From positions 1 through 64,000 of the IMG/VR virus record IMGVR_UViG_3300025030_000061: a stretch of DNA of 64,000 nt; one strand, given 5' to 3'. The number at the start of each line of letters is the position of its first letter. Within the stretch, counting starts at the first letter, position 1. A model generated the notes under the pieces. It searched no databases and was not told where the DNA came from. It was given only the letters and a program-made list of their open reading frames with translations. A program made the position numbers and the translations under genes. This document shows positions 1 through 64,000 of this stretch, piece after piece. Source of the DNA: a virus.

Positions 1-389
1 GTGCAGTTCGCCTTCCTTCATGGGGTTGCAGTCGCTGTCCAGGGCCTGGATCATGAGGTCTTCGACGGGCTCCCAGATGTTGGCTTCGTTTCCGGTGTAG
101 GCCAAGGTCTTGCCGTGGACGCAGCGGGCTATTTCGGCGCCGACCGTGTCGGGGATCCTCCCCTCAATCTTGCTCTGGTACTGGAGCACCCTGTCGCGGA
201 GGAGCGCTAGGCTGTGGCCGTGGGTGGCGTCCGCTCCGTGCTTGAGGGCCGAGAGGCGAAGGGTTTCGAGCGCGTCCGGCACTGAAACGTCTTTCGCGCA
301 GAGCAGCAGTGCATCGTGATGCGTGTAGGTCTTTCCTGTGACGGGGTTGATGGCGAAGATGAGGAATTTTCTGTCGATGGCGTCCATGG

Positions 390-935
390 CTACTCCTTCT
401 CCTTGATGGTGATCTTTCGGCCGCAGCGGTAGCAGCGGTCCATGTCGTCGTCGCGGTGGGTGACGGTGCTGCCATCACACCCGGCTATGTAGCAGTCGCT
501 ATCTCCAAGGTCGGAGGCTTCGGGCTGCGTCCAGGTGCAGGTCCCCCTGGGGGCCGGGTCGGTTGCGTCCTGCATCATCTCCAGAAAGGTGCTCTTGACC
601 GGGATAGTCGCTTCGAGCACTTCCTTGAAGGCGCGGTGGAGGCTGCTGCCGTTGCCGATCGTGGTGAGCTTGTTGGTGTCGAGGTAGCCGTCTGCGGTCG
701 ATACCGTGTCCCGGAGCAGGCGGATGGCTTCGCGGTCGCGGCCTTCCTTCCACTGCAGGAGCTGGATCGCGGTGATGAGGTCGTCCACTGCGCTGATGCC
801 TTCCTGGGGCGTCGTCGGTACCTGGATGCCGACGATCCTGGCAAGGTTGTCCATAAATTCGCCCATGCTCAGTATCTTCTCCTGGCGGGCCTCGGCGATC
901 TTCTGCCAGTCGGGGTTGGGGATCTGCTTTTCCAT
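390..935 (-). CDS. hypothetical phage protein with C-terminal Cys-rich (Zn-ribbon-like) segment
   Basis: 181-aa ORF with AGGAG RBS, C-terminal C..C..CYRC cluster, preceded by a TCATTCTG motif copy. Confidence 0.6.
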   Translation of the reverse strand: MEKQIPNPDWQKIAEARQEKILSMGEFMDNLARIVGIQVPTTPQEGISAVDDLITAIQLLQWKEGRDREAIRLLRDTVSTADGYLDTNKLTTIGNGSSLHRAFKEVLEATIPVKSTFLEMMQDATDPAPRGTCTWTQPEASDLGDSDCYIAGCDGSTVTHRDDDMDRCYRCGRKITIKEKE

Positions 936-1001
936 CTCGTCTCCTTTCCCCGGTCGGGGGCCTTCTGTTCTCTCTGGTGTTAAGCTGCAGCGCCAGAATG
1001 A

Positions 1002-1475
1002 TTATGCTGGTGTGAATAGGTTGCCTTGTATCGCTGCAGGCGCGGGTGGTGGTATGGTGGTGGGTACGGGGATGTTCTTCCCCTGGAGGTACTTCTTGAC
1101 GAGCATCTGCAGACGGCTCTCGTCGCTGTGGACCTCCTGGATCCCGAGGTGCGGATCCACGATCCCTTGGGCTTGGGAGCCCTTGAGCCCGAGCAGGTCG
1201 ATCAGCAGCGGATCGCTGCCGGAGTCGCTGCAGAGGAAGATCGCCATCACCTGGTTGAGCTGCCCTTCGCGGTCCAGGCGCCCTATGAGCTGGTGGTGGA
1301 TGGCCGGAGACCAGTCCAGTTCCCCGAATACGACCGTAGAGCAGCGCTGCTGGAGCCCGTCGATGCCTACGCCGCTGCGGAGGGATAGGATAAAGAGGTT
1401 GCTCTTGCCGCTGACGAATGTCTCGATCGCGTCGTTTTTCTGCTTCGGGCTCTCGCTGCCGGTGTACATCACCGG
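1002..1475 (-). pseudogene. SNF2-family helicase, C-terminal part (HELICc), separated from its N-terminal part by a cassette insertion
   Basis: PVMYTGSES..FILSLRSGVGIDGLQ..VVFGELDWSPAIHHQLIGRLDREGQ (SF2 motifs V/VI); same reading frame as 2382..3641. Confidence 0.85.
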
Positions 1476-1476
1476 G

Positions 1477-2325
1477 TTATGCCGCCGCCCGCAGTTCCGC
1501 CCGGATCTCCATCCAGAGTCTGCCGAGCATGTTCGCGCCGTCCCGATCCTCGCCCCAGCCCCAGAAGTCATCCCGCCAGGAATCCTCTACCAGTTCCCGG
1601 TCGCCGGTCGCCAACAACTTACGCTTCACGTATTCGTGCTGACCAGCCTTTGCCTGGAGGATCTTCTTCATGATGCCCACCTTCACATTATCCCAATCCT
1701 CCCGGCGAACCTCTTTGAATCGTTCCGCAATCTTGAACGCTTCGTGTGCGGACGGTGCGAGCAGAATCATTTCACGGATATTCGCCTGGTAAGGACTATT
1801 GAACTTCATCCAGTGATAGGCTGCCTCGGACGTGTCAAAACGATAGCCGAACCACTGGAGCGAGAATGCGGAGAAGTTCGACAAGACGTAGAAGTCCTGC
1901 TCGTAAAAGAGAACCTGCCCCGGTGCGTCCAGCTTGTGGCAGTCCGACCAGCGGAGCCCCTCCTGGTACTGCTCCATCGTGAGTTCAGCACCGCAGTCGT
2001 CGCAGTGAGCTACGCCTTTCGCCTGGTCGTGGCGGTCGCAGTAGAGGACATTGCTGAAGCAGTAAGGGCAACCTCCCGCCTGCATACCAGCAGCGACGCG
2101 CATAGACCTCACAACCATGGCGGCTAAGGCCTCATCCGCTTCACGGCCCTCGCCAGTGGTGAAATCCATGATAGAGCGGCAACCTTCAGAATCATCGAGG
2201 CAGAAACCGACCACGGTGCAGCCGTACTGTTGCGGTCGCTCTGGGTCCTCTAACATCGGCTCACAGCGCGAATCCAGCGCTTGAACCTCAAGTTCTTCAA
2301 TTGGTTCCCACGATTTCAGTTCCAT
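1477..2325 (-). CDS. NADAR (YbiA-like) protein with N-terminal CxxC..CxxC extension
   Basis: LSNFS..SEAAYHWMKF..DWDNVKVGIMKKILQAK..LLATGDRELVEDS..DDFWG..GANMLGRLWMEIR; ATG at 2325 after GAGG RBS. Confidence 0.9.
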   Translation of the reverse strand: MELKSWEPIEELEVQALDSRCEPMLEDPERPQQYGCTVVGFCLDDSEGCRSIMDFTTGEGREADEALAAMVVRSMRVAAGMQAGGCPYCFSNVLYCDRHDQAKGVAHCDDCGAELTMEQYQEGLRWSDCHKLDAPGQVLFYEQDFYVLSNFSAFSLQWFGYRFDTSEAAYHWMKFNSPYQANIREMILLAPSAHEAFKIAERFKEVRREDWDNVKVGIMKKILQAKAGQHEYVKRKLLATGDRELVEDSWRDDFWGWGEDRDGANMLGRLWMEIRAELRAAA

Positions 2326-2382
2326 CCTCACCCCCTCAGCGGGCATAACACCCGCTCGTGCCTGTCGGCACAGCTAAATTCG
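1477..2382. mobile_element. integron-gene-cassette-like insertion (906 bp) carrying a NADAR gene
   Basis: Bounded by G|TTATGCC (1476) and an attC-like hairpin ending in G|TT (2382); removal regenerates in-frame helicase ...AEYN-PVMY... Confidence 0.8.
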
Positions 2383-2388
2383 TTGTAC
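2342..2388 (+). other. attC-like recombination site (short, about 46 bp)
   Basis: GGCATAAC-ACCC-GCT(C)GTGCC-TGTC-GGCACAGC-TAAATTC-GTT: R'' box, unpaired spacers, L''/L' stem with one extrahelical base, R' GTT. Confidence 0.7.
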
Positions 2389-3641
2389 TCGGCCAGCTCC
2401 TTCAGCCAGATTTCGTAGACCTCGCGGTGCCATCCGGCGAGCACGACCGGTTCCCCGTTGTCGAGGAGGATCTTGACGAACTCGGCGACATGCTTCGCCT
2501 TGCTGACGCCAGTCCATTTCCGCATCATCATGTCCAGTTCGCGGGCTGCCTGGCCGCGTTCCATGAAGCTCCCGGTGGAGGCTCTGACCGCCAGTTGCTT
2601 GGCGAGGTCCTCGGCTGTCTTGAGCGTGGCCTCGTCGTAGCCGACCGTCTCAATGATCTTGTTGACCGGGGACAGCTCCTTGCCTACGTCGGCACGGGTG
2701 CGGCGCAGCATCAGGTACTTCTCCCGCAGGTAGGTCCCCAGGGCCTTCGGGTCCTTGATGATCATGTTCCGGCCGCCGTTGGACGATGCCCATTCCCTGG
2801 AAAAGTCGTCCCAGCTCCCCAGGCATCCTGGCTTGAGGATGTTCATGATGTTCCACATCTCGTCGCCGTAGTTGTAGACGGGGGTGGCGGTGAGCCCCAG
2901 GGACCACTGCACGTTCTGGCAGAGGTAGGAGGCTCCCTGTCCCTTCACCGTCCCGGTCCCGGTACGCAGCTCCTGGACCTCGTCAAATACGGCGAGCTTG
3001 AAGTATCCTGTGCGGAACGTCTCGATCCATCCGCCGAGGCAGGTGTACCGGAAAATGTAGACGTCCGCCTCGGGGAGCGGGTAGCTCCTGGTCTTCTTGA
3101 TGACGTGGACGCGCAGGTGAGAGAAGCTCTCGAGCTTTTCTTTCCATTGGCGGGGGAGGTGGCTCTGGACGACAATCGCCGCCGGCAGGTGTTCCGGCCG
3201 CGCTGCGGCGCCGATACCGACGTATGTCTTGCCGAGGCCTACCTCGTCTCCGCAGAGGAGTACTCCGTTGTGGTGCAGCACCTCGGTTGCCTGGGTCTGG
3301 TAGTGGCGCATCCCCTGACCGTCCTTAAGCATGGCGTAGGAGGGGGGCACGTAGTCTGGGCAGAGGATCGCCTCCATGTGGGCCTGGGTCTGGTAGAATC
3401 TAGCGCTTCCCGCCTCCAGGGCTGTCTGGTCCTCGTCGGTGATCTCCATCGGGTACCGCTGGGTGAACCAGAGCAGATCGGCGCAGTTCTCCTGATTGTT
3501 CTCGAACTCGAAGGGCGAGACCGCCATCTTACCGATCTTGGTGAAGATGCTCTTGAGCTTGATATTGACGTGTGGTTCGGTGTCGTGCATGTACCAGTAG
3601 CTGCCGGCGGCGTGCAGTGTCAGTTTGCCGTATGTCCTCAA
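2382..3641 (-). pseudogene. SNF2-family helicase, N-terminal part (ATPase domain), interrupted; ORF runs on to a stop at 2328 inside the insertion
   Basis: MRHYQ, LLCGDEVGLGKT (Walker A), VFDEVQ (Walker B), GLTATP, YLMLRRT. Confidence 0.88.
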
Positions 3642-4042
3642 ATCCAGGCCCTCCCGAGGGATAAATAAAAGGCAGGGACTCCCTCGATCTCTTGAGGGAG
3701 ACCCATTGCATGGTTGGTGACCAGGATGATGGCGGAGAGTTTGCCGGTCCGGCAGTAGCGCTGGAGCTGTCGGTACACCTCCATGGGGCCTCCGCCGATC
3801 TTGAGCTCTATTCCGATCCCTATCTCTTTGCCGCGTCCCGAGGTCGCGCTGGTCAGGGCTCGCTCTGGGACGTAGAAGTCGATGATGTTCTCCATGCGCT
3901 CGTCGCTGCCCAGGCGGTACTCGCGCTCGTGGCGGATCCCGTTGGCGTCGAGCGCCTGCCCGACCTCCTGCTGGGCGTTCTTCTCGGTGGAGAGGTCGAA
4001 GCGGTAGCGCTTGAGGGTCTCGATGATCGCCTGGGGTGTCAT
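3638..4042 (-). CDS. PD-(D/E)xK-like nuclease fold protein coupled to the helicase
   Basis: IIDFYV...GIGIELK...VYRQLQRY pattern; stop overlaps the helicase start. Confidence 0.55.
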   Translation of the reverse strand: MTPQAIIETLKRYRFDLSTEKNAQQEVGQALDANGIRHEREYRLGSDERMENIIDFYVPERALTSATSGRGKEIGIGIELKIGGGPMEVYRQLQRYCRTGKLSAIILVTNHAMGLPQEIEGVPAFYLSLGRAWI

Positions 4043-4180
4043 GTCAGTCGAGGCCTCCCTTTGCTTTGCGTCTCCGCTCTCTGGCCTCGTACCGTTCCCG
4101 GTTGCGCCAGGTATCGTATGCTGCCATAAGTGCCACTACGGCCCCTGCCATTATTGCTGCTGCTGCGATCTTGCATGCGA

Positions 4181-4507
4181 TCATGCTGTCTGCTCCTCCG
4201 TCTCGATTTGTACCGTCTCCTGGCTGCAGAGGCGCATGAGCTGGCGCATGGCCGCTCCCTGCTCCTGGCCGGCCTTGCGCTTCGCCTGGAACAGCGGCTC
4301 GCTGCCGAGGCAGGTCGGACACCACTCGTCCTGGTGCTGGGTGTCCTGGTAGCAGATGCCCTTCGGCTCGCGGTCGCCGTTGTCTGCTCCCTCGACCTCG
4401 CATCCACCGTGCTTCTCCCTGTACGCCTTGAGTCCGGCCTTGGCCTTCTGCAGCGCCTTGCGGGCGCGGTGCCATCTCATGGCTGCTGTCTCGATCGGTG
4501 TCGCCAT
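4181..4507 (-). CDS. hypothetical phage protein
   Basis: 108-aa ORF in the minus-strand operon with a WCPTC motif. Confidence 0.5.
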   Translation of the reverse strand: MATPIETAAMRWHRARKALQKAKAGLKAYREKHGGCEVEGADNGDREPKGICYQDTQHQDEWCPTCLGSEPLFQAKRKAGQEQGAAMRQLMRLCSQETVQIETEEQTA

Positions 4508-4556
4508 CCTGGTGTTCCCTCCTTCTGATGATATACGCTACACCTGGGGCGTGACT

Positions 4557-4910
4557 TTACCCTTCGTGCGCCATCTGCTCGTGGCTGTGGCAGGGGGTAT
4601 CGGCGCAGAAGAGCTGGGTCTTCTGGTTGCAGAATGCCTCCGTCTTGCCGGGCTTGCGGCGGCTGGGTCTGCGGTCGCGGAAGAAGATCACTCCCTCCTT
4701 CAGCTCGTTGCGGGGGCGGGTCCTGTGGCAGCGGGCGCACTTCGGCAGGTCGCTTTCTACCTCGTAGAAGGAGACAAGGCGTTCCTCGCCAGTGCGGCAG
4801 TTTTTAGCCCTGACCTGCCTCTCGGGGACCAGCTCCTCAATTACCTCGTGTTCGTCCTGCGGGTCGGTCAGCGATGCTTTTTTGACCTGGAATTTGTCTC
4901 CCTGTTTCAT
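4557..4910 (-). CDS. hypothetical phage protein (Cys-rich C-terminus)
   Basis: 117-aa ORF with AGGAG RBS and CARC motif. Confidence 0.5.
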   Translation of the reverse strand: MKQGDKFQVKKASLTDPQDEHEVIEELVPERQVRAKNCRTGEERLVSFYEVESDLPKCARCHRTRPRNELKEGVIFFRDRRPSRRKPGKTEAFCNQKTQLFCADTPCHSHEQMAHEG

Positions 4911-5042
4911 CTGTTGCTCCTTTCAGTGGTGAGTTCCTGCGCTCGGCCATCCGGCGCCTTGCTTCCTTAAGGCATTCGTGCAGAATGATCCAGTCTTCCT
5001 TACACCATGGCTTCATCGGCCATCCGCGTCGGTCCAGGCCTG

Positions 5043-5429
5043 TCATGCCTCTTGTCCCTCCCGAAGCGGTGAGCCCTGGAGGTTGTGGCGTCTCAGGTAG
5101 TCCATGTATTTCAGCGGCAGCAGGTGATTCGGTACAACTTTGAGGAGCGCTCGGCAGAGCAGCTTGACCATCATGGCGAGGTCGTGGATCCGCACGGTGT
5201 CCTTGTTGTCCTTTCCGCCGATGTTCGCCATAAACCGGGCATCTTCTCGTAGCAGCAGCTCCACGGCCGTGTCGCAGGCGCCGCTGATCGGTCGCCGGCC
5301 GCTTTCCCAATCCTGGTAGGTACGCCGTGGGGTCTTGATCCGCTTGGCCATCTCACCGGGTTTAAATCCGAGCGTTTTCCTGGCTGCCTTCAGCTGCTCG
5401 GAGGTAATGATGGGGTACTCGCTCGCCAT
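5043..5429 (-). CDS. XRE-family HTH protein
   Basis: QLKAARKTLGFKPGEMAKRIKTPRRTYQDWESGRR. Confidence 0.75.
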   Translation of the reverse strand: MASEYPIITSEQLKAARKTLGFKPGEMAKRIKTPRRTYQDWESGRRPISGACDTAVELLLREDARFMANIGGKDNKDTVRIHDLAMMVKLLCRALLKVVPNHLLPLKYMDYLRRHNLQGSPLREGQEA

Positions 5430-5823
5430 TTTTGTTTCCTTTCGCCTTGTTCTGCACGCATAGCGTGCGGATTTGCTAATTTGCACTTTTTCGCAAGTTA
5501 CTCTGTCACCGGCTTATATCCGGGACATGCCGGGTTGGGTCCGTGTCCGGTCCCGCAGTCGTCGCGCTCGCAGTCCATGACGTCCTGGCAGGGGACCGGC
5601 TGCGCCGGCCACTCGTACTCGCCGCGGCGATGCAGTCTGGTGGCCTCGGCGCTGTTCATGGTCAGCGGCAGCGGGTAGTGCCCGAGGATGTCGGGGCCGC
5701 GCCAGTTGCAGTCGTCGCCTCTGATCACGACGCCGACCGAGTAGCCTGCCGTCGGCTGCCTCAGTACCGCGTAGAGGCGGTCCGGTTCGATCTTCCCAGG
5801 GAGGCCTGGGATCCACTGTTGTT

Positions 5824-6036
5824 TCATGCCTGGTCCCCTTTCTCGGCGGCGAGCGTTTTCTTAGCGTCCTTGATCCAGTCTCTGATCGCATCCTCAATGG
5901 CAGCCTGCCGCTTGACGCCGGTTTGGGTGCATATGCGGTCGAGTTCTTCCAGGTCTGCTTGCTGGAGACGCAGCGAAAGCTGGGCCGTTTTGTTGCCTCC
6001 GGTCGTGGCACGTTTGATGCGTTCTTTCAGGTCCAT
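5824..6036 (-). CDS. ribbon-helix-helix (CopG-like) DNA-binding protein
   Basis: QLSLRLQQADLEELDRICTQTGVKRQAAIEDAIRDWI. Confidence 0.65.
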   Translation of the reverse strand: MDLKERIKRATTGGNKTAQLSLRLQQADLEELDRICTQTGVKRQAAIEDAIRDWIKDAKKTLAAEKGDQA

Positions 6037-6406
6037 GGGGTGCTCCTTCACTTCGTGGTGTGCTGCTTTCTGGTGAAAGCCCTGTGTGCAGAATGACGGC
6101 TCCAGGGGCTCGGCTTGACCAGCTCGAACGTCGTGGCGTCGATCGCCTTCTCCGCCTTGCGGCATTTACGCCAGGCGTACCAGAGCAAGAGCAGCGCTCC
6201 GGGGACCGTGTACCTGGGGTCGATCCAGTTCCAAGCGATCTGGCGGATCATATCCTCCTTCCCGCGATAGTCCATAATGAGGCTGCTGACGGCCATGTGG
6301 CTGGCGAATCCTGCCCACCAGATCGTCCCGGTGTTCTTCGTGCTCATGCGTCGCTCCTGGTGGTGCGGCTCCCCCTCTCCCGGCAGGGGAGGGGGAGCCT
6401 GGGGGT

Positions 6407-8164
6407 CTATGCTATGGTCCCTTTGGCGCTGTACGGTTGACCGTTGGGCTCTCCGTACCGGAGGTGACAGTTCTCGGTGCCGCAGCGCATGCAGTCCACC
6501 AGGGTGGGCGATTCGTGCGTGTGCGGGCATGCCTCGGGTGCCACGTTGATGTTCTCGGGCATGTGCTCGATCGCGGCCATGAACTCGGCTTTCCAGCAGT
6601 CGCAGGTCTTGCCGGCGGGCGGGCAGCACTGCGGGGTATGCGGTGCCCTATACTTCACGATGCTGCGGAGGGTTTCGATCTTCCTCCTGGCCTCGACTCG
6701 GCCGTGCTCGCTGTCCTCGAAGGCTTGCTTCATCTCCATGTAGGCTCTTTGCATCTGACCTTTCTGGAGCCGCTTGATCTCTGCAAGCATGCCCTCGGGG
6801 GTCCAGGGCCTTGACAGTTCCAGCGCTTCGCCGAAGCTGGCGAAGATGCGGATGGGAGCCATCAGCGGGGGTTCACCGTACACCGGCTTTGCAGCTTCCC
6901 GGAGACCCTTGATGTCTTCGAGGATCGTGTCAATAGAGGTGCCGGCCGGCCTTCCTAGCGCTCCCTCGACCGCGAGGCAGTCGTTGCAGTACATGATGGG
7001 CGGGTTTTGCTGCAGGCAATCGACTCTGCTCTGGAGCAGGCAGTTGCTGCCGTGCAGGCGGTCGACCTGCTCCTTCACCTGCTGGTACCTGGTGGCGAGG
7101 TCCGTGACGCCGACGTGCCAGACGCCTTCCGGGTGCTCGATGCCGGCGCGTTTCAGCGCGGCGCCAATCAGCTTCATCTGCTCGTGCCAGCTGTGGGTCG
7201 TCTTCCGTTGGAGCTCTACCTCGGATTCCAGCGCGAGGAGGTGGGAAAGCACCTGTCGGAGGGTGGCTCGCCTGGACCCGTCGGCCGTGACGTTGCTGGG
7301 GAAGCCTGCCTCTGACGCAAAGGTGTTGATGTCGGCGTGGGCTCTTTCGATAGCTGCTTCTGCGGCTTTGGCGTCAGCCTTGGATGTCTGGTGGCCGCGT
7401 TCGATTGCCAGCAGGCGCTCGTACTCGTCCTGGGATATGAGGCGGTCGCCATTGGCTAGAGTTCTGTTGTGGGTCCGGTATGCCTCGGCGTGCTGCTGGA
7501 TGCTCTGAATCGTGTCGAGGATGATCTCGATCGGAGTGCCGGGCTTGAGCCTCAGTTTGGTGGTGATCTTTGCCATTTCATCTCCGCAGTCACGATTCGC
7601 CATCCATGCCAGGCTTTTAACTCCTTTGACGTTCCAGGTGTCGGTGTCACTTGCCGGTGGGCACTGGGCGACGCACATCAGGATCTTCTTTATTTCATGC
7701 TGTTCGGCTTTTGCATCGTCAAGGTCCTTGAGGATCGGCTCGATGTGGTGCTCGAATAGCTGGGCCATCTCGGCGCGGAGGGCTGTGCGCTGGTCGGGTG
7801 CCATGCCGGTCCCCCATTCGCCTTCTCTTGCTTCGAGGCCGTAGTCGTGACGCTTGGTGTAGCACATGGCGGTGATGATCTTCTCTCGCTTGGCGAAGGT
7901 TGCGTTGGTCGGGCCGGGTTCAGCAGCCGATACCTTCCCGCCAGCCCTGGTGCCGGAGAAGGTCAGCGGTCGGTCTTGCCCGCGCTGGGGCTCCTCGGTG
8001 TAGGGCACGCCGAGCCGGCCGGCGTAGAACTGCGGCATGATGTGCTGCGCTGCGAACGCTCTGACGACGTCCTCGGGCGTTGTCTTGCCGAGGGTGGATC
8101 CGGTCATGATCCGTAGCATGATGATGGGGATGTTTCTGTGGACGTTTCTGGTGCCTCGCTTCAT
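6407..8164 (-). CDS. large coiled-coil-rich hypothetical protein
   Basis: 585-aa ORF with GGAGG RBS, helical heptad character and Cys-rich C-terminus. Confidence 0.65.
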   Translation of the reverse strand: MKRGTRNVHRNIPIIMLRIMTGSTLGKTTPEDVVRAFAAQHIMPQFYAGRLGVPYTEEPQRGQDRPLTFSGTRAGGKVSAAEPGPTNATFAKREKIITAMCYTKRHDYGLEAREGEWGTGMAPDQRTALRAEMAQLFEHHIEPILKDLDDAKAEQHEIKKILMCVAQCPPASDTDTWNVKGVKSLAWMANRDCGDEMAKITTKLRLKPGTPIEIILDTIQSIQQHAEAYRTHNRTLANGDRLISQDEYERLLAIERGHQTSKADAKAAEAAIERAHADINTFASEAGFPSNVTADGSRRATLRQVLSHLLALESEVELQRKTTHSWHEQMKLIGAALKRAGIEHPEGVWHVGVTDLATRYQQVKEQVDRLHGSNCLLQSRVDCLQQNPPIMYCNDCLAVEGALGRPAGTSIDTILEDIKGLREAAKPVYGEPPLMAPIRIFASFGEALELSRPWTPEGMLAEIKRLQKGQMQRAYMEMKQAFEDSEHGRVEARRKIETLRSIVKYRAPHTPQCCPPAGKTCDCWKAEFMAAIEHMPENINVAPEACPHTHESPTLVDCMRCGTENCHLRYGEPNGQPYSAKGTIA

Positions 8165-8378
8165 GCTGCCTCCTGGGGTATGTGATGTACTGCTGGGTTG
8201 CCTAAGCCTTCGCCTGCAGAATGATCGGCTTGTCGCAGTTCGGGCACTCCTCGTCGTCCTCCGGCGGGTCCGAGGCCATCATGGTCTTGCCGCACTCGGT
8301 GACGTAGGTTGCGCTTTTTCCCTCGGCGAGCTGCCAGATGCAGGTTCCTTCCATGGTCCTCTCCTTGTGGTGGCCTTC

Positions 8379-8891
8379 TCAGAATGGCCGGTTGTGCAGG
8401 TCCCAGATGTGCTGGGCCAGGGGGGGCTCGATGCCGCGGGTCGCTGCGAGGTCGTGCCAATCGTTGAAGCGCATCCCGATGTTGTAGGCGCCGCAGGCTG
8501 CCTTGAAGCGGTCGAAGAGGAAGGCGTCCTTGTCCTCGGGGCTCCGGTCCTTGATCGTCTCCCAGACGGCCGCGTTCTCCATCATTTCGACCATGACGCC
8601 CAGGTATGCGTCCTTCAGCTCCTGGTCGGTGAACATCGTGCCGTTCCCGGGAGCTACCTGCCAGCAGCCACCGGGCCGGGGCTGGACTGCGACGCCTTCC
8701 TTCCCCATGCGCTCGAGGAGCCTCTTGGCCATGCCGTAGCCGAGGAAGTTCCTCTGCATGATCAGGTGGACGCTGACCTGTCCAGTTTCCTTGGCCTGGG
8801 TGACGGCCTTCTCGTACCACTGGTCTTCGGTTAGCCGCTGCTCGGCGCCGTGGTGTCCGCAGCTCGGGCAGGTCCCTAGTGCGTGGTCCAT
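8379..8891 (-). CDS. protein with FtsK-gamma-like winged-helix domain
   Basis: DQWYEKAVTQAKETGQVSVHLIMQRNFLGYGMAKRLLERMGKEGV resembles the FtsK gamma consensus. Confidence 0.65.
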   Translation of the reverse strand: MDHALGTCPSCGHHGAEQRLTEDQWYEKAVTQAKETGQVSVHLIMQRNFLGYGMAKRLLERMGKEGVAVQPRPGGCWQVAPGNGTMFTDQELKDAYLGVMVEMMENAAVWETIKDRSPEDKDAFLFDRFKAACGAYNIGMRFNDWHDLAATRGIEPPLAQHIWDLHNRPF

Positions 8892-8892
8892 G

Positions 8893-9183
8893 CTAGTCCT
8901 CCCCCTTCGCTGGCCTAGTCGCCATGGCGTATGCGTCCTGGTGGAGCAGCGTCGGCTCGGTCCTGCCGTGCTCCAGGTCGCTGATCTCGGATGCCCGCAT
9001 GCCGATGGCCTTCGCCAACTCGCGGACGCTCATGTCGGCTGCCTGGCGCATCCGCTTCAGCACCTCCCCCTCCTCGGCGAAGGGCCGGGGGGCGTTGAGG
9101 GCTGCTGCAAGTCCGGGGTGGCGCTCGTTGAACTCCTCCTGGGTCAGCATCTCGTGGCCGTCCCTGCTGTTGATGTGGATCAT
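8893..9183 (-). CDS. XRE-family HTH protein
   Basis: LKRMRQAADMSVRELAKAIGMRASEISDLEHGRTEP. Confidence 0.8.
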   Translation of the reverse strand: MIHINSRDGHEMLTQEEFNERHPGLAAALNAPRPFAEEGEVLKRMRQAADMSVRELAKAIGMRASEISDLEHGRTEPTLLHQDAYAMATRPAKGED

Positions 9184-9549
9184 CTAGTCCTCCTCCTCGA
9201 TGTGGGCTTCGATGTGTCCATAGTCGAGTCCGCAGTTCCTCTGCATGATGTCGTCGTGGGCTCGCTTCCTAGCCTCTGCGCTCCAGATCGCGTAGATGTG
9301 CTCGCTGTAGATGGCCTCGTTGTCGAGGTCTTTCCAGTAGGAGCCGAAGACGTGGAAGCGGTGCAGCTCGTCGACTGCCGTCGCCTTGACCATGAGGTCG
9401 CCGGGGATCTCCTCGGTGTCGCCGAACTGGAAGGGCTTGCCGACGTAGTAGGCGCGGGCCTCGTCGATGGTCGCGTTCATCCTGGTGGTGGTCACGTTGC
9501 CGTTCTCCCAGGTGATGCGGTAGGTGTGGGCCTTGGGGCGTTCAGCCAT
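9184..9549 (-). CDS. hypothetical phage protein
   Basis: 121-aa ORF tightly coupled to its neighbours, with AGGAGG RBS. Confidence 0.6.
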   Translation of the reverse strand: MAERPKAHTYRITWENGNVTTTRMNATIDEARAYYVGKPFQFGDTEEIPGDLMVKATAVDELHRFHVFGSYWKDLDNEAIYSEHIYAIWSAEARKRAHDDIMQRNCGLDYGHIEAHIEEED

Positions 9550-9552
9550 GGT

Positions 9553-9858
9553 CTAGTCCTCCTTCCTGGTGTCGGGCTGCCCCAGCTCGTCGCTGTAGTA
9601 GATGCCGTCGGCGGGTACCCGGCGGCGGTCCTTGCAGACCGGGCAGGTGCCGATTTCGAAGCCGCAGCTCTTGGCGTAGTAGCAGGTCGGGTCCATCGGT
9701 CCGGTGTATGCGGGCTCCGGCTTTATGATCTCCCCCACGATGGCCTCGCGGACCTTTTCGAGTTCCGCCACCGAGATGATGGTCCCTGCGTACCCCTCGG
9801 CGCTTCTGAGCAGCCGGTCGACGATGCCGAGCGCTGCGTCCAGTGTCACTTTGCTCAT
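9553..9858 (-). CDS. hypothetical phage protein
   Basis: 101-aa ORF with coupled start/stop. Confidence 0.55.
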   Translation of the reverse strand: MSKVTLDAALGIVDRLLRSAEGYAGTIISVAELEKVREAIVGEIIKPEPAYTGPMDPTCYYAKSCGFEIGTCPVCKDRRRVPADGIYYSDELGQPDTRKED

Positions 9859-10535
9859 GCCTGGGCTCCTTTGATCTTCACTGAGAAGGATGGTTTGTAT
9901 GGGCCTGCTCCGCCGTCAGCTCGTTCCGCGACCTCCTGGAGCACCGTTAGTCCCTCATGGGTCACCTCCATGTCGAAGCTGAGTTCGTCTTCGGCAAGCA
10001 TCTCGACAGTGACCAGCAGTTTGTCGTTTTGGGGGACCATGTGCTGGGTCCTCTGGAGCAGTGCCCGCTCGTCTTCGAGTTCGGGGCAGTCCCCGTTGCC
10101 GCGGGAATCGTCATGCCAGGCGTCGGCTCTCTCGATCGCGTAGCCGAGTGCCTTTGTCAGCGCGGTGACCAAGCTGTCGAGCCTCTTGATTTCGTGCTGG
10201 TGCGCGTCCTTGATCGCTGCGGCGTACTGGCTGTTCGGCCTTATTGCCGCGATCGCATCCTGGATCAGCGGCCAGGCCTCCCTGACGCAGCCTCGGGCCT
10301 GGGGCGTCAGGTCGCTGATGTTGAGGACCGCGCAGAGTGTGTCGGCTGCTTCTACCGCGTCGTACAGTTGGGGGGCCGCTGCCATGAGGTTGAACATGCC
10401 CTTCTGGAAGTGGGAGTGGATCTCTCCGTTGATCTGGATACTCGCCAGCCAGTGCTTCTCTTTGTCGAGGAGGGTGGCGAAGTTCGCCTCGCCATCCAGA
10501 TGTGCGGTCCATGGTGCTCTGTGTTTTTCTTCCAT
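9855..10535 (-). CDS. hypothetical phage protein
   Basis: 226-aa ORF with APW...LMAAAPQLY motif, common in small phage accessory proteins. Confidence 0.65.
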   Translation of the reverse strand: MEEKHRAPWTAHLDGEANFATLLDKEKHWLASIQINGEIHSHFQKGMFNLMAAAPQLYDAVEAADTLCAVLNISDLTPQARGCVREAWPLIQDAIAAIRPNSQYAAAIKDAHQHEIKRLDSLVTALTKALGYAIERADAWHDDSRGNGDCPELEDERALLQRTQHMVPQNDKLLVTVEMLAEDELSFDMEVTHEGLTVLQEVAERADGGAGPYKPSFSVKIKGAQA

Positions 10536-10734
10536 GTCGTTGCTCCTTTACCTGATTGCCGCGAGTTTGGTCTGGAACCTCTGGGCCTGGATCTGCTTCG
10601 CCTTCCGCTCCAGCCAGTCGTTGAATATCTCCTGGGCTTCCGCCCGATCGAAGCCTTCCGCCATGATGAGGGCGAGGGCCTTCTCCTCTAAGGCGTCGAT
10701 GATTTCCTGTCTCGGGTTCGCCATGGCCGGGCTC

Positions 10735-11142
10735 CTAGTTGTTGATGCTCGGGGTGAAGAGGTTGAGGGTCAGCATGGCTTCCCAGCGCTGCTTGAGTTC
10801 TTCGGCGATCTCGAGGATGGTCGGCGTGGAGAGCATGTGCTCGTCGTCGAACTTTGCGAGCCAGGCGTCGGCTGCTGCCTTGTCCTCGTTTTCTTCGATG
10901 ACCTCCATCCGCGTCCTCATTTCCTGGAAGGTCATCACCTGGCGGTACCCGCAGGCGCCGGTGTCGCTGTCGTCCGCTGCCATCACCGTGTAGTGGTTCG
11001 GGTTGCCGTCCGGGTCGCCGTGGTAGTAGCGTATTTCCAGGCAGACCGTCACCGGGCCGTCGTAGTGGGTGAGGCTCCAGCAGTCCTGGCCGTGCTTGTT
11101 TTTGCCGAGGTAGAGTTGCGGGATGATCGTCAGGTTTTTCAT
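10735..11142 (-). CDS. hypothetical phage protein
   Basis: 135-aa ORF directly downstream of overlapping copies of both regulatory motifs. Confidence 0.6.
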   Translation of the reverse strand: MKNLTIIPQLYLGKNKHGQDCWSLTHYDGPVTVCLEIRYYHGDPDGNPNHYTVMAADDSDTGACGYRQVMTFQEMRTRMEVIEENEDKAAADAWLAKFDDEHMLSTPTILEIAEELKQRWEAMLTLNLFTPSINN

Positions 11143-11460
11143 GGTGTCCCCCTGGGTATGGTATGCGCTACACCAGGTATAAGCCGGGGCGCCAGAATGA
11201 TCAGCAGGTGCAGCCGAGGTCGCTGGGCGTTGCGAGTCTGGCGCGGCCGTGGATCCGACCAGTGAGGATGCAGTGCCGCTTGGCGCACTCGATTGCCCGC
11301 TCCTCGTTCCTGGCCTGGATGTACATGATGCGGCTGTCCGTCTTCTTGCCGTTGCCCTTGGTGAGGTAGACCACCCACTTCTTGAACGGCTTGTCGCGCC
11401 AGTAGGCTTCCGCGTCGAAGAAGAGGTCTGCTTGGTATGCTGTCGCCATGGTGGTTCTCC

Positions 11461-12447
11461 TTATGCCAGGGCCAGTTCCGGCGTGTAGCTCGCCTTCTCT
11501 TTCGCCCAGGGCCAGTAGTCGTCGAAGCTGCAGGTCTTGTAGAAGCGGCCGTTGACCCACCGGGCGAAGTGCTTGAGCCGGGCGTCGCCGCGCTGGTCGT
11601 ATATCATCACGTAGGGGGAGACCTTCATCTCGATCAGTCGGCGGACCCGGTACATGTCCTCGTCGAAGCTGGTGTTGTATCCCGCCAAGGTGAAGCATAG
11701 GTGCTTCCATGGGTTGATGTGCTGCAGGAGTTCCTTGATGCCGTCCATCACCTGGTGTTCGAATGGCATGAGATCCCAGGCGTAGTGCAGCGACCGGAGG
11801 TGCTTGACCTCGGCCAGGGCCTTGGCGATCTCGGGGGTGACGAACCTGACGTCGATCCCCTGGCTGATGTCGATCGTGAGGCTGCGGTCGCGGCACTCGT
11901 GGAGCTTGGCGAGGCAATCCGGATCCGCTGTGAGGTTGTTGTCCATGAGGATGAGGACGTTCGATCGAGGGTTGAGGAGGTCGCCGATGTTGCCGACGCT
12001 GTGGAGCTGTCCTTCCTTCTTGGGGACGATGCAGAACCCGCAGGTCCTGACGCATCCCCTGGTGGTGAAGCCTATTCCGGCGTCCACCAAGGTCTGGGCC
12101 TTCTGGCGCTTCGTCTCCGCCTTCATGATCCCCTTGAGGCGCGGCAGGATGTGCTCGACTCGGTAGAGGTCGTAGTCGGGGCGGCAGGCTGCGACCTCCG
12201 CCGGAAGGGTCTTCGTGTAGTCGTATCCGGTCCCGCCGAACTCGATGCTGGGGTAGATGGCCTGGAGGCGCTCGGCCTTCGCCTTGTTCCTGGTGAAGAT
12301 CACGCTGCAGTAAACCTTGTCCACGTCCCTGGCGCCGAAGTCGTTGAGGACGACCGTATCCCCCTGGGCCTTGTGGTAAGTCGATAGCTGCATGAGGGCG
12401 AGGTTCGGGAGTCTGCCGTCGTAGTCATAGAGTCCGATGCGTGCCAT
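11461..12447 (-). CDS. radical-SAM-family Fe-S protein
   Basis: TTRGCVRTCGFC (CxxxCxxC), ILMDNN, SQGIDVR; N-terminal PNLALMQLS. Confidence 0.85.
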   Translation of the reverse strand: MARIGLYDYDGRLPNLALMQLSTYHKAQGDTVVLNDFGARDVDKVYCSVIFTRNKAKAERLQAIYPSIEFGGTGYDYTKTLPAEVAACRPDYDLYRVEHILPRLKGIMKAETKRQKAQTLVDAGIGFTTRGCVRTCGFCIVPKKEGQLHSVGNIGDLLNPRSNVLILMDNNLTADPDCLAKLHECRDRSLTIDISQGIDVRFVTPEIAKALAEVKHLRSLHYAWDLMPFEHQVMDGIKELLQHINPWKHLCFTLAGYNTSFDEDMYRVRRLIEMKVSPYVMIYDQRGDARLKHFARWVNGRFYKTCSFDDYWPWAKEKASYTPELALA

Positions 12448-12762
12448 AGCTATGCCGTCCCTTTCGTCTCGTGATCCGCGAGGATTCGCTTCATGCTTTC
12501 GGGTGTGTACGCCTCGATGATCTCTAGGAGGGTCATGCGGGAGACCTTTGTGCGGATGGGTTCGCGTTGCGCCATGGCTATTCGCCTCCCTTGATTCGGT
12601 CGCTCGTTTCCTGGAGCTTCTTGATTAGGTACTCGTGGTTGTCGACGGGCACGCTGGTGAACATCTGCTCGATCACTCCCATCAGGGGGCCTTCGAGCGT
12701 TGTCGTGACGCGCTCTCCCCACACCTTTGCCTTCGCGTAGTTTTTCTTGGTGGGTGCCATGG

Positions 12763-13194
12763 CTACTTTCTCCTGATGTGTTCGGTCGACTCCTCGTCGA
12801 TCGTGATGTTGAGGGCCATCACGCAGGTGTCGCAGGTGGGGCCTTTCTCGGTCTGGGTCGCCTCATCGAAGTAGTAGGGGATCCACTTCCCTTCTTCGAT
12901 GGCTCGCTTCTCGGCGATCTTCTTCCCGCAGCAAGAGCAGGCGATCGTCTTGTTGGGCTCCAGCGTCTCGCCGGCTGCCGCTGCCCGCTTCTGCTTCTGG
13001 AGCAGTTCGTTGGCGCGACCGACGATATTCCGCCAGCTCTTGCCGGTCGCGTAGACCGCGTGCTCCTGGTCCTGCACGTAGAACTTCTCGTCGTCGGGGT
13101 TGTAGCTGATAGAGACCTTGCCGATCTGCTGTTGGTCGATTGTCGGTTTGTCGTCCCCGTCAGTCTTGAGGGTGTAGTGGAATTTCTCGGCCAT
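12763..13194 (-). CDS. hypothetical protein with C-terminal Zn-finger-like motif
   Basis: CSCC...CDTC; GGAGG RBS. Confidence 0.55.
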   Translation of the reverse strand: MAEKFHYTLKTDGDDKPTIDQQQIGKVSISYNPDDEKFYVQDQEHAVYATGKSWRNIVGRANELLQKQKRAAAAGETLEPNKTIACSCCGKKIAEKRAIEEGKWIPYYFDEATQTEKGPTCDTCVMALNITIDEESTEHIRRK

Positions 13195-14021
13195 GACTGT
13201 TTCCTCCCTTAGAGCTTGAAGGCTTCGGCGACGGTGATCTTGATCTCCATGCCGCTGCAGGTGACGGTGGCGCCCTGGGTGGGGTCGTCGGGGAGGTTGA
13301 GCTTGCCGCCGTATGCGGGGTTGAGGTTGAGGCGCTTCATCTTGTTCAGCTTCTGGATCTGCGCGGGGCTCAGGTCGTGCTGTGCCATGGTGTTCCTCCT
13401 GGTGCTGGGGTTGGTGCTGCTTCCCCTGGCCTAAGCCCTGCTGCCAGAATGATCATCCTCGCCGCGTCTCCAGAGCGCGCCGGGCGCTACCCACCAGCAG
13501 CCGTGTTCCGGGTAGAGCACCGGGACCTCTCCGGGGTGGATCCCTGTGCCTTCGACGAGCTTGCCCTTCTGGCTCGGGCAGGTCCCCATGCAGTAGGCGT
13601 GCGAGGTGACGATGCCGTCTCCGAACTGCCCGCCGTGGACCTTCTCCCCGGATCGGAATCCGCCGGGCCACTCGTCGGAGGCTTTGCCGAATTCGAGTGA
13701 CGCGATTTGGTAGTGCCAGAAGTCTTCCCGCTCTTGGCGTTCGGTCCCGTCGCAAACCCGGTCGAGGTATGCGCGGTCCTCCATCTCCTTCATGGTGTGG
13801 GGAATGGTCATGCTCTGGCTCTCCGGTACGGTCCCAGGCGCTGCTCGCACTCGGTGATGATGGCCTTGAGGGTGCGCCGGTAGTCGCGCTCCCCGCGCAC
13901 GGAGGTCTTGCTGCGCCGCAAGCTGATGGTGATGGCGAAGCCCTTGCCGGGGTCCTGGATCGTTTCCAGCTGCACCTGGGCGGCTCTTTTCTTCTCGGTT
14001 ATTCTCATGGTTTAGTCCTTG

Positions 14022-15191
14022 TCATGTTTCCACCCGTTTTCTGTAGATCTTGGTGAAACGGCCATCCACACAATGCCCCTTGCGAAGCGCGATCCGAGCC
14101 AGCCGCACCCTGGCATTATGGCTATGGTCCGATTGCCGTAGTAGCCCGAGATAACTGTTTGTGCTCCGCACCAAGTCTTCGCCGTTGTTGCTGGAGACTG
14201 CCGCTATCGCATTGTCAAAGGTCGTCCGTCTGAGCACCCGTCGCCATGGTTTTATGATCTGACCAACAAAATCCACGCCGCGCTCGATGGGCTGCAAGAT
14301 CGTCTTGCGAGGGTTGAGAGTCATGCTGAGGCGCTCTGATATGTAACTGCCGATCTCTGCTGCTGCCCGGTTCAACCATTCCGGCGACTCGTGCAGCAGC
14401 ACCATGTCGTCCACGTAGCGGATGTAATGGCGGGCACCGATGCGGTGTTTCACGCACTGGTCAAGAGGGTTCATATAGACGTTGGCAAAAAACTGGCTAC
14501 TCAGGTTGCCGATCGGCAGGCCAAGGTGAGACGGCTGGTTGAAAAGGCTCTTGTGCGGCGGGATCAGGGACAGCAGTTTCGGCGTCCCCTTGATGCGGAC
14601 GTTCTCTCGCGGGTCGTGAAATAGGATGGTGTCGGCCAGCCACATGACCCACTGCTCTCCGATCTTCGGGGCCAACAGGCACCGGAGGATATTCTTGTCG
14701 ATGCTGACGAAGAAATTGGCCACGTCTAGCTTCAGGTAATAGGCTGGCTTAGACCAGTTCTGGGTGATGCTTCTGATCTTGTGCTCCAAGCGCGTCGCTC
14801 CGTAAAGAGTGCCGCGGCCCGGTATGCAGGCGCAGCTGTCTACGATGAAGGAGCGGTGGAACCTGCCCGCTATCCGGTTGTAGAGCAGGTGATGTACGAT
14901 GCGGTCGCGGAAGTCTGCAGCCCAGACCTCGCGGGGTCTGGGCCTGGTGACGACGAAGCAGATGGATGTGCCGGGGCGGTATGTGCCATCTACCAGTTCC
15001 CGGTGGAGCGCCATGATATTGCGCTCCAGGTTGTTTTCGAACTTCAAAGCATTAATGGTATTGCGCTTGCGCCTACGACAGTCGTAGTAGGCGCAGAGCA
15101 ACTCGTCTACCGACAAATCGGCATCGTTGTAATCTGCGGACCGCCCTGACTCCGAAATTGTTGTTCTTATTGTTGTTGTTCTGGTTGCCAT
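14022..15191 (-). CDS. DGR reverse transcriptase (start codon uncertain)
   Basis: REVWAADFRDRIVHH, YYLKLDVANFF, GLPIGNLSSQFFAN (DGR-type SQ motif), YIRYVDD. Confidence 0.97.
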   Translation of the reverse strand: MATRTTTIRTTISESGRSADYNDADLSVDELLCAYYDCRRRKRNTINALKFENNLERNIMALHRELVDGTYRPGTSICFVVTRPRPREVWAADFRDRIVHHLLYNRIAGRFHRSFIVDSCACIPGRGTLYGATRLEHKIRSITQNWSKPAYYLKLDVANFFVSIDKNILRCLLAPKIGEQWVMWLADTILFHDPRENVRIKGTPKLLSLIPPHKSLFNQPSHLGLPIGNLSSQFFANVYMNPLDQCVKHRIGARHYIRYVDDMVLLHESPEWLNRAAAEIGSYISERLSMTLNPRKTILQPIERGVDFVGQIIKPWRRVLRRTTFDNAIAAVSSNNGEDLVRSTNSYLGLLRQSDHSHNARVRLARIALRKGHCVDGRFTKIYRKRVET

Positions 15192-15233
15192 TGTTGAAAT
15201 TCACGATCCAGGCGTTGTTGGAGTAGGAGGCGT
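15130..15233 (-). repeat. DGR template repeat (TR), 104 bp
   Basis: AAC/AAT-rich copy of 15790..15893; 13 mismatches, all at TR adenines. Confidence 0.97.
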
Positions 15234-15403
15234 AAAGTCATGCTGTTCACGTCGCATGACGGAAGGCTGAGCCGATCCGTCTTGAAACTGCGCCACGACC
15301 TTGCGGGACCGTGCCCGCTGGTTTCGCTGTCGGCACATTACCGTGGGGGGAATCCCCAGGGGCACGACCAGATTAATTCGCACGGACATAACCGCCGTAA
15401 CGG

Positions 15404-15757
15404 TTATGCAGCAGGCGACGATGCGAACTTGAGCCAACCGGAGGACTGTCTTCCGACCTGGTCGGTCAGCTCGATGGTTTGGGCAAATTGCCCCGTACTG
15501 ATTAGCCTCATGTCTTTGGACAGTCTGAGCATCAGCATCACCACCTGGAGGCGTTCCTGCAATGCCTCCAGGTGGTGCCGTTTGTCGCGGGCGCAATTCG
15601 CCCGGTAGACCAACACCACCAGCTCGACACACTCCTCGCGCACCTTGTTGCCGAGCGATTGCTTGTAGTCCCGCGGCATGTCCTTGGTGATGCGGGTAAC
15701 CACCTGCAAGAGCTCATAGGTGACGCGGTAAATCGGGAGAGTGGAAGCCAGTGCCAT
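15404..15757 (-). CDS. avd: DGR accessory variability determinant (Avd, four-helix bundle)
   Basis: LPIYRVTYEL..MPRDYKQSLGNKVRE..LMLRLSKDMRLIS..QVGRQSSGWLK; located between target and TR. Confidence 0.92.
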   Translation of the reverse strand: MALASTLPIYRVTYELLQVVTRITKDMPRDYKQSLGNKVREECVELVVLVYRANCARDKRHHLEALQERLQVVMLMLRLSKDMRLISTGQFAQTIELTDQVGRQSSGWLKFASSPAA

Positions 15758-15780
15758 CTGTTACCTCAATTGATAAATGG

Positions 15781-16401
15781 TTAAATTTTTAATCTGCGGA
15801 CCGCCCTGACTCCGAAATTGAAGTTCTTATCGAGGTCGTACTGGTAGCCATTGAGGAAATTCACGAACCAGGCGTAGTAGGAGTAGGAGGCGTTTTCGGT
15901 GCTGGACCAGTACCAGTTCGGCTGGAAGGCCTCTACGGCGCCTTCACGGAACAGCTCGGGGGTGTTCTTGCGCTTGGGTCCGAGGTTCCGCCAGAGCATT
16001 GCCAGTTCGTCCCGGGACGGCAGGTGCCAGTCTTCGTGACCACCGATCCGGAGGGACCGGCAGAACTGTGCTGCCGGATGGTTCGCGCCGTTGATGCGGT
16101 CGCTGTTCGCCGCGCCGTCGTCATCGCTGTCGGTGCCGTCGAAGGCGTTGAGGCTCTTCTTTTTGTATTGGATGTCCTGCTTCTCGCCTTCTACCTTCGG
16201 CGCCACCACCAGTGCGTAGCGCTCGCCGTCGATGGTCATCTCCCCGGCGAAAAACCCGCCACCGAGAGGGGTGCCAAGGGCCGCAAGGGGCTCGGCAAGG
16301 TAGAGCTTGGTTCCAATCGGCAGGGTTACGTTGGGCTCCGTCTCAATGGTGTTCTGCCACCCCGGTTGGTTGTTGTTCACTACAGTTGCGATCTGCTTCA
16401 T
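15781..16401 (-). CDS. DGR target protein, DUF1566/Lcl-C (CLec-fold) domain
   Basis: GGHEDWHLPSRDEL, WYWSSTE, AW.VNF..G..VRAVRR; C-terminus is the VR. Confidence 0.92.
   Translation of the reverse strand: MKQIATVVNNNQPGWQNTIETEPNVTLPIGTKLYLAEPLAALGTPLGGGFFAGEMTIDGERYALVVAPKVEGEKQDIQYKKKSLNAFDGTDSDDDGAANSDRINGANHPAAQFCRSLRIGGHEDWHLPSRDELAMLWRNLGPKRKNTPELFREGAVEAFQPNWYWSSTENASYSYYAWFVNFLNGYQYDLDKNFNFGVRAVRRLKI
15790..15893 (-). repeat. DGR variable repeat (VR)
   Basis: Encodes ASYSYYAWFVNFLNGYQYDLDKNFNFGVRAVRRL versus TR ASYSNNAWIVNFNNGNQNNNNKNNNFGVRAVRRL. Confidence 0.97.
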
Positions 16402-16619
16402 AGTTCCCTCCTGGTCTTAAAGTATTTGCTGCTTGTCGTACCAAGCCGCTGCTTCAGAATGATGTAGGCGGCCTTCCTCTTGGCGTCTCGGTAAAAAGTG
16501 GGGTGGCTTTCCTTCCCCTGGTGCATGTTCCACCTCCTGCGTTTTGCAGCGGGTGTCATCTAACGCGGGTTTTATAGCACAGCTTGTGTGCTATACGCTA
16601 CACCTTTTTATGATATACG

Positions 16620-18632
16620 CTACGGCTCGCCCTGGCAGGTGCCCCATCCTTTCTTGTCCGCCACTCCCTGGGCGGTTTCGCCGGCCAGCACGCGGACCGT
16701 GACTCCGCAGACCTCGCAGCGGTGGTGCTGCGGGTTGGCCTGCTGCTGCCAGTCGTGTTCGCCGGTCTTGAGGAGCTTCTTGGCCTCCTCGCTGAAATCC
16801 TGGAACGCCTTGACGTGGCCGTCGGGTTTGACGCGGGAGAGCGCCAGCTCGCAGTAGAGGTCGGCGTGCAGGAAGTGGGGGTCGAGCCCGATGTTCTCGA
16901 AGACCATCTTGTACTTGCCCTGCTTCTCGTCGATCACGACCTTGCGGCGCGCCACCTTCTGGAGGTGTACCCAGAACCATGCCTTGCAGATTCGGAGCGT
17001 CACCGGGCGGCCGACGTTGTCCTGGACGGTTGCCTCCAGGGCCAGCTCGTTTGGCTGCTCCTTGAGGCGGTGGACGTACTTCATAAGGTTCCACTCGATG
17101 CCGTGGTACCGGCTGATTTTGCAGGTGTACTTGTTCTTCGTCTCCTCGCTGCTTTTCCGCTCGCTGGCATTCTCCTTCGGTCGGTCCCCCCAGACGCAGA
17201 TATCGTCGTCTCCCTTCTTGTCGTAGGAGTAGTCTGCGAGCCAGACCCGGCCTTTCCAGCGCTTGGCGAAGCGTCGAGCCTCGTTGATGTTCGGCATGGA
17301 GTCCACGACGCAGACGTTGATGTCGTACTGCTCCATCAGCTCGTCGCAGCGCTTCCATGGGTCGTCGTCGTAGATCGCCTCGATGTGAGCGAGCCGGCTC
17401 TTGCTGGTGCCGATGATCGGGTCTTTCGGTCCCCAATACCGGATGGTCACGATATTGAAGCCTCCCATCTGGTCGACTCCCATGGCGAAGTTCTGCCCCT
17501 TGGTGAGCCAGCGGAGGTCCTGGTTGACCGTGGCGCCCAGGATGGTGTCGTTGACGATCTGGCTCTCCGGGGCCAGGTAGGCGATGCCGAGCTTGGAGTT
17601 GAAGAACTCCTGCAGGTCGCTGGCCTCCTGGTACGCCTTGAGCATCCTCTCCGCGTTCTGCCGGCAAGAGAGCGTCTGCGGGATGTGGTAGCCGATCACC
17701 TTGCTGTCGGGGTTGTGCGGGATCCAGAGCCCTTCCCTCGGGTTGATGATCGGCTCCTTGCAGACCGGGCAGATGTAGAAGGTGTCGGGCAAGTGGCGCA
17801 GGCTCGGGGTCATGCCCTGGGATTTCTCCCCGATGCAGTTGGGGAATACATCTGCCAGCACGACGCCGTCCTTGCCGTTGCATTTGCACTTGCTGTGGAA
17901 GCGGTGCTGGTTGCTCAGTTTGTAGTGCTTGTCGATGTTGGCGTCGGGGTAGCCGGCCGTGCTGAATTTGAAGTCAATCGGGTACGGGCTGTGGCTGATC
18001 CTCTCCATGGCGCGCTCGATGTCGCCGTCGAGCATCCGGCGCACCTCGTCGAAGAGGACGCCGAGCATCGGGATGGACTCAGTGGAGGTCTTGCCCTGCA
18101 TGTACGAGAAAAATATCTGTGACGGTCCCAGGGAGCGGACGCGCTTCTGGTCGGTCTTTCGCTTTTCCCCGTCGTCGGCCGTGGGATCCTCCCCCCAGAG
18201 CGGCTTGATCTCCGGGATGGATCGCACCGTCGGCTTGAAGCGGACGTCCGAGAAGATCATGGCCATGGCCTGGTCTGGGAGGAAGTAGCCGAAGTACTTC
18301 CCCCAGAACCGCATGGCGAGCCATACGAGCAGCAGGAAGCCGCCGATGGTCTTGCCTACCTGGGCGCCGCACATCCAGACCGCGGACAGTCCGTCCTCGT
18401 TGCGGTCGCCGGTCAGCTGAAACGCCTTGTATGGCTCCAGTAAATACTCGTGGCCTTCCCAGGTGAACGGCTCGTTGTCGACTCGTAGCGTCGGGCGGAT
18501 CATCTCCACGAACGTGTGGAGGTTGTCGGGCGCGTTCTTGCTGATCAGCGGCCTGGTGGCTGCGGTCATGATGTGGTCGGGGATAGCTACGCCGCGCTGT
18601 TTTAGCAGCTCCATTGCCTGCCTACGCTGCAT
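16620..18632 (-). CDS. terL: terminase large subunit (GpA-like)
   Basis: CGAQVGKT Walker A, VLFDEV Walker B, FSTAG, CPVC, AMGVDQ nuclease motif; follows the small subunit. Confidence 0.88.
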   Translation of the reverse strand: MQRRQAMELLKQRGVAIPDHIMTAATRPLISKNAPDNLHTFVEMIRPTLRVDNEPFTWEGHEYLLEPYKAFQLTGDRNEDGLSAVWMCGAQVGKTIGGFLLLVWLAMRFWGKYFGYFLPDQAMAMIFSDVRFKPTVRSIPEIKPLWGEDPTADDGEKRKTDQKRVRSLGPSQIFFSYMQGKTSTESIPMLGVLFDEVRRMLDGDIERAMERISHSPYPIDFKFSTAGYPDANIDKHYKLSNQHRFHSKCKCNGKDGVVLADVFPNCIGEKSQGMTPSLRHLPDTFYICPVCKEPIINPREGLWIPHNPDSKVIGYHIPQTLSCRQNAERMLKAYQEASDLQEFFNSKLGIAYLAPESQIVNDTILGATVNQDLRWLTKGQNFAMGVDQMGGFNIVTIRYWGPKDPIIGTSKSRLAHIEAIYDDDPWKRCDELMEQYDINVCVVDSMPNINEARRFAKRWKGRVWLADYSYDKKGDDDICVWGDRPKENASERKSSEETKNKYTCKISRYHGIEWNLMKYVHRLKEQPNELALEATVQDNVGRPVTLRICKAWFWVHLQKVARRKVVIDEKQGKYKMVFENIGLDPHFLHADLYCELALSRVKPDGHVKAFQDFSEEAKKLLKTGEHDWQQQANPQHHRCEVCGVTVRVLAGETAQGVADKKGWGTCQGEP

Positions 18633-18645
18633 TTCCTTCCGGCGT

Positions 18646-19206
18646 TCAAGCTCCTGCAGTATCTGGGTCTTCGAGTAGTGCAAGGAGTTCCTCGGTGCTC
18701 TTGTCTTTGAGATCGTTGTCGATTTTGATACTTCTGCCCCAGCGCTCTTTAAACCGGCGCTCCAGGTACCAGGCGACCGCCTGCCATGATTCTTTACCGT
18801 GGGCGCGTATCTGGGCGATGCCCTGAACCTCCGACTCGGCAAGCGCCCTTTTTATGGCGTCCGAAAATTTGACGTATTCTTCACCTTCCCCGCGGGCACC
18901 CAGGCGCATCCATGCGTAGAGAGTATCCTTGCTTATGCCACCGTAAGCTGCGGCCGTCTCCATGAAGGACCCGCCCCTGATGGCGGAGCATATGCTATCC
19001 TGGATCTGCTGCGTTATCTTTGGCGGCCGGCCGCGTCCCTTCTTGTCGTCGTCCTTCTGCTTCTCGGCGAGGACCTTCTTGTCCGGCGCCCTCGGGGCTC
19101 GCTTCCGCTTCGGCTTGGCTTTCGGCTTGGCAGCAGGCTTCTTCGGTGCGGGCTTCTCCGCGGCCGGGGCGGCGCTCTGCTTCTTCGGTGCCTTCGGTTT
19201 GGTCAT
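18646..19206 (-). CDS. terS: terminase small subunit-like HTH protein
   Basis: GRPPKIT..AAAYGGISKDTLYAW..WQAVAWYLERRF; directly upstream of terL. Confidence 0.75.
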   Translation of the reverse strand: MTKPKAPKKQSAAPAAEKPAPKKPAAKPKAKPKRKRAPRAPDKKVLAEKQKDDDKKGRGRPPKITQQIQDSICSAIRGGSFMETAAAYGGISKDTLYAWMRLGARGEGEEYVKFSDAIKRALAESEVQGIAQIRAHGKESWQAVAWYLERRFKERWGRSIKIDNDLKDKSTEELLALLEDPDTAGA

Positions 19207-19263
19207 GGTGCTGTGTCCTCTGGTAAGGGGGATGAAAGCCCCATGCAAGGGGCTTCCAAGGGG

Positions 19264-19854
19264 CTATGCTTCAGGTGTTTCTTCTGCTATCAGCTGGCCG
19301 ATGCCGGTCTCGAACAGGGCCTTGGCTTCCTTGTGCCCCGGGTGCAGGACGCAGAGGCAGTCGTTCTCTTGTTGGAAGGAGCGGCAGACCTCAGGGCGGT
19401 GCTCGTATATGCCACAGAGCCCGTCGCGGCGGACCATCTTGCACCGGAGGTACCAGGCGTGCGTCCCTGTCGTGGTCTGGGCGTGGGCCAGCAGCTCAAA
19501 CGGCAGCGCGCCGTCGGGGTAGTTGTCGATCATATCCTGGGCCTCGATCGGGTCTTCGGTCGCCGGCCATGGCGTTCCCTTAACCCAGAGGGCGAGCTTG
19601 CGGCAGCAGGCACCCAGATCGGGGCAGATGGTGCGGCAGTCGACCTCATGGATCTGGGGGACGAGGTGCGTGCAGTCTATCTCCCTGTATTTGGTTTTGG
19701 AGAAGTCCCTCGGTATCGTGAGGGTTCCCACGAATGCCTGGAGGCGCATGGCCTTGAGCTTCTGGACGCGACGGCCGCGAGCGTTGCGCTTCTTCGTCTT
19801 GAGCTTGCGGAGCATCTTGGTGTGCTGCGGGCCGTATGTTACCTCCTCGATCAT
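19264..19854 (-). CDS. YkgJ-family (CxxCxxCC) metal-binding protein
   Basis: C..C..GACC..C..GLCGIYEHRPEVCRSF. Confidence 0.75.
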   Translation of the reverse strand: MIEEVTYGPQHTKMLRKLKTKKRNARGRRVQKLKAMRLQAFVGTLTIPRDFSKTKYREIDCTHLVPQIHEVDCRTICPDLGACCRKLALWVKGTPWPATEDPIEAQDMIDNYPDGALPFELLAHAQTTTGTHAWYLRCKMVRRDGLCGIYEHRPEVCRSFQQENDCLCVLHPGHKEAKALFETGIGQLIAEETPEA

Positions 19855-19864
19855 ACCTTCTCCT

Positions 19865-20098
19865 CTACCATTGGAATTTAAGTTGCTCGCTCTCGTACAT
19901 CTCCTGGGCCATCCTGTGGGCTCTGCATCTCCTGCGTCTGCGGTGCGCTCGGTCCCGGTTCGTGGTGTCCATGCCTATCGCCTTTCGGCAGGTGCAACCT
20001 ACGCCGACCGCAATGGACTTTGGGGACGTGAGGACCCGGCCGCATATCCGGCAGCGGGTCGCCGCCTTGATCTGGGTGACGAGCACCTGTTCTCCCAT
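19865..20098 (-). CDS. small Zn-finger protein (DUF6011-like)
   Basis: CRICGRVLTSPKSIAVGVGCTC. Confidence 0.7.
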   Translation of the reverse strand: MGEQVLVTQIKAATRCRICGRVLTSPKSIAVGVGCTCRKAIGMDTTNRDRAHRRRRRCRAHRMAQEMYESEQLKFQW

Positions 20099-20109
20099 CG
20101 GCTGCCTCC

Positions 20110-20622
20110 TCAGTGGTGGTCTTCGATGGGCTGCAGGCTGGCCTCGGCCTCTTTCCAGCATTTCAGCCAGGTGCTCTCGACGTATAGGTCGCTGACGGGA
20201 ATGTGCCAGTTGTTCTCCCTGGCCAGCGCGAGGTACATCTTGAACTCGTCCGATGCGCCGCTAAAGTCGGGCTCTGCCGATTCCTCCGGCTCTCCCGGCA
20301 GCGGGATGCGCTGGTATTTGAGGACCGGACGCAGTGTGCCGTTGACGTCCTGCATATCCACCGGCGCGAAGTAGATGCGGGGGTGGTTGTCCCAATGGAA
20401 CACCTCGCTGGTGTCTTCGGCTTGGGCCAGGTACCCGCGCTTGGCGATCTCCGTCACGTCCACGATTATGGACCCGGTCTGCTCCTGGACAAAGGCGGTG
20501 ATGACGTTGTTCTTGTGGTTCACGACCTCCTGGCGCATCGCCTCGATCATCTCAGCGTAGATGCCCTGGGCGGTCAGGATGGTGTTCGCCTGCTTCTTTC
20601 TCTGCCAGTCGTTCTGTGCCAT
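20110..20622 (-). CDS. hypothetical phage protein
   Basis: 170-aa ORF with GAGG RBS. Confidence 0.55.
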   Translation of the reverse strand: MAQNDWQRKKQANTILTAQGIYAEMIEAMRQEVVNHKNNVITAFVQEQTGSIIVDVTEIAKRGYLAQAEDTSEVFHWDNHPRIYFAPVDMQDVNGTLRPVLKYQRIPLPGEPEESAEPDFSGASDEFKMYLALARENNWHIPVSDLYVESTWLKCWKEAEASLQPIEDHH

Positions 20623-21142
20623 CTGGTTGGTTCCTCGCTTTCCTTCGGTTGATGGCTTCCTGCGCCATGGTTCGCACTTCTTCTTCCGGGATCCCGCGCC
20701 CTGGGGCGAATACCTCGCTCATCCAGGACATGAGGCGGATCGCGTTGAACGTTCCGTCGGGGTTCTTGCAGGCCTCCTCGAGGGTTTTGGCCTTCCTGGG
20801 ATCTTTGGTCATTTCCCACATTGTGTTTACTAAGCCGCGGCTTAATCGACCATTCCTGTAGCGGCAATCGGCCTGTGCCGTATCTGATCTATCTTTTGGC
20901 GGTGCCATGCGATGGTTCCACCCAATCCGAGGTCTGCCGGGCACTCCGGGTGTGCAGCCAACTCGACGATGCGGGCGTTCTCCTCAAGAGTCCCGGCCGC
21001 TTCAAGCAGCAAGGCCAGATCATCGGTAACTGCTGGTACTCTTCCAACTATTTCCCTAATCTGCGCTGCGAGCCTGGTGTGTTTTTTCATGGCAGTGCTT
21101 TCTCCTCTGCGAGTTGGTATGCGCTACATGTTGGGCATTACT

Positions 21143-21343
21143 TTAGACGGCGTGGTGGACCTGCTTCCCCTCGGGGACCGGGCCGTTATGCTGTTCCCAT
21201 ACCCAGACGTGCCCTAGCTTTTGTCTGTGCTCCCCTCCGGTCATGCTTTGAGGGAGCACGAACCGGACGTATCCCTTCGGGGTCAGTCTCCATGTTTTGG
21301 CAGGGTAGCCGTAATCGGGCGATGGGTTTGGTTTGCGTGGCAT
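21143..21343 (-). pseudogene. truncated HNH endonuclease remnant
   Basis: GY...HVWVWEQHNGPVPEGKQVHH, then a stop before the N/H residues that complete the HNH motif. Confidence 0.6.
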
Positions 21344-21401
21344 GTCGTGCCTCCTTTGGCTTCATCAGTCGGTGCAACATGCCATGTTTTTTTGATATAC
21401 G

Positions 21402-22886
21402 CTACAGTTTGGCTCGTTGTTTTTCTACCTCTGAAAATGGTATGAGCTTCCCGTTGGGGCCGACCAGTTTTGGCTCCTCGTGGCAGTATTCCCAATACCT
21501 TTTCAGCGACGCTTGGGCGTAGCCTGGGGCGAATTCCATCCCTCTGCCTTTGCGCCCAGTTTTTCGGCAGGTGATGATGGTGGTCCCGCTGCCAGAGAAT
21601 AGGTCTACCACGATCTCCCCTGGGCGGCTGCTCGAACGAAGGTTGCGCTCCACCAGGCGGACGGGTTTCATTGTTGGATGCTCGACGCTCTTGGTGGGCT
21701 TGTCAATCCGGATGATGGTAGTGGGCTCTGCGTTCCTCCGCTCGTTGAGCATCTCGATCAGCTTCTTCTTGTCCATCTTGCCGAGGTCCAGGTCGTCGTC
21801 GATCACCGTGGTCTGTGTGAAGTCCCCTGCGAAGTAGTGCGCTGCGCCTTCCTTCCATCCGTACAGGATGGGCTCGTGCTTGTTGTTGTAGTCGCTCCTG
21901 GCGAGGACCGCGGCGTTCTTGACCCAGATCAGGCACTGCTTCCACATGAGGCCCTTGGTCCCGCAGATCGCGGCGCGGAATACGTCTCCGACTCCTCCGC
22001 CTTCGGCGTGGGCGATGTAGAAGCATCCGCCCTTCTTGAGCAAGTGGTGCACCGAGGAAAAGACCGCATCCAGGAACTTGCGGAAGTCCGCTTCGTTGAG
22101 GTTGTCGTTGTCGATCTTGCCGGCCTTTGTCTCGTAGGCAATGTTGTACGGGGGGTCGCTCCAGAGCATGTCAGCCTTCTCGCCCTGCATGAGCTTGTCC
22201 ACGTCCGCGAGGCTCGTACTTTCCCCGCAGAACAGGCGGCTTTCGCCCAGCAGCCACAGGTCCCCGAGCTTGACGAACGGATCCGGGACGGGTTCGACCT
22301 CCGGGTCCTCGGGTCCGAGTCCTTCCTCCTCGTCTTCTCCCAGGAGCGCCTTGAGCTCCGCGTCGTCGAAGCCGGTCAGGCTCATGTCGTACCCGCTCTG
22401 GTCGAGGTCCTGCAGGAGCGCTGCCAGCATCTCGTCGTCGAAGGCTCCGCCCATCTTGTTGGCTGCGATATTGGCGCCCTTCTCCTTAGTTTCGCTCCAA
22501 GCGACCTCCCGGTAATTGAACCGGCCGTGGGGCGTCTGGATGTATCCGATGGCCACGGTCCCCGTCTCGTCGGTGTGCGGCTCCTTCACGATCTGCCAGT
22601 TCAGGTCGAGCTGCTTGACGCGCTGATGCCCGCCGACGGTGCGGCCGGTCTTCGTGTTGAAGACGATCCCGCCGATGTCGCCGTACTCCTTCATGGAGCG
22701 CTGCAGCACCTCCTGCTGTTCTACGCTGATCACCCTGGGGTTGTATCCCGCCGGCCGCAGGTCGCGGATGTTCTCCGGGTTGATCTCCTCGGCAGGGGTG
22801 GAGGTCATGGCCAGCGCCTTGTCGGGGCTAATCTTCGGCTTCTTGATCTTCTTCGCCTGGGGGCGTGCCTTCTTGTCTACGCTCAT
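21402..22886 (-). CDS. ParB-like N-terminal domain fused to N6A/N4C DNA methyltransferase
   Basis: PAGYNPR..GGHQR (ParB-like); WSDPPY, HPTMKPV, DLFSGSGTT (beta-class MTase). Confidence 0.9.
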   Translation of the reverse strand: MSVDKKARPQAKKIKKPKISPDKALAMTSTPAEEINPENIRDLRPAGYNPRVISVEQQEVLQRSMKEYGDIGGIVFNTKTGRTVGGHQRVKQLDLNWQIVKEPHTDETGTVAIGYIQTPHGRFNYREVAWSETKEKGANIAANKMGGAFDDEMLAALLQDLDQSGYDMSLTGFDDAELKALLGEDEEEGLGPEDPEVEPVPDPFVKLGDLWLLGESRLFCGESTSLADVDKLMQGEKADMLWSDPPYNIAYETKAGKIDNDNLNEADFRKFLDAVFSSVHHLLKKGGCFYIAHAEGGGVGDVFRAAICGTKGLMWKQCLIWVKNAAVLARSDYNNKHEPILYGWKEGAAHYFAGDFTQTTVIDDDLDLGKMDKKKLIEMLNERRNAEPTTIIRIDKPTKSVEHPTMKPVRLVERNLRSSSRPGEIVVDLFSGSGTTIITCRKTGRKGRGMEFAPGYAQASLKRYWEYCHEEPKLVGPNGKLIPFSEVEKQRAKL

Positions 22887-23061
22887 GTTTGTCTCCTGGT
22901 CTGGTACTTCCATCGCTTGTACATATTGTTTCGATCTACCCACTTCGGGATGCATCCGCAGGTGCATGGTGCCGCGTGGCAGACGATCCCGACCGCGCAG
23001 TCGTTGCTGTGGCCATTCCCTCTCACCTTGTCGAACTCTGTGAGACGGTCGAACCCTTCCT

Positions 23062-23619
23062 TTATGCTTCCTTCCTGTGCTTGCCCTGCTTCTTGGTGTA
23101 CTCGGGGTTGTCGACGAGCTGGCCGTGTTCGATGATGATGGGCTTCTGGTTCTCCCCCTTGCTCGGGTGGAGGCGCCAGGTCTTGATGCGGCGCCGGTGG
23201 GATTCGCAGATGCGGAAGGAGACCTGGTGGCCGTCGACTTCCTCGATGTGCTGGTGTCCCTCGTAGGCGGTGTTCTTGCAGCCGTGGACTTGGCAGGCGT
23301 CCTCCGGCTTGCTCTCGATGATCCTGGTCAACGGAAGGCGGAGGCTTTCCTCGATGTACGCTCCGCAGATGACGCAGCTCTTGTCGTGTTCTGCGTGGAT
23401 GTATTCCCTCCCGCGGCTTGTCACCAGGCGGTAGGTGAAGAGGATGCTGTCGCACTTGGGGCAGGTGGGGCATCCCTCGCAGCTGGTCTTCTGGCCTTTG
23501 TACCTGGCGCAATGGAATGTGCGCTTGGTGGGGTCCGTGCTGCTGTGGTGCCGGCAGTTGATGAACTGTCCCCGGATCTGGACCGGGCGTCCGGTCCGGT
23601 TCTTCGTGTCTACGGACAT
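23062..23619 (-). CDS. Cys-rich hypothetical protein
   Basis: Multiple CxxC pairs. Confidence 0.55.
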   Translation of the reverse strand: MSVDTKNRTGRPVQIRGQFINCRHHSSTDPTKRTFHCARYKGQKTSCEGCPTCPKCDSILFTYRLVTSRGREYIHAEHDKSCVICGAYIEESLRLPLTRIIESKPEDACQVHGCKNTAYEGHQHIEEVDGHQVSFRICESHRRRIKTWRLHPSKGENQKPIIIEHGQLVDNPEYTKKQGKHRKEA

Positions 23620-24236
23620 TGCGCTGCCCCTCCGTTTATCCAGGCGTTGAAGTCCCTCAGAAATTCCCGGAACGTGGTCAGGTCGAGGTCTTTGGTGCTC
23701 TTGATGCTGTGCAGGGCCTTGAATGCTTTCTTACAGGATTCGGCGTCGGTCACCTTGATCGGTCCCTGTATCTCGACGTATCTCTGGAACCTGGGGTTTT
23801 TGAAGAAGGTGGAGTGGAGCCCGGTGATTTCCACGGTCCCGACCTTCCCTGGGGCGTTCGGCTTCGGCGCTCCGAGTTGCTTCTGGTCCTCGACGATCTG
23901 CTTGAGGTTTTGCTCGCACTTGCTGATTGAGACACGCACGTTCTGGCCGGTCATTGATGTGAGGTATGGTCCGTGCTTTTTCTGCTCCTCCCAGACCGTC
24001 TCGACCACGAGGTGAAAGCGCCGGCCTTTGGTGCGGACGTCCAGTATGAAAGCCGGGTCGATCTCGATGTTGAGGCCCTCGGGCGTCAGCATGTTCAGTT
24101 TGACGTGACGCTCGATCAGTGCGGTGAGGGCTGCTGCCAGAATCTGGTCGTCGGGCAGCTCGATGATGCAGCGCCAAGCCTTGGCGGCTCGCATCCATTG
24201 GCGATCGAGGAATTTGCATGGTAGGTCTGTGGTCAC
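23610..24236 (-). CDS. hypothetical phage protein
   Basis: 208-aa ORF coupled to the downstream gene. Confidence 0.55.
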   Translation of the reverse strand: MTTDLPCKFLDRQWMRAAKAWRCIIELPDDQILAAALTALIERHVKLNMLTPEGLNIEIDPAFILDVRTKGRRFHLVVETVWEEQKKHGPYLTSMTGQNVRVSISKCEQNLKQIVEDQKQLGAPKPNAPGKVGTVEITGLHSTFFKNPRFQRYVEIQGPIKVTDAESCKKAFKALHSIKSTKDLDLTTFREFLRDFNAWINGGAAQCP

Positions 24237-24270
24237 TGCTTCTCCGTGCTGCCTGGGGATCGCTCTTGAT

Positions 24271-24552
24271 TTACGCCGCCATGCGGAACCCTTCGCCGCG
24301 TACGGTAATGATCGTTTCCTTGCCGAGTTTGGTTCGGAGGTAGTTGATGTACACGTTGACGATGTTGGTGTGCTCCATGGCTCGGCCTTTCCAGATTTCC
24401 TCGAAGATCTCCTTTGTCGTGATTACTCGACCTCTGTTGGCGATGAGGTAGGCCAGGTGCTTCAGCTCAACCAGGGAGAGCTCTATCTCGGTGTCCCCCC
24501 TCACGGCCACCAACTTTACGGGGTGTATGCTGAACGGCGTTTCCTTTTCCAC
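24271..24552 (-). CDS. stand-alone OmpR/PhoB-type winged-helix DNA-binding protein
   Basis: LSLVELKHLAYLIANRGRVIT..IFEEIW..NIVNVYINYLRTKLG..IITVRGEGF; no receiver domain. Confidence 0.85.
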   Translation of the reverse strand: MEKETPFSIHPVKLVAVRGDTEIELSLVELKHLAYLIANRGRVITTKEIFEEIWKGRAMEHTNIVNVYINYLRTKLGKETIITVRGEGFRMAA

Positions 24553-25007
24553 TTTAGTCCTCCTTTTGTTTGGTATGCGCTACACTGTAGGCGCAAGAAT
24601 GCCATTCTAGTGGCATTTCTTGTTTTTACGACGGCAGGTGGGGCAGTGTAGCTTCCTCAGTGTGTCCTGCTGTGCAAGTGTTATCTGTGTCTGCATGAGG
24701 TCGTCGGCTGCATTAAATGCCTGCCTTTGCTCGGGGGTAAGTGTTGCTTTGAACTCTTTAACTTTTGTGGCTATCTCTCGGATCAACTCCTGGCGGTCGT
24801 CAAGGATTTGTGACAGCGTATCCTCCCCCTCGAAGGGACATTCCATTCCTGCGTCCTCCCTTATCTTAATAGAATTACAGGCTTGTGGACTTCTGTGTGA
24901 TCCTTTGTTATAGTCTTTACCCATTAGACGGACTTTGTTATACGCTACACTTCATATCTAGGTCAAGCGTTTTCTGTTGTAAATCTTCCTTTTAATGATT
25001 GGTGCGA

Positions 25008-26414
25008 ATGGCCGCTATATATCTTCACAAAAAAGGCGGGCGCGATGTTTTCCAGATACGCTTCACCCTGTATTTACCCGATGGTAGCCGCAAAACTCGG
25101 TACCGGTATCGTCCAACAAAAAGCGAGGCCACAGATGTCCTGCGTCATGCCGAGTGCATAGAGAGTGGTTCTCGGTCGTGCAATTTGTCGCCTCGTGAAA
25201 TAATCCATGCCCAGCACGACGGCCTGCTCACTGCCGCCGAGGTTCTGATGTTCACTGGAGGGTTTGGGGTCCATGCCGAAAGGCGACGCCTAAGCACTTT
25301 AATGGATCGGTTTCACGAAATGCACCAGGGCCAGTGGCGTCCTCGGTCTAAGCAAAAGCTCGATGAAAGTTTTGGGAAAGTATTTGAGCTTCTGGGCGAC
25401 GTCTACACGGACGAGATCAATCAGGAGATGCTGCTCTCTTTCTTTCAGCAGCTCTCCGGTTACCCGAAGTGGCGGAATCATGCCCACCTGCAATCGCTCT
25501 CTCTGAACAATTGCATGAATTCACCGAATTACTCGCCTATCAGTAGCGCGACCTTCGATGGCATCTGGGCCACCCTGGGGGCGCTCTTGACCTACGGTTC
25601 GGAGAATGGGGAATATGGTATTGCTAGGAATTTTTGCGGGGATCGTATTTTCAGCCTACACCGGAAGCTTTTGGAGAAAACCCGGAACGACGGTGTGGAC
25701 CGGCTCCCCTATAGCAATTCGGATATCCGGCAGTTGATCCTCCGCCTGGGCATGATCGATAAGGTGGCCAATCCGCACATGCTGTGGATCCCCTTGATCG
25801 CCCTGTTCAATGGTATGCGCCAGGGCGAGATCTGCCAGCTCTTTTGCGATGATGTTGTGAAGGTGGACCGGATCATCTGTTTCAGAATTAGGGACTTTTC
25901 GGCTCGGAAGCAGAGCGTAAAAAACGAGGGGAGCTGCCGGACGATCCCGGTTCATCCGACGCTGCTCGGCCTGGGGTTTATGGACTTCGTCGCCTCCCGG
26001 TTGAGGCTCGGCCACGAGCGTCTCTGGCAAGGCGTAAAATCTCGAAAGGTGGAATACTACGAGAAGCAGGACAACTATTCTCACTATTTCGAAAAGTGGT
26101 ATAACGACACTTTTAGAAAATATGTGATCTTGGAGCCGAAAGATCGAAAGCGGAAGCCGTTCCATTCGCTTCGGCATACCTTCATCAACTGGTTCTTCCA
26201 GAATGTTCGGTCGCAGGATCGGGACAATGCTGCGGTGAAAAGCCTGGTCGGGCATCTCGAATCCGACGAGCACAAGATGATCGACGCTCTGCTGAAAGGG
26301 ATAAGTTGGGAGGTCTATAGCCAACAATTAACTCCTAAGCCCTTGCTGAAAACATTAGAGCTGTTAAACTTTAATGTTGATCTGTCTTCTCTCAATTTGC
26401 CGGCGAAGTGGTAG
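25008..26414 (+). CDS. int: tyrosine recombinase / integrase
   Basis: GMRQGEICQL (R), VKN..RTIPVH (K), FHSLRHTF (HxxR), LVGH, VYS (Y); N-terminal arm-binding-like segment. Confidence 0.92.
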   Translation: MAAIYLHKKGGRDVFQIRFTLYLPDGSRKTRYRYRPTKSEATDVLRHAECIESGSRSCNLSPREIIHAQHDGLLTAAEVLMFTGGFGVHAERRRLSTLMDRFHEMHQGQWRPRSKQKLDESFGKVFELLGDVYTDEINQEMLLSFFQQLSGYPKWRNHAHLQSLSLNNCMNSPNYSPISSATFDGIWATLGALLTYGSENGEYGIARNFCGDRIFSLHRKLLEKTRNDGVDRLPYSNSDIRQLILRLGMIDKVANPHMLWIPLIALFNGMRQGEICQLFCDDVVKVDRIICFRIRDFSARKQSVKNEGSCRTIPVHPTLLGLGFMDFVASRLRLGHERLWQGVKSRKVEYYEKQDNYSHYFEKWYNDTFRKYVILEPKDRKRKPFHSLRHTFINWFFQNVRSQDRDNAAVKSLVGHLESDEHKMIDALLKGISWEVYSQQLTPKPLLKTLELLNFNVDLSSLNLPAKW

Positions 26415-26591
26415 GTTTGTCTTTTTGGTGTCCGGTTGTGGTGGGGGAGACTTTTTCCTGCGAAGTATCGCGCCGTTACCTGGTTTGTGGTTCGATCCCC
26501 ACTATCCACCCCAATTTATTTTTTTCTCTTCCGCTGGTTGGCCGGATTCATTAATGTGTCGCCCATCGGGGCGAGGTAGCAGTATGCAGCC

Positions 26592-26676
26592 GCGAGAGTG
26601 GCGGAATTGGCAGACGCACTAGACTTAGGATCTAGCTCCTCACGGAATAGGGGTTCAAGTCCCCTCTCTCGCACCA
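26592..26676 (+). tRNA. tRNA-Leu (anticodon UAG)
   Basis: GCGAGAG/CTCTCGC acceptor stem, CTAGA-CTTAGGA-TCTAG anticodon arm, long variable arm, GGTTCAAGTCC T-arm, encoded CCA. Confidence 0.95.
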
Positions 26677-26830
26677 GATGAGATTCCTTAAGCCTTTCAG
26701 TACCGTAGCCTGGGTGTTGTATAGGCTTTTTGTCGGCTCCATGTAGTTGGTATACGCTTCATGTGAGAATCTGCTCCTTAGCCCGCGTTTTTTGTCTTTT
26801 CTTTGTCCGCAGCACCATAAGGGAGGCTTT

Positions 26831-27400
26831 ATGGAATTTAACCGATTGATCCGTGAGCGTCGTGTTGGTTTGGGCCTTGGGGTCCGTGAGACGGCAAGGT
26901 TGACCACCCAATCGTTTGTGCCTTCTCCTATCAAATCCGCCGTGTACATCTCCCGACTCGAAGAGGGCCGGTCTGCCGATATGCCTGTGGACTCTGTCAC
27001 CATCGACAAGATGTGGGGCCTGGGCACTGTTTTGCTGATTAATCCCTTCGAGCTCTTTCTGAGGAGCCGGGGGCGTGAGGACTTAATGGCTTCTCTGTCG
27101 AGGTTCACTGTTCGGGACTGCACCGAAAAGGATTTCGGTAATTTCGTCCGCGGCCGTCGAGCGTTCCTGGATCTTTCGATGCGCGAGGCTTCGGCTCTCT
27201 CGGTTCCCTGGTCAGTCTCCACAGGCTATTGGTCCCAGATGGAAACCGATTTCAGAAGCTGCGCTGCGAAGATTTCCGGGGAGAAGCTCTGGGGGATAGC
27301 CGTGGCTCTGGATGTTGATCCGCTGCTCCTGTATGTTTTGTCTCGGAACATCGATCCGCGCTATCTCAACTCAGCTTCTCGGGATCGTCTGTTTTCCTAG
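26831..27400 (+). CDS. tandem double XRE-HTH regulator (candidate repressor)
   Basis: Two homologous halves: FNRLIRERR..VRETA..YISRLE..KMWGL..NPFEL and FGNFVRGRR..MREAS..YWSQME..KLWGI..DPLLL. Confidence 0.75.
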   Translation: MEFNRLIRERRVGLGLGVRETARLTTQSFVPSPIKSAVYISRLEEGRSADMPVDSVTIDKMWGLGTVLLINPFELFLRSRGREDLMASLSRFTVRDCTEKDFGNFVRGRRAFLDLSMREASALSVPWSVSTGYWSQMETDFRSCAAKISGEKLWGIAVALDVDPLLLYVLSRNIDPRYLNSASRDRLFS

Positions 27401-27480
27401 CCTGGCAGTTCCTATCATATCATTTTACGCCAAGGTCTTTTTCTACCTGTAACGCAGGATCATATTTTGGGAGGGATGCC

Positions 27481-27753
27481 ATGAAACGGATCGACGCAGA
27501 ATACGCTGGCAATAAATACACGTTTCGCACGAATAACGACGGATCCTATCTGTTTGTCGGAGTAGGCGAGAATCGGCAGATCAGTTGCGAATCTGGTTTC
27601 GATTCGCTGCGTCGGATCAAACGCGCCATATCGGACCACATAAAGGGCGACCGAGAAAACCGGGAGTGGCTGCAGGCTGGTCGCGTCAATATGGGCGTGG
27701 CCGAACCGCGCATCAAATACCACATACCGGATCCGACGGTCTGGAAATCTTAA
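27481..27753 (+). CDS. hypothetical protein
   Basis: 90-aa ORF with GGAGG RBS, followed by a terminator. Confidence 0.55.
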   Translation: MKRIDAEYAGNKYTFRTNNDGSYLFVGVGENRQISCESGFDSLRRIKRAISDHIKGDRENREWLQAGRVNMGVAEPRIKYHIPDPTVWKS

Positions 27754-27769
27754 TCGATAACGTCCTTCT

Positions 27770-27794
27770 GCCCCTCATCAAGAGGGGCTTTTTT
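27770..27794 (+). terminator. rho-independent terminator
   Basis: GCCCCTC-ATCAA-GAGGGGC-TTTTTT. Confidence 0.8.
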
Positions 27795-27896
27795 GTCCCG
27801 ATTTTCCCTTCTGCTTCTCCTAGTCTTTCATCCTTCGCATCATTCTGCATTTGTGGCTTTCCTCTCCCGGGAGGTGTGTCATGCCGGGCAAAAATT

Positions 27897-27925
27897 TTGA
27901 CATTGTAACTGGACGCGGCTATGGT
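27897..27925 (+). promoter_or_regulatory. sigma70-type promoter
   Basis: TTGACA-17 bp-TATGGT. Confidence 0.6.
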
Positions 27926-27932
27926 CGCCTCC

Positions 27933-28220
27933 ATGCTCTTGCTTCCTAAGCCCACCACCGAGGAGTGTCCCGAGTACCTGGAGTGGATCCGCACGCTGCG
28001 GTGTGTCCGCCGGCATTGGGGTCCTTGCCATGCTCACCACCAGCCGAAGGTTGGCGGTGGATCCATGGGGATGAAGGTTTCGGACTTCCGAGCCCTGCCC
28101 TTGTGTCCCGCGTGTCACGATGCCTACCATCGCAATGGCCGGTCCACCTTCTGGGGCTCAACGGATTTTGAGGAGCTGATCCTCCAGTTCAACCTGGAAT
28201 TTTTTTTGCGCACTGTGTAG
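27933..28220 (+). CDS. DUF968-like Zn/HNH-type protein
   Basis: YLEWIRTLRC..AHH..GMKVSDFRALPLCPACH..H. Confidence 0.7.
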   Translation: MLLLPKPTTEECPEYLEWIRTLRCVRRHWGPCHAHHQPKVGGGSMGMKVSDFRALPLCPACHDAYHRNGRSTFWGSTDFEELILQFNLEFFLRTV

Positions 28221-28270
28221 CGCATATCATACCCTCCCCTTGAGGGGGAGGGTCCAACATGGAGGTTTAT

Positions 28271-28726
28271 ATGGCGAGTTTGAACAGGTGCGATTTCATC
28301 GGGCGCTGCGGGAAGGATCCCGAGGTGCGGTACACGGCGGGAGGCACGGCTGTCGCCAGCGTGTCGATCGCCTGCAGCGAAAAGTTCAAGGCGAAGTCCG
28401 GCGAGTGGGAGGAAAAAACGGAGTGGGTCAACCTGGTGTTCTGGGGCAAGCTCGCGGAGATCGTCGGGGAGTACGTCGCCAAGGGGAAGGAGATCTATGT
28501 CTCTGGCCGGATGCAGACGCGGAAGTGGCAGGACAAGGAGGGTAATGATCGGTACTCGACCGAGATCGTCTGCGAGAAGATGCAGATGCTCGGTGGCAAG
28601 GGTGATGGTGGCTCCGGCGGCGGTTCCCGCGGCGAGTCCTCTGGCCGGCCTGCTCGGGATAACTTGGGCGGTGCTGGGTCCTACGAGGAGCCTCCGTTTG
28701 ACCCGACAGAGGACATCCCTTTCTGA
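28271..28726 (+). CDS. ssb: single-stranded DNA-binding protein
   Basis: GKDPEVRYT..TEW..GKLAEI..GRMQTRKWQD..C-terminal EDIPF. Confidence 0.97.
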   Translation: MASLNRCDFIGRCGKDPEVRYTAGGTAVASVSIACSEKFKAKSGEWEEKTEWVNLVFWGKLAEIVGEYVAKGKEIYVSGRMQTRKWQDKEGNDRYSTEIVCEKMQMLGGKGDGGSGGGSRGESSGRPARDNLGGAGSYEEPPFDPTEDIPF

Positions 28727-28932
28727 GTGTGTAGCGTATGGCAACTTTTAGCTTGCTATGCGCTACACTTTTATGGCATGAGTGTTCCTAAATTTTGTTG
28801 CGTTGCGTGATTGGCAGATCACGGCATGAAGATAAGCAGCTTGGTTCCTGGTCCCTGGTGGCCAGAACCCTTAACCCTTCTCGGTGCGGACTGCCATCCC
28901 CCGAGAAGGGTTTTGCTTTTCCTGGAGGTGTT

Positions 28933-29484
28933 ATGGACGGTTCTTCTTTTGAGCAGCATCAAAAATATTTCCGTTGTTTCGATTCTTTGCCTGCAACTGT
29001 GCGGCAGTATCTTTGGTCAGTCGCATCTCCTGGTTTGGAACTCTTCACTGTTAGTCATGGGTCGGGTTTGTATGATTTTGCGGTAATGGTTGCCGAGGCA
29101 TCCGTACCTCTTCTGAAATGTGAATCTCCCATCGAGCAGCTCCTCCTTTTCGTTTTGAACGTTAAGGCTAAGGCCGGCCTTATCCCTGGGTTGTCCCAGG
29201 TCATAGCCCAAGGCTTGGTCCCGGCATGTGGGAAAAAGTACCGTGGAGACATCGTAATCGAATTCTCTCCTGGCTTCTTGGACAGGCCTGTCATCGTGGA
29301 ATGTGATGGCCATGAATTCCACGAAAAGACTCGGGAGCAAGTCGCTAGGGATAAGGCTCGTCAGCGCGATTTGCAGATTGATGGCTACCATGTGATTCGC
29401 TTTGCTGGGTCCGAAGTCTTCAAGGATCCAGCTGCCTGTGCTGGAGACGTACTTCGCTTTATTCAGCGCTTGAAGGAGTCATGA
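28933..29484 (+). CDS. DUF559/Vsr-like endonuclease
   Basis: CESPIE..YRGDIV..VECDGHEFH..RDKARQRDL..GYHVIRFAGSE. Confidence 0.8.
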   Translation: MDGSSFEQHQKYFRCFDSLPATVRQYLWSVASPGLELFTVSHGSGLYDFAVMVAEASVPLLKCESPIEQLLLFVLNVKAKAGLIPGLSQVIAQGLVPACGKKYRGDIVIEFSPGFLDRPVIVECDGHEFHEKTREQVARDKARQRDLQIDGYHVIRFAGSEVFKDPAACAGDVLRFIQRLKES

Positions 29485-30260
29485 CTGTGTCCGTGCCTCA
29501 AGCCGAAAATGGTCACGTCGATATTGCCAACGAGATTGTGGAGGCGCTCTGCCGAGTCCAGCTCTCGGGTTACGAGTCTCGCGTGCTCTGGGCGATCTTC
29601 CGCAAGACCTACGGATGGCACAAGAAGGAGGACCGGATCTCGCTTTCGCAGTTCCAGGTTCTGACTGGGCTTCCCCTTCCCAAAATCAGCAATACCTTGA
29701 ATCGGTTAGCGTTACGGAAAATGGTAACCGTTACCGATAATGGCAATGGCAAAACCAAAAGCTACGGATTTCAAAAGGTTTATTCGCTCTGGCAGGGGTT
29801 GCCGGAAAAGGTAATACCTGAATCGGCAATCCCTGTTTTTGGCATTGCCGAGAATGGGGCGGGGGGGTTGCCGGAATCGGCAAGTACAAAAGAAACTCTT
29901 ACAAAAGAAAAAATCACAACAGCACCAGAGGGGGATATTCCGACCCGGGCTGAGGTCGCCTTCCTTTCTGTTTTTGCGGAAAAAGAGCCTCGGCTTCGTG
30001 AGCTTTATCCTCATGCCGACTTTTTAGTGCAGCGTGAAATTTGTGTGGCCCATTACCGGAACGATGCATCTGCCGCTCTTGATCCCTGGGTTGTCATCTT
30101 GAAGTGGTTCGCTCGTATCCCAAAGGAGGATTTTTATGTCGCAACTAGACCGAGATACGTTGGCAGGTCAGGCTCGTCTGCTGCAGGTGCGGAAGAATCT
30201 GGGAGCGCCCTTAATGACGAGTTCTGCAATCCGGCCCGTCTCGGCTCCGATCCTTTGTAA
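29481..30260 (+). CDS. replication initiator, lambda O-like N-terminus
   Basis: ENGHVDIANEIVEAL..LSGYESRVLWAIFRKTYGWHKKEDRISLSQF. Confidence 0.88.
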   Translation: MTVSVPQAENGHVDIANEIVEALCRVQLSGYESRVLWAIFRKTYGWHKKEDRISLSQFQVLTGLPLPKISNTLNRLALRKMVTVTDNGNGKTKSYGFQKVYSLWQGLPEKVIPESAIPVFGIAENGAGGLPESASTKETLTKEKITTAPEGDIPTRAEVAFLSVFAEKEPRLRELYPHADFLVQREICVAHYRNDASAALDPWVVILKWFARIPKEDFYVATRPRYVGRSGSSAAGAEESGSALNDEFCNPARLGSDPL

Positions 30261-31011
30261 GCACTGCGGGGCCGAGCGTGCCCGTCTTCCCTTCTGCGAT
30301 CACATCTCCGAGCCGTGCCTGTGTGCCGGCGCCCTGGCCGAGCGCGATGCTCTTCTCGAGGCGGAGCGTCTGAACTCCGAGCGGGTCCTGGCTGCCCAGG
30401 CTCGGGAGCGCGAGGACAAGCAGACGGCGCTGATCCGTAAGCTTGCGCTGGAAATGCCCGAGAAGCTCCGCGGCTGCTCTTTCGATAACTTTCAGGTGCA
30501 GTCTCATACCCGGCAGATGTTTGATGCTGCCCGGCGCTTGGTGGACCGCAACGGCGCGGGGCTCGGGTTGATGCTCCTGGGGGACGTCGGTGTTGGCAAA
30601 ACTCATCTGGCTGCGGCGATCGCTAATGCCGAGATCGCGGCCGGGCGTTCCGCCCTCTGCGGAACCGTCCCGGATCTGCTCTCCCGCATCAGTGCCTCCT
30701 GGGAGTCCGACACCGAGACGGAGCTGCAGGTGCTGCGTCCCTTCTTTGAGTGTTCCCTCCTGGTCTTGGACGATCTCGGGACCGAGTCGGTCCATCCCTG
30801 GGTGGAGGAGCGGATGTACCGGATCATCAACCACCGGTATACCTACGGGCGACGCCTGGTCATCACCACCAATGTTGGGTTGGAGGTCATCCAGGCCCGG
30901 TACGACAAACGGGGAAATCTTAGCGGCCAGCGGATCGTTTCTCGTCTCTTTGAAATGTGCGAGGGCGTGAACGTAAAGGGCCCAGACTACCGTCGGCGTC
31001 CTCGGAAGTAG
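30136..31011 (+). CDS. DnaC/IstB-like helicase loader ATPase
   Basis: SFDNF, GDVGVGKTHLA, LLVLDDLGTE, IINHRY, ITTN, RIVSRLFEM. Confidence 0.92.
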   Translation: MSQLDRDTLAGQARLLQVRKNLGAPLMTSSAIRPVSAPILCKHCGAERARLPFCDHISEPCLCAGALAERDALLEAERLNSERVLAAQAREREDKQTALIRKLALEMPEKLRGCSFDNFQVQSHTRQMFDAARRLVDRNGAGLGLMLLGDVGVGKTHLAAAIANAEIAAGRSALCGTVPDLLSRISASWESDTETELQVLRPFFECSLLVLDDLGTESVHPWVEERMYRIINHRYTYGRRLVITTNVGLEVIQARYDKRGNLSGQRIVSRLFEMCEGVNVKGPDYRRRPRK

Positions 31012-31350
31012 CTTGGTGCTCCCTGTAGCCTGTTACCTCTACGATGATTTCGCTCTCCGTTGGCGCGACCTCTCCACCGGGGAGTGGCGGGACTACGAGG
31101 ATGTGCTTTGGATGAAAGAGCACGCATTGCGTGCAATATGCGATCTTTTCATCTCTGCATCTCATGAGGTCATCGCGGTGGCGGATGGTGTGCGGGTGGT
31201 TAACTCTGATCGCCTGGTGGTTGAGTGCAAGCGGCGCGGGATCCCGGTGCGGACCTTTCAGTTGATTCGGGAGGTGGCGGAGGTGGCGGGTGTCCTCGAT
31301 CGCCAGTTCTACTCGGTTGGTTTTGGTCCTGGGCTCTCCTCGAGGTATGC

Positions 31351-31842
31351 ATGATCCGTCGGGCTCCTTCTTCCTCGCGTTGCTGCGTCATGGGGCGCGA
31401 TCAGTTCCTACCCGGGAATGTCACCTGCATCTCTTGCCGCCGGCAGGATGTGCCGTGTCCCTTCGGTTCCGCGGTCCAGGTTCCTGCTCCGGCCGCTGCT
31501 TCGGTCGAGGAGAAGGCTGCTCCGAGGGCCAAGGAGCCGAACAAGACCGAGGCGGAGTATGGTCGACGGCTCTCCCTGGAGTTCCCTGTGTGCGATGTCC
31601 GGTATGAGGCGCTGGCTCTGATCGTTGAACTCGATAGGGATCGTTTCAGGTACAGTCCGGATTTTGTGGTGACCTTTCCCGGCGGCAGGATCCTCCTGGT
31701 CGAGGTGAAAAACGCCGGGTATCAATTTGCCTCATACGGTCGGGCCAAGCTCGCCTTTGCTACCTGCAGGGTCCAGTGGCCGATGTTCTCATATCGATGG
31801 GCTGAAAAAGATGGAGGTTCTTGGAATGTCACAGACTATTAA
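31351..31842 (+). CDS. PD-(D/E)xK nuclease (DUF1064-like)
   Basis: NKTEAEY..YSPDFVV..LVEVKN. Confidence 0.7.
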   Translation: MIRRAPSSSRCCVMGRDQFLPGNVTCISCRRQDVPCPFGSAVQVPAPAAASVEEKAAPRAKEPNKTEAEYGRRLSLEFPVCDVRYEALALIVELDRDRFRYSPDFVVTFPGGRILLVEVKNAGYQFASYGRAKLAFATCRVQWPMFSYRWAEKDGGSWNVTDY

Positions 31843-32383
31843 CGTTTGCCCCCTATGCGGGAAGGCGATAAGCCGGAGATCGAAGCACTGCAAGGGGTGC
31901 TTTCGGACGGTGCAAACAGAAGATTACCGTCTTGAACGAGCTATTACTCGGTTCAAGGCAAGGATCGTAAAGCTGGACATTGGCTGTTGGGTACTTCGGG
32001 GCCTGGAGTCCGGTCCTGGGTATCCTTACGTGCATTTCCAGGGGGCAGACCATGGTGCCCACCGTGTTGCCTTGTTTGTCTTCGAAGGGTTGTCTCTGGA
32101 TACGCCTCTTGATGCTATGCATTCCTGTGATAACCCGCGCTGTGTCAATCCTGGCCATCTCGATTATGGGACTCGCACTGAGAATATGCAGGATGCCAAG
32201 GCTAAAGGGAGGACTCGGAACGTCTCTGACTGGAGCGGGTTAAATAATCCGAAGTCAAAGATTTCGCCAAGCGATCATCCAGACATTGTTTCCTTGGCTG
32301 CGGCTGGTATCCCGCGGAAGGTGATCGCTGCTCAGTATGGGATTGGATACAACCGCGTATGTCAAATTTTAGGCTCGCGGTGA
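31826..32383 (+). CDS. HNH homing-type endonuclease
   Basis: GCW..AHRV..MHSCDNPRCVNPGHLDYGTRTENMQD; C-terminal HTH. Confidence 0.9.
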   Translation: MSQTINVCPLCGKAISRRSKHCKGCFRTVQTEDYRLERAITRFKARIVKLDIGCWVLRGLESGPGYPYVHFQGADHGAHRVALFVFEGLSLDTPLDAMHSCDNPRCVNPGHLDYGTRTENMQDAKAKGRTRNVSDWSGLNNPKSKISPSDHPDIVSLAAAGIPRKVIAAQYGIGYNRVCQILGSR

Positions 32384-32453
32384 TCATTCTGTCGGCCGGG
32401 TTTACTGTGGGTGCCGGTGTATAACCGGACGCTACTTTTTTTTGGAGGGTTTG

Positions 32454-34412
32454 ATGGCCAGGAGAGCACCTGTTTACCGTGGGCTGTATCGCGTGGATCC
32501 GCAGCCGGCATTTGATTTCGGCGGCAAGCTGATCGTTGACCTTTTCGCTGGTGGCGGTGGCGCCTCTACCGGGATGGAGTGGGCTCTCGGGCGTAGTCCC
32601 GATATCGCTGTGAACCATGACCCGGAGGCGGTCGCGCTGCACCAGGTCAATCATCCGCATACCAAGCATTTCTGTGAGTCCGTCTTCGACGTGGTGCCCC
32701 AGGATGTTTGTGCTGGCCGGCCGGTCGGGGACCTCTGGATGTCTCCCGACTGCAAGCATTTCAGCAAGGCGAAGGGGGGGAAGCCGGTATCGAAGCGGGT
32801 CCGCGGCTTGGCCTGGGTCGGGAAGCGTTGGGCTGCCACTGTGCGGCCGGAGCGCATCTACCTGGAGAACGTCGAGGAGTTCAAGAGCTGGGGGCCTTTG
32901 GTCCGTGTCAACAACGAATGGAAGCCGTGCAAGAAGCGATCGGGCCGGACCTTCCGGAATTTTGTACGCGAGCTGCAGCGCCTCGGGTATGTGGTTGATT
33001 GGCGCGAGCTGAAGGCCTGCGATTATGGTGCACCGACGATTCGCAAACGGTTGTTTCTGGTCGCTCGCTGCGACGGGCAGCCGATCGAGTGGCCCGAGGA
33101 GACCCATGGCGACCCGAAGCATGCAGTGGTGCGCTCTGGCCAGCTCCTCCCTTGGCGGACTGCTGCCGACTGCATTGACTGGTCGCTGCCCTGTCCTTCG
33201 ATCTTCACGCGGAAGCGTCCCCTGGTGGAGAACACCTTGCGTCGCGTCGCCAAGGGCGTCAAGCGCTACGTGATCGATTCGCCCTCGCCCTACTTCGTAC
33301 CGCAGACTCGCGGGAAGCGCCTGGTGGTGGCTCCGTCCCTGACCGAGCATGCCAACAGCAGCACGCAGCGCACCTTTCCGGTCGATGAGCCGTTGCGGAC
33401 GCAATGTGCCAACGTGAAGGGTGGTCACTTCGCCCTGGTGGCGGCTTCGCTCTCGACCTATTACGGTCCGAAGGGTGAAAACCACCATCGAGGGCAGGAC
33501 CTCCGGGAGCCGCTGCGGACGCAGACGACCGAGAACCGTTTTGCTCTCCAGGCTGCTCTGCTCTTGAAGCACTATACGGGCGTGGTCGGCACGCCGATGG
33601 ATGCTCCCTTGAGCACGGTAACGACCGTGGACCATCACAGCCTTACTGCTGCTACGCTGATCCAGACCGGGTACGGCGAGCGTCCTGAGCAGTCTCCTCG
33701 GGTGCCCCATGTCGATAAGCCGCTGGGGACCGCGGTGGCCGGCGGGGTGAAGCATGCCGTCGTGGCTGCGAACCTCGTCCGTCATTTCGGGGAGAGCGTG
33801 GGTTCTCCGGTTGATGATCCTATGGGTACGGTCATGCCTGACGGGATGGGTAAGACCGGTCTGGTTGCCACTTGCCTCGCTCGTAATTTCGGGCGTAGCG
33901 ATGCTGCTCCAGTGGATGCTCCGGTGGGGACGATTACGACAAAGCAGACGGAGGCATTGGTCGCCTCCAGTCTGGTGAAGATGTACGGGACCTGCCAAGC
34001 TGGGCAGCCGGTGGATGTCCCCTTGGCGACCGTGACAGCCAACGGTCGGGGCGGTGGTCATATCGCCGAGGTTCGCGCCTTCCTCCTCAAATACTACGGC
34101 GCCGACCAGGATCCGCGCCTGGAGCAGCCTCTCCATACCATCACGACGCGTGACCGCTTTGGCCTTGTCCTGGTCAAGGGTGAGCTCTATGAGATTTCGG
34201 ATATCGGCATGCGGATGCTGGCGCCGCGTGAGCTGTACCGGGCGCAGGGCTTCCCGGATTCCTACATCATCGATTACGTCGTCATCGACGGCCGGAAAAA
34301 GAAGCTGACCGCGACTGCCCAGGTGCGGATGGTCGGCAACTCCGTCAGTCCGAATGTCGCCTGCGCTGTTGTGCAGGCCAATACCGCGAAGCGTCTGCGC
34401 TACGCAGCTTAG
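32454..34412 (+). CDS. DNA (cytosine-5) methyltransferase with repeat-expanded variable region
   Basis: DLFAGGGG, SPDCKHFS, ENVEEF, TIRKRLF, RAQGFP, VGNSV. Confidence 0.93.
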   Translation: MARRAPVYRGLYRVDPQPAFDFGGKLIVDLFAGGGGASTGMEWALGRSPDIAVNHDPEAVALHQVNHPHTKHFCESVFDVVPQDVCAGRPVGDLWMSPDCKHFSKAKGGKPVSKRVRGLAWVGKRWAATVRPERIYLENVEEFKSWGPLVRVNNEWKPCKKRSGRTFRNFVRELQRLGYVVDWRELKACDYGAPTIRKRLFLVARCDGQPIEWPEETHGDPKHAVVRSGQLLPWRTAADCIDWSLPCPSIFTRKRPLVENTLRRVAKGVKRYVIDSPSPYFVPQTRGKRLVVAPSLTEHANSSTQRTFPVDEPLRTQCANVKGGHFALVAASLSTYYGPKGENHHRGQDLREPLRTQTTENRFALQAALLLKHYTGVVGTPMDAPLSTVTTVDHHSLTAATLIQTGYGERPEQSPRVPHVDKPLGTAVAGGVKHAVVAANLVRHFGESVGSPVDDPMGTVMPDGMGKTGLVATCLARNFGRSDAAPVDAPVGTITTKQTEALVASSLVKMYGTCQAGQPVDVPLATVTANGRGGGHIAEVRAFLLKYYGADQDPRLEQPLHTITTRDRFGLVLVKGELYEISDIGMRMLAPRELYRAQGFPDSYIIDYVVIDGRKKKLTATAQVRMVGNSVSPNVACAVVQANTAKRLRYAA

Positions 34413-34420
34413 GGGGGGAT

Positions 34421-35449
34421 ATGTTGGAAACGATTCTTGCTGGCAGCTCGGCGTTCCGCGAGCATGGAAAGTTCTGGACGGATGCCCTTACCTGGGTTGA
34501 GGGCTGCACTCCTGTCTCTCCTGGTTGTAAAAACTGTTGGCTGGCTGGGATTTACAGCCGCAACTTGCCGGGCCTTGCGCCTGGTCTGGTGGAGAGAGTG
34601 AATTCCGGTGGAGCGTGTAACGATTTCTTTAACGGCAAGATCGTATGCCGCGAGGATCGTCTTCTGCTTCCCCTGCGTGCCCGCAAGCCTCGAGTGTACG
34701 CGGTTTGGAGCGATCTGTTCCATGAGGGTGTGCAAGAGGAATTTCAACTCCGTGCCTTTGCGACCATGAGTCTTGCGCGTCATCACCATTTTGTCATCAT
34801 CACTAAAAGACCTGCTGTCGCTTTGGCGTTTATGGAGAGGGGTCGGTATCCAAAGGTCCAATCCAATAGCGAGCCGATTTCAAACGTGACGATCCTGGTC
34901 AGCATGGAGGACCAGCAGCGCGCCGACGAGCGGGCGCCTTTTGCTGCTCGTCTTGCTCTTGCTGGGTGGCGTGTTGGCGTACTTTGTGAGCCTTTGCTTT
35001 CGCCCATATCCTTCAAATGTATTCTTGCGGGTTCTCTGGCTAAGCGTGGAACTTTTGCTTTTCTCCGGCTGATGTGTTGGGTTCTCACCGGCGGGGAGTC
35101 GGGAAGCAGGGCGCGGCCGGTCCATCCCGAGTGGGTGCGTACTCTCTGCAGTCAGGCGCAGGTGGCCGGGGTGCCCTTCACCTTCAAGCAGTGGGGAGAG
35201 TGGGGGCCTGGCTCGCTTCAGATGGGGACAGGTCAGCCGGTGTTCCGCTCCTTTGAGAGCAAGCGGCAGTGGATCCATAAAGGCGATACCTGGATCAATG
35301 GCGGTTTGTGCCTGGACCTGGCCGGGAAGATTCTGCGCCGCGGAGCTGATTTTGATAACGCGGTTTACCCTGTGGCCGTGGTTCACAAGCTGGGCAAGAA
35401 AAAGGCCGGCCGGGTCCTCGATGGCCGCGAGTGGCTGGAGCTGCCGTAA
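34421..35449 (+). CDS. DUF5131 (phage Gp37/Gp68) family protein
   Basis: WT..GCTPVSPGCKNC..SDLFHE..TKRP..EPLL..GGESG..RPVHPEWVR..FKQWGEW..GRVLDGREW. Confidence 0.9.
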   Translation: MLETILAGSSAFREHGKFWTDALTWVEGCTPVSPGCKNCWLAGIYSRNLPGLAPGLVERVNSGGACNDFFNGKIVCREDRLLLPLRARKPRVYAVWSDLFHEGVQEEFQLRAFATMSLARHHHFVIITKRPAVALAFMERGRYPKVQSNSEPISNVTILVSMEDQQRADERAPFAARLALAGWRVGVLCEPLLSPISFKCILAGSLAKRGTFAFLRLMCWVLTGGESGSRARPVHPEWVRTLCSQAQVAGVPFTFKQWGEWGPGSLQMGTGQPVFRSFESKRQWIHKGDTWINGGLCLDLAGKILRRGADFDNAVYPVAVVHKLGKKKAGRVLDGREWLELP

Positions 35450-35919
35450 TGGCCTGGGACGATGGGCTCTCCTCTGACGGGTCACGGATCCTCATCGTTC
35501 GCTGCGGCATCAGTTACCTGGATATCCTGGGGGCCGCGGCGGAATGCGGGACGATCCCCGCGACCGCTCGGCGCTTGGGGGTAGGGGAGACGACCTTGAG
35601 GACCTGCATCTCGGCGTACCATCTCGGGCACTGGTTCCAGGAACGCCTGGAGCCGCGCTGCCCGACGAAGATCACGCGGCGCCGGCTCTTATACTGGCTC
35701 CGGCAGAACATGACCCGGCGGGACATTGCGGCCGAGCTGGGGTGTACCTACGATCATCTGAATGTGATGCTCCGTCGGTACGATTTGCACCTGGGGATGC
35801 CGAACCGTGGGGCGGCTGCCTGGCGTGCTAGGCGGGGGCAGGTCGGGTCGGTGGTTGTCGGGTTGAAGTCGGAGGGTCGTTTCCTTTGGGCGGATGGTTG
35901 CAACTTGTCTGTGGTGTAG
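35449..35919 (+). CDS. double-HTH hypothetical regulator
   Basis: IPATARRLGVGETTLR and TRRDIAAELGCTYDHL. Confidence 0.55.
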   Translation: MAWDDGLSSDGSRILIVRCGISYLDILGAAAECGTIPATARRLGVGETTLRTCISAYHLGHWFQERLEPRCPTKITRRRLLYWLRQNMTRRDIAAELGCTYDHLNVMLRRYDLHLGMPNRGAAAWRARRGQVGSVVVGLKSEGRFLWADGCNLSVV

Positions 35920-35947
35920 CGTATGCAAACTTTTTAGGGGGTGTCGG

Positions 35948-36280
35948 GTGACTCAGCAGGGCTTTGATTTCAGTGGTGAGCGGTTGAAGGAGCAGGGGGC
36001 CGAGGCTGCGGTTCTCCATGCCGATGGGGTACACCTGGAGTGGTCCGACTACGCGATCTCTCTCCTCGAGGGGTTTGCGCGGGGCCGGGCTCCGTTCTGC
36101 TCTGACGATTTTCGCAAGCACGTCGCCGGGGTCCTCCCGGATCCTCCTTGCTTGAATGCGATCGGGGGTCTGTTCATCCGGGCTTCCCGCAGCGGGATCC
36201 TGGAGCACGTCGGCTATGTGAAGTCCCAGCGCCGCTCCGCGCACTCGCGTGTGGTGGGGCTCTGGCGCTCTGCGGCGTGA
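35948..36280 (+). CDS. conserved hypothetical phage protein
   Basis: 110-aa ORF with NAIGGLF..S.R..AH.R....W pattern. Confidence 0.55.
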   Translation: MTQQGFDFSGERLKEQGAEAAVLHADGVHLEWSDYAISLLEGFARGRAPFCSDDFRKHVAGVLPDPPCLNAIGGLFIRASRSGILEHVGYVKSQRRSAHSRVVGLWRSAA

Positions 36281-36807
36281 GGTGTAGCGCATACCATCAT
36301 TCTGTGGGTCGGTCTTTCCTCTGGTGTAGGCCATTTTGATCGGGAGGACACCATGATAGCAGCAGCTTTTAGACTGGCTCAACCTTGCAACTGGTTCGAC
36401 ACCCTTAACGGCGCCCTGGCGTCGGAAGGGCTCCTCGAGTCCTGGAACTTTAACGGCGGGATCGGGTACGGAGAGCACTTCACGTACATCTGGGAAAACG
36501 GCACCGAGTTCGGCCGGTTCGTGCAGATTTACCGCGACGAGCAGGGCCGCTATGAGCGTCCGACCACCTACAACTGCTAAAAATTCCCCCTTGGAGGTTC
36601 CACCATGCTTTCCGCTCTCATCAAAGAATTGCAGGCTGTCCTGGACGCCAAAGGCGACATCCCTGTGGACATCGTTATTCCTGGCACATGTACCCGCGCC
36701 CGTCGCTCTGTCCGTCCTACCGCTGTCTTCGTCCGTGACGACGGCGCCCTGCAGATCACCGTCGAGTAGCTCGCCCTCGGGCGTAATTTTATTTTAAAGG
36801 AGTTCTC

Positions 36808-37521
36808 ATGTCTCATCTGTTCCTGCACATCACCACTATCCCCTGCCAGCGCCATGGCTTCCTGGCCGATCTCCGCGCCAAGGTCACTGCTCCGGCGAAG
36901 CTGTCGAATGCCGAGTCCATCGCAAAGTGGCTCACCGATAACGGCGACGCTGCTGCCCAGGATGCGCTCCTCAAGACCGCCTTCGACGGTTCGCTCGGCG
37001 AGATCATCGCCATTGCCTGGGCCTTCGACTCCGATGACGTGCGCTGCGTGAGCCGCTCCCTGGACATCTGCGAGTCAGTGCTCTTGGACCAGTTCTTCTC
37101 CGGTCTGCAGGAGGACGTGCTCAACTCCGGCGCTGCTTCCGATCGCTACACGGCTCGCATCGTCGGGCACAACATCCTGGGCTTCGACCTGCGCTTCCTG
37201 TACCAGCGTGCCGTGATCCACTCCGCGCAGCCTCCCTTCGATCTGGGGCACGATAACCGCTACAACAACTCCCGCGTCTACGATGTCATGGTGGCCTGGG
37301 CCGGTTTCAACAAATTTCTTTCCCTGCCGGAGCTGGCTCGGGCGATCGGCTTTAACGCTCCCGCGGCTCTCAGTGCTGCCGAGGTCTGGGCCTGCGCGAA
37401 GGCCAACGATACCGATGCGCTCGGCGATCTTTGCGTGCATGACGTCTTGCTGATCCGTCAGGTCTTCCACGCCATGACCTTTTCCGAGTTCTTCGTGGAG
37501 GCCGACCATGCCCAGGGCTGA
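36808..37521 (+). CDS. PolB-like 3'-5' exonuclease fold protein, probably catalytically degenerate
   Basis: GEIIAIAW..VGHNILGFDLRFL retained; ExoI reads HITT instead of DIET. Confidence 0.75.
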   Translation: MSHLFLHITTIPCQRHGFLADLRAKVTAPAKLSNAESIAKWLTDNGDAAAQDALLKTAFDGSLGEIIAIAWAFDSDDVRCVSRSLDICESVLLDQFFSGLQEDVLNSGAASDRYTARIVGHNILGFDLRFLYQRAVIHSAQPPFDLGHDNRYNNSRVYDVMVAWAGFNKFLSLPELARAIGFNAPAALSAAEVWACAKANDTDALGDLCVHDVLLIRQVFHAMTFSEFFVEADHAQG

Positions 37522-37803
37522 CGGTAAGGAGCAGTGCTCCTGCGGTTTGTGGTACCCGGCCGGCGGGGCGGCGCTCTGCGCTGCCAACCGGCACAGCGTC
37601 AAAGAGGCGCCCTACCCGAATCCGCATCGCCACGTTAATTCTTTGGAGTTGTCCGTGGAGGTGTTCTGCGTCGAATGCAGCGCCAGGTTGTCGGCCGAGT
37701 TCAAGATGGAAGCCCATGGGCGCATCGTCCTCAAGGTTTCCAATCATCTTTGCCCGGTTGAAGAGCCGGCCGATATTAGCGAATCCCTCCAGGAGGTGGC
37801 AGC

Positions 37804-39090
37804 ATGAGTACCGAAAACCACGAGCAGTTGGACGCCACGAATTCCCTGGTGAACGTGATCGAGACCGGGGACACCGAGGAGGTGGCGATGATCCTCGGGC
37901 ACAAAGAGAAAATCCGCTGTGCCGGCATCGTCCGTCCCGGCATCAAGGTCCTCAAGAAGGGCGCGAAGCCAGAGGAGATTGCAAAATTCAAACAGATGGA
38001 GGCGGAGGGGTACGGTTACGACCAGATCGATATCGCCCTGGGCGGGAAGCCGAAGACAGCCACCTCGCGTCTCTTTCCCTCCAATTCGGATTACTTCGTG
38101 GTCCGTGACTGCGACTTCAAAAAGCCCGGAGACGCGCAGTTCATTCGCAAGAATTACGCGGATCCCGACGGCAGGGTACGCCGGATCCCGGTCTGGTTTA
38201 CCCAAGGGCAAATCGACCGGGTGATGCCGCATGGCTTCAAGGCCTTCGACGGCAACGGTCATGTGCGCTGCTTCTCCTTCTACAACGAGGCCGGCGACCT
38301 CTGTTTCCGGTATGTGCCGAAGTCCGTTCCGAATCCGAAGAAGGGCCTGGTGGCCGAGGGTGGCGATTGGCTCATTCTGGACTCGGACGACGAGGCCGAG
38401 GCCGGCAAGGCGTGCGGGTACAAGGTCACCTTCGGGGGCATGTACCGGGTGAACGTCGTGGGGCTCCGCGGGCTGGAGGAGGTAATCGTTCCGACCAAGT
38501 CCTGGTATGGCCTAGGCTACTCGGTGGCGACGCTGCGCCGGGTCCGCTCCATCCTGGGGCGCTTTGATGGCCTCGTGAACGGCCAGCCGTTCTTTGAGCT
38601 CTGCAAGGTCAGCGAGGAGGTCACCACTCCCGACGGGAAAAAGCAGGACCAGTGGCTCGTCACCCTGGAGCTGTCGGTGGATCCCATCGAGCTGGCGCAG
38701 TATGCCGAACCGCAGGCGGTCGCTGCCCGCGCCAATCGCGCCATGCAGATGTTCTCCGGGGCTCCCGCTCCTGCAGCTGCTCCGGCCGCTTCGGCGTCGG
38801 GTCCTCTGTCCGATCTGCCGGCGGAGCTGGGTACCGGGGAGGCCGAGGCGGAGGCCGTCGAGCAGGTGTCTGGTCGTCGCGTGAAGCTGATGGACTATCT
38901 GGCCAAGGCTGCTAAGGCGATCGGTCTGACGGCCGAGCAGATGCACCTGTTCGTCGAGAAGCAGCGCGGAGCATCGGTTGGGTCGCTCTCCGAGGAGGTT
39001 CTGGCTGCCGTATGCGAGCAGGTTCGCACCAGCATCAAGAACGGCGCCGAGGACTTCAAGCTCAATCTGCTTGCTTCCCTGGAGCAGTAG
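37804..39090 (+). CDS. Gp3-like (recombination directionality factor-like) phage protein
   Basis: GIVRPGIK..PSNSDYFV..RRIPVWF..TKSWYG pattern; lies in the recombination module. Confidence 0.5.
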   Translation: MSTENHEQLDATNSLVNVIETGDTEEVAMILGHKEKIRCAGIVRPGIKVLKKGAKPEEIAKFKQMEAEGYGYDQIDIALGGKPKTATSRLFPSNSDYFVVRDCDFKKPGDAQFIRKNYADPDGRVRRIPVWFTQGQIDRVMPHGFKAFDGNGHVRCFSFYNEAGDLCFRYVPKSVPNPKKGLVAEGGDWLILDSDDEAEAGKACGYKVTFGGMYRVNVVGLRGLEEVIVPTKSWYGLGYSVATLRRVRSILGRFDGLVNGQPFFELCKVSEEVTTPDGKKQDQWLVTLELSVDPIELAQYAEPQAVAARANRAMQMFSGAPAPAAAPAASASGPLSDLPAELGTGEAEAEAVEQVSGRRVKLMDYLAKAAKAIGLTAEQMHLFVEKQRGASVGSLSEEVLAAVCEQVRTSIKNGAEDFKLNLLASLEQ

Positions 39091-39422
39091 CTCCCCCTGG
39101 GAGCGGTGCCGGGCTCCGGTGCCGCTCCCATCATTCGGCCTTCGGGTCTTTCCTCTGGTGTAGGCACTATTTCTTTCGGAGGTTTCAAATGAAAAACGGT
39201 ATTGATGTTTCTTTGGTAGTCGCGGCGGTTCGTCACATGGATGCGAAGGGCTCGGAGTTCTCCGATCAGATGGTTGGCGGGACGGTGGCCTTCGATCCCG
39301 ATCGGGAGCAGATCGGTTTCTTCAACGCTGATGGCGGTCTGGTCGATTCCATTTCCTACTAGGGGTTGTCTCCCCGAGCCCTCACCTGCTGCCTGGGTGG
39401 GGGCCTTTTGCCTGGAGGTTCC

Positions 39423-40700
39423 ATGTTCAAGGTCCTGCATTCCGCCGACCTGCATTTTTCCATTTCCGTCGATAAGCTGCCGGAGGTGGTCCGCACCACC
39501 GACTCCCTGCTGGTGCAGGCCAGGGCCGAGCAGCCGGACGTCATCATCCTCGCCGGGGATACTCTGGACGAGTACGATGGCCGGATCCGCCTCGACAGCG
39601 AGTGCGCTCGCGCTGCCATCTCCTTCGTGCAGCAGGCTGCCGATATTGCTCCCGTCGTGATCATCCGCGGGACCAAGAGCCACGACCGGGAGTCGCCGTA
39701 TTTCTTCGCCCACCTCCGCGGCAAGAATCCCATCCATGTCGCTACCTCGATCGAGCAGGTGGCGCTGGTCCGGCATGAACTTGGTGCACATGGTTATTTC
39801 TACGAGTGGCGTCCCCTGGCCGACCAGCACCTGGTTGAAGGTGAGCGCACGGTCGCTGCCTTCTCCCTGGTCCCCTCGCTTGATAAATCGCAGCTGCTCG
39901 CCTGTGTGGATGCGACGATCGCTGGCGGCAACATCGTTTTCCGGGAATTGGTGCACGACCTTTTTGCCGGCTTTGGGCTGGTGAATGACGCCTGCCAGTG
40001 CCCTACCTTCCTGGTGACCCATGGCATGCTGACCGGCGCCGTCTTCTCCTCGGGCCAGACCGCCGTCGGCGAGGACCTGGAGTTCGGGCTCTCCGATCTG
40101 CATGCGGCTCGCGCCAGCTATGTCGCCCTGGGGCACGTCCACAAGTTCCAGGAGTTTGTCGGCAACGTCTTTTACCCTGGCTCCCCTGGCCGTCTCAACT
40201 TCGGAGAGCAGGAGGAGAAGGGGTTCATCATGGCCGAGTTCGAGGGCCGGGTCTTCTCCGGGTATCGCTTCCTGTCGACTCCGGCGCGTCGCTTCTGCTT
40301 CGGTGCCGTCGAGTGGGACGGATCGGTCGAGACGGTCCTGGCCGAGGCTCGCCGGTTGGCTGCGGATTGCTCCGGGGCTGATGTCCGTTTCCGCTACTCC
40401 ATCCCGGAGGAGGAGCGCATGTCCGTCGATCGCTCCGCGCTCGAGTCGTTGTTCCTGGGTGCCGGCGCCAACCGCGCTAAGATCGAGATGAACGTGATCC
40501 CGAAGCAGCGCACGCGGGCGGAGGGTATCTCCAAGCTGGAGACGCTTCCCGACAAGGTGCTGTCCTGGGGCACGGTGGTCGGGGAGGAGATTCCCGCCGA
40601 CGTCCTCCTCCTGGCCGGTCGCATCGAGGGCTTGAGCTCCGAGGAGCTGCTGGCAGAGGCGCGGGCTCTGGCGATGGGGGAGGTGTCCGGTGGGAAGTAA
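39423..40700 (+). CDS. sbcD: SbcD/Mre11-like metallophosphoesterase nuclease
   Basis: HSADLH, LAGD, RGTKSHD, THG, YVALGHVH, YPGSP..FGE. Confidence 0.9.
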   Translation: MFKVLHSADLHFSISVDKLPEVVRTTDSLLVQARAEQPDVIILAGDTLDEYDGRIRLDSECARAAISFVQQAADIAPVVIIRGTKSHDRESPYFFAHLRGKNPIHVATSIEQVALVRHELGAHGYFYEWRPLADQHLVEGERTVAAFSLVPSLDKSQLLACVDATIAGGNIVFRELVHDLFAGFGLVNDACQCPTFLVTHGMLTGAVFSSGQTAVGEDLEFGLSDLHAARASYVALGHVHKFQEFVGNVFYPGSPGRLNFGEQEEKGFIMAEFEGRVFSGYRFLSTPARRFCFGAVEWDGSVETVLAEARRLAADCSGADVRFRYSIPEEERMSVDRSALESLFLGAGANRAKIEMNVIPKQRTRAEGISKLETLPDKVLSWGTVVGEEIPADVLLLAGRIEGLSSEELLAEARALAMGEVSGGK

Positions 40701-41223
40701 GGCGGATTCGGGGACTCTTAGGCTGCTTATTGCCGCGCTGTTGATTGCTAGACCGAATAAGCCGCGGGAGCTGCGTCGGTACAAGGTCCGGCCGGTCGGT
40801 CATGACGACCAGTGGTGGAGCGAGTACGTGGCCACCTCTCCCTCGCAGGCAAAGTATCGGCACTGGCAGGCTATGGATTTCTACGATTCATTCTCGGAGT
40901 GCTTCATGGCGTTCGAGGTTCGTCTCGTCCCTGGTCCCCTTTGGCCGACCACTGAAGCCTTCCGGGAAAATGCCCGGTACCGGGGGATTCCCTTCGCTTA
41001 CTGCGGCATGCGGGTGGAGGTGGCCGGGAAGCCTGGGGTGATCGTCGGTCACAACAGCTCCGCCAACCTGAATGTGCTCTTTGACGGCTGGGACCATCTG
41101 TCGAACTGCCATCCCTGGTGGAAGGTGAAATATTTCGACCGGGCCGGCGGGGTGATCGTGGAATACACGGAGGCGGACCGCGGCTGCGCGAAGGCCTACC
41201 GCGAGGGGGTGCGTCATGGGTGA
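40690..41223 (+). CDS. hypothetical phage protein
   Basis: 177-aa ORF coupled to its neighbours. Confidence 0.55.
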   Translation: MGSKADSGTLRLLIAALLIARPNKPRELRRYKVRPVGHDDQWWSEYVATSPSQAKYRHWQAMDFYDSFSECFMAFEVRLVPGPLWPTTEAFRENARYRGIPFAYCGMRVEVAGKPGVIVGHNSSANLNVLFDGWDHLSNCHPWWKVKYFDRAGGVIVEYTEADRGCAKAYREGVRHG

Positions 41224-41611
41224 GGCTCCTTTGCCGGAAAAGCTGGACAGGGAATTTGCGAGGGGGGAGTTCGGCGCTGCCGGGCTATCCTACGCGGATC
41301 TGGACCTGGTCGCGCTGCGTCTCCTGCGTCGCCTCATCAACCTGGAAATGATACGCAGCGGGCTGATGAAGTCCTCCTACCGCTGCTACCGCGGGGTGGT
41401 ATTCCAGAACGCCGGGACCGACCGGTTCTTCGCCGGGATCCGCTGCAGCGCCTTTTACTTCGATCGCCGGGAGGCCGTGAGCTTCAACCGGGACGGGTTC
41501 ATCGGCTTCGCCGGCTGGTCCGATGATACGAACGTGCAGCCGATCCTCCGGGGCTTCGTGGCCTGGGTCGGGGAGATGAAAAAAGTAAGGGAGGTGGCGG
41601 GCGATGTCTGA
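41216..41611 (+). CDS. conserved hypothetical phage protein
   Basis: YFDRREAVSFNRDGFIGFAGWSD.TNVQPI. Confidence 0.6.
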   Translation: MGEAPLPEKLDREFARGEFGAAGLSYADLDLVALRLLRRLINLEMIRSGLMKSSYRCYRGVVFQNAGTDRFFAGIRCSAFYFDRREAVSFNRDGFIGFAGWSDDTNVQPILRGFVAWVGEMKKVREVAGDV

Positions 41612-42269
41612 TCCGGTTACTGAAGAGAGCTTCTTGCGGTCGGTGTCCGGCCATGTCATGACCATCCTCGAGGAGGATGGCGTTCACCGTCGGATCCGCT
41701 TCTCGAAGCCGGATTCCTCGGATATGCACTTCTACCTGGTCACTTGGCCGGGCTACCTCTGCTACTGCGGGGATATGGGGACCTTCGTGTTCCAGCGACT
41801 GCACGATATGTTTGCCTTCTTCAGGAAGGAGTCTCCGCAAAACGTTTCTGCTCCCGATCTTGGCAAGCTGTTCATCAACACTGGATATTGGGGCGCGAAG
41901 TGCGTCGCGGTCGATAGCGTCGACGGGATCCGGGAGTACTCCCCGGATTCTTTCCGGAATGTCGTCAATGAGTGGCTGGCGGAGCAACTGGAGGATGAAG
42001 AGGACGCGGGTCTGAAGGAGGAGCTTACCGCTGCCGTTGCGGACGACCTGCTTTCCTGTGCCGAGGACGGGGAGGCTGCGGCTCGGAGTGCCGTGGACAA
42101 CTTCTGTTTCAACTGGTTCAGTCGTACCTTCGAGATCGCAGATTTCTGGGAGGCCACCTTGACCGTTAAGACCCATCGGTTCCTCTGGTGCTGCTACGCG
42201 ATCGCCTGGGGCATCCAGAAGTTTGACGAGGCGAAGGCCCACGAGGCGTCGCTGGACTCGGGCGCCTAA
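41604..42269 (+). CDS. conserved hypothetical phage protein
   Basis: TWPGYLCYCGDMGTFVF.R..DMF.FFR..FLWCCYAIAWGI. Confidence 0.65.
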   Translation: MSDPVTEESFLRSVSGHVMTILEEDGVHRRIRFSKPDSSDMHFYLVTWPGYLCYCGDMGTFVFQRLHDMFAFFRKESPQNVSAPDLGKLFINTGYWGAKCVAVDSVDGIREYSPDSFRNVVNEWLAEQLEDEEDAGLKEELTAAVADDLLSCAEDGEAAARSAVDNFCFNWFSRTFEIADFWEATLTVKTHRFLWCCYAIAWGIQKFDEAKAHEASLDSGA

Positions 42270-42668
42270 TCATTCTGAGGCCGGGTCTTTCTCCTGGTGT
42301 AGGTCATCTCGTACCAGGAGGGCATCATGGAACCTTTAACGCCGGCTGAAATCGGTTTGTTTTTCGCAGAGGGGCTTTTCACTGACGACGAGATCCGCGC
42401 CATGCTCGTTACTGCTGCAGCTGCTCGGGAGGTCTAGCCATGAATGGGCGGGAGCAGTTTGAAAATGAAATTGTGGCTTTGGTCAAGAGGCCGCATGTGT
42501 CGCAGATGGTGTCCGACATCTGCCTGGCCGTAGCTGCCTTGCACGCCGAGACGCTCTGCGCTGACGAGGTGTTCTCTCTCTGTCTCGACCTGGAGCGCTC
42601 GGGTCGCATCTCCTTCATGATGACTGCCGACGGCAGCATCACCGTTTACTAAATTTCCTGGAGGTATC

Positions 42669-45236
42669 ATGATTCTCAAGTCTATTCGTCTCCGCGGTTT
42701 TCGCGGGCTCCGCGGCCTCGGCATCCCCGAGGTCTTCCTGGATCTCTCCCAGCTCCCCGAGGAGGGACTGGTCGCCGTCTGCGGTGCCAATGGCGCCGGC
42801 AAGACGACGCTGCTGGACAACCTGCACCCCTACCGTCTGCAGCCGTTCAAAATCCGCAAGGCTCCTGGTGGCTGGTCGCCGAATGCCTTCAACTACTACG
42901 ACCAGTGCTTCGGGGCGGATGCCTGCAAAGAGTTGGTGTTCGAAATGGGGAGGCAGTTGTTCCGCTCGCTGATCCTCATCGACGCCGATCGCCGGAAACA
43001 GGAAGCTTATCTGTACCGCTGGGATGGCGGACATTGGGCGTCGCATGGCTCCAGCGACGGCAAGGTGAAAACCTATGACGAAGAGGTCGAGAAGCTCTGC
43101 GGGTCCCCGCAGCTGTTCTTCACCTCGGTCTTTCGTTGCCAGGGCGCCAAGAACCTCTCCGACTATACCCGGTCGTCGGTCCTGGCGATCATTTCGGAGC
43201 TGCTCAACGTCGATCACATCAAGGCGCAGTCAAAAAAATGCGGCGATGTCGCCGCAGGCTTGTCCTCTAGCCTGTCTTCTTTGCGTGACCGGGTGTCCGC
43301 CCTTACCTTGGAGGCCGAAGGCGCTACAGAACTTCTGGACGCGATTGCTCTCCTGGAGACGGAGTTGTCCACAAACCGGCTCGGGCTTGGTGCGGCTCGC
43401 AACGATCTGGACGAGGTTCGCCTGCTCATCACCGGGTACCGGGAAAATATCGCGGCGCAGGATTCGGAGATGGAGCGCAAGGGCCTTGTGGAGCGGTCGT
43501 TCTTCGACGAGAGGGACCGGAAGCAGTCGGCGGAGAACGAGTATTCCAATGCTCTCCTGGCGGTCGATCGTCGGATGGCCGCGTTGAAGACGGCACTGGA
43601 GGGTTGGCAGGCCAATCACGATACGCGATCCTCCCGCTTGGAGCAGGATGCCCGCACCGACCTGGACGCCATCTCGCGCCGGCGCATCGTGGCTTCCGAG
43701 TCGCACGCCTCTTGGCTGTCTCATGCCGAGACCGGTATCCAGGTCCGTATCGATCGGGCGGTGAGGATCGCCGGGGGCGCCGAGAAGATTCGAGCGCAGG
43801 TCCCGGTCGAGGAGAACCTTCAGCAGTGTCTCCGGCAGGATAAAAACCTGCTGCCGTCGCTGGAGCTGGCGCAGACGACCGCTTTCCAGGCCCACTCGAA
43901 GCATGGCCAGGATCTTAAGGTTCTCCGGCTTCGCCTCGAGGATTCCCGGAAGTCCGCCGACAACCTCAACGGCATCGATTGCACGCCGGACGAGTCGGGC
44001 TGGGTCAAGCCTTCCTGCCGGCTGATCGCTACTGCGGTTGTCGATCGGGACCGTGTCGTCACCTTGGAGGAGCAGATTGCCGCGGCCGTAGCTGGTGCTC
44101 CTGCGGTCGAATCTGCCCTGGTGCAGGCTAATGCGGATCTGGCCGATTGCCGTGCCGCGATAATCAACAACGAGGCTGCCCTGGTGGAGGCGCAGAAGTT
44201 CACGCGGCTCCTCCCGGAACTGGAGACGGCCGAGGCCAATCTTGCGGCCTGGGGCAAGGAGGTCACCGATCGTGCCGCGCAGCTTGCCTTGGAGCTGGCC
44301 GGTCTGGAGCAAGAGAAGGTGGCCCGGGAGGTGCTGTTGACCAGCGACCGGGCTATGCTGGAGGATCTGCGGGCAGAGCATCTTGGCAAGCACGATGCCG
44401 ACCTAGCGGCGATCGCATTGGAGCGGTCCCAGGCGGTTGAGAAATGGAAGGCGGATGCTCTGGCCTTCGACGGCCGCATGGATACGCTGCGCCAGCAGAT
44501 TGCCGCGTTCCCTCCGGTCGTTACCGACCTGGCCAGTCTGCTTCGCGGCGCGGTGCTCACCGAGACTGCGGGCCTTGCCTCGGTAGATGGTTTCGACAAG
44601 CGGATTCGCGAGATCGAGCTGGACATTACCGCGCAGCGGACCAAGCTGCAGGCGGCGCAGGTGAAGGGCTCCGAGCTGGCAGAACTGCAACCGCAGCTCG
44701 ACAGGTACTTGGCGCAGATCACTCGGTTCTCTCTCCTGCAGCGGGCCTGCTCTAACGATGGCATCATCTCCCTGGAGCTGGACGACGCCTCGCCGTCGAT
44801 CGCTGCCCTGGTGAACGATCTCCTTCGCGCCTGCTACGGCTCGCGCTTCACCATCCGCCTGGATACGCAGGCAGCGAAGCAGGATGGCGATATGAAGGAT
44901 GTCTTCGATATCATCGTCTTCGACTCGGAGACGGGGGAGGAGTCGTCCATCACCGAGAAAAGCGGAGGCCAAGTTACGATAATTGAAGACGCCATTACGT
45001 CTGCCATTTGTTTGTACAACATCCATCGGAGTGATCGGGTGTACGGAACTCGCTACACCGATGAACGCGATGGTGCGCTAGATCCCGAACGAAAACTGGA
45101 ATACCTCAAAGTGAAGCGAGAGGCGCTCCGTGTTGGCAGCCATAGCAGAGAGATATTTATCAGCCAAACCCCGGATCTTGTAGAGCTGGCGGACGCACGG
45201 ATAGTTCTTGCTCCTGGCGGGGTTCGTATCTGCTAG
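42669..45236 (+). CDS. sbcC: SbcC/Rad50-like SMC ATPase
   Basis: GANGAGKTT Walker A, long coiled coil, KSGGQ signature, TDERDGALD, ISQ. Confidence 0.92.
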   Translation: MILKSIRLRGFRGLRGLGIPEVFLDLSQLPEEGLVAVCGANGAGKTTLLDNLHPYRLQPFKIRKAPGGWSPNAFNYYDQCFGADACKELVFEMGRQLFRSLILIDADRRKQEAYLYRWDGGHWASHGSSDGKVKTYDEEVEKLCGSPQLFFTSVFRCQGAKNLSDYTRSSVLAIISELLNVDHIKAQSKKCGDVAAGLSSSLSSLRDRVSALTLEAEGATELLDAIALLETELSTNRLGLGAARNDLDEVRLLITGYRENIAAQDSEMERKGLVERSFFDERDRKQSAENEYSNALLAVDRRMAALKTALEGWQANHDTRSSRLEQDARTDLDAISRRRIVASESHASWLSHAETGIQVRIDRAVRIAGGAEKIRAQVPVEENLQQCLRQDKNLLPSLELAQTTAFQAHSKHGQDLKVLRLRLEDSRKSADNLNGIDCTPDESGWVKPSCRLIATAVVDRDRVVTLEEQIAAAVAGAPAVESALVQANADLADCRAAIINNEAALVEAQKFTRLLPELETAEANLAAWGKEVTDRAAQLALELAGLEQEKVAREVLLTSDRAMLEDLRAEHLGKHDADLAAIALERSQAVEKWKADALAFDGRMDTLRQQIAAFPPVVTDLASLLRGAVLTETAGLASVDGFDKRIREIELDITAQRTKLQAAQVKGSELAELQPQLDRYLAQITRFSLLQRACSNDGIISLELDDASPSIAALVNDLLRACYGSRFTIRLDTQAAKQDGDMKDVFDIIVFDSETGEESSITEKSGGQVTIIEDAITSAICLYNIHRSDRVYGTRYTDERDGALDPERKLEYLKVKREALRVGSHSREIFISQTPDLVELADARIVLAPGGVRIC

Positions 45237-45254
45237 GTTGTTGTCCGCAACAAG

Positions 45255-45289
45255 AAAACCCCCAGGGCCTCGTCGCCTTGGGGGTTTTT
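45255..45289. terminator. bidirectional rho-independent terminator
   Basis: AAAACCCCCAGGGC-CTCGTC-GCCTTGGGGGTTTTT. Confidence 0.85.
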
Positions 45290-45360
45290 GCGTTTATGGT
45301 ACCATTAACCGCAGGATGAATCGCCTCGTCACACATTTCGTCAACCTGAATTTTAGGCAT

Positions 45361-45395
45361 AAAAAAAGGGCTCAGCCCCTAGGAGCTAAACCCTT
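45361..45395 (-). terminator. terminator downstream of the tRNA fragment
   Basis: AAGGGTTTAGCTCC-TA-GGGGCTGAGCCC followed by a 7-T run on the minus strand. Confidence 0.8.
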
Positions 45396-45406
45396 GTTAT
45401 CAGTCA

Positions 45407-45459
45407 TGGTGCCGGAGGTCGGAATCGAACCGACACGGGTTGCCCCGCTGGATTTTGAG
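45407..45459 (-). pseudogene. 3' part of tRNA-Leu(CAA), from anticodon loop to CCA
   Basis: CTCAAAATCCAG-CGGGGCAACCCG-TGTCGGTTCGATTCCGAC-CTCCGGCACCA; 5' half absent. Confidence 0.9.
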
Positions 45460-45654
45460 ATATGTGCGAAATGACCCTTTCCCGGCTAACTAATTGAGTT
45501 TACAGGTACAAAATCCAATCATTATAGGTGTTTGTAAAATTATTCCGCGTCATTGAACGCCTTTAATATCGGACACTTATTACATTTTATGCCAGGTTAG
45601 CGAAGCTTGCATTCGTCAACATTTTCGTCAACTTATTCATTCGCATTGGGTGAT

Positions 45655-46170
45655 TTACGGCAGCATCGAAGCCGGGATGCTGTTATCTCCCGTGGTTAGC
45701 GCGGGTGAGGTGGTGACGGTTTTCGGCACCTCGATGGTCACGCGGTTGCCGTCTCCTGTGATGGTGCAATTAACGGTGGAACACCCATGGAGCAGTGCAA
45801 TCGCCAGAAGTGCGGCCACTTTAAACATGCCATTCTCCCGGGCTTTGCCACCCCCACAAAGCCATGTGGCCCAAAACCACCTCTTGCTCTGCCAGTAGCG
45901 CCCCTCCTCGACCAGTATGTCCTGCAGTACCTGGGAGCACTGCCAATTACTGAGAGGGGTGCCATCGTCCCACGTGCCATTCCTGCACAGTTCGTCATGC
46001 ACCCACCAGCTGCGCGACGTGATGTCCATGGCACCGGTCGCGCCGTCGCTTATCCGGTTGGCTGGGATGTTGACGGATTTGCCGTACCTGTAGGAGTAGT
46101 ATTCAAACCCTTTGTTTAACGTGTAGGTGCCGTCGTTGTTGATACTTTGGTCGATTTCGAAGCTTTTCAT
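45655..46170 (-). CDS. DUF1353-like protein with in-frame C-terminal lipoprotein-like segment
   Basis: SDGAT..WVHD; then MFKVAALLAIALLHGC lipobox. Confidence 0.6.
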   Translation of the reverse strand: MKSFEIDQSINNDGTYTLNKGFEYYSYRYGKSVNIPANRISDGATGAMDITSRSWWVHDELCRNGTWDDGTPLSNWQCSQVLQDILVEEGRYWQSKRWFWATWLCGGGKARENGMFKVAALLAIALLHGCSTVNCTITGDGNRVTIEVPKTVTTSPALTTGDNSIPASMLP

Positions 46171-46674
46171 TTGACCTCCTTCAATTCAATAATTCTATCT
46201 GTAGCCACGTGCAATTTATTTAGCGTCCGTTCTGCCGCCATTTTCAGGTCCAGACTGACCGATTCGCCGTGAACGAGGTATGCAAGGTTTGCCGCTGCGG
46301 TGATTGCATCAACAATCGATCTCATGGCGACTCCTATTTCTGCGCAGCCTCGTTTCGTTGTCGGCAGTTGCGGCACTCCACCGGATTGCGTTTACGGCAA
46401 GGATCCGATCCCGGCTGGTGGATACAATGCCCCATGGCATAGCTGCAATACACCCCACCGCGTGTGCCGTAACTCTCCAGCATCTTGATGCGCTGGCTAT
46501 CCTCCATGCGTCACCTCCTCACATCAAATCGCATCTCTGCGCCAACATTCCACGCCGTTGTCCCCTCGCGGAACAGCTCCGAGGTCTGCCGGCCAACTGA
46601 AGCGCGGTAGGTCGTGCCTGAGAGCACCTGAGAGCATGCCGGGAGGGTGCAGACGACAAGGATCAGCAGGATCC

Positions 46675-47301
46675 TCATTTGTGGGCCATCGCTTCATACT
46701 CATGCACGCTGCGCGTCACTTCGACTTTCATCCGCCTCGCCCACGTGTCCAGGAACTGCATCTGTGCCGGGTTGTGGTCTACGATCTGGATGTACCGGCC
46801 ATGCGTCAAGCCGACTAGATGAACGAAGAGTAGCGTTTGATCTACCTCGTTCAACCGCTTCACTGTCCCCCTACCGATGTTGCCGTCTACAGCAATGGGC
46901 GGTCTCGGCCATCCGGCGTAGTTGATCGATCGCTGTAAGATCCTCGCAGCGGTCCCTTGGCCCTGGTTGACTGCCCAGCCAAAATAGACGTTGGCGATGA
47001 TCTGTGAGCGCCACTCGTCGCAGCGGGAAGCGCCCCAGAAATCGTTGCGGTAGATGAACGCGGCCCGGTCCATGGTGAGGTTGCGGATGTCCTCTCGGGG
47101 ATAGCTGGATGCGGCGACGCCATACTTTGTCCCCCGGAGCTCGCCATTGCCAATAGCGCCACCGGTCCAGTTGCCCCGGTCGCCGCGCATGTTCTGGTAT
47201 CCACCCTCATGGGCAAAGGTCGCCTTGAGTGCCGGCCGAATATCAGCGGCATGGGCGGGTACGGCAAACATCATCAGCATCATTAAAATCAAGATACGCA
47301 T
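46675..47301 (-). CDS. endolysin, glycoside hydrolase family 108, with signal peptide
   Basis: HEGGY..D.G..TKYGV..LT.DRAAFIYRNDFW..VDGNIG; N-terminal MRILILMMLMMFAVPAHA. Confidence 0.9.
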   Translation of the reverse strand: MRILILMMLMMFAVPAHAADIRPALKATFAHEGGYQNMRGDRGNWTGGAIGNGELRGTKYGVAASSYPREDIRNLTMDRAAFIYRNDFWGASRCDEWRSQIIANVYFGWAVNQGQGTAARILQRSINYAGWPRPPIAVDGNIGRGTVKRLNEVDQTLLFVHLVGLTHGRYIQIVDHNPAQMQFLDTWARRMKVEVTRSVHEYEAMAHK

Positions 47302-47484
47302 ACTTCCTCCTCGCTTAGTTCATTCCTCAATCCAATCCGACAGGCACCGGCACAGGTAGTGGAGGTGCGGCTTGCTCGACTGTGCGGTGTTACACCAGCC
47401 GCACCATTGGCCGTCCGGCTCATGGAACACCGGGGTGACCAGCGCTCCGCATGTCGGGCATTCCGCAGGTTCCACGATTGCCTC

Positions 47485-48081
47485 CTACCACTCGATCAAA
47501 ACGCTGCCGGGTTGGCCATCTGTCGCAACTGAAGTAGCGTAACCACCCCCGCCGATGGTGATTGCAATCGGGTTCGCGACCGTAAAATTCCCCGTCACGG
47601 TCCCCTTGATATATCCGCCACGCGCCCCTGGAGCTGCCAATAGCTCATCATCAGGCTCTCCGCCGAAATTTCCGGCGCCATCGGTCTGTGTGATTGCAGA
47701 GACTGCCCCTGTGTATGATTGACTACCGGCAACAGCCACGGCGTAGGGGTTATCAGAATCGCCGCCCGCGCCGCCGTTAGCTGTCATGGACCACCCTGAC
47801 CTGCTAACTGTGGTATTCGCCCCTAGTGAGCCGTCGTGCTGGCCGAAATTCTGTCCACCACCGCCGCCCGAACCTTTGACGGTGATCGTGACCGGGATTA
47901 CGCAGGTACCCATGTTGCCGGATAGACCGGTGGGCCAGTTGCCAGATGCTGTGATTGATGAGCTGCCGTGCAGCGTCGTTGGGGGGGTGCATTTAAGCGC
48001 TGATGTAAACCTCCGCGCTGATGGTCCTGCCCAACAGAGAGAGGGAAGCAGCAGGAGGATAATAAGGAGTCGTGCCAGCAT
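47485..48081 (-). CDS. glycine-rich tail-associated protein with signal peptide
   Basis: GSGGGGG..ANGGAGG..ITIGGGG..GQPGSVLIEW; hydrophobic N-terminus ending CWA. Confidence 0.65.
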   Translation of the reverse strand: MLARLLIILLLLPSLCWAGPSARRFTSALKCTPPTTLHGSSSITASGNWPTGLSGNMGTCVIPVTITVKGSGGGGGQNFGQHDGSLGANTTVSRSGWSMTANGGAGGDSDNPYAVAVAGSQSYTGAVSAITQTDGAGNFGGEPDDELLAAPGARGGYIKGTVTGNFTVANPIAITIGGGGYATSVATDGQPGSVLIEW

Positions 48082-51000
48082 TAATAGTTCCTCCCGCCGT
48101 CCGCGCCCATCGTATATGTGCTGGTCGAGTCCGACTTGAACACGTAGATGTCATATTTGCCGCTAGCGCTGGTTGATGTCGGCGCTGAACCGCCGCTCCA
48201 TTTGATCGTTCCACCGCCCGCCCATGTGACAGTGTGCGTGCCGCCGTATTTGACCGTGATCGTGAATGATTTTCCGGCAACGGGCGTCGGCAGAGTGATA
48301 GTCACATTTGCATTAGTCGTCAGCTCCTGGTCCATGCCGTTCGCCAAGTCGACGGTGAAGGATGACCCTGCCGATGGAGCGTAGGTGGTGTCTTTGAATT
48401 GCTGGCCGGTGATCGTAGTGCCAGTAACCGCCCCTGGGGTCGTGCCACCGATTGCGCCGGGGGCGGCAAGGTTTGGAATGTCGGTTGTATAGGCCATCGT
48501 TTTACGGGTAGGGCCGGTCGTTTGAGTGACGAATAGGTTTGTCCCATCCCACTCGACTGCTCCGGCCTCTGCGGCTGTCAGGTTGGTCCCCGCCGTAAAC
48601 TTAAGTGGAGAGGTGCTGGCCGTGGCGGTACCGGCCTTGAGGTGCAGTGCCGATGTTGGTGTAGTAATGCCTATACCCACGTTGCCGGTGTCGCCCTTAA
48701 TGCGAAACCGAGAGGTCATAGACCCGTTGCCGCCGATTGTGCCGAGGTAGATGGTCATATCGGTCTGCTGATCAGCGTCCGTGTACGCGGCAGAAGCGTC
48801 GGCTTGAATCGAAATCCCATTTTTGAGGCCGGTATCCCCGTAGCCATAACCCAACAGTGAGAAAACCCGCATGCCGGATGCTAGGGCAAGTGGAGAGGCC
48901 GCAGTACCACGACCGTTTTGGACTTGTATGGAGGGAAATCCGCCGTAGCCGGTCGCACCAGTGCCGTCCCAGTTCCGCACTAGAAGTTTGGGGTATTTGG
49001 CGGAAGAGTCCGAGCTATTTACTGCAAGAATCTCGACACTTTGGTTCGTCTGGTATGTCTGGATGGTGCCTATGTCCGAGACGGTGACGCCACTGGATCT
49101 CTGTGCGAGCTTGCCGGTGGTGCTGTCAAACCTTACGATCTCATTGTCCCCAGCAGATGCCGGCCCAACCATGTCCCCGCTGCCAGAGCCCATCGACTCG
49201 ATTTTGTCCCTGATGGCATTTTTGGAGGGCGCCGTCGTGGTATCTCCATCCCAAGATGTGGCGTCATAGGCGGTGTTACTGATGGCGGTTGCTGCGTTTG
49301 TCACTGTCTCCCATGTCCCTGGTGTTCCGGCTACGACGCATCGCCACCCGAGCGCGGAGCCTGCAGTCTGGTTGCTATTGTGGACAAAATCGTTGAGATC
49401 CCAGGTAAAACTGGTCGGAGCTGCCGCAGCAAACATGCGGTCCCCTTGAATGGTGCATCCCTTCCATGACACACCAGATAGGTAGTTATTGGCGTATTTC
49501 ACTGCCTGTTCATCTGCATAAAATGGAGATGCGGTCGCAATGGCATCGATATCCGTGGAAGCATTGCGCACCAGAGGGATTCCTGCGGTGTCCGCAGTGA
49601 TCGTGTTGCCGGTGAGCGGCAGGGTGGTCAGTGTTCTCTCGCCGACGATAAAAATGTTGCCGCTGGTGTCACTGTTCGCCAGGCGCATCGTATTGCCGGA
49701 AAACACACCTTTTCCGTTCCTGATCGACGCCAGTCCTACGACCGATGCGCCAGTGATGGTATTACCAGTGGCTTCCCACTGTTCAAGATTGCTGTGAGCG
49801 TCAATAGCTGTGGAAAAGTAAGCGTGCTGCGCTCCGGAAATTGTCAGTTCTTGCCCGTACTGCGCCGGGTCTTGCCAAAGGATTGAGTTCTTGACCACGT
49901 TGTTGTTGCTGATGATGCTGCGATCTGCCCCTAGTGCCACGTCATGTTTGCAGTTAGTGACGATGGCTCGGTCTATCGTGATGTTTGTCCCTGACGCCGC
50001 AATGCCGTACCCCATGCGCCCACCCGACACGCCGATTTTGTTCAGGTAACCGGTCGAATAGATGTCCTCCAAGACAAGGTTGTTCCCGGTCACGGCGAGA
50101 CCCGCGGCAGCGTTATCCGCACCGAGAAAGTCGCAGTTCCTGATGGTCACGTTAGAAGCGTACAGGCTCGCGCTGGTAATCGCTGTAGTGGCCGAACGGC
50201 TATCAAAAACCAGATCCTCTATTAATCCGTCATGCATACCGACGAACACGTCCATGGTCGCGGCGGTGATGGTATTGAGAGGCGGGATGTCCATGGTCGC
50301 AGTTGAACCAGACACCGACACTACCTGAGCCATGTGCCCCGCGTAGTAGTTGTAAAGATACGGCGCAGCGGGAATTAACCGGACCATGTCACCAGCAACG
50401 ACTGTAATTCCGCCTGGGATGGTGAATGTCAGCGAATCCTTGGTCACAGCAATGCTCTGGCCAGTGTTATTGCTCAACAGACCATAAGCGGAGAGCAGCC
50501 CGTATGCCGTATTGTTCCCGTAGATACGCGATCCGTAGCCGTGGATCTCCCCGCCGGTGATCCCTGCGAATGACAGCGTGTTGGTACCGATGTTGTAGGA
50601 CTGCTCGACTCCGAAATTCACGCTGGTGCCGGCTTTGATCCTGTTAACCAGGGACTGGATGTTCTGGTAGTCATCAGATCCATCACCAAGCGCCTGCCAC
50701 TCGATGTCTATTTCGTGGACCCTATCGCCCCACAGGATTGATCCTGAGATAAACCCTGAGAGGCAGCGCTGTTCTGGGAAATCTGTAGGACCATTGATAG
50801 TGAGGATGCCGCCGTTTCTCTGGATTAACGCGCCGGGTTGTAACCTCAGCGTTACGTTCTCTGGGATCGTTATATTGCTGGCCATGACCCATGTCCCAGT
50901 CGTGAGCACCAGAGTTTTGACCGTGGCGCCGATAGCAGTGATGGCCGCGTTAATGGTTGCCGAGGTGAGCGTTCCGCCGTTGTAGTCAATGGCGTACACC

Positions 51001-52265
51001 TCGTTATCCACATCTCCCGGCTGCAGCGCCGTCTCAGCCAACGCCCCCTGCGCCGCCGTTGCGTAATCGGTGGAGTCGGTAGCGGCTGCGGTGCCGAGGG
51101 TGGGCTTGCCGGTAAGATCGGAATACGCGCCGGAAGTGGCGACGGTAGGGAGATCGCCAGGCTGAACAGAAGTAGTCCCGAGTGCCGCGCCCGCGGCCTG
51201 CCCATCTATTGCATCCTTGACAGCCTTGACCGCCGCCGAGTTCGCCGCCGTGGTCGTTGAGGTGGAGGTGGTGGATGAGGAAAGCTCAGTCTCTTTGATG
51301 ATGTTGGCATCGGCGGGTTCGTAGGTTCCGGAGTGGTTATGGCCGGTCGCCGCTTTAGCCTCCATCTCCGATGAAGTTACGCCGCCCTTCTTTACTCCTG
51401 GTGCTGGCAGCCGGTCGCCGTCGAACGTTCCAGAAGTGATTGTGCTCGCCGCCTGGTTATGAATTGTGGCTGCTTTACCGTCCAGGGCTGTCTGGGTTGC
51501 CGTGCTAATAGGTTTGCTAGCGTCGCTGGTGTTCTCTGCGTTGCCGAGCCCGACCTGGCCCTTGGTGACTGAGTGAGGGTTGCTGGTGTTCCCGGTGTGG
51601 GTAGTGAGGCCGGTTTGCACGGCTGCAGCTGATCCGGATGGGTCCGCTCCGACCTGAACTGCTGTCGGGATCGGGATGGTGACCTCGGTTGCATCGGCCG
51701 CAGCGTTGTCGGCCGCCGTGACGCCGGCGCCTTTGAAGTTGAGCTTGGCTCTTGAGGTGAGGCTGCCGCCTTCATCCTGGATGGTGTGCTTGGTGCCTGC
51801 GGAGAGCCCGTCCAGTTTGGTCTTGTCGGTACCGGACATAAGGCCGGCCGCCGACTGTGTCGCCGCCGGGATCCCGTCGGATCCCTCGCCTGCATGGCTG
51901 GATCCGTGCGAGGTCGGGGTCCTCGCGTTGGCGTTGCGCGTGTCCGAGTCAGTGACGTATTTGTTGGTGGTGCTGGGGGTGCCTGATGTCCCGGTCATAG
52001 CACCCTTCTCTGGCGTCGTCGGGATGTTTAGATGGTTGTAATTGCTCTCATGCGATATGACAGCTGCCGTCCCTTGCCCGGTGATCTCGACTCTCCCGGT
52101 ACCGGTGCCGATAAACAGACGCTTGCTGTCGGTGGTCCACCTGGGTCGTGCGATGGGCACTGCTGCTGGCAGATTGGCCTCGTTGCCGTTGGGTAGTTCG
52201 ATGTCGGCAGCGATTGCGACAGCTGCAGTTAAAAATAGAATGAGCAGGAAAAGGTATCGTTTCAT
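48081..52265 (-). CDS. tail fibre/tailspike-like protein (1394 aa) with beta-helix region and N-terminal signal peptide
   Basis: Fibre motifs (GLMSGTDKTKLDG, NPHSVTKGQVGLGN, GNVGIG), central Asn/Gly-rich beta-helix region, position in tail module. Confidence 0.8.
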   Translation of the reverse strand: MKRYLFLLILFLTAAVAIAADIELPNGNEANLPAAVPIARPRWTTDSKRLFIGTGTGRVEITGQGTAAVISHESNYNHLNIPTTPEKGAMTGTSGTPSTTNKYVTDSDTRNANARTPTSHGSSHAGEGSDGIPAATQSAAGLMSGTDKTKLDGLSAGTKHTIQDEGGSLTSRAKLNFKGAGVTAADNAAADATEVTIPIPTAVQVGADPSGSAAAVQTGLTTHTGNTSNPHSVTKGQVGLGNAENTSDASKPISTATQTALDGKAATIHNQAASTITSGTFDGDRLPAPGVKKGGVTSSEMEAKAATGHNHSGTYEPADANIIKETELSSSTTSTSTTTAANSAAVKAVKDAIDGQAAGAALGTTSVQPGDLPTVATSGAYSDLTGKPTLGTAAATDSTDYATAAQGALAETALQPGDVDNEVYAIDYNGGTLTSATINAAITAIGATVKTLVLTTGTWVMASNITIPENVTLRLQPGALIQRNGGILTINGPTDFPEQRCLSGFISGSILWGDRVHEIDIEWQALGDGSDDYQNIQSLVNRIKAGTSVNFGVEQSYNIGTNTLSFAGITGGEIHGYGSRIYGNNTAYGLLSAYGLLSNNTGQSIAVTKDSLTFTIPGGITVVAGDMVRLIPAAPYLYNYYAGHMAQVVSVSGSTATMDIPPLNTITAATMDVFVGMHDGLIEDLVFDSRSATTAITSASLYASNVTIRNCDFLGADNAAAGLAVTGNNLVLEDIYSTGYLNKIGVSGGRMGYGIAASGTNITIDRAIVTNCKHDVALGADRSIISNNNVVKNSILWQDPAQYGQELTISGAQHAYFSTAIDAHSNLEQWEATGNTITGASVVGLASIRNGKGVFSGNTMRLANSDTSGNIFIVGERTLTTLPLTGNTITADTAGIPLVRNASTDIDAIATASPFYADEQAVKYANNYLSGVSWKGCTIQGDRMFAAAAPTSFTWDLNDFVHNSNQTAGSALGWRCVVAGTPGTWETVTNAATAISNTAYDATSWDGDTTTAPSKNAIRDKIESMGSGSGDMVGPASAGDNEIVRFDSTTGKLAQRSSGVTVSDIGTIQTYQTNQSVEILAVNSSDSSAKYPKLLVRNWDGTGATGYGGFPSIQVQNGRGTAASPLALASGMRVFSLLGYGYGDTGLKNGISIQADASAAYTDADQQTDMTIYLGTIGGNGSMTSRFRIKGDTGNVGIGITTPTSALHLKAGTATASTSPLKFTAGTNLTAAEAGAVEWDGTNLFVTQTTGPTRKTMAYTTDIPNLAAPGAIGGTTPGAVTGTTITGQQFKDTTYAPSAGSSFTVDLANGMDQELTTNANVTITLPTPVAGKSFTITVKYGGTHTVTWAGGGTIKWSGGSAPTSTSASGKYDIYVFKSDSTSTYTMGADGGRNY

Positions 52266-52267
52266 GA

Positions 52268-53161
52268 CTAGAAATTTCCTCCACCAATCACGTCTGGGAA
52301 CGTGATCAGAATTATGGTCGTGTCGTTCAGGGCGTCGTCCTGAAGCGAAACGGCGAAGAGGTTACCCTCTATTTCGAAGTCGAACTTGAGCTTGCTCCGC
52401 TGTGGCATGGCGTTGCCGACTGGATTGATAATCATGTGCCCAGAGCTTTGATCATTGCCGGGCCATGCACTGCCATTCCACCGCGGCAGTTCCTCTGCCT
52501 CGCTGATTTTGCCAAGGGCGGCCGAGTTGGCGTGGGTGTGCAGGCGTCCGTCATTGTCGCCTACTACCAGGGGATCGGCTGGGTTCTGAGCTGCGGTGGC
52601 CAGCCGGACTATCCCGTAAAGAACATCGGTGGCGGAGATCGCGCCGCCCGCCACCGCTATATCTTGGATGGTGGCGATCGGATTCCCTGCGCTGGGGCTG
52701 TGTGCTGCGTCCAGGGCTGCATTCTGCGCCTCAGTCAGGTGCTTGCTGTTGTCCTGGACGTGCAGTGCTAAGGCCGAGGTTTGCGCTGGCGTGAGTTGTG
52801 CGCCAGAGACGGCGAAATCGGACCATTTGAGCGGCTGATCCGACTCGATGATTGGCGCCACAAACGGGCGGGCACCGGCTACGTTGAGCAGGGTGCAGCG
52901 ATAGAACACCTGACGGTCGGCCCGGGAGGTGGGCCAGAGATCGATCTTGTATTCCCCGACCTTGAGTTCCTCGGTGTCCTCGGTGGCCGTGTAGACGTAG
53001 AGCGGGATTGGGATGTAGCGCTCGTGATCCGTCGCGTCGACCGCATCAGTGGGGATGCCCCCCAGGAGGGAGAGCACGAATTCTATTCTTATCCCCCCCT
53101 GGGGCTCTCCGTTTGGTCCTCGTAAAGGCTGGCCGATATTGTTCAGTTCTCGTTTTAGCAT
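52268..53161 (-). CDS. tail-associated structural protein
   Basis: Fibre-type motif ATDVLYGIVRLA; shares the R.KL.F..DD motif with the fibre protein. Confidence 0.55.
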   Translation of the reverse strand: MLKRELNNIGQPLRGPNGEPQGGIRIEFVLSLLGGIPTDAVDATDHERYIPIPLYVYTATEDTEELKVGEYKIDLWPTSRADRQVFYRCTLLNVAGARPFVAPIIESDQPLKWSDFAVSGAQLTPAQTSALALHVQDNSKHLTEAQNAALDAAHSPSAGNPIATIQDIAVAGGAISATDVLYGIVRLATAAQNPADPLVVGDNDGRLHTHANSAALGKISEAEELPRWNGSAWPGNDQSSGHMIINPVGNAMPQRSKLKFDFEIEGNLFAVSLQDDALNDTTIILITFPDVIGGGNF

Positions 53162-53202
53162 TTCTGCTCCTGGCTCATGTTTTGGTATGCGCTACACTCA
53201 GG

Positions 53203-53532
53203 TCACAGAAATTCGTCCAACTTGTCGGCGGGCACCTGAACGTGAATGGCAATAATCCGGAGCAGCTTCATATATCTGAGGGATTCATGCTGGACGGCGC
53301 AGACTGTAGCCTTGGTCGCCGCCCGACATGCCGTGCAATCTTCTTTCTCGGTCTCATGCTTGGTTATGCAATCCTCCTTGAGGGTCTTATGTTTTGCCGC
53401 GCAGTCTCTTTTTGTGGCGTACTCGGAGCCCTTGATCTTGCGCCAGAGGTCTCCGGCCATGGGACCGAGCATGGATCCTACGACGAGCGAAATGACTCCT
53501 GTGATTATGGCGTTGTCGTCGATTGCGGGCAT
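53203..53532 (-). CDS. holin-like small membrane protein
   Basis: Single N-terminal TM segment followed by a charged region; in the late operon. Confidence 0.4.
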   Translation of the reverse strand: MPAIDDNAIITGVISLVVGSMLGPMAGDLWRKIKGSEYATKRDCAAKHKTLKEDCITKHETEKEDCTACRAATKATVCAVQHESLRYMKLLRIIAIHVQVPADKLDEFL

Positions 53533-53609
53533 GGTCCGGTTTACTCCTGTAGTGGTGGCTGAATGTTGGTGTAGTTACTGTTTTTTGTGAATCAACTGTG
53601 CAGCGGTTT

Positions 53610-55772
53610 TTATTGTACGACCCTTACATTGTAGGCGCTGGCAGTGGGTGTCAGGGCAATGGCTCCGCAAACCTTGACTGTCACCGTGTCTGTGGCCGAC
53701 ACGTGCGCCGACCAGTACGCCCCGTCGCCTGGGTAGGTGACGGGTGAAGCGCTAGCGGTCATGCCAGTAGCGGCACCCGTTACGGTCAGCGCGCCACTGG
53801 TGCAAGCACCCGCAGCAAGTGCCCCGCCGCCGATACTGCCGGTGGTGCCGGTCAGGGTGGCCCCCGTGACGTATCCGTTGGTGAGCGTCGCCGCAGTCCC
53901 GAGTTTGACGCGCCCGCCGATTTGATTGATAGTTGTGTTGGCCACGCTGACCGAGTCCACAATGCGTATCTCGTAGGTCCCACCCCCCAGCACTTCAAAC
54001 TTATTGCCGAAGATGTCTGTGTCGGTGGTGAGGTCCATATATATTGCGTTAGTTACATTCTGCAACTCAAAGCGGTTGTTCTTAATTCTGGTCCCGCTGA
54101 CTATCAGGTGGTTCGGGTGTGAACCGGTCGATGGGTATCCGCTCAGTCGGATCATGTAGGTAGCGGTGTCGCTGCTGCGCTTGATGAAGTAGTTGTTGAC
54201 GAAATCGGAGTTCTTAGAGTTGTAGGCCAAAACTCCGCCTTCCTCCACTATGTTCTCGGATACGAGGTTGTTGCCAGCGTTATATATCTCCAGATTGTAC
54301 TTTGTATTAGAGGTGCCCCGCATGATCCAGACCACGGAGCCGTCGGTGACGGATTGGCCTATCACCTTGGCCCCGCCCGCTTCTCCGTCCGTGGCGATAC
54401 TGGGGGTGGACCCTGCACTGGTCCCGGCAGTGGTGCATTCCCACACAGTTGTTCCCGAGTCCCATTTGACCAAGTCTCCCGCCGAATACTCCGTGGAGTT
54501 TGCCCTGGTGGCTGAGGCAGGCGTGTGGTACAGGTGGTTGTTTGCGACGATTGCGTCCTGTTTGACGGCGATATCGTTCAAGCCTGTTGCATCCCATTCT
54601 CCTTGGGTCGGCGTGGGGTTGGTCCCCTCGTAGTATCCTTCAGGCGCGTCCCAGTACTGAGCGATGAACACGTTGTTCACGCCGTTGTCGTAGCAGTCGT
54701 TACCCGTGATGGCTATCTTGGTGCCGCCGAAACCCAAGTTAGTTTCGCCAGCGTAGATGCCGTAGTAGTTTTTGAAACAGTGATTTCCTTTGATGATCAC
54801 ATTGGACGATGCCCGCAGTCCTATTCCTGCATCATGCTTGTTCTCGTAGAACCAGTTATTCGTGACGGTCACGCCTGACACTTCCCCAAGGTAAAGTCCC
54901 TTTTTCCCCGCATCCGTCCCGGTGTTGCCGTCAAACACGTTGCGTTTGCCGAGGGTGGGCACGCCCATGCTGTTTGCGGTCACCCGAGTAACATAATTGC
55001 GCCGGATCATGCAGTCGTCGCCGGTGACGCTTATCCCGTAGTTAGCATTTTTGGACCAGTCGAACACGCCACTCCATCCGGCGGTTTCGTAGCCCCAACT
55101 CTGGTTGTATCGGTTGCCGTCCACGTAGCAATCTTCGATGAGCATCCTATCCCCGGATGCTTGGATACCGGTAAATGAAGTGTCGTTGCCCGCTACCGCA
55201 TAATCCTTGAACTTTATCCGTAGGCCCTTGAGAGTGATGTCGTCTCGGTACGCGTCGACAACCGCATTTATGATGTAGAGCCTGTCTGTGCCCTTTAGGG
55301 TCCCGCCTGCGGCCACAGCCTTGATTGCCTTGTTAATCTCCACTTGGTCGCTGACACCGTCGGCCCCCCACATGTCTGGCGTTGCCTGGCTTAAACCCTC
55401 TATCCTGCCCGTGCCAGCAAATATCCGGTAGTCTCCTGTCGTTTCAACAGTGCCGACCTTGAACACGGTTGTGTTGCCGAGGCTGCCGCCCTTCGCTATT
55501 TTGAGCGCACGGTCTGTCGGCCAGGCACCACCCGGCAGGGTTGCGCTGGAGATGTTGGACTGCACTGCGGTAAGCGCGGAGGTTACCACTATTGTTTTGC
55601 CGGCGGCGCTCGGTGCGACCGCCACTTCGGAAAGTGTTTTTTTAACGGTGTAGGTTCCTCCGGGCTCCATAACCAGTATCGCCGCAGAAGATTCGCCACA
55701 GGCCGCCAGCATGATGCTCAGAAGTGCAATATAGATCAGTTGTCTCATGGCTTTTTCAGTCTCCTTGTTCAT
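53610..55772 (-). CDS. right-handed beta-helix (pectin-lyase-like) protein with lipoprotein-type signal
   Basis: MRQLIYIALLSIMLAAC; DMWGADG, repeated I.GN/NN beta-helix turns. Confidence 0.75.
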   Translation of the reverse strand: MNKETEKAMRQLIYIALLSIMLAACGESSAAILVMEPGGTYTVKKTLSEVAVAPSAAGKTIVVTSALTAVQSNISSATLPGGAWPTDRALKIAKGGSLGNTTVFKVGTVETTGDYRIFAGTGRIEGLSQATPDMWGADGVSDQVEINKAIKAVAAGGTLKGTDRLYIINAVVDAYRDDITLKGLRIKFKDYAVAGNDTSFTGIQASGDRMLIEDCYVDGNRYNQSWGYETAGWSGVFDWSKNANYGISVTGDDCMIRRNYVTRVTANSMGVPTLGKRNVFDGNTGTDAGKKGLYLGEVSGVTVTNNWFYENKHDAGIGLRASSNVIIKGNHCFKNYYGIYAGETNLGFGGTKIAITGNDCYDNGVNNVFIAQYWDAPEGYYEGTNPTPTQGEWDATGLNDIAVKQDAIVANNHLYHTPASATRANSTEYSAGDLVKWDSGTTVWECTTAGTSAGSTPSIATDGEAGGAKVIGQSVTDGSVVWIMRGTSNTKYNLEIYNAGNNLVSENIVEEGGVLAYNSKNSDFVNNYFIKRSSDTATYMIRLSGYPSTGSHPNHLIVSGTRIKNNRFELQNVTNAIYMDLTTDTDIFGNKFEVLGGGTYEIRIVDSVSVANTTINQIGGRVKLGTAATLTNGYVTGATLTGTTGSIGGGALAAGACTSGALTVTGAATGMTASASPVTYPGDGAYWSAHVSATDTVTVKVCGAIALTPTASAYNVRVVQ

Positions 55773-55782
55773 CCGAAGTGTT

Positions 55783-56676
55783 TTATTCCTGGAACCAGTT
55801 GTTGCCGTTCTTTTTTAACTGGATCGTCTCGTCCTGTCCTGAAAGCGGCCAGGACTCGAGACGCATCACCGTGTCGCCTTCCTGGGGGATAAGGTTGATC
55901 AAATTTGCTGTGGCGTCGATCTTGGTGATCCTGACGGTGCCGTCGGTCGGCATTGTGTAGTCAATGTCTCCGGCTTCAGCGTCGGCAAAGACCTTGACGT
56001 TGTGCTCGGTCTCGGCAAAGGATGCGCTGATATTGCGGGTGATCTCGCCGGTGAGTTTGAGTAGCAGACTGCGGTTGTCCTGAACCATGCCGGCGGTGAT
56101 GGTGTTGTCTCCTTCCAGCCGGTTCAGTGTCGCTAGCCGGTAGCGCCAGTGGTATGCTTCCAGCTCATCCAGGCCATCGGCAGGCATGGCGACGCCTTCG
56201 GACACCTTGATGGCCCAGAAGAGCCGGAGCCTGCACGATGTCCTAGCGCCGATGACTGGATCGATAATGGTCGGGTCCGCTACACCGTTCACCTCGGCGT
56301 ACCAGGTGTCGAGGTAGACGATGTCGGTCCGGTCGGCTACGGGGGTGGACAGCGCCAACTGCGTCTCGGGCTGGCCCGTGAAGGTGGTGTTTGCGGCGAG
56401 GTATTGTATCCAGCCTTGGACGTGGATGTTGCCGGCCAGCACGGAGAAGTCGTTGACCGCTCCCGACCCCACGATCTGGAAACCGTCGTCTGGGGAGCCA
56501 TCGGCAAGAAAGGCCATCAGCATGCGCCGGAAGCGCTGTACCAGCATCTCCTGGGAGGCATTGATTTCGTCGTCGAGCCACGGCCGCCCCTGTTCCTTGA
56601 GGACCAGGATGTCGTTCTTAGCGTCGTCGTAGGAGAAGCGGGAGTAGTTCCCGATCCAGTTGAGTCCTCTGTACAT
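55783..56676 (-). CDS. baseplate/tail-fibre attachment protein (DUF6519-like N-terminus)
   Basis: GNYSRF..EQGRPWLDDEIN..RTDIVYLD.W..DP; follows the baseplate wedge gene. Confidence 0.6.
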   Translation of the reverse strand: MYRGLNWIGNYSRFSYDDAKNDILVLKEQGRPWLDDEINASQEMLVQRFRRMLMAFLADGSPDDGFQIVGSGAVNDFSVLAGNIHVQGWIQYLAANTTFTGQPETQLALSTPVADRTDIVYLDTWYAEVNGVADPTIIDPVIGARTSCRLRLFWAIKVSEGVAMPADGLDELEAYHWRYRLATLNRLEGDNTITAGMVQDNRSLLLKLTGEITRNISASFAETEHNVKVFADAEAGDIDYTMPTDGTVRITKIDATANLINLIPQEGDTVMRLESWPLSGQDETIQLKKNGNNWFQE

Positions 56677-56685
56677 TGTCCCTCC

Positions 56686-57621
56686 CTATATGGCTATCTC
56701 GGTCCAACCGGTGGACTTCGGGCCTGCCACGTAGCCCCTGCTGTTCAGCATCCCGGCTGGGTCGTTGGCGATCAGCAGCTCGTCAGGCGCGAAGTACGCA
56801 GCGCGCTTGCCGGCCGCCTTGTACCTGGTGATGATGTTGACGATGGCCGCCTTGTCTCGATCATTCAAGTTGTTGATGTTCCCGCTGTGGACGTAGACGC
56901 CAATCCAGCCATTTCTGACGTCGATAGTGCCGGTGTCCAGGATGGTGGATACCGACTCGGTGTCGTTGGATAGCCCGCTGAAGCTGTTGGAATAGAGGCA
57001 GCCGTTGGGGATGTCGCCCATATCGCGCACATCCACGAAATGGTCCACAGCCTCCATGATCAGCTTCATTAGCGCCTTGTTGTTGACCTTGAGTGTCAGT
57101 ACTTCGGCCCTGGCGCGCTGCAGATATTGGCTGTCACTTTCTCCCTGGATGCGCGGGACAGTGAAGAAGTCGGCCATCCAGTAGTCGAGCCAGTCGTCCT
57201 GGGCTGTCTGCGCGTACAACTGGCGCTCCGCTGCCCGGCGCTGTGACTCCTGTCCTTCGAGAGCTCCAGCGTAGACCTGGAACTCGCAGTAAGAGGCGCT
57301 GCCTGGGTAGTAGAGTTTGGGATCGCGGGCCAGGTCGAGGGTTTCGGAGAGAATTCCCTTGGCAAGCTTGGCGCCGTGACTGGCAGATGCCATGGTCGCG
57401 TCGTAACCGGGGACGGACTGGATAGTGGCGACCAGCTGCGCCACGGTCATTTCGGCGAAAGGGATAACTGTGGTGTCGAGGCCAGCAGCGAAGAGGGTAA
57501 GTCGGTAATCCTTGACGGTGGCGGTGGCAGGGAAGCTCTCGACGGCGATATTCACAACGGGGGTGCGCTGCGGGTTCTTGTCGAATATCCTATGCAGCCG
57601 TGATAGGAGGCGAGTCAGCAT
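56686..57621 (-). CDS. baseplate wedge (gpI-like) protein
   Basis: TAQDDWLDYW..R..GESDSQY..R..YKAAG; follows baseplate J. Confidence 0.7.
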   Translation of the reverse strand: MLTRLLSRLHRIFDKNPQRTPVVNIAVESFPATATVKDYRLTLFAAGLDTTVIPFAEMTVAQLVATIQSVPGYDATMASASHGAKLAKGILSETLDLARDPKLYYPGSASYCEFQVYAGALEGQESQRRAAERQLYAQTAQDDWLDYWMADFFTVPRIQGESDSQYLQRARAEVLTLKVNNKALMKLIMEAVDHFVDVRDMGDIPNGCLYSNSFSGLSNDTESVSTILDTGTIDVRNGWIGVYVHSGNINNLNDRDKAAIVNIITRYKAAGKRAAYFAPDELLIANDPAGMLNSRGYVAGPKSTGWTEIAI

Positions 57622-58742
57622 CAGGAGAACTCCACCGTCATGACGCCAGGGATCAGCACCTGCCCATCGGCAAGCTCCGCGTCGGGGTAGGCTGTGATGT
57701 TGAGGTCGTCAACTCCAGGAAGTCCCTTGACGCGCTTGATGGCCTCATTGAGCACGAAGTTCTGTCCTACGGGGATGCTCTGGATGTAGTAGGTGAGAGT
57801 GTCGCTGACCAGTATCTCCAGAGTGGGTTGATCGGCGCCGGGGAAGGCCAATATCTCGATAGTGACGTTGCCGATCACCACGGTGGCGGAAACTACACTG
57901 GCGACGTCGCCGGCAGCCTTGTAGCCTGGCACCGGCGTTCCTTCCGCGTCGAGGTATCCGTCAATAATGTCCTGTGCTCGCGCTACCAGATCGGCGCTGG
58001 CTACGCCGCTGCCGTTCCAAACGTAGACGGTAAAGTGTGAATCGGCGGTAATCGGTGGTTGCAATACCTTTGCGTCGACCACTCGTTCAACCACATTGCC
58101 GTAGATGTTGGTGATCTCCGCCGTGGTGGCGCCGTAGGCGATAGCCGCCGCCGTGCCCCTGGATATGGACGCGATGAAATTACGGAAGCGAGATTGCCGG
58201 CTGGCCTCGGTTTCAGGGTTAGTGCCGTTGTTGATTGCTGCGGCGTTGGTGACCGTCACGATCTGGTTTACCGGCGTCTTGATCACAGTGAGAGTGGCAG
58301 CATTGATGTTGCCGGCAGTTCCTGGCGTGAGCGATGTCACCGGTGCGTCTATCTGGCTCTGCCCCACGGCAAGCGTTACGGATGCGCTGGTGGCGTAGAC
58401 TTTTTCCATGATGCCGCTGGCGGCGCCAGTGGCGACCTTGGTTCCTGCTGGGATGATCACGTTGGCGGTAACCGGCGTGGCGCTGGAGAAAGTGACATAG
58501 CCGTTGGCTGTGGTGGCGGGGAGCAACACGAAGCCGAAAGCGGAATAAACTGCAACAGGTATGGCCTTCTTGGTGGTGACGTAGAACTGATAGTCCTGCG
58601 CCTCCATCTCGACAGCGAAGGCCTCGAACTTGGTGCGCGTGACCCCGCCAATCAGGAGATCCGTGATGGTACTCTGGCTGCCGGCAAACCATGCCACCAT
58701 GTTTGCCAGTCTGGTCTCCATTTTAATGATCGAGAATCCCAC
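57621..58742 (-). CDS. baseplate J/gp47-like protein
   Basis: IPAGTKV..PGTAGN..NGTNPETEA..RF..RGT..AI..PGVDD. Confidence 0.9.
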   Translation of the reverse strand: MGFSIIKMETRLANMVAWFAGSQSTITDLLIGGVTRTKFEAFAVEMEAQDYQFYVTTKKAIPVAVYSAFGFVLLPATTANGYVTFSSATPVTANVIIPAGTKVATGAASGIMEKVYATSASVTLAVGQSQIDAPVTSLTPGTAGNINAATLTVIKTPVNQIVTVTNAAAINNGTNPETEASRQSRFRNFIASISRGTAAAIAYGATTAEITNIYGNVVERVVDAKVLQPPITADSHFTVYVWNGSGVASADLVARAQDIIDGYLDAEGTPVPGYKAAGDVASVVSATVVIGNVTIEILAFPGADQPTLEILVSDTLTYYIQSIPVGQNFVLNEAIKRVKGLPGVDDLNITAYPDAELADGQVLIPGVMTVEFS

Positions 58743-58807
58743 CGTGCCTCCGTATTAATAGCGCTCAGTATCCACTATCTTGTAGCGCATATCAAATGTT
58801 TTGCCCA

Positions 58808-60781
58808 CTATCCGATCAAAAGCCTCATCCTGGTGGCGGAGGTCTGCCCAACCAGCACCACGTCGGCTAGGATCGTGATGGCGGTGTTGTCCACATTGAA
58901 GTCAAGACGCTCCACGGCTGCCACTCGCGGGTCCTGAACAATGGTCAGTTCTGCCTCTAGTAGCGCACGCTCGTGCCACATGGGGGTGCTGACCCGTCCT
59001 ACGTAGAGCGGCAGCAGTGATCCGTACTGAGGGTGTCCCAGTGCTGCAAGTTCCCCGCGCATAGTGGTGAGCCGGTGTTGTAGCTGCATCTCCAGGTTAG
59101 TGACTCCCGACACGTAAAGGTCGTTGATGGCTGCCTCGGGTTTGCCGCTTACACCTATAGATTCGTCGGTACCCAACAGCTGCGCGTAGAAGTCTGGGTC
59201 GTCTGCTGTGATGGCGCTCACGCCGGTTCGGGTTCCAGGTATCCTGATCTGGTCTCCTGGGAAAATTACGTTTCGGCGTGTGGCATGGGACGAAACGGTG
59301 GCTGCGGTGCTGTAGGAGTTTTGCAGCGGGGTGCTGATGGTTATGATGCCGTTCCGAGCTGCAATAATCGGTGCGTACTCGTGGGTCTCGCCCTCCTGGA
59401 GCAGCAGGATCTGACCGTGGTCGGGGTTGATGTCGGTGCATAGGTTAATGGCGTAGGCACTGGCTGGAACAGTGATCCGCCCTTTAAGCAGGGCCGGGCT
59501 GAAGGCGTCAAACCACTCCTTGGCGATGAATGGGTATTCCAGACCGTTCAGCATAGCGATCTGTTTCCATTGCGAGGCGTCGCCCAGTATCCTGCTGGCG
59601 AGCGATTCCATGGTGTCGCCGTGGTTGACAGGCTCTACCTGGGAGGCGATCAGTTGCTCGGATTCGAGAAGTTCACTAAAAATGGTGGTTTCAGGGTTAT
59701 CCATGGCAACGAACGCGTCTTGCCCGACGTTCTCTGGTGTCGGGCCTGCGACGATCTCTTTCGGGTCCGAGTCTGCGGGGAGGGTGCTAGGCCCGGACGT
59801 TGTGGTGGTGGCCGATACCCTGAACTGATCCTTGTGCAGGCTCAGCATGAGCAGCGCACGCTTGGTGCTGCGCAGGTCCTGGATGAACTCGTGCGGGAGG
59901 TCCTTAATGAAGATTACGGTATTCAAGATACTGTCGGTGGTCGCTATTGCCTCATTGACTAGGGCGAAAGGAGCATTGATGGTGTCGCTGATTCCCTGCC
60001 GGAAGCCAGCGACCGACTGTCGAATGGTCTGCATGGTGCCTCTCAGCTGATCGACGCGGTTGCTTACGTCGTTCATGGCATTGTAGGCCCAAGTGTAACC
60101 TTTGAGCAGCTTCCCCCATATGGAGAGGTCGTCTGCTGGCACAGCGATGTTAGTTAATCCCAGATATTCGGCCAGGGCGTCTTCGTCGATCGGCGCATCG
60201 ATCCGCTGCAGCACCGTCATCTGAATGTCGTACATATAGAGGAAACGGCGCTGGATATTGCGCTGGAACTCGAAGCGATCGAGCTGCACCACGAAGAAGT
60301 CGCGGTCGGTGTAGTTGTAGAAGCTGAGTCTCGGCGGGTTTTTTGGGTCGATCTTCCCTTGAAACACCTCGTCGACCTTTTCGCCGCGCAGCGTGTAGGT
60401 GCCAAAGCGCTGATAGAAAAGCATGAAGGTCTGCTCTAATTCAATGAACATCTCCCAGGCGTCCTTAACTTTGCTGCCGAGCGTCATGCCGTGGCCGCCC
60501 ACCTGGTTGCCGAGGTAGCCAAAAGTACCCTGCATGGATATTTTGGGGAGTCCCAGGCCGATATTGTCCTGGAAAGCTCCGCCGATTGTCTGCGTGGCGT
60601 TGGCGCGGGTCGGGTAGGCGATCCGGTACATCTCGGGGTTGATCGGGAGCACGTACTCGCTACTGGGCTGGTAGCGGTTGGCCTGGGCACCGGCGGTCTG
60701 GATGCCAGTGGTCTCAAACATAAAGGGGAGACGCTGGTCCCGTGTGCGGACGCCAGTCTGGATGTTTTTGTTCCACTGCAT
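58808..60781 (-). CDS. baseplate protein with LysM-like segment and C-terminal gp25/GpW-like domain
   Basis: GDTMESLASRILGD..W.QIA.LN; C-terminal RLTT.RGEL..HPQYGS..QDPRV. Confidence 0.75.
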   Translation of the reverse strand: MQWNKNIQTGVRTRDQRLPFMFETTGIQTAGAQANRYQPSSEYVLPINPEMYRIAYPTRANATQTIGGAFQDNIGLGLPKISMQGTFGYLGNQVGGHGMTLGSKVKDAWEMFIELEQTFMLFYQRFGTYTLRGEKVDEVFQGKIDPKNPPRLSFYNYTDRDFFVVQLDRFEFQRNIQRRFLYMYDIQMTVLQRIDAPIDEDALAEYLGLTNIAVPADDLSIWGKLLKGYTWAYNAMNDVSNRVDQLRGTMQTIRQSVAGFRQGISDTINAPFALVNEAIATTDSILNTVIFIKDLPHEFIQDLRSTKRALLMLSLHKDQFRVSATTTTSGPSTLPADSDPKEIVAGPTPENVGQDAFVAMDNPETTIFSELLESEQLIASQVEPVNHGDTMESLASRILGDASQWKQIAMLNGLEYPFIAKEWFDAFSPALLKGRITVPASAYAINLCTDINPDHGQILLLQEGETHEYAPIIAARNGIITISTPLQNSYSTAATVSSHATRRNVIFPGDQIRIPGTRTGVSAITADDPDFYAQLLGTDESIGVSGKPEAAINDLYVSGVTNLEMQLQHRLTTMRGELAALGHPQYGSLLPLYVGRVSTPMWHERALLEAELTIVQDPRVAAVERLDFNVDNTAITILADVVLVGQTSATRMRLLIG

Positions 60782-61016
60782 AAGGACTCCTGCTATTTAA
60801 CCGTGCCGGTGATAATGCCGTCACCAGCCGTGCCGCTGTCAGTAGTGATGGGGACAAGCTCAGAGTTAGCCACGATCTCTTCGCATATGGCCTCAAACAG
60901 AGACAGCATGATGGCGTCGGATTGCGCGATAGCGGCCTCGGAGTCGCTTCCCTGACTGGTCAGCGCTGCAATCTTGTCGAAGTACCGCTCTTTCATCCCT
61001 ACTGCTGAAATCGCCA

Positions 61017-61697
61017 TTATTTGCTCGCTTTCACGGTTGCGGATCCGTGGATGTGTGACGCCCTGAGAAGCGGGCATATAGAATCAAGTTGGACGCATCC
61101 CTTGGGCGCGCCGCTGCCGCCGTCGAGCTCGATGGTCCCTTCGCTGGTCCAGACGGTCTTCCCCAGCACATGCACCGTGCATTTGCCGTCGACTACGTCG
61201 ATGCTGTAGTCGCCGGTCTTGATGGTCAGGGTGTCGTGGGCCTCGATCACGGTGATCCGGTTGCCATCCTTGTCGACCGCAATGTCCGCTTTGTTGCAGC
61301 GGAAGTGGTAGCGGCGCTTGTCCTGGGGTGCGTCGGCAGTAGCGGCCTGGACGGCGTCGTCCCCTTCCTGTGGCAGGTGGAGGTGCTTTATAATCACTGG
61401 TTCGGACCAACTACCGTTGACAAACGCCACCAGTACCAAGTCGCCCAGTTCAGGGGACCACTCCTCCCCGTTTCCCTGGTGGAACTTTTCCGCGCTCATG
61501 GGCACGTTGTTGATGTTTGGGTAGCCTCCCCAAAGGATCAAGTCGACCAGTGTTTGTCCGGTCTGATTCTCTGTATCGTCGCGCCATTTGATGCCGACGA
61601 TAGTCCCCTTCAAAATCCGGTCAATCTGTCGTGTCTCGCGGACTGCCGGATGCTCTCGCAGCGACTCCTGCAGTCTGGCGCCTGTCTCGTCGATCAT
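61017..61697 (-). CDS. baseplate central spike (gpV/gp5-like)
   Basis: OB-fold PELGDLVLVAF.NG..P; beta-repeat; C-terminal C..H metal-binding tip. Confidence 0.75.
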   Translation of the reverse strand: MIDETGARLQESLREHPAVRETRQIDRILKGTIVGIKWRDDTENQTGQTLVDLILWGGYPNINNVPMSAEKFHQGNGEEWSPELGDLVLVAFVNGSWSEPVIIKHLHLPQEGDDAVQAATADAPQDKRRYHFRCNKADIAVDKDGNRITVIEAHDTLTIKTGDYSIDVVDGKCTVHVLGKTVWTSEGTIELDGGSGAPKGCVQLDSICPLLRASHIHGSATVKASK

Positions 61698-62989
61698 CGC
61701 TTTTGCCCTCTGGTGACTTGCAGGGAGGTTATGAACTGGGGGGTGCCTGCAAATGTGCATTGATGAGTCACTTGCTCGATCAGATACTCCATAGCGGCGC
61801 CGGAGCGTTGTTTCACGAGTAGACCGTGGCCGGCCCGTATCTGAGGCGACAGGTGGACGGTGTAGGTGCCCGATTCAAGTTCGTGGTTTCTGCGGTACCA
61901 TTCCCAGAACATCTTAGCTTTGGGGATGGCGAGCGCCGCGACCTTCTGTTCGGCGTTTTTGTCCAGGCCCGTCTTCACGTCCGGAGTGTTGAAGTCGTCC
62001 TGAATGATTTTGACGCAGTATCCGTGCTGGCGGATACTGTCCTGATCGAACTGCGTCAGGTCCGGATTGGCCATAACGATGTCGACCTGACCGGATACCG
62101 CGAGCTGGTAGATCGTGGGCCAGTAACAGAGTAAGTTGATGCGCTCGGCATCACAAACTCCGACGTCCTCCATCACGATGTCTACGTCCTGTATGGTGTG
62201 TTCGATGGCAGTGGCGAGCTTGCCGTCGTTGCCGATCGGGGTTGGTTCCAGGCGGACCTCGAAGCTGTTGGGGCCAGTGGTCTCCGTGGTGAGGGTGTTG
62301 ACTGGGTCGTGCTCGGCGCGTTTCATCGCGTCCCAGGCGGTCGTGTCCCGGATGAACGCCATGGAGTCGTCCCAGAGGATCCAATCATCGGCCGATTGGT
62401 CGTTGAACCTTATGGTCGGCGATATCTTGGACATATCGTCCAGCGCCATAGTGAGCAGCACCTCGCAGAGGTCAGGCGGGGTCTTCACCTGGAGCGGAAC
62501 GCGGCGCATGTAGGAGTTCATGATGCGCGTGACAGGGCTCTCGCCCTGCCCTGGTATCTGCACTTGGGCGCCGGCTATGTCCCAACCGATACGGTGGCGC
62601 TGCAGGAGTTTGCCAAGGTCCTGGCCGCTCAGCTTGACGCTGCGCTGTGGTATGCCGTCGACCGCGGTAAAGGATCGCGCCGGTCGGTCGACCAGTCCCA
62701 GCATGGCCATCTGCATACCGTTGCCGTCTCCTGCGTCCAGCTCAATGCTGACAATGTCGTCCGGGATGATCGCGTTGGCATAGGTTTGGCCGTTGGGCAT
62801 GATGCGGTAGGCGAGCACGATCTGAAATGTTCCGGCGGCACGTCCGTATGCCTTTGCTGTGGTCAGCGTCAACACGTCATCGGTGATGTCGCCGTCCAGG
62901 CGTGGGCCTATCGGTCGGGCCTTTCCGGTGGCGAGGTCTCTGACGGTCACTCGGCAACGTGGGGAATATGTGCTTAGAAATTGGTCCAT
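61694..62989 (-). CDS. baseplate hub protein
   Basis: AGTFQI..G.VD..SGQDLGK..IRAG..YLIEQVTH..LQVTRG; lies between tape measure and spike genes. Confidence 0.7.
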   Translation of the reverse strand: MDQFLSTYSPRCRVTVRDLATGKARPIGPRLDGDITDDVLTLTTAKAYGRAAGTFQIVLAYRIMPNGQTYANAIIPDDIVSIELDAGDGNGMQMAMLGLVDRPARSFTAVDGIPQRSVKLSGQDLGKLLQRHRIGWDIAGAQVQIPGQGESPVTRIMNSYMRRVPLQVKTPPDLCEVLLTMALDDMSKISPTIRFNDQSADDWILWDDSMAFIRDTTAWDAMKRAEHDPVNTLTTETTGPNSFEVRLEPTPIGNDGKLATAIEHTIQDVDIVMEDVGVCDAERINLLCYWPTIYQLAVSGQVDIVMANPDLTQFDQDSIRQHGYCVKIIQDDFNTPDVKTGLDKNAEQKVAALAIPKAKMFWEWYRRNHELESGTYTVHLSPQIRAGHGLLVKQRSGAAMEYLIEQVTHQCTFAGTPQFITSLQVTRGQKR

Positions 62990-63044
62990 GGGGTTTATCC
63001 TAGCACGGTGATGTAGCGTATATCAAAATCTTTGCCCCGGTTGG

Positions 63045-64000
63045 TTACCTGCTCGAGACCGGTCTTGCGGCTGGCGCGGTCCCACGCCAGTTGGGGTCGT
63101 TGTTAGCCTTGTGCAGCGCGTCTACGATAGGCAAGGTGATCTTTTGAAAAATGAGGTCCCCGAGCGCACCGAACGGACTTTTGCCATCGGCTGCGGCTTC
63201 GGTAACGAATTTCTTGCCCCAGGATATTGTGCCAGGAATACCCTCCAGGCTCTGCAGGGCCTCTTTGCCGGTGTTAAGTATTCCCTTGCCAGCCCTCTTT
63301 GCTGTCGCCTTGGTGGGGTTTTCTATGTAGTCAATCAACGTATTCACGGTGCCGCCGAGGTTTTCAAAGGCCTTGACCAGGTGGTCCACCGCCTTGGAAT
63401 CGGCCAGCTTGTCTATCACGCGCAGGCCGACGCGTTCCAGCTTGTTGAACATGGCGTTGAGCTTTTCGCCGGCCTTGATCTGCTCGGCCTCGACCTGGGC
63501 AGCCAAGGTCATCTTGCCGGCGCCCGGGAGGCTGTTGAATTCTTTCTCGAGATCAGCGGCTAGGCGGCGCTCGCCCCTGGACCCGCCCTTGAGTCCCTGC
63601 ATGTTCTTGCCACTGGCCGCGGCGTCTCTAAAAAGCGGACTGTCGGCGATATCGATCAGCGAGGTGGCGCCCTTGGTGGAGAGCTTCCAGTCGGGAAACA
63701 TCTTCATGAGTTGCGCGGCTTGGTCTTCCCGGCTGCCGCTTAGGTTCCCAAGGATGCCCTTGAGCGCCTGAGGGTTCTGCAGGAAACCTCCCTCCTTCAT
63801 CTGCTCCATCTCGAACATTTTACGCCAGGACATCTGGCCGTTGAAGCCCCCCAACTCCTTCCAGAGCATGATCTCGCCCGGGGCCGAACCAGCGCCGCGG
63901 AGTCCGTTTTGCGCAACATTGGCGAACTCGGTACTCTTAGCGTACTGTTTGTAGGTCGCGTCGTCTTTGAGTCCCATGACTGCAGCAGCCATTGCGGCAG
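63045..64000 (-). CDS. tape measure protein, C-terminal part (runs off the window edge)
   Basis: Ala/Gly/Lys-rich helical sequence immediately upstream of the baseplate genes. Confidence 0.65.
   Translation of the reverse strand, partial: AAMAAAVMGLKDDATYKQYAKSTEFANVAQNGLRGAGSAPGEIMLWKELGGFNGQMSWRKMFEMEQMKEGGFLQNPQALKGILGNLSGSREDQAAQLMKMFPDWKLSTKGATSLIDIADSPLFRDAAASGKNMQGLKGGSRGERRLAADLEKEFNSLPGAGKMTLAAQVEAEQIKAGEKLNAMFNKLERVGLRVIDKLADSKAVDHLVKAFENLGGTVNTLIDYIENPTKATAKRAGKGILNTGKEALQSLEGIPGTISWGKKFVTEAAADGKSPFGALGDLIFQKITLPIVDALHKANNDPNWRGTAPAARPVSSR

Follow-up and report, generated by a model that had tools for sequence, protein, structure and literature searches.

How did a NADAR gene come to lie inside the SNF2 helicase gene of a phage, and does it still move in and out? 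The window analysed here is a stretch of 64,000 nucleotides of virus record IMGVR_UViG_3300025030_000061, part of a 95-kb groundwater phage genome. A reading made from the sequence alone had proposed that 906 bp within the helicase gene resemble an integron cassette with an attC site at a secondary G|TT point, and had left two alternatives, the capture of a single cassette by the phage or a reversible switch. Integrons are bacterial gene-capture devices and have lately been recognised also as stores of anti-phage defence cassettes. We compared the locus with phages, proviruses and metagenome contigs to decide between these readings and others.

Results

Re-reading the window confirmed the proposed coordinates and letters: GTT stands at 1476-1478 and again at 2382-2384, and the insert between them (1477..2382) measures 906 bp. 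Deleting it leaves a stop-free helicase frame of 1734 nt (577 codons) with the junction E-Y-N-P-V-M, as had been stated, and the outer arms GTTATGCC (1476-1483) and GGCATAAC (2342-2349) are exact reverse complements that form a perfect 8-bp pair. Over aa 1-551, the restored frame aligned as one unbroken segment with the uninterrupted helicase of L003 (51% identity), and Pfam placed SNF2-rel_dom in the N-terminal helicase part, NADAR in the insert and Helicase_C in the C-terminal part. At the left junction, G|TTATGCC (1476..1483), the target G is joined to the cassette's own R' core, and the 906-bp cassette has canonical polarity on the plus strand (TTATGCC...attC...G). An empty site joining 1476 to 2385 would read ...GAGTACAACCCGGTGATG..., and the circle junction of the excised cassette would read ...GGCGGCATAA|CGAATTTAGC... 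(GGCATAA|CGAATTT).

Both helicase parts lie on the minus strand. The N-terminal part (2383..3641) consists of 419 codons plus AA, the first two bases of the Asn codon that the crossover splits; it matches PF00176 SNF2-rel_dom with 53.8 bits and shares 95% identity with residues 1-420 of the unsplit relative P0001 (578 aa). Its frame reads through into the cassette (2328..2382, minus strand) for 18 foreign codons and ends at a TGA (2328-2330) that sits within the ribosome-binding site of the NADAR gene, giving a helicase ORF of 2328..3641. The C-terminal part (1002..1476) begins with the last base of the Asn codon, followed by 157 codons and a stop, and is 89% identical to P0001 residues 422-578; its match to the PF00271 Helicase_C profile, positions 41-109, begins exactly at the junction. 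GTG 1470-1472 and ATG 1467-1469, 4 and 7 nt past the NADAR stop, are candidate restart codons.

With a length divisible by three and the helicase parts in one frame, the insert might be taken for an intron or an intein, or the locus for a long-standing natural two-gene helicase or a chimera of the assembly, but we give these explanations almost no credence. The helicase frame meets the TGA after 18 codons, and positions 1300-2600 matched no Rfam family, introns included, at E<=1. Homologues naturally divided into two genes, which the sequence-only reading had considered as a counterexample, did not appear, as the best 120 helicase relatives were all unsplit and full length (517-619 aa). Furthermore, Logan contigs from three runs (word depths 233, 84 and 15) span the insertion allele and cross both junctions, although these runs may be the assembly's own source and are thus not independent support.

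The NADAR gene (1477..2325, minus strand) encodes 282 aa from ATG 2325 to the stop TAA at 1477-1479, or 289 aa from an alternative in-frame upstream ATG at 2346. Its ribosome-binding site GAGGGGGTGAGG (2326..2337, minus strand) lies directly past the R'' box of the attC site. The protein combines an N-terminal cysteine-rich module of ~135 aa with a YbiA-like NADAR domain (PF08719, 96.6 bits against a cut-off of 35.1; TIGR02464, 98.3 bits). Compared with known structures, it matched YbiA 2B3W (E=1.8e-16) and 8BAU (E=4e-5), and its LVED...DDFWGWG aligned with LVEH...DAYWGDG of YbiA. By homology, it is likely an ADP-ribosyl-glycohydrolase like those that phages use against DNA ADP-ribosylation by DarT1; phage NADARs neutralise DarTG1 (PMC11825919). 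The 'restriction alleviation protein' encoded after the helicase of Pseudomonas phage D14I is not homologous to it.

The attC site (2342..2384) consists of the R'' box GGCATAAC (2342-2349), the spacer ACCC (2350-2353), an L stem formed by 2354-2362 (GCTCGTGCC) and 2367-2374 (GGCACAGC) around the loop TGTC (2363-2366), the spacer TAAATTC (2375-2381) and the crossover triplet G|TT (2382-2384). The L stem has 8 bp and a single bulge, which is a G on the gene strand and sits in the 3' arm of the strand that bears AAC; the spacers measure 7 and 4 nt and the loop 4 nt, and the circularised site folds with its R stem closed. This agrees, as do the other folded sites, with the bottom-strand attC geometry of an extrahelical base opposite the cleaved AAC (PMC5027507). 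The R boxes differ from RYYYAAC/GTTRRRY in a single position, and the site, 42 nt (AAC to GTTATGC) to 46 nt long, falls below the classical 57-141 bp. Another contig of the same groundwater sample (X1 record 2) carries the same 46-nt site (42/46 identical) with other flanks, and in L080 and L078 the identical L stem and spacers are joined to a different gene.

A loose scan of the 95-kb genome for AAC, hairpin, GTTNNNNN and closure found 34 matches against 40-80 in shuffled genomes; the motif alone is thus not beyond chance, and its significance comes from comparative evidence. The covariance model R1, a small model built on six other phage attC sites, four of them from one array, gave no match at 2342-2384 (E<=10, filters off). 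Neither the motif scan nor R1 revealed a convincing attC of a second cassette in the 95-kb genome. The best match of R1 within the window was at 45707-45746 (16.9 bits, E=0.06).

The search for the same unit at other GTT sites returned a copy with the same G|TT boundaries. Positions 3963-4871 of L004 are 100% identical to window positions 2384..1476 (909 bp, that is, 906 plus the shared AAC); beyond the shared AAC, this contig has zero homology to the window phage on either side, and the junctions read ...AA|C in both contexts. The metagenome contig L094 carries the same cassette DNA. In L004, the cassette ends 59 bp upstream of an integron integrase ORF (4930-6096), which scores 322.7 bits with TIGR02249 (cut-off 265) and aligns with VchIntIA 2A3V (E=2e-59) through the IntI-specific patch ...ELPDALAKKYPAYPRELGWQFLFP.... 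The host of this IntI is a tailed provirus with terminase, capsid, sheath, tape measure, GemA and endolysin genes, the structural genes of the IntI proviruses being shown by PHROGs. It lies on Ga0209317_1000033, a metagenome contig of 201 kb. In the IntI proviruses, the profiles for TerL_ATPase, Mu DDE_2 and Mu F gave no match, DDE_2 missing its target in every control genome too; we do not call these proviruses Mu-like and state only that a GemA domain is present.

Another provirus, L005, encodes a NADAR that is 77% identical, in an alignment beginning at residue 8, and its cassette is the second in an IntI-linked array. The flanks of this cassette have no DNA homology, yet the site architecture is the same, GCCTAAC/GTTAGGC replacing GGCATAAC/GTTATGCC as the boxes, a set of compensating changes. 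The GC contents of the cassette (0.578), the phage (0.595) and the donor-type provirus (0.616) are not separable and thus give no direction of transfer.

These copies bear on the possibility that the unit is merely cassette-like, being a homing-endonuclease gene, a small transposon that leaves a 3-bp target duplication or a phage moron moved by another recombinase. The AAC at both ends can be read as such a duplication, the cysteine-rich N-terminal module has a faint Lar-like match (E=0.008), and R1 gave the window site no score. However, the ORF encodes neither a nuclease nor a transposase domain, the ends have no terminal inverted repeats, there is no flanking co-conversion between the two contexts, the same attC is joined to unrelated genes, and the identical copy occupies the attI-like position that closes every cassette chain on the IntI side. 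A non-integron element is thus highly improbable.

Four IntI loci carry cassettes chained end to end (1, 2, 2 and 4 cassettes), and a conserved attI-like sequence closes every chain, 48-60 bp before intI. Nine sites in these four arrays share one fold: when circularised, they form an R stem of 8-10 bp, then an internal loop, then an L stem whose bulge faces the cleaved AAC, and finally a loop of 4-41 nt. The outer boxes of the eight other sites pair over 7-10 bp, and the attC length in the family ranges from 40 to 86 nt. Among six other sites, 85.6% of cells pair, compared with 69.9% after shuffling and 24-37% with slid partners, and eight pairs show compensatory change. The nine cassettes examined all code their gene on the bottom strand of attC, the reverse of classical integrons, and a ribosome-binding site just after the R'' box is also present in the cassettes of L005, L072 and L075. 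The window NADAR gene likewise lies on the strand of the cleaved AAC with attC 5' of the ORF, departing from the classical polarity with attC downstream. The two features noted earlier as atypical, a short site and a gene that faces away from attC, are the norm in this integron family of viral contigs. The IntIs on viral contigs are 53-68% identical among themselves, and no IntI in 185,579 species genomes exceeds 47% identity to them.

The helicase is normally unsplit, a point that the sequence-only reading had proposed to check. The closest relative, P0001, which is encoded on a 61-kb contig, is 95% identical, and its 578 aa cover both parts. In addition, a contig of the sediment metagenome X5 encodes a helicase that is ~92% identical and lacks exactly the 906 bp of the cassette, linking 1476 to 2394 with 11 replaced letters. 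Run X5 also yielded two short pieces, a contig of 209 bp that is identical to positions 1494-1702 of the cassette and a stretch of 38 nt matching 2320-2357, neither long enough to name a context. In IMG/VR, exact-pattern searches with the window's own flanks and with the X5 variant flanks found no empty helicase site.

The proposed switch between 'helicase intact' and 'NADAR expressed, helicase split', through regular excision and re-insertion by an integrase, found no support in these data, and we consider it very unlikely. Conservative recombination at the two GTT sites would exactly restore the 577-aa frame, and cassettes at attG sites are reportedly excisable at the integration point. However, the phage has no IntI: the sequence-only reading had recognised neither IntI nor attI in the window, and the 95-kb genome contained no IntI relative at E<=1. 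Its sole tyrosine recombinase, encoded near 25008, is a weak, non-IntI match below the cut-off (PF00589, E=7e-4). No partner structure of the attC or attI kind is present at the left junction, and the three source runs assemble the insertion allele and no empty-allele contig, though contigs cannot show rare variants. Furthermore, the closest unsplit relative has CGC, not AAC, at the insertion site, which makes it a different lineage rather than an excision product.

Discussion

The proposal of an integron-type cassette with attC at a secondary G|TT point is borne out by the identical copy at the attI of an IntI, the covarying homologue and the empty-site relative, and of the two alternatives for its origin, the capture of a single cassette by the phage is the one supported. 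The window phage has no complete integron (intI, attI and cassettes) and holds a lone cassette. We thus conclude that positions 1477-2382 are very probably an integron cassette, inserted in trans by an IntI at an attG-type GTT within the phage SNF2 helicase gene. As the phage has no IntI, we infer the enzyme, both that it was an IntI and which one, and regard the event as a lone off-target (attG-type) insertion in trans. Since all 906 of 906 bp are identical to the copy at attI beside intI in a tailed provirus, the insertion is very recent.

Considering these results, we propose the following scenario. An integron integrase from elsewhere probably inserted a unit of one gene and a folded attC at a secondary GTT (attG-type) in the helicase gene of a 95-kb groundwater phage without an integron of its own. 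The source pool is probably the integron family on phages and proviruses, in which genes on the attC bottom strand are read towards intI, with attC lying 5' of the gene and spacing its ribosome-binding site. On the minus strand, the resulting order is the N-terminal helicase part (419 aa with an 18-aa foreign tail), NADAR and the C-terminal helicase part; because no promoter or terminator lies between them, NADAR would be expressed from the replication operon of the phage.

More tentatively, and with slightly less than even confidence, we suggest that integrons owned by phages, with their own IntI clade, short attCs and reverse genes, trade counter-defence genes, and that this locus is an off-target product of that trade. 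If so, the cargo of phage integrons, namely NADAR, DNA methyltransferases and ASCH/DUF3850 proteins, would be moved between unrelated phages, and the cassette would have left the integron of a temperate phage in a shared host and landed in the helicase gene of a second phage. This recipient would nevertheless have become abundant, its helicase either working in two pieces or being lost at a cost outweighed by NADAR. Integron machinery would then stand on the phage side, moving a likely counter-defence gene between phages.

What is new here is a probable cassette transfer into a core phage gene, caught in the act. The donor-type copy, the recipient and the empty site are all available at nucleotide resolution, making the locus a concrete natural example of the attG type and indicating that such insertions can strike core phage genes. 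This may be a route to part of phage mosaicism, in which single accessory genes appear at odd places with GTT as the sole scar. The locus also supplies matched attC, attI, target and IntI substrates for recombination.

Comparison with known systems

The orphan AdfN NADARs, antitoxin-like enzymes that act against DarTG1 (Johannesman et al., 2025, PMC11825919; Schuller et al., 2023, PMC11543638), resemble the window protein in being phage-encoded and stand-alone with a YbiA-like core, whereas the window NADAR, its function assigned by homology, adds the N-terminal module of ~135 aa and travels as an integron cassette.

Classical integrons (class 1 and the chromosomal integron of Vibrio cholerae with VchIntIA, 2A3V) share with the viral family the extra domain of IntI, an attI by the 5' end of intI, insertion at attI, and attC sites built of R and L boxes with a spacer in the centre and an extrahelical base that faces the cleaved AAC. 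The viral family differs in that its genes lie on the attC bottom strand towards intI, its attC sites are as short as ~40 nt, and no outward promoter of the Pc type is implied, expression coming from the phage operon. No integron, mobile or chromosomal, has ever been seen to carry cassettes that face the promoter, according to PMC5027507.

Among 10,705 phages, Qi, Rajabal, Ghaly, Tetu and Gillings (2023, PMC9892861) found three complete integrons, mostly pieces of host integrons, together with attC clusters. Those phage integrons and CALINs likewise place IntI, attC and cassettes, often encoding DNA methyltransferases, on phage genomes; here, in contrast, the viral IntIs form a group of 53-68% identity, all genes are reverse-coded, and one cassette splits a gene outside an array.

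A further likeness is to cassette insertion at secondary or genomic attG sites, which, according to later accounts, is established (Loot et al., 2024, via PMC12614218 and PMC12901181). Such insertions (Recchia and Hall; Loot et al., 2024, also via PMC12444791) share with the window a lone attC cassette outside an integron, a bare G|TT crossover, a target without attI or attC structure, the use of a neighbour's promoter and an integrase acting in trans. Unlike those cases, the target here is a core replication gene of a phage genome, the cassette comes from a phage-borne integron with its gene on the opposite strand, and the event is a natural one for which both a donor-type copy and an empty-site relative have been found.

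RESULTS

A discrete insert in a normally whole helicase gene

Re-reading of the sequence and its ORFs agreed with the arrangement described by the sequence-only reading, with both helicase parts and the NADAR gene on the minus strand. The N part of the SNF2 helicase runs from 3641 down to the codon AAC at 2384–2382 and then reads through 18 foreign codons to TGA (2328–2330) in the inserted cassette; the NADAR gene starts at ATG 2325, preceded by GAGGGGGTGAGG, and stops at TAA 1479–1477, and the helicase C part resumes with AAC at 1478–1476 and ends at 1002. Copies of GTT at 1476–1478 and 2382–2384 delimit a crossover-bounded stretch of 906 bp (1477–2382). As had been anticipated, deleting the cassette yields a continuous, stop-free helicase of 577 codons, and this frame aligned in a single piece with the uninterrupted 568-aa helicase of L003 (51% identity, aa 1–551), which reads F-N-P-V-M-Y at the junction position. 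Pfam placed SNF2-rel_dom in the N part and Helicase_C in the C part; since the matched Helicase_C profile positions (41–109) begin exactly at the junction, the cut falls within the second RecA-like lobe rather than between domains in a linker. The reconstructed empty target (window 1464–1476 plus 2383–2389) reads GTACA-TCACCGGGT-TGTAC, a 5-bp inverted repeat around GTT, and ACCGGCAGC, 12 nt downstream, is similar to the CGGCGGC box of attI sites; both features may be due to chance.

The helicase is normally whole. Relatives naturally encoded as two genes, which had been named as evidence against a cassette, did not appear: the 120 best database matches to the N part (51–95% identity) were full length, all of them 517–619 aa. 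In the closest, P0001 (578 aa), residues 1–420 match the N part (95%) and 422–578 the C part (89%), one Arg separating the two stretches. Furthermore, a sediment metagenome from a different study (X5) holds a 4.3-kb contig with about 92% identity to the two helicase parts. It runs from window 1476 to 2394 through 11 letters that take the place of 2383–2393; exactly 906 bp are missing. The insertion allele was bridged by separate Logan contigs from three groundwater runs (word depths 233, 84 and 15), which rules out an assembly chimera, though the assembly may derive from these very runs, which are thus not independent evidence. It was abundant and the sole allele assembled into contigs in the three groundwater samples, suggesting that the phage tolerates the split. 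A reversible switch, by which the phage would alternate between an intact helicase and an expressed NADAR gene, found no support at the level of assembled contigs and is very improbable.

An identical copy beside an integron integrase

The insert is a self-contained mobile unit. The viral contig L004, whose DNA is also represented by the 201-kb metagenome contig L094, contains a stretch 100% identical to window 2384..1476, with similarity absent on both sides; in both contexts AAC on the gene strand flanks the cassette. The end of this copy is followed, after 59 bp, by a 388-aa ORF that scored 322.7 bits on NCBIfam TIGR02249 'integron integrase' (cut-off 265) and matched the Vibrio IntI structure 2A3V (E=2e-59) in an alignment running through the IntI-specific segment. 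Judged by these matches, the neighbour of the cassette is an integron integrase. The element is a tailed provirus in which a GemA-domain early gene and a GH108 endolysin flank intI, and it also has a large terminase, head protease, major head protein, tail sheath and tape measure.

At the left end of the window's cassette, GTTATGCC is the exact complement of GGCATAAC at 2342–2349, and the interval from the latter box to the right-hand GTT contains an 8-bp stem, in which a single base is bulged, and a loop of 4 nt. Loosely defined, the motif alone was not rarer than chance in a scan of the 95-kb genome, and a covariance model from six other phage attCs gave no match at the window's site. The top match of the attC covariance model in the window was a GTGAC...GTCAC hairpin at 45707–45746 (+; 16.9 bits, E=0.06).

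A family of integrons on viral contigs

With the L004 IntI as query, seven further loci were found on viral contigs (43–68% identical). No IntI in 185,579 species genomes shares more than 47% identity with these IntIs, against 53–68% among the closer viral-contig ones. Units are chained end to end in L005/L071, L072 and L075, each terminating in NNNNAA directly before the C where the next starts, and the IntI-linked chains hold 1, 2, 2 and 4 cassettes. The last cassette adjoins a conserved region, 48–60 bp before intI, in which AAC is followed by TWSTGMTTMTC, then CGGCGGCATA, then the RBS and ATG. From the last cassette to the intI start codon, this region spans 5943–6000 in L070, 5942–6000 in L072, 5954–6000 in L071, 4086–4143 in L075 and about 1085–1143 in L074, and it behaves as an attI would.

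The NADAR of provirus L005 is 77% identical to the window's, DNA similarity ending at the L005 start codon; the site upstream has the same build, with GCCTAAC/GTTAGGC replacing GGCATAAC/GTTATGCC and a different stem bulged at the same place. All nine sites folded as circles formed an outer stem of 8–10 bp, an internal loop, an inner stem bulged on its 3' arm and a loop of 4–41 nt. When six sites other than the window's were aligned, 85.6% of cells paired, compared with 69.9% in shuffles and 24–37% with partners slid, and eight pairs showed changes on both sides. In the family, attC lies 5' of the ORF, directly ahead of the RBS, and genes point towards intI. In the bottom strand of attC, the one that is recombined, the cleaved 5'-AAC-3' and the extrahelical bases stand on opposite arms (PMC5027507); the gene strand here shows this geometry, and thus attC polarity relative to intI/attI is canonical and every gene is bottom-strand coded. 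The short site and 'wrong-way' gene, considered atypical from the window alone, are indeed present but are the rule in this IntI-linked family.

This type of attC also occurs with other genes. A 6.8-kb contig from the window's own groundwater sample (X1 record 2) shares 42 of the 46 nt of 2339–2384 between different flanks. L080 (IMGVR_UViG_3300002989_000038), a 44-kb viral contig without IntI, carries a single 740-bp cassette (3154–3895, minus strand) with a DUF3850/ASCH gene; its attC has exactly the stem and spacers of the window's site but a different R box, GTTAAACC. This is a second case of a lone cassette on a phage contig that lacks IntI. The cassette is placed among small ORFs, with a 632-aa ORF (putative terminase) about 1 kb downstream of it. 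Provirus L078 (IMGVR_UViG_2721755202_000003) has four chained cassettes (reverse-complement 907–3399), two with the window's attC type. No IntI was found in this record; because the array runs towards the record's edge, intI may lie just beyond it. The product of one L078 cassette is homologous to the zinc-finger cassette protein of L075. Cargo of other cassettes included an N6/N4 DNA methyltransferase, an ASCH protein and a DnaJ-type zinc-finger protein. In the X5 sample, part of the cassette recurs unchanged as a 209-bp contig, and a 13-kb contig has a similar R''/RBS stretch at its end (records 10 and 11). Together with the near-identical attC of X1, these contigs point to a cassette pool in both groundwater and sediment habitats.

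The window's genome had no IntI relative at E<=1 across its 95 kb, and neither the loose motif scan nor the attC covariance model made a second cassette evident; the window thus holds a lone cassette at a secondary site. With a 126-bp overlap between its ends, the genome is circular or terminally redundant and probably complete. The recombinase near 25008, earlier proposed as a candidate, is a 471-aa ORF (24999–26414, +) that matches Phage_integrase only below threshold (E=7e-4) and is not IntI.

DISCUSSION

The boundaries of the cassette, its identity to an attI-sited copy beside a true IntI, the conserved, covarying structure of its site and the unsplit relatives of the helicase were demonstrated in the present study, and the interpretation as an integron cassette is very probably correct. 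An IntI in the same cell would have excised or copied the cassette as a circle and recombined the cassette's folded bottom strand, in the replicating phage genome, with the GTT where the N and P codons meet. An L004-like prophage would be the most economical source of IntI, since it holds an identical cassette. Because the non-coding strand carries the target GTT, the backwards-coded NADAR gene reads in the same direction as the helicase. Between 4200 and 900 the minus strand showed neither a sigma-70-like promoter nor a terminator, and NADAR should thus be co-transcribed with the replication genes. The helicase-N stop lies inside the NADAR RBS and the NADAR stop lies 4 and 7 nt ahead of in-frame GTG and ATG codons of helicase-C; translation of all three genes could be coupled.

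The core of the NADAR protein aligns with YbiA, retaining the Glu...Asp..Trp-Gly motif, and phage NADARs strip DarT1 ADP-ribose from DNA (PMC11825919, PMC11543638); from this likeness, our best guess is that the cassette's NADAR may serve in counter-defence. Two genes downstream of the helicase, a resident gene of the phage (a 216-aa ORF across the genome joint; window 1–387, minus strand, continuing at 94924–94664 of the whole genome, G000) has no NADAR domain. Its residues 101–179 are 63% identical to residues 9–84 of the cassette NADAR (E=4e-30), so the resident and cassette proteins share an N-terminal module.

Lone cassettes at GTT-type 'attG' sites are known products of integron integrases, as Loot et al. 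(2024) are cited in PMC12614218, PMC12901181 and PMC12444791. In mobile or chromosomal integrons, promoter-facing cassettes have never been seen (PMC5027507), whereas the genes here read towards intI. Among 10,705 phages, Qi et al. (2023; PMC9892861) counted three complete integrons and 17 clusters of attC sites, for the most part host-integron fragments; no paper that we found describes reverse-coded cassettes in phage integrons. What is new here is a single cassette outside an array and inside a core phage gene, with both an identical donor-type copy and an empty-site relative.
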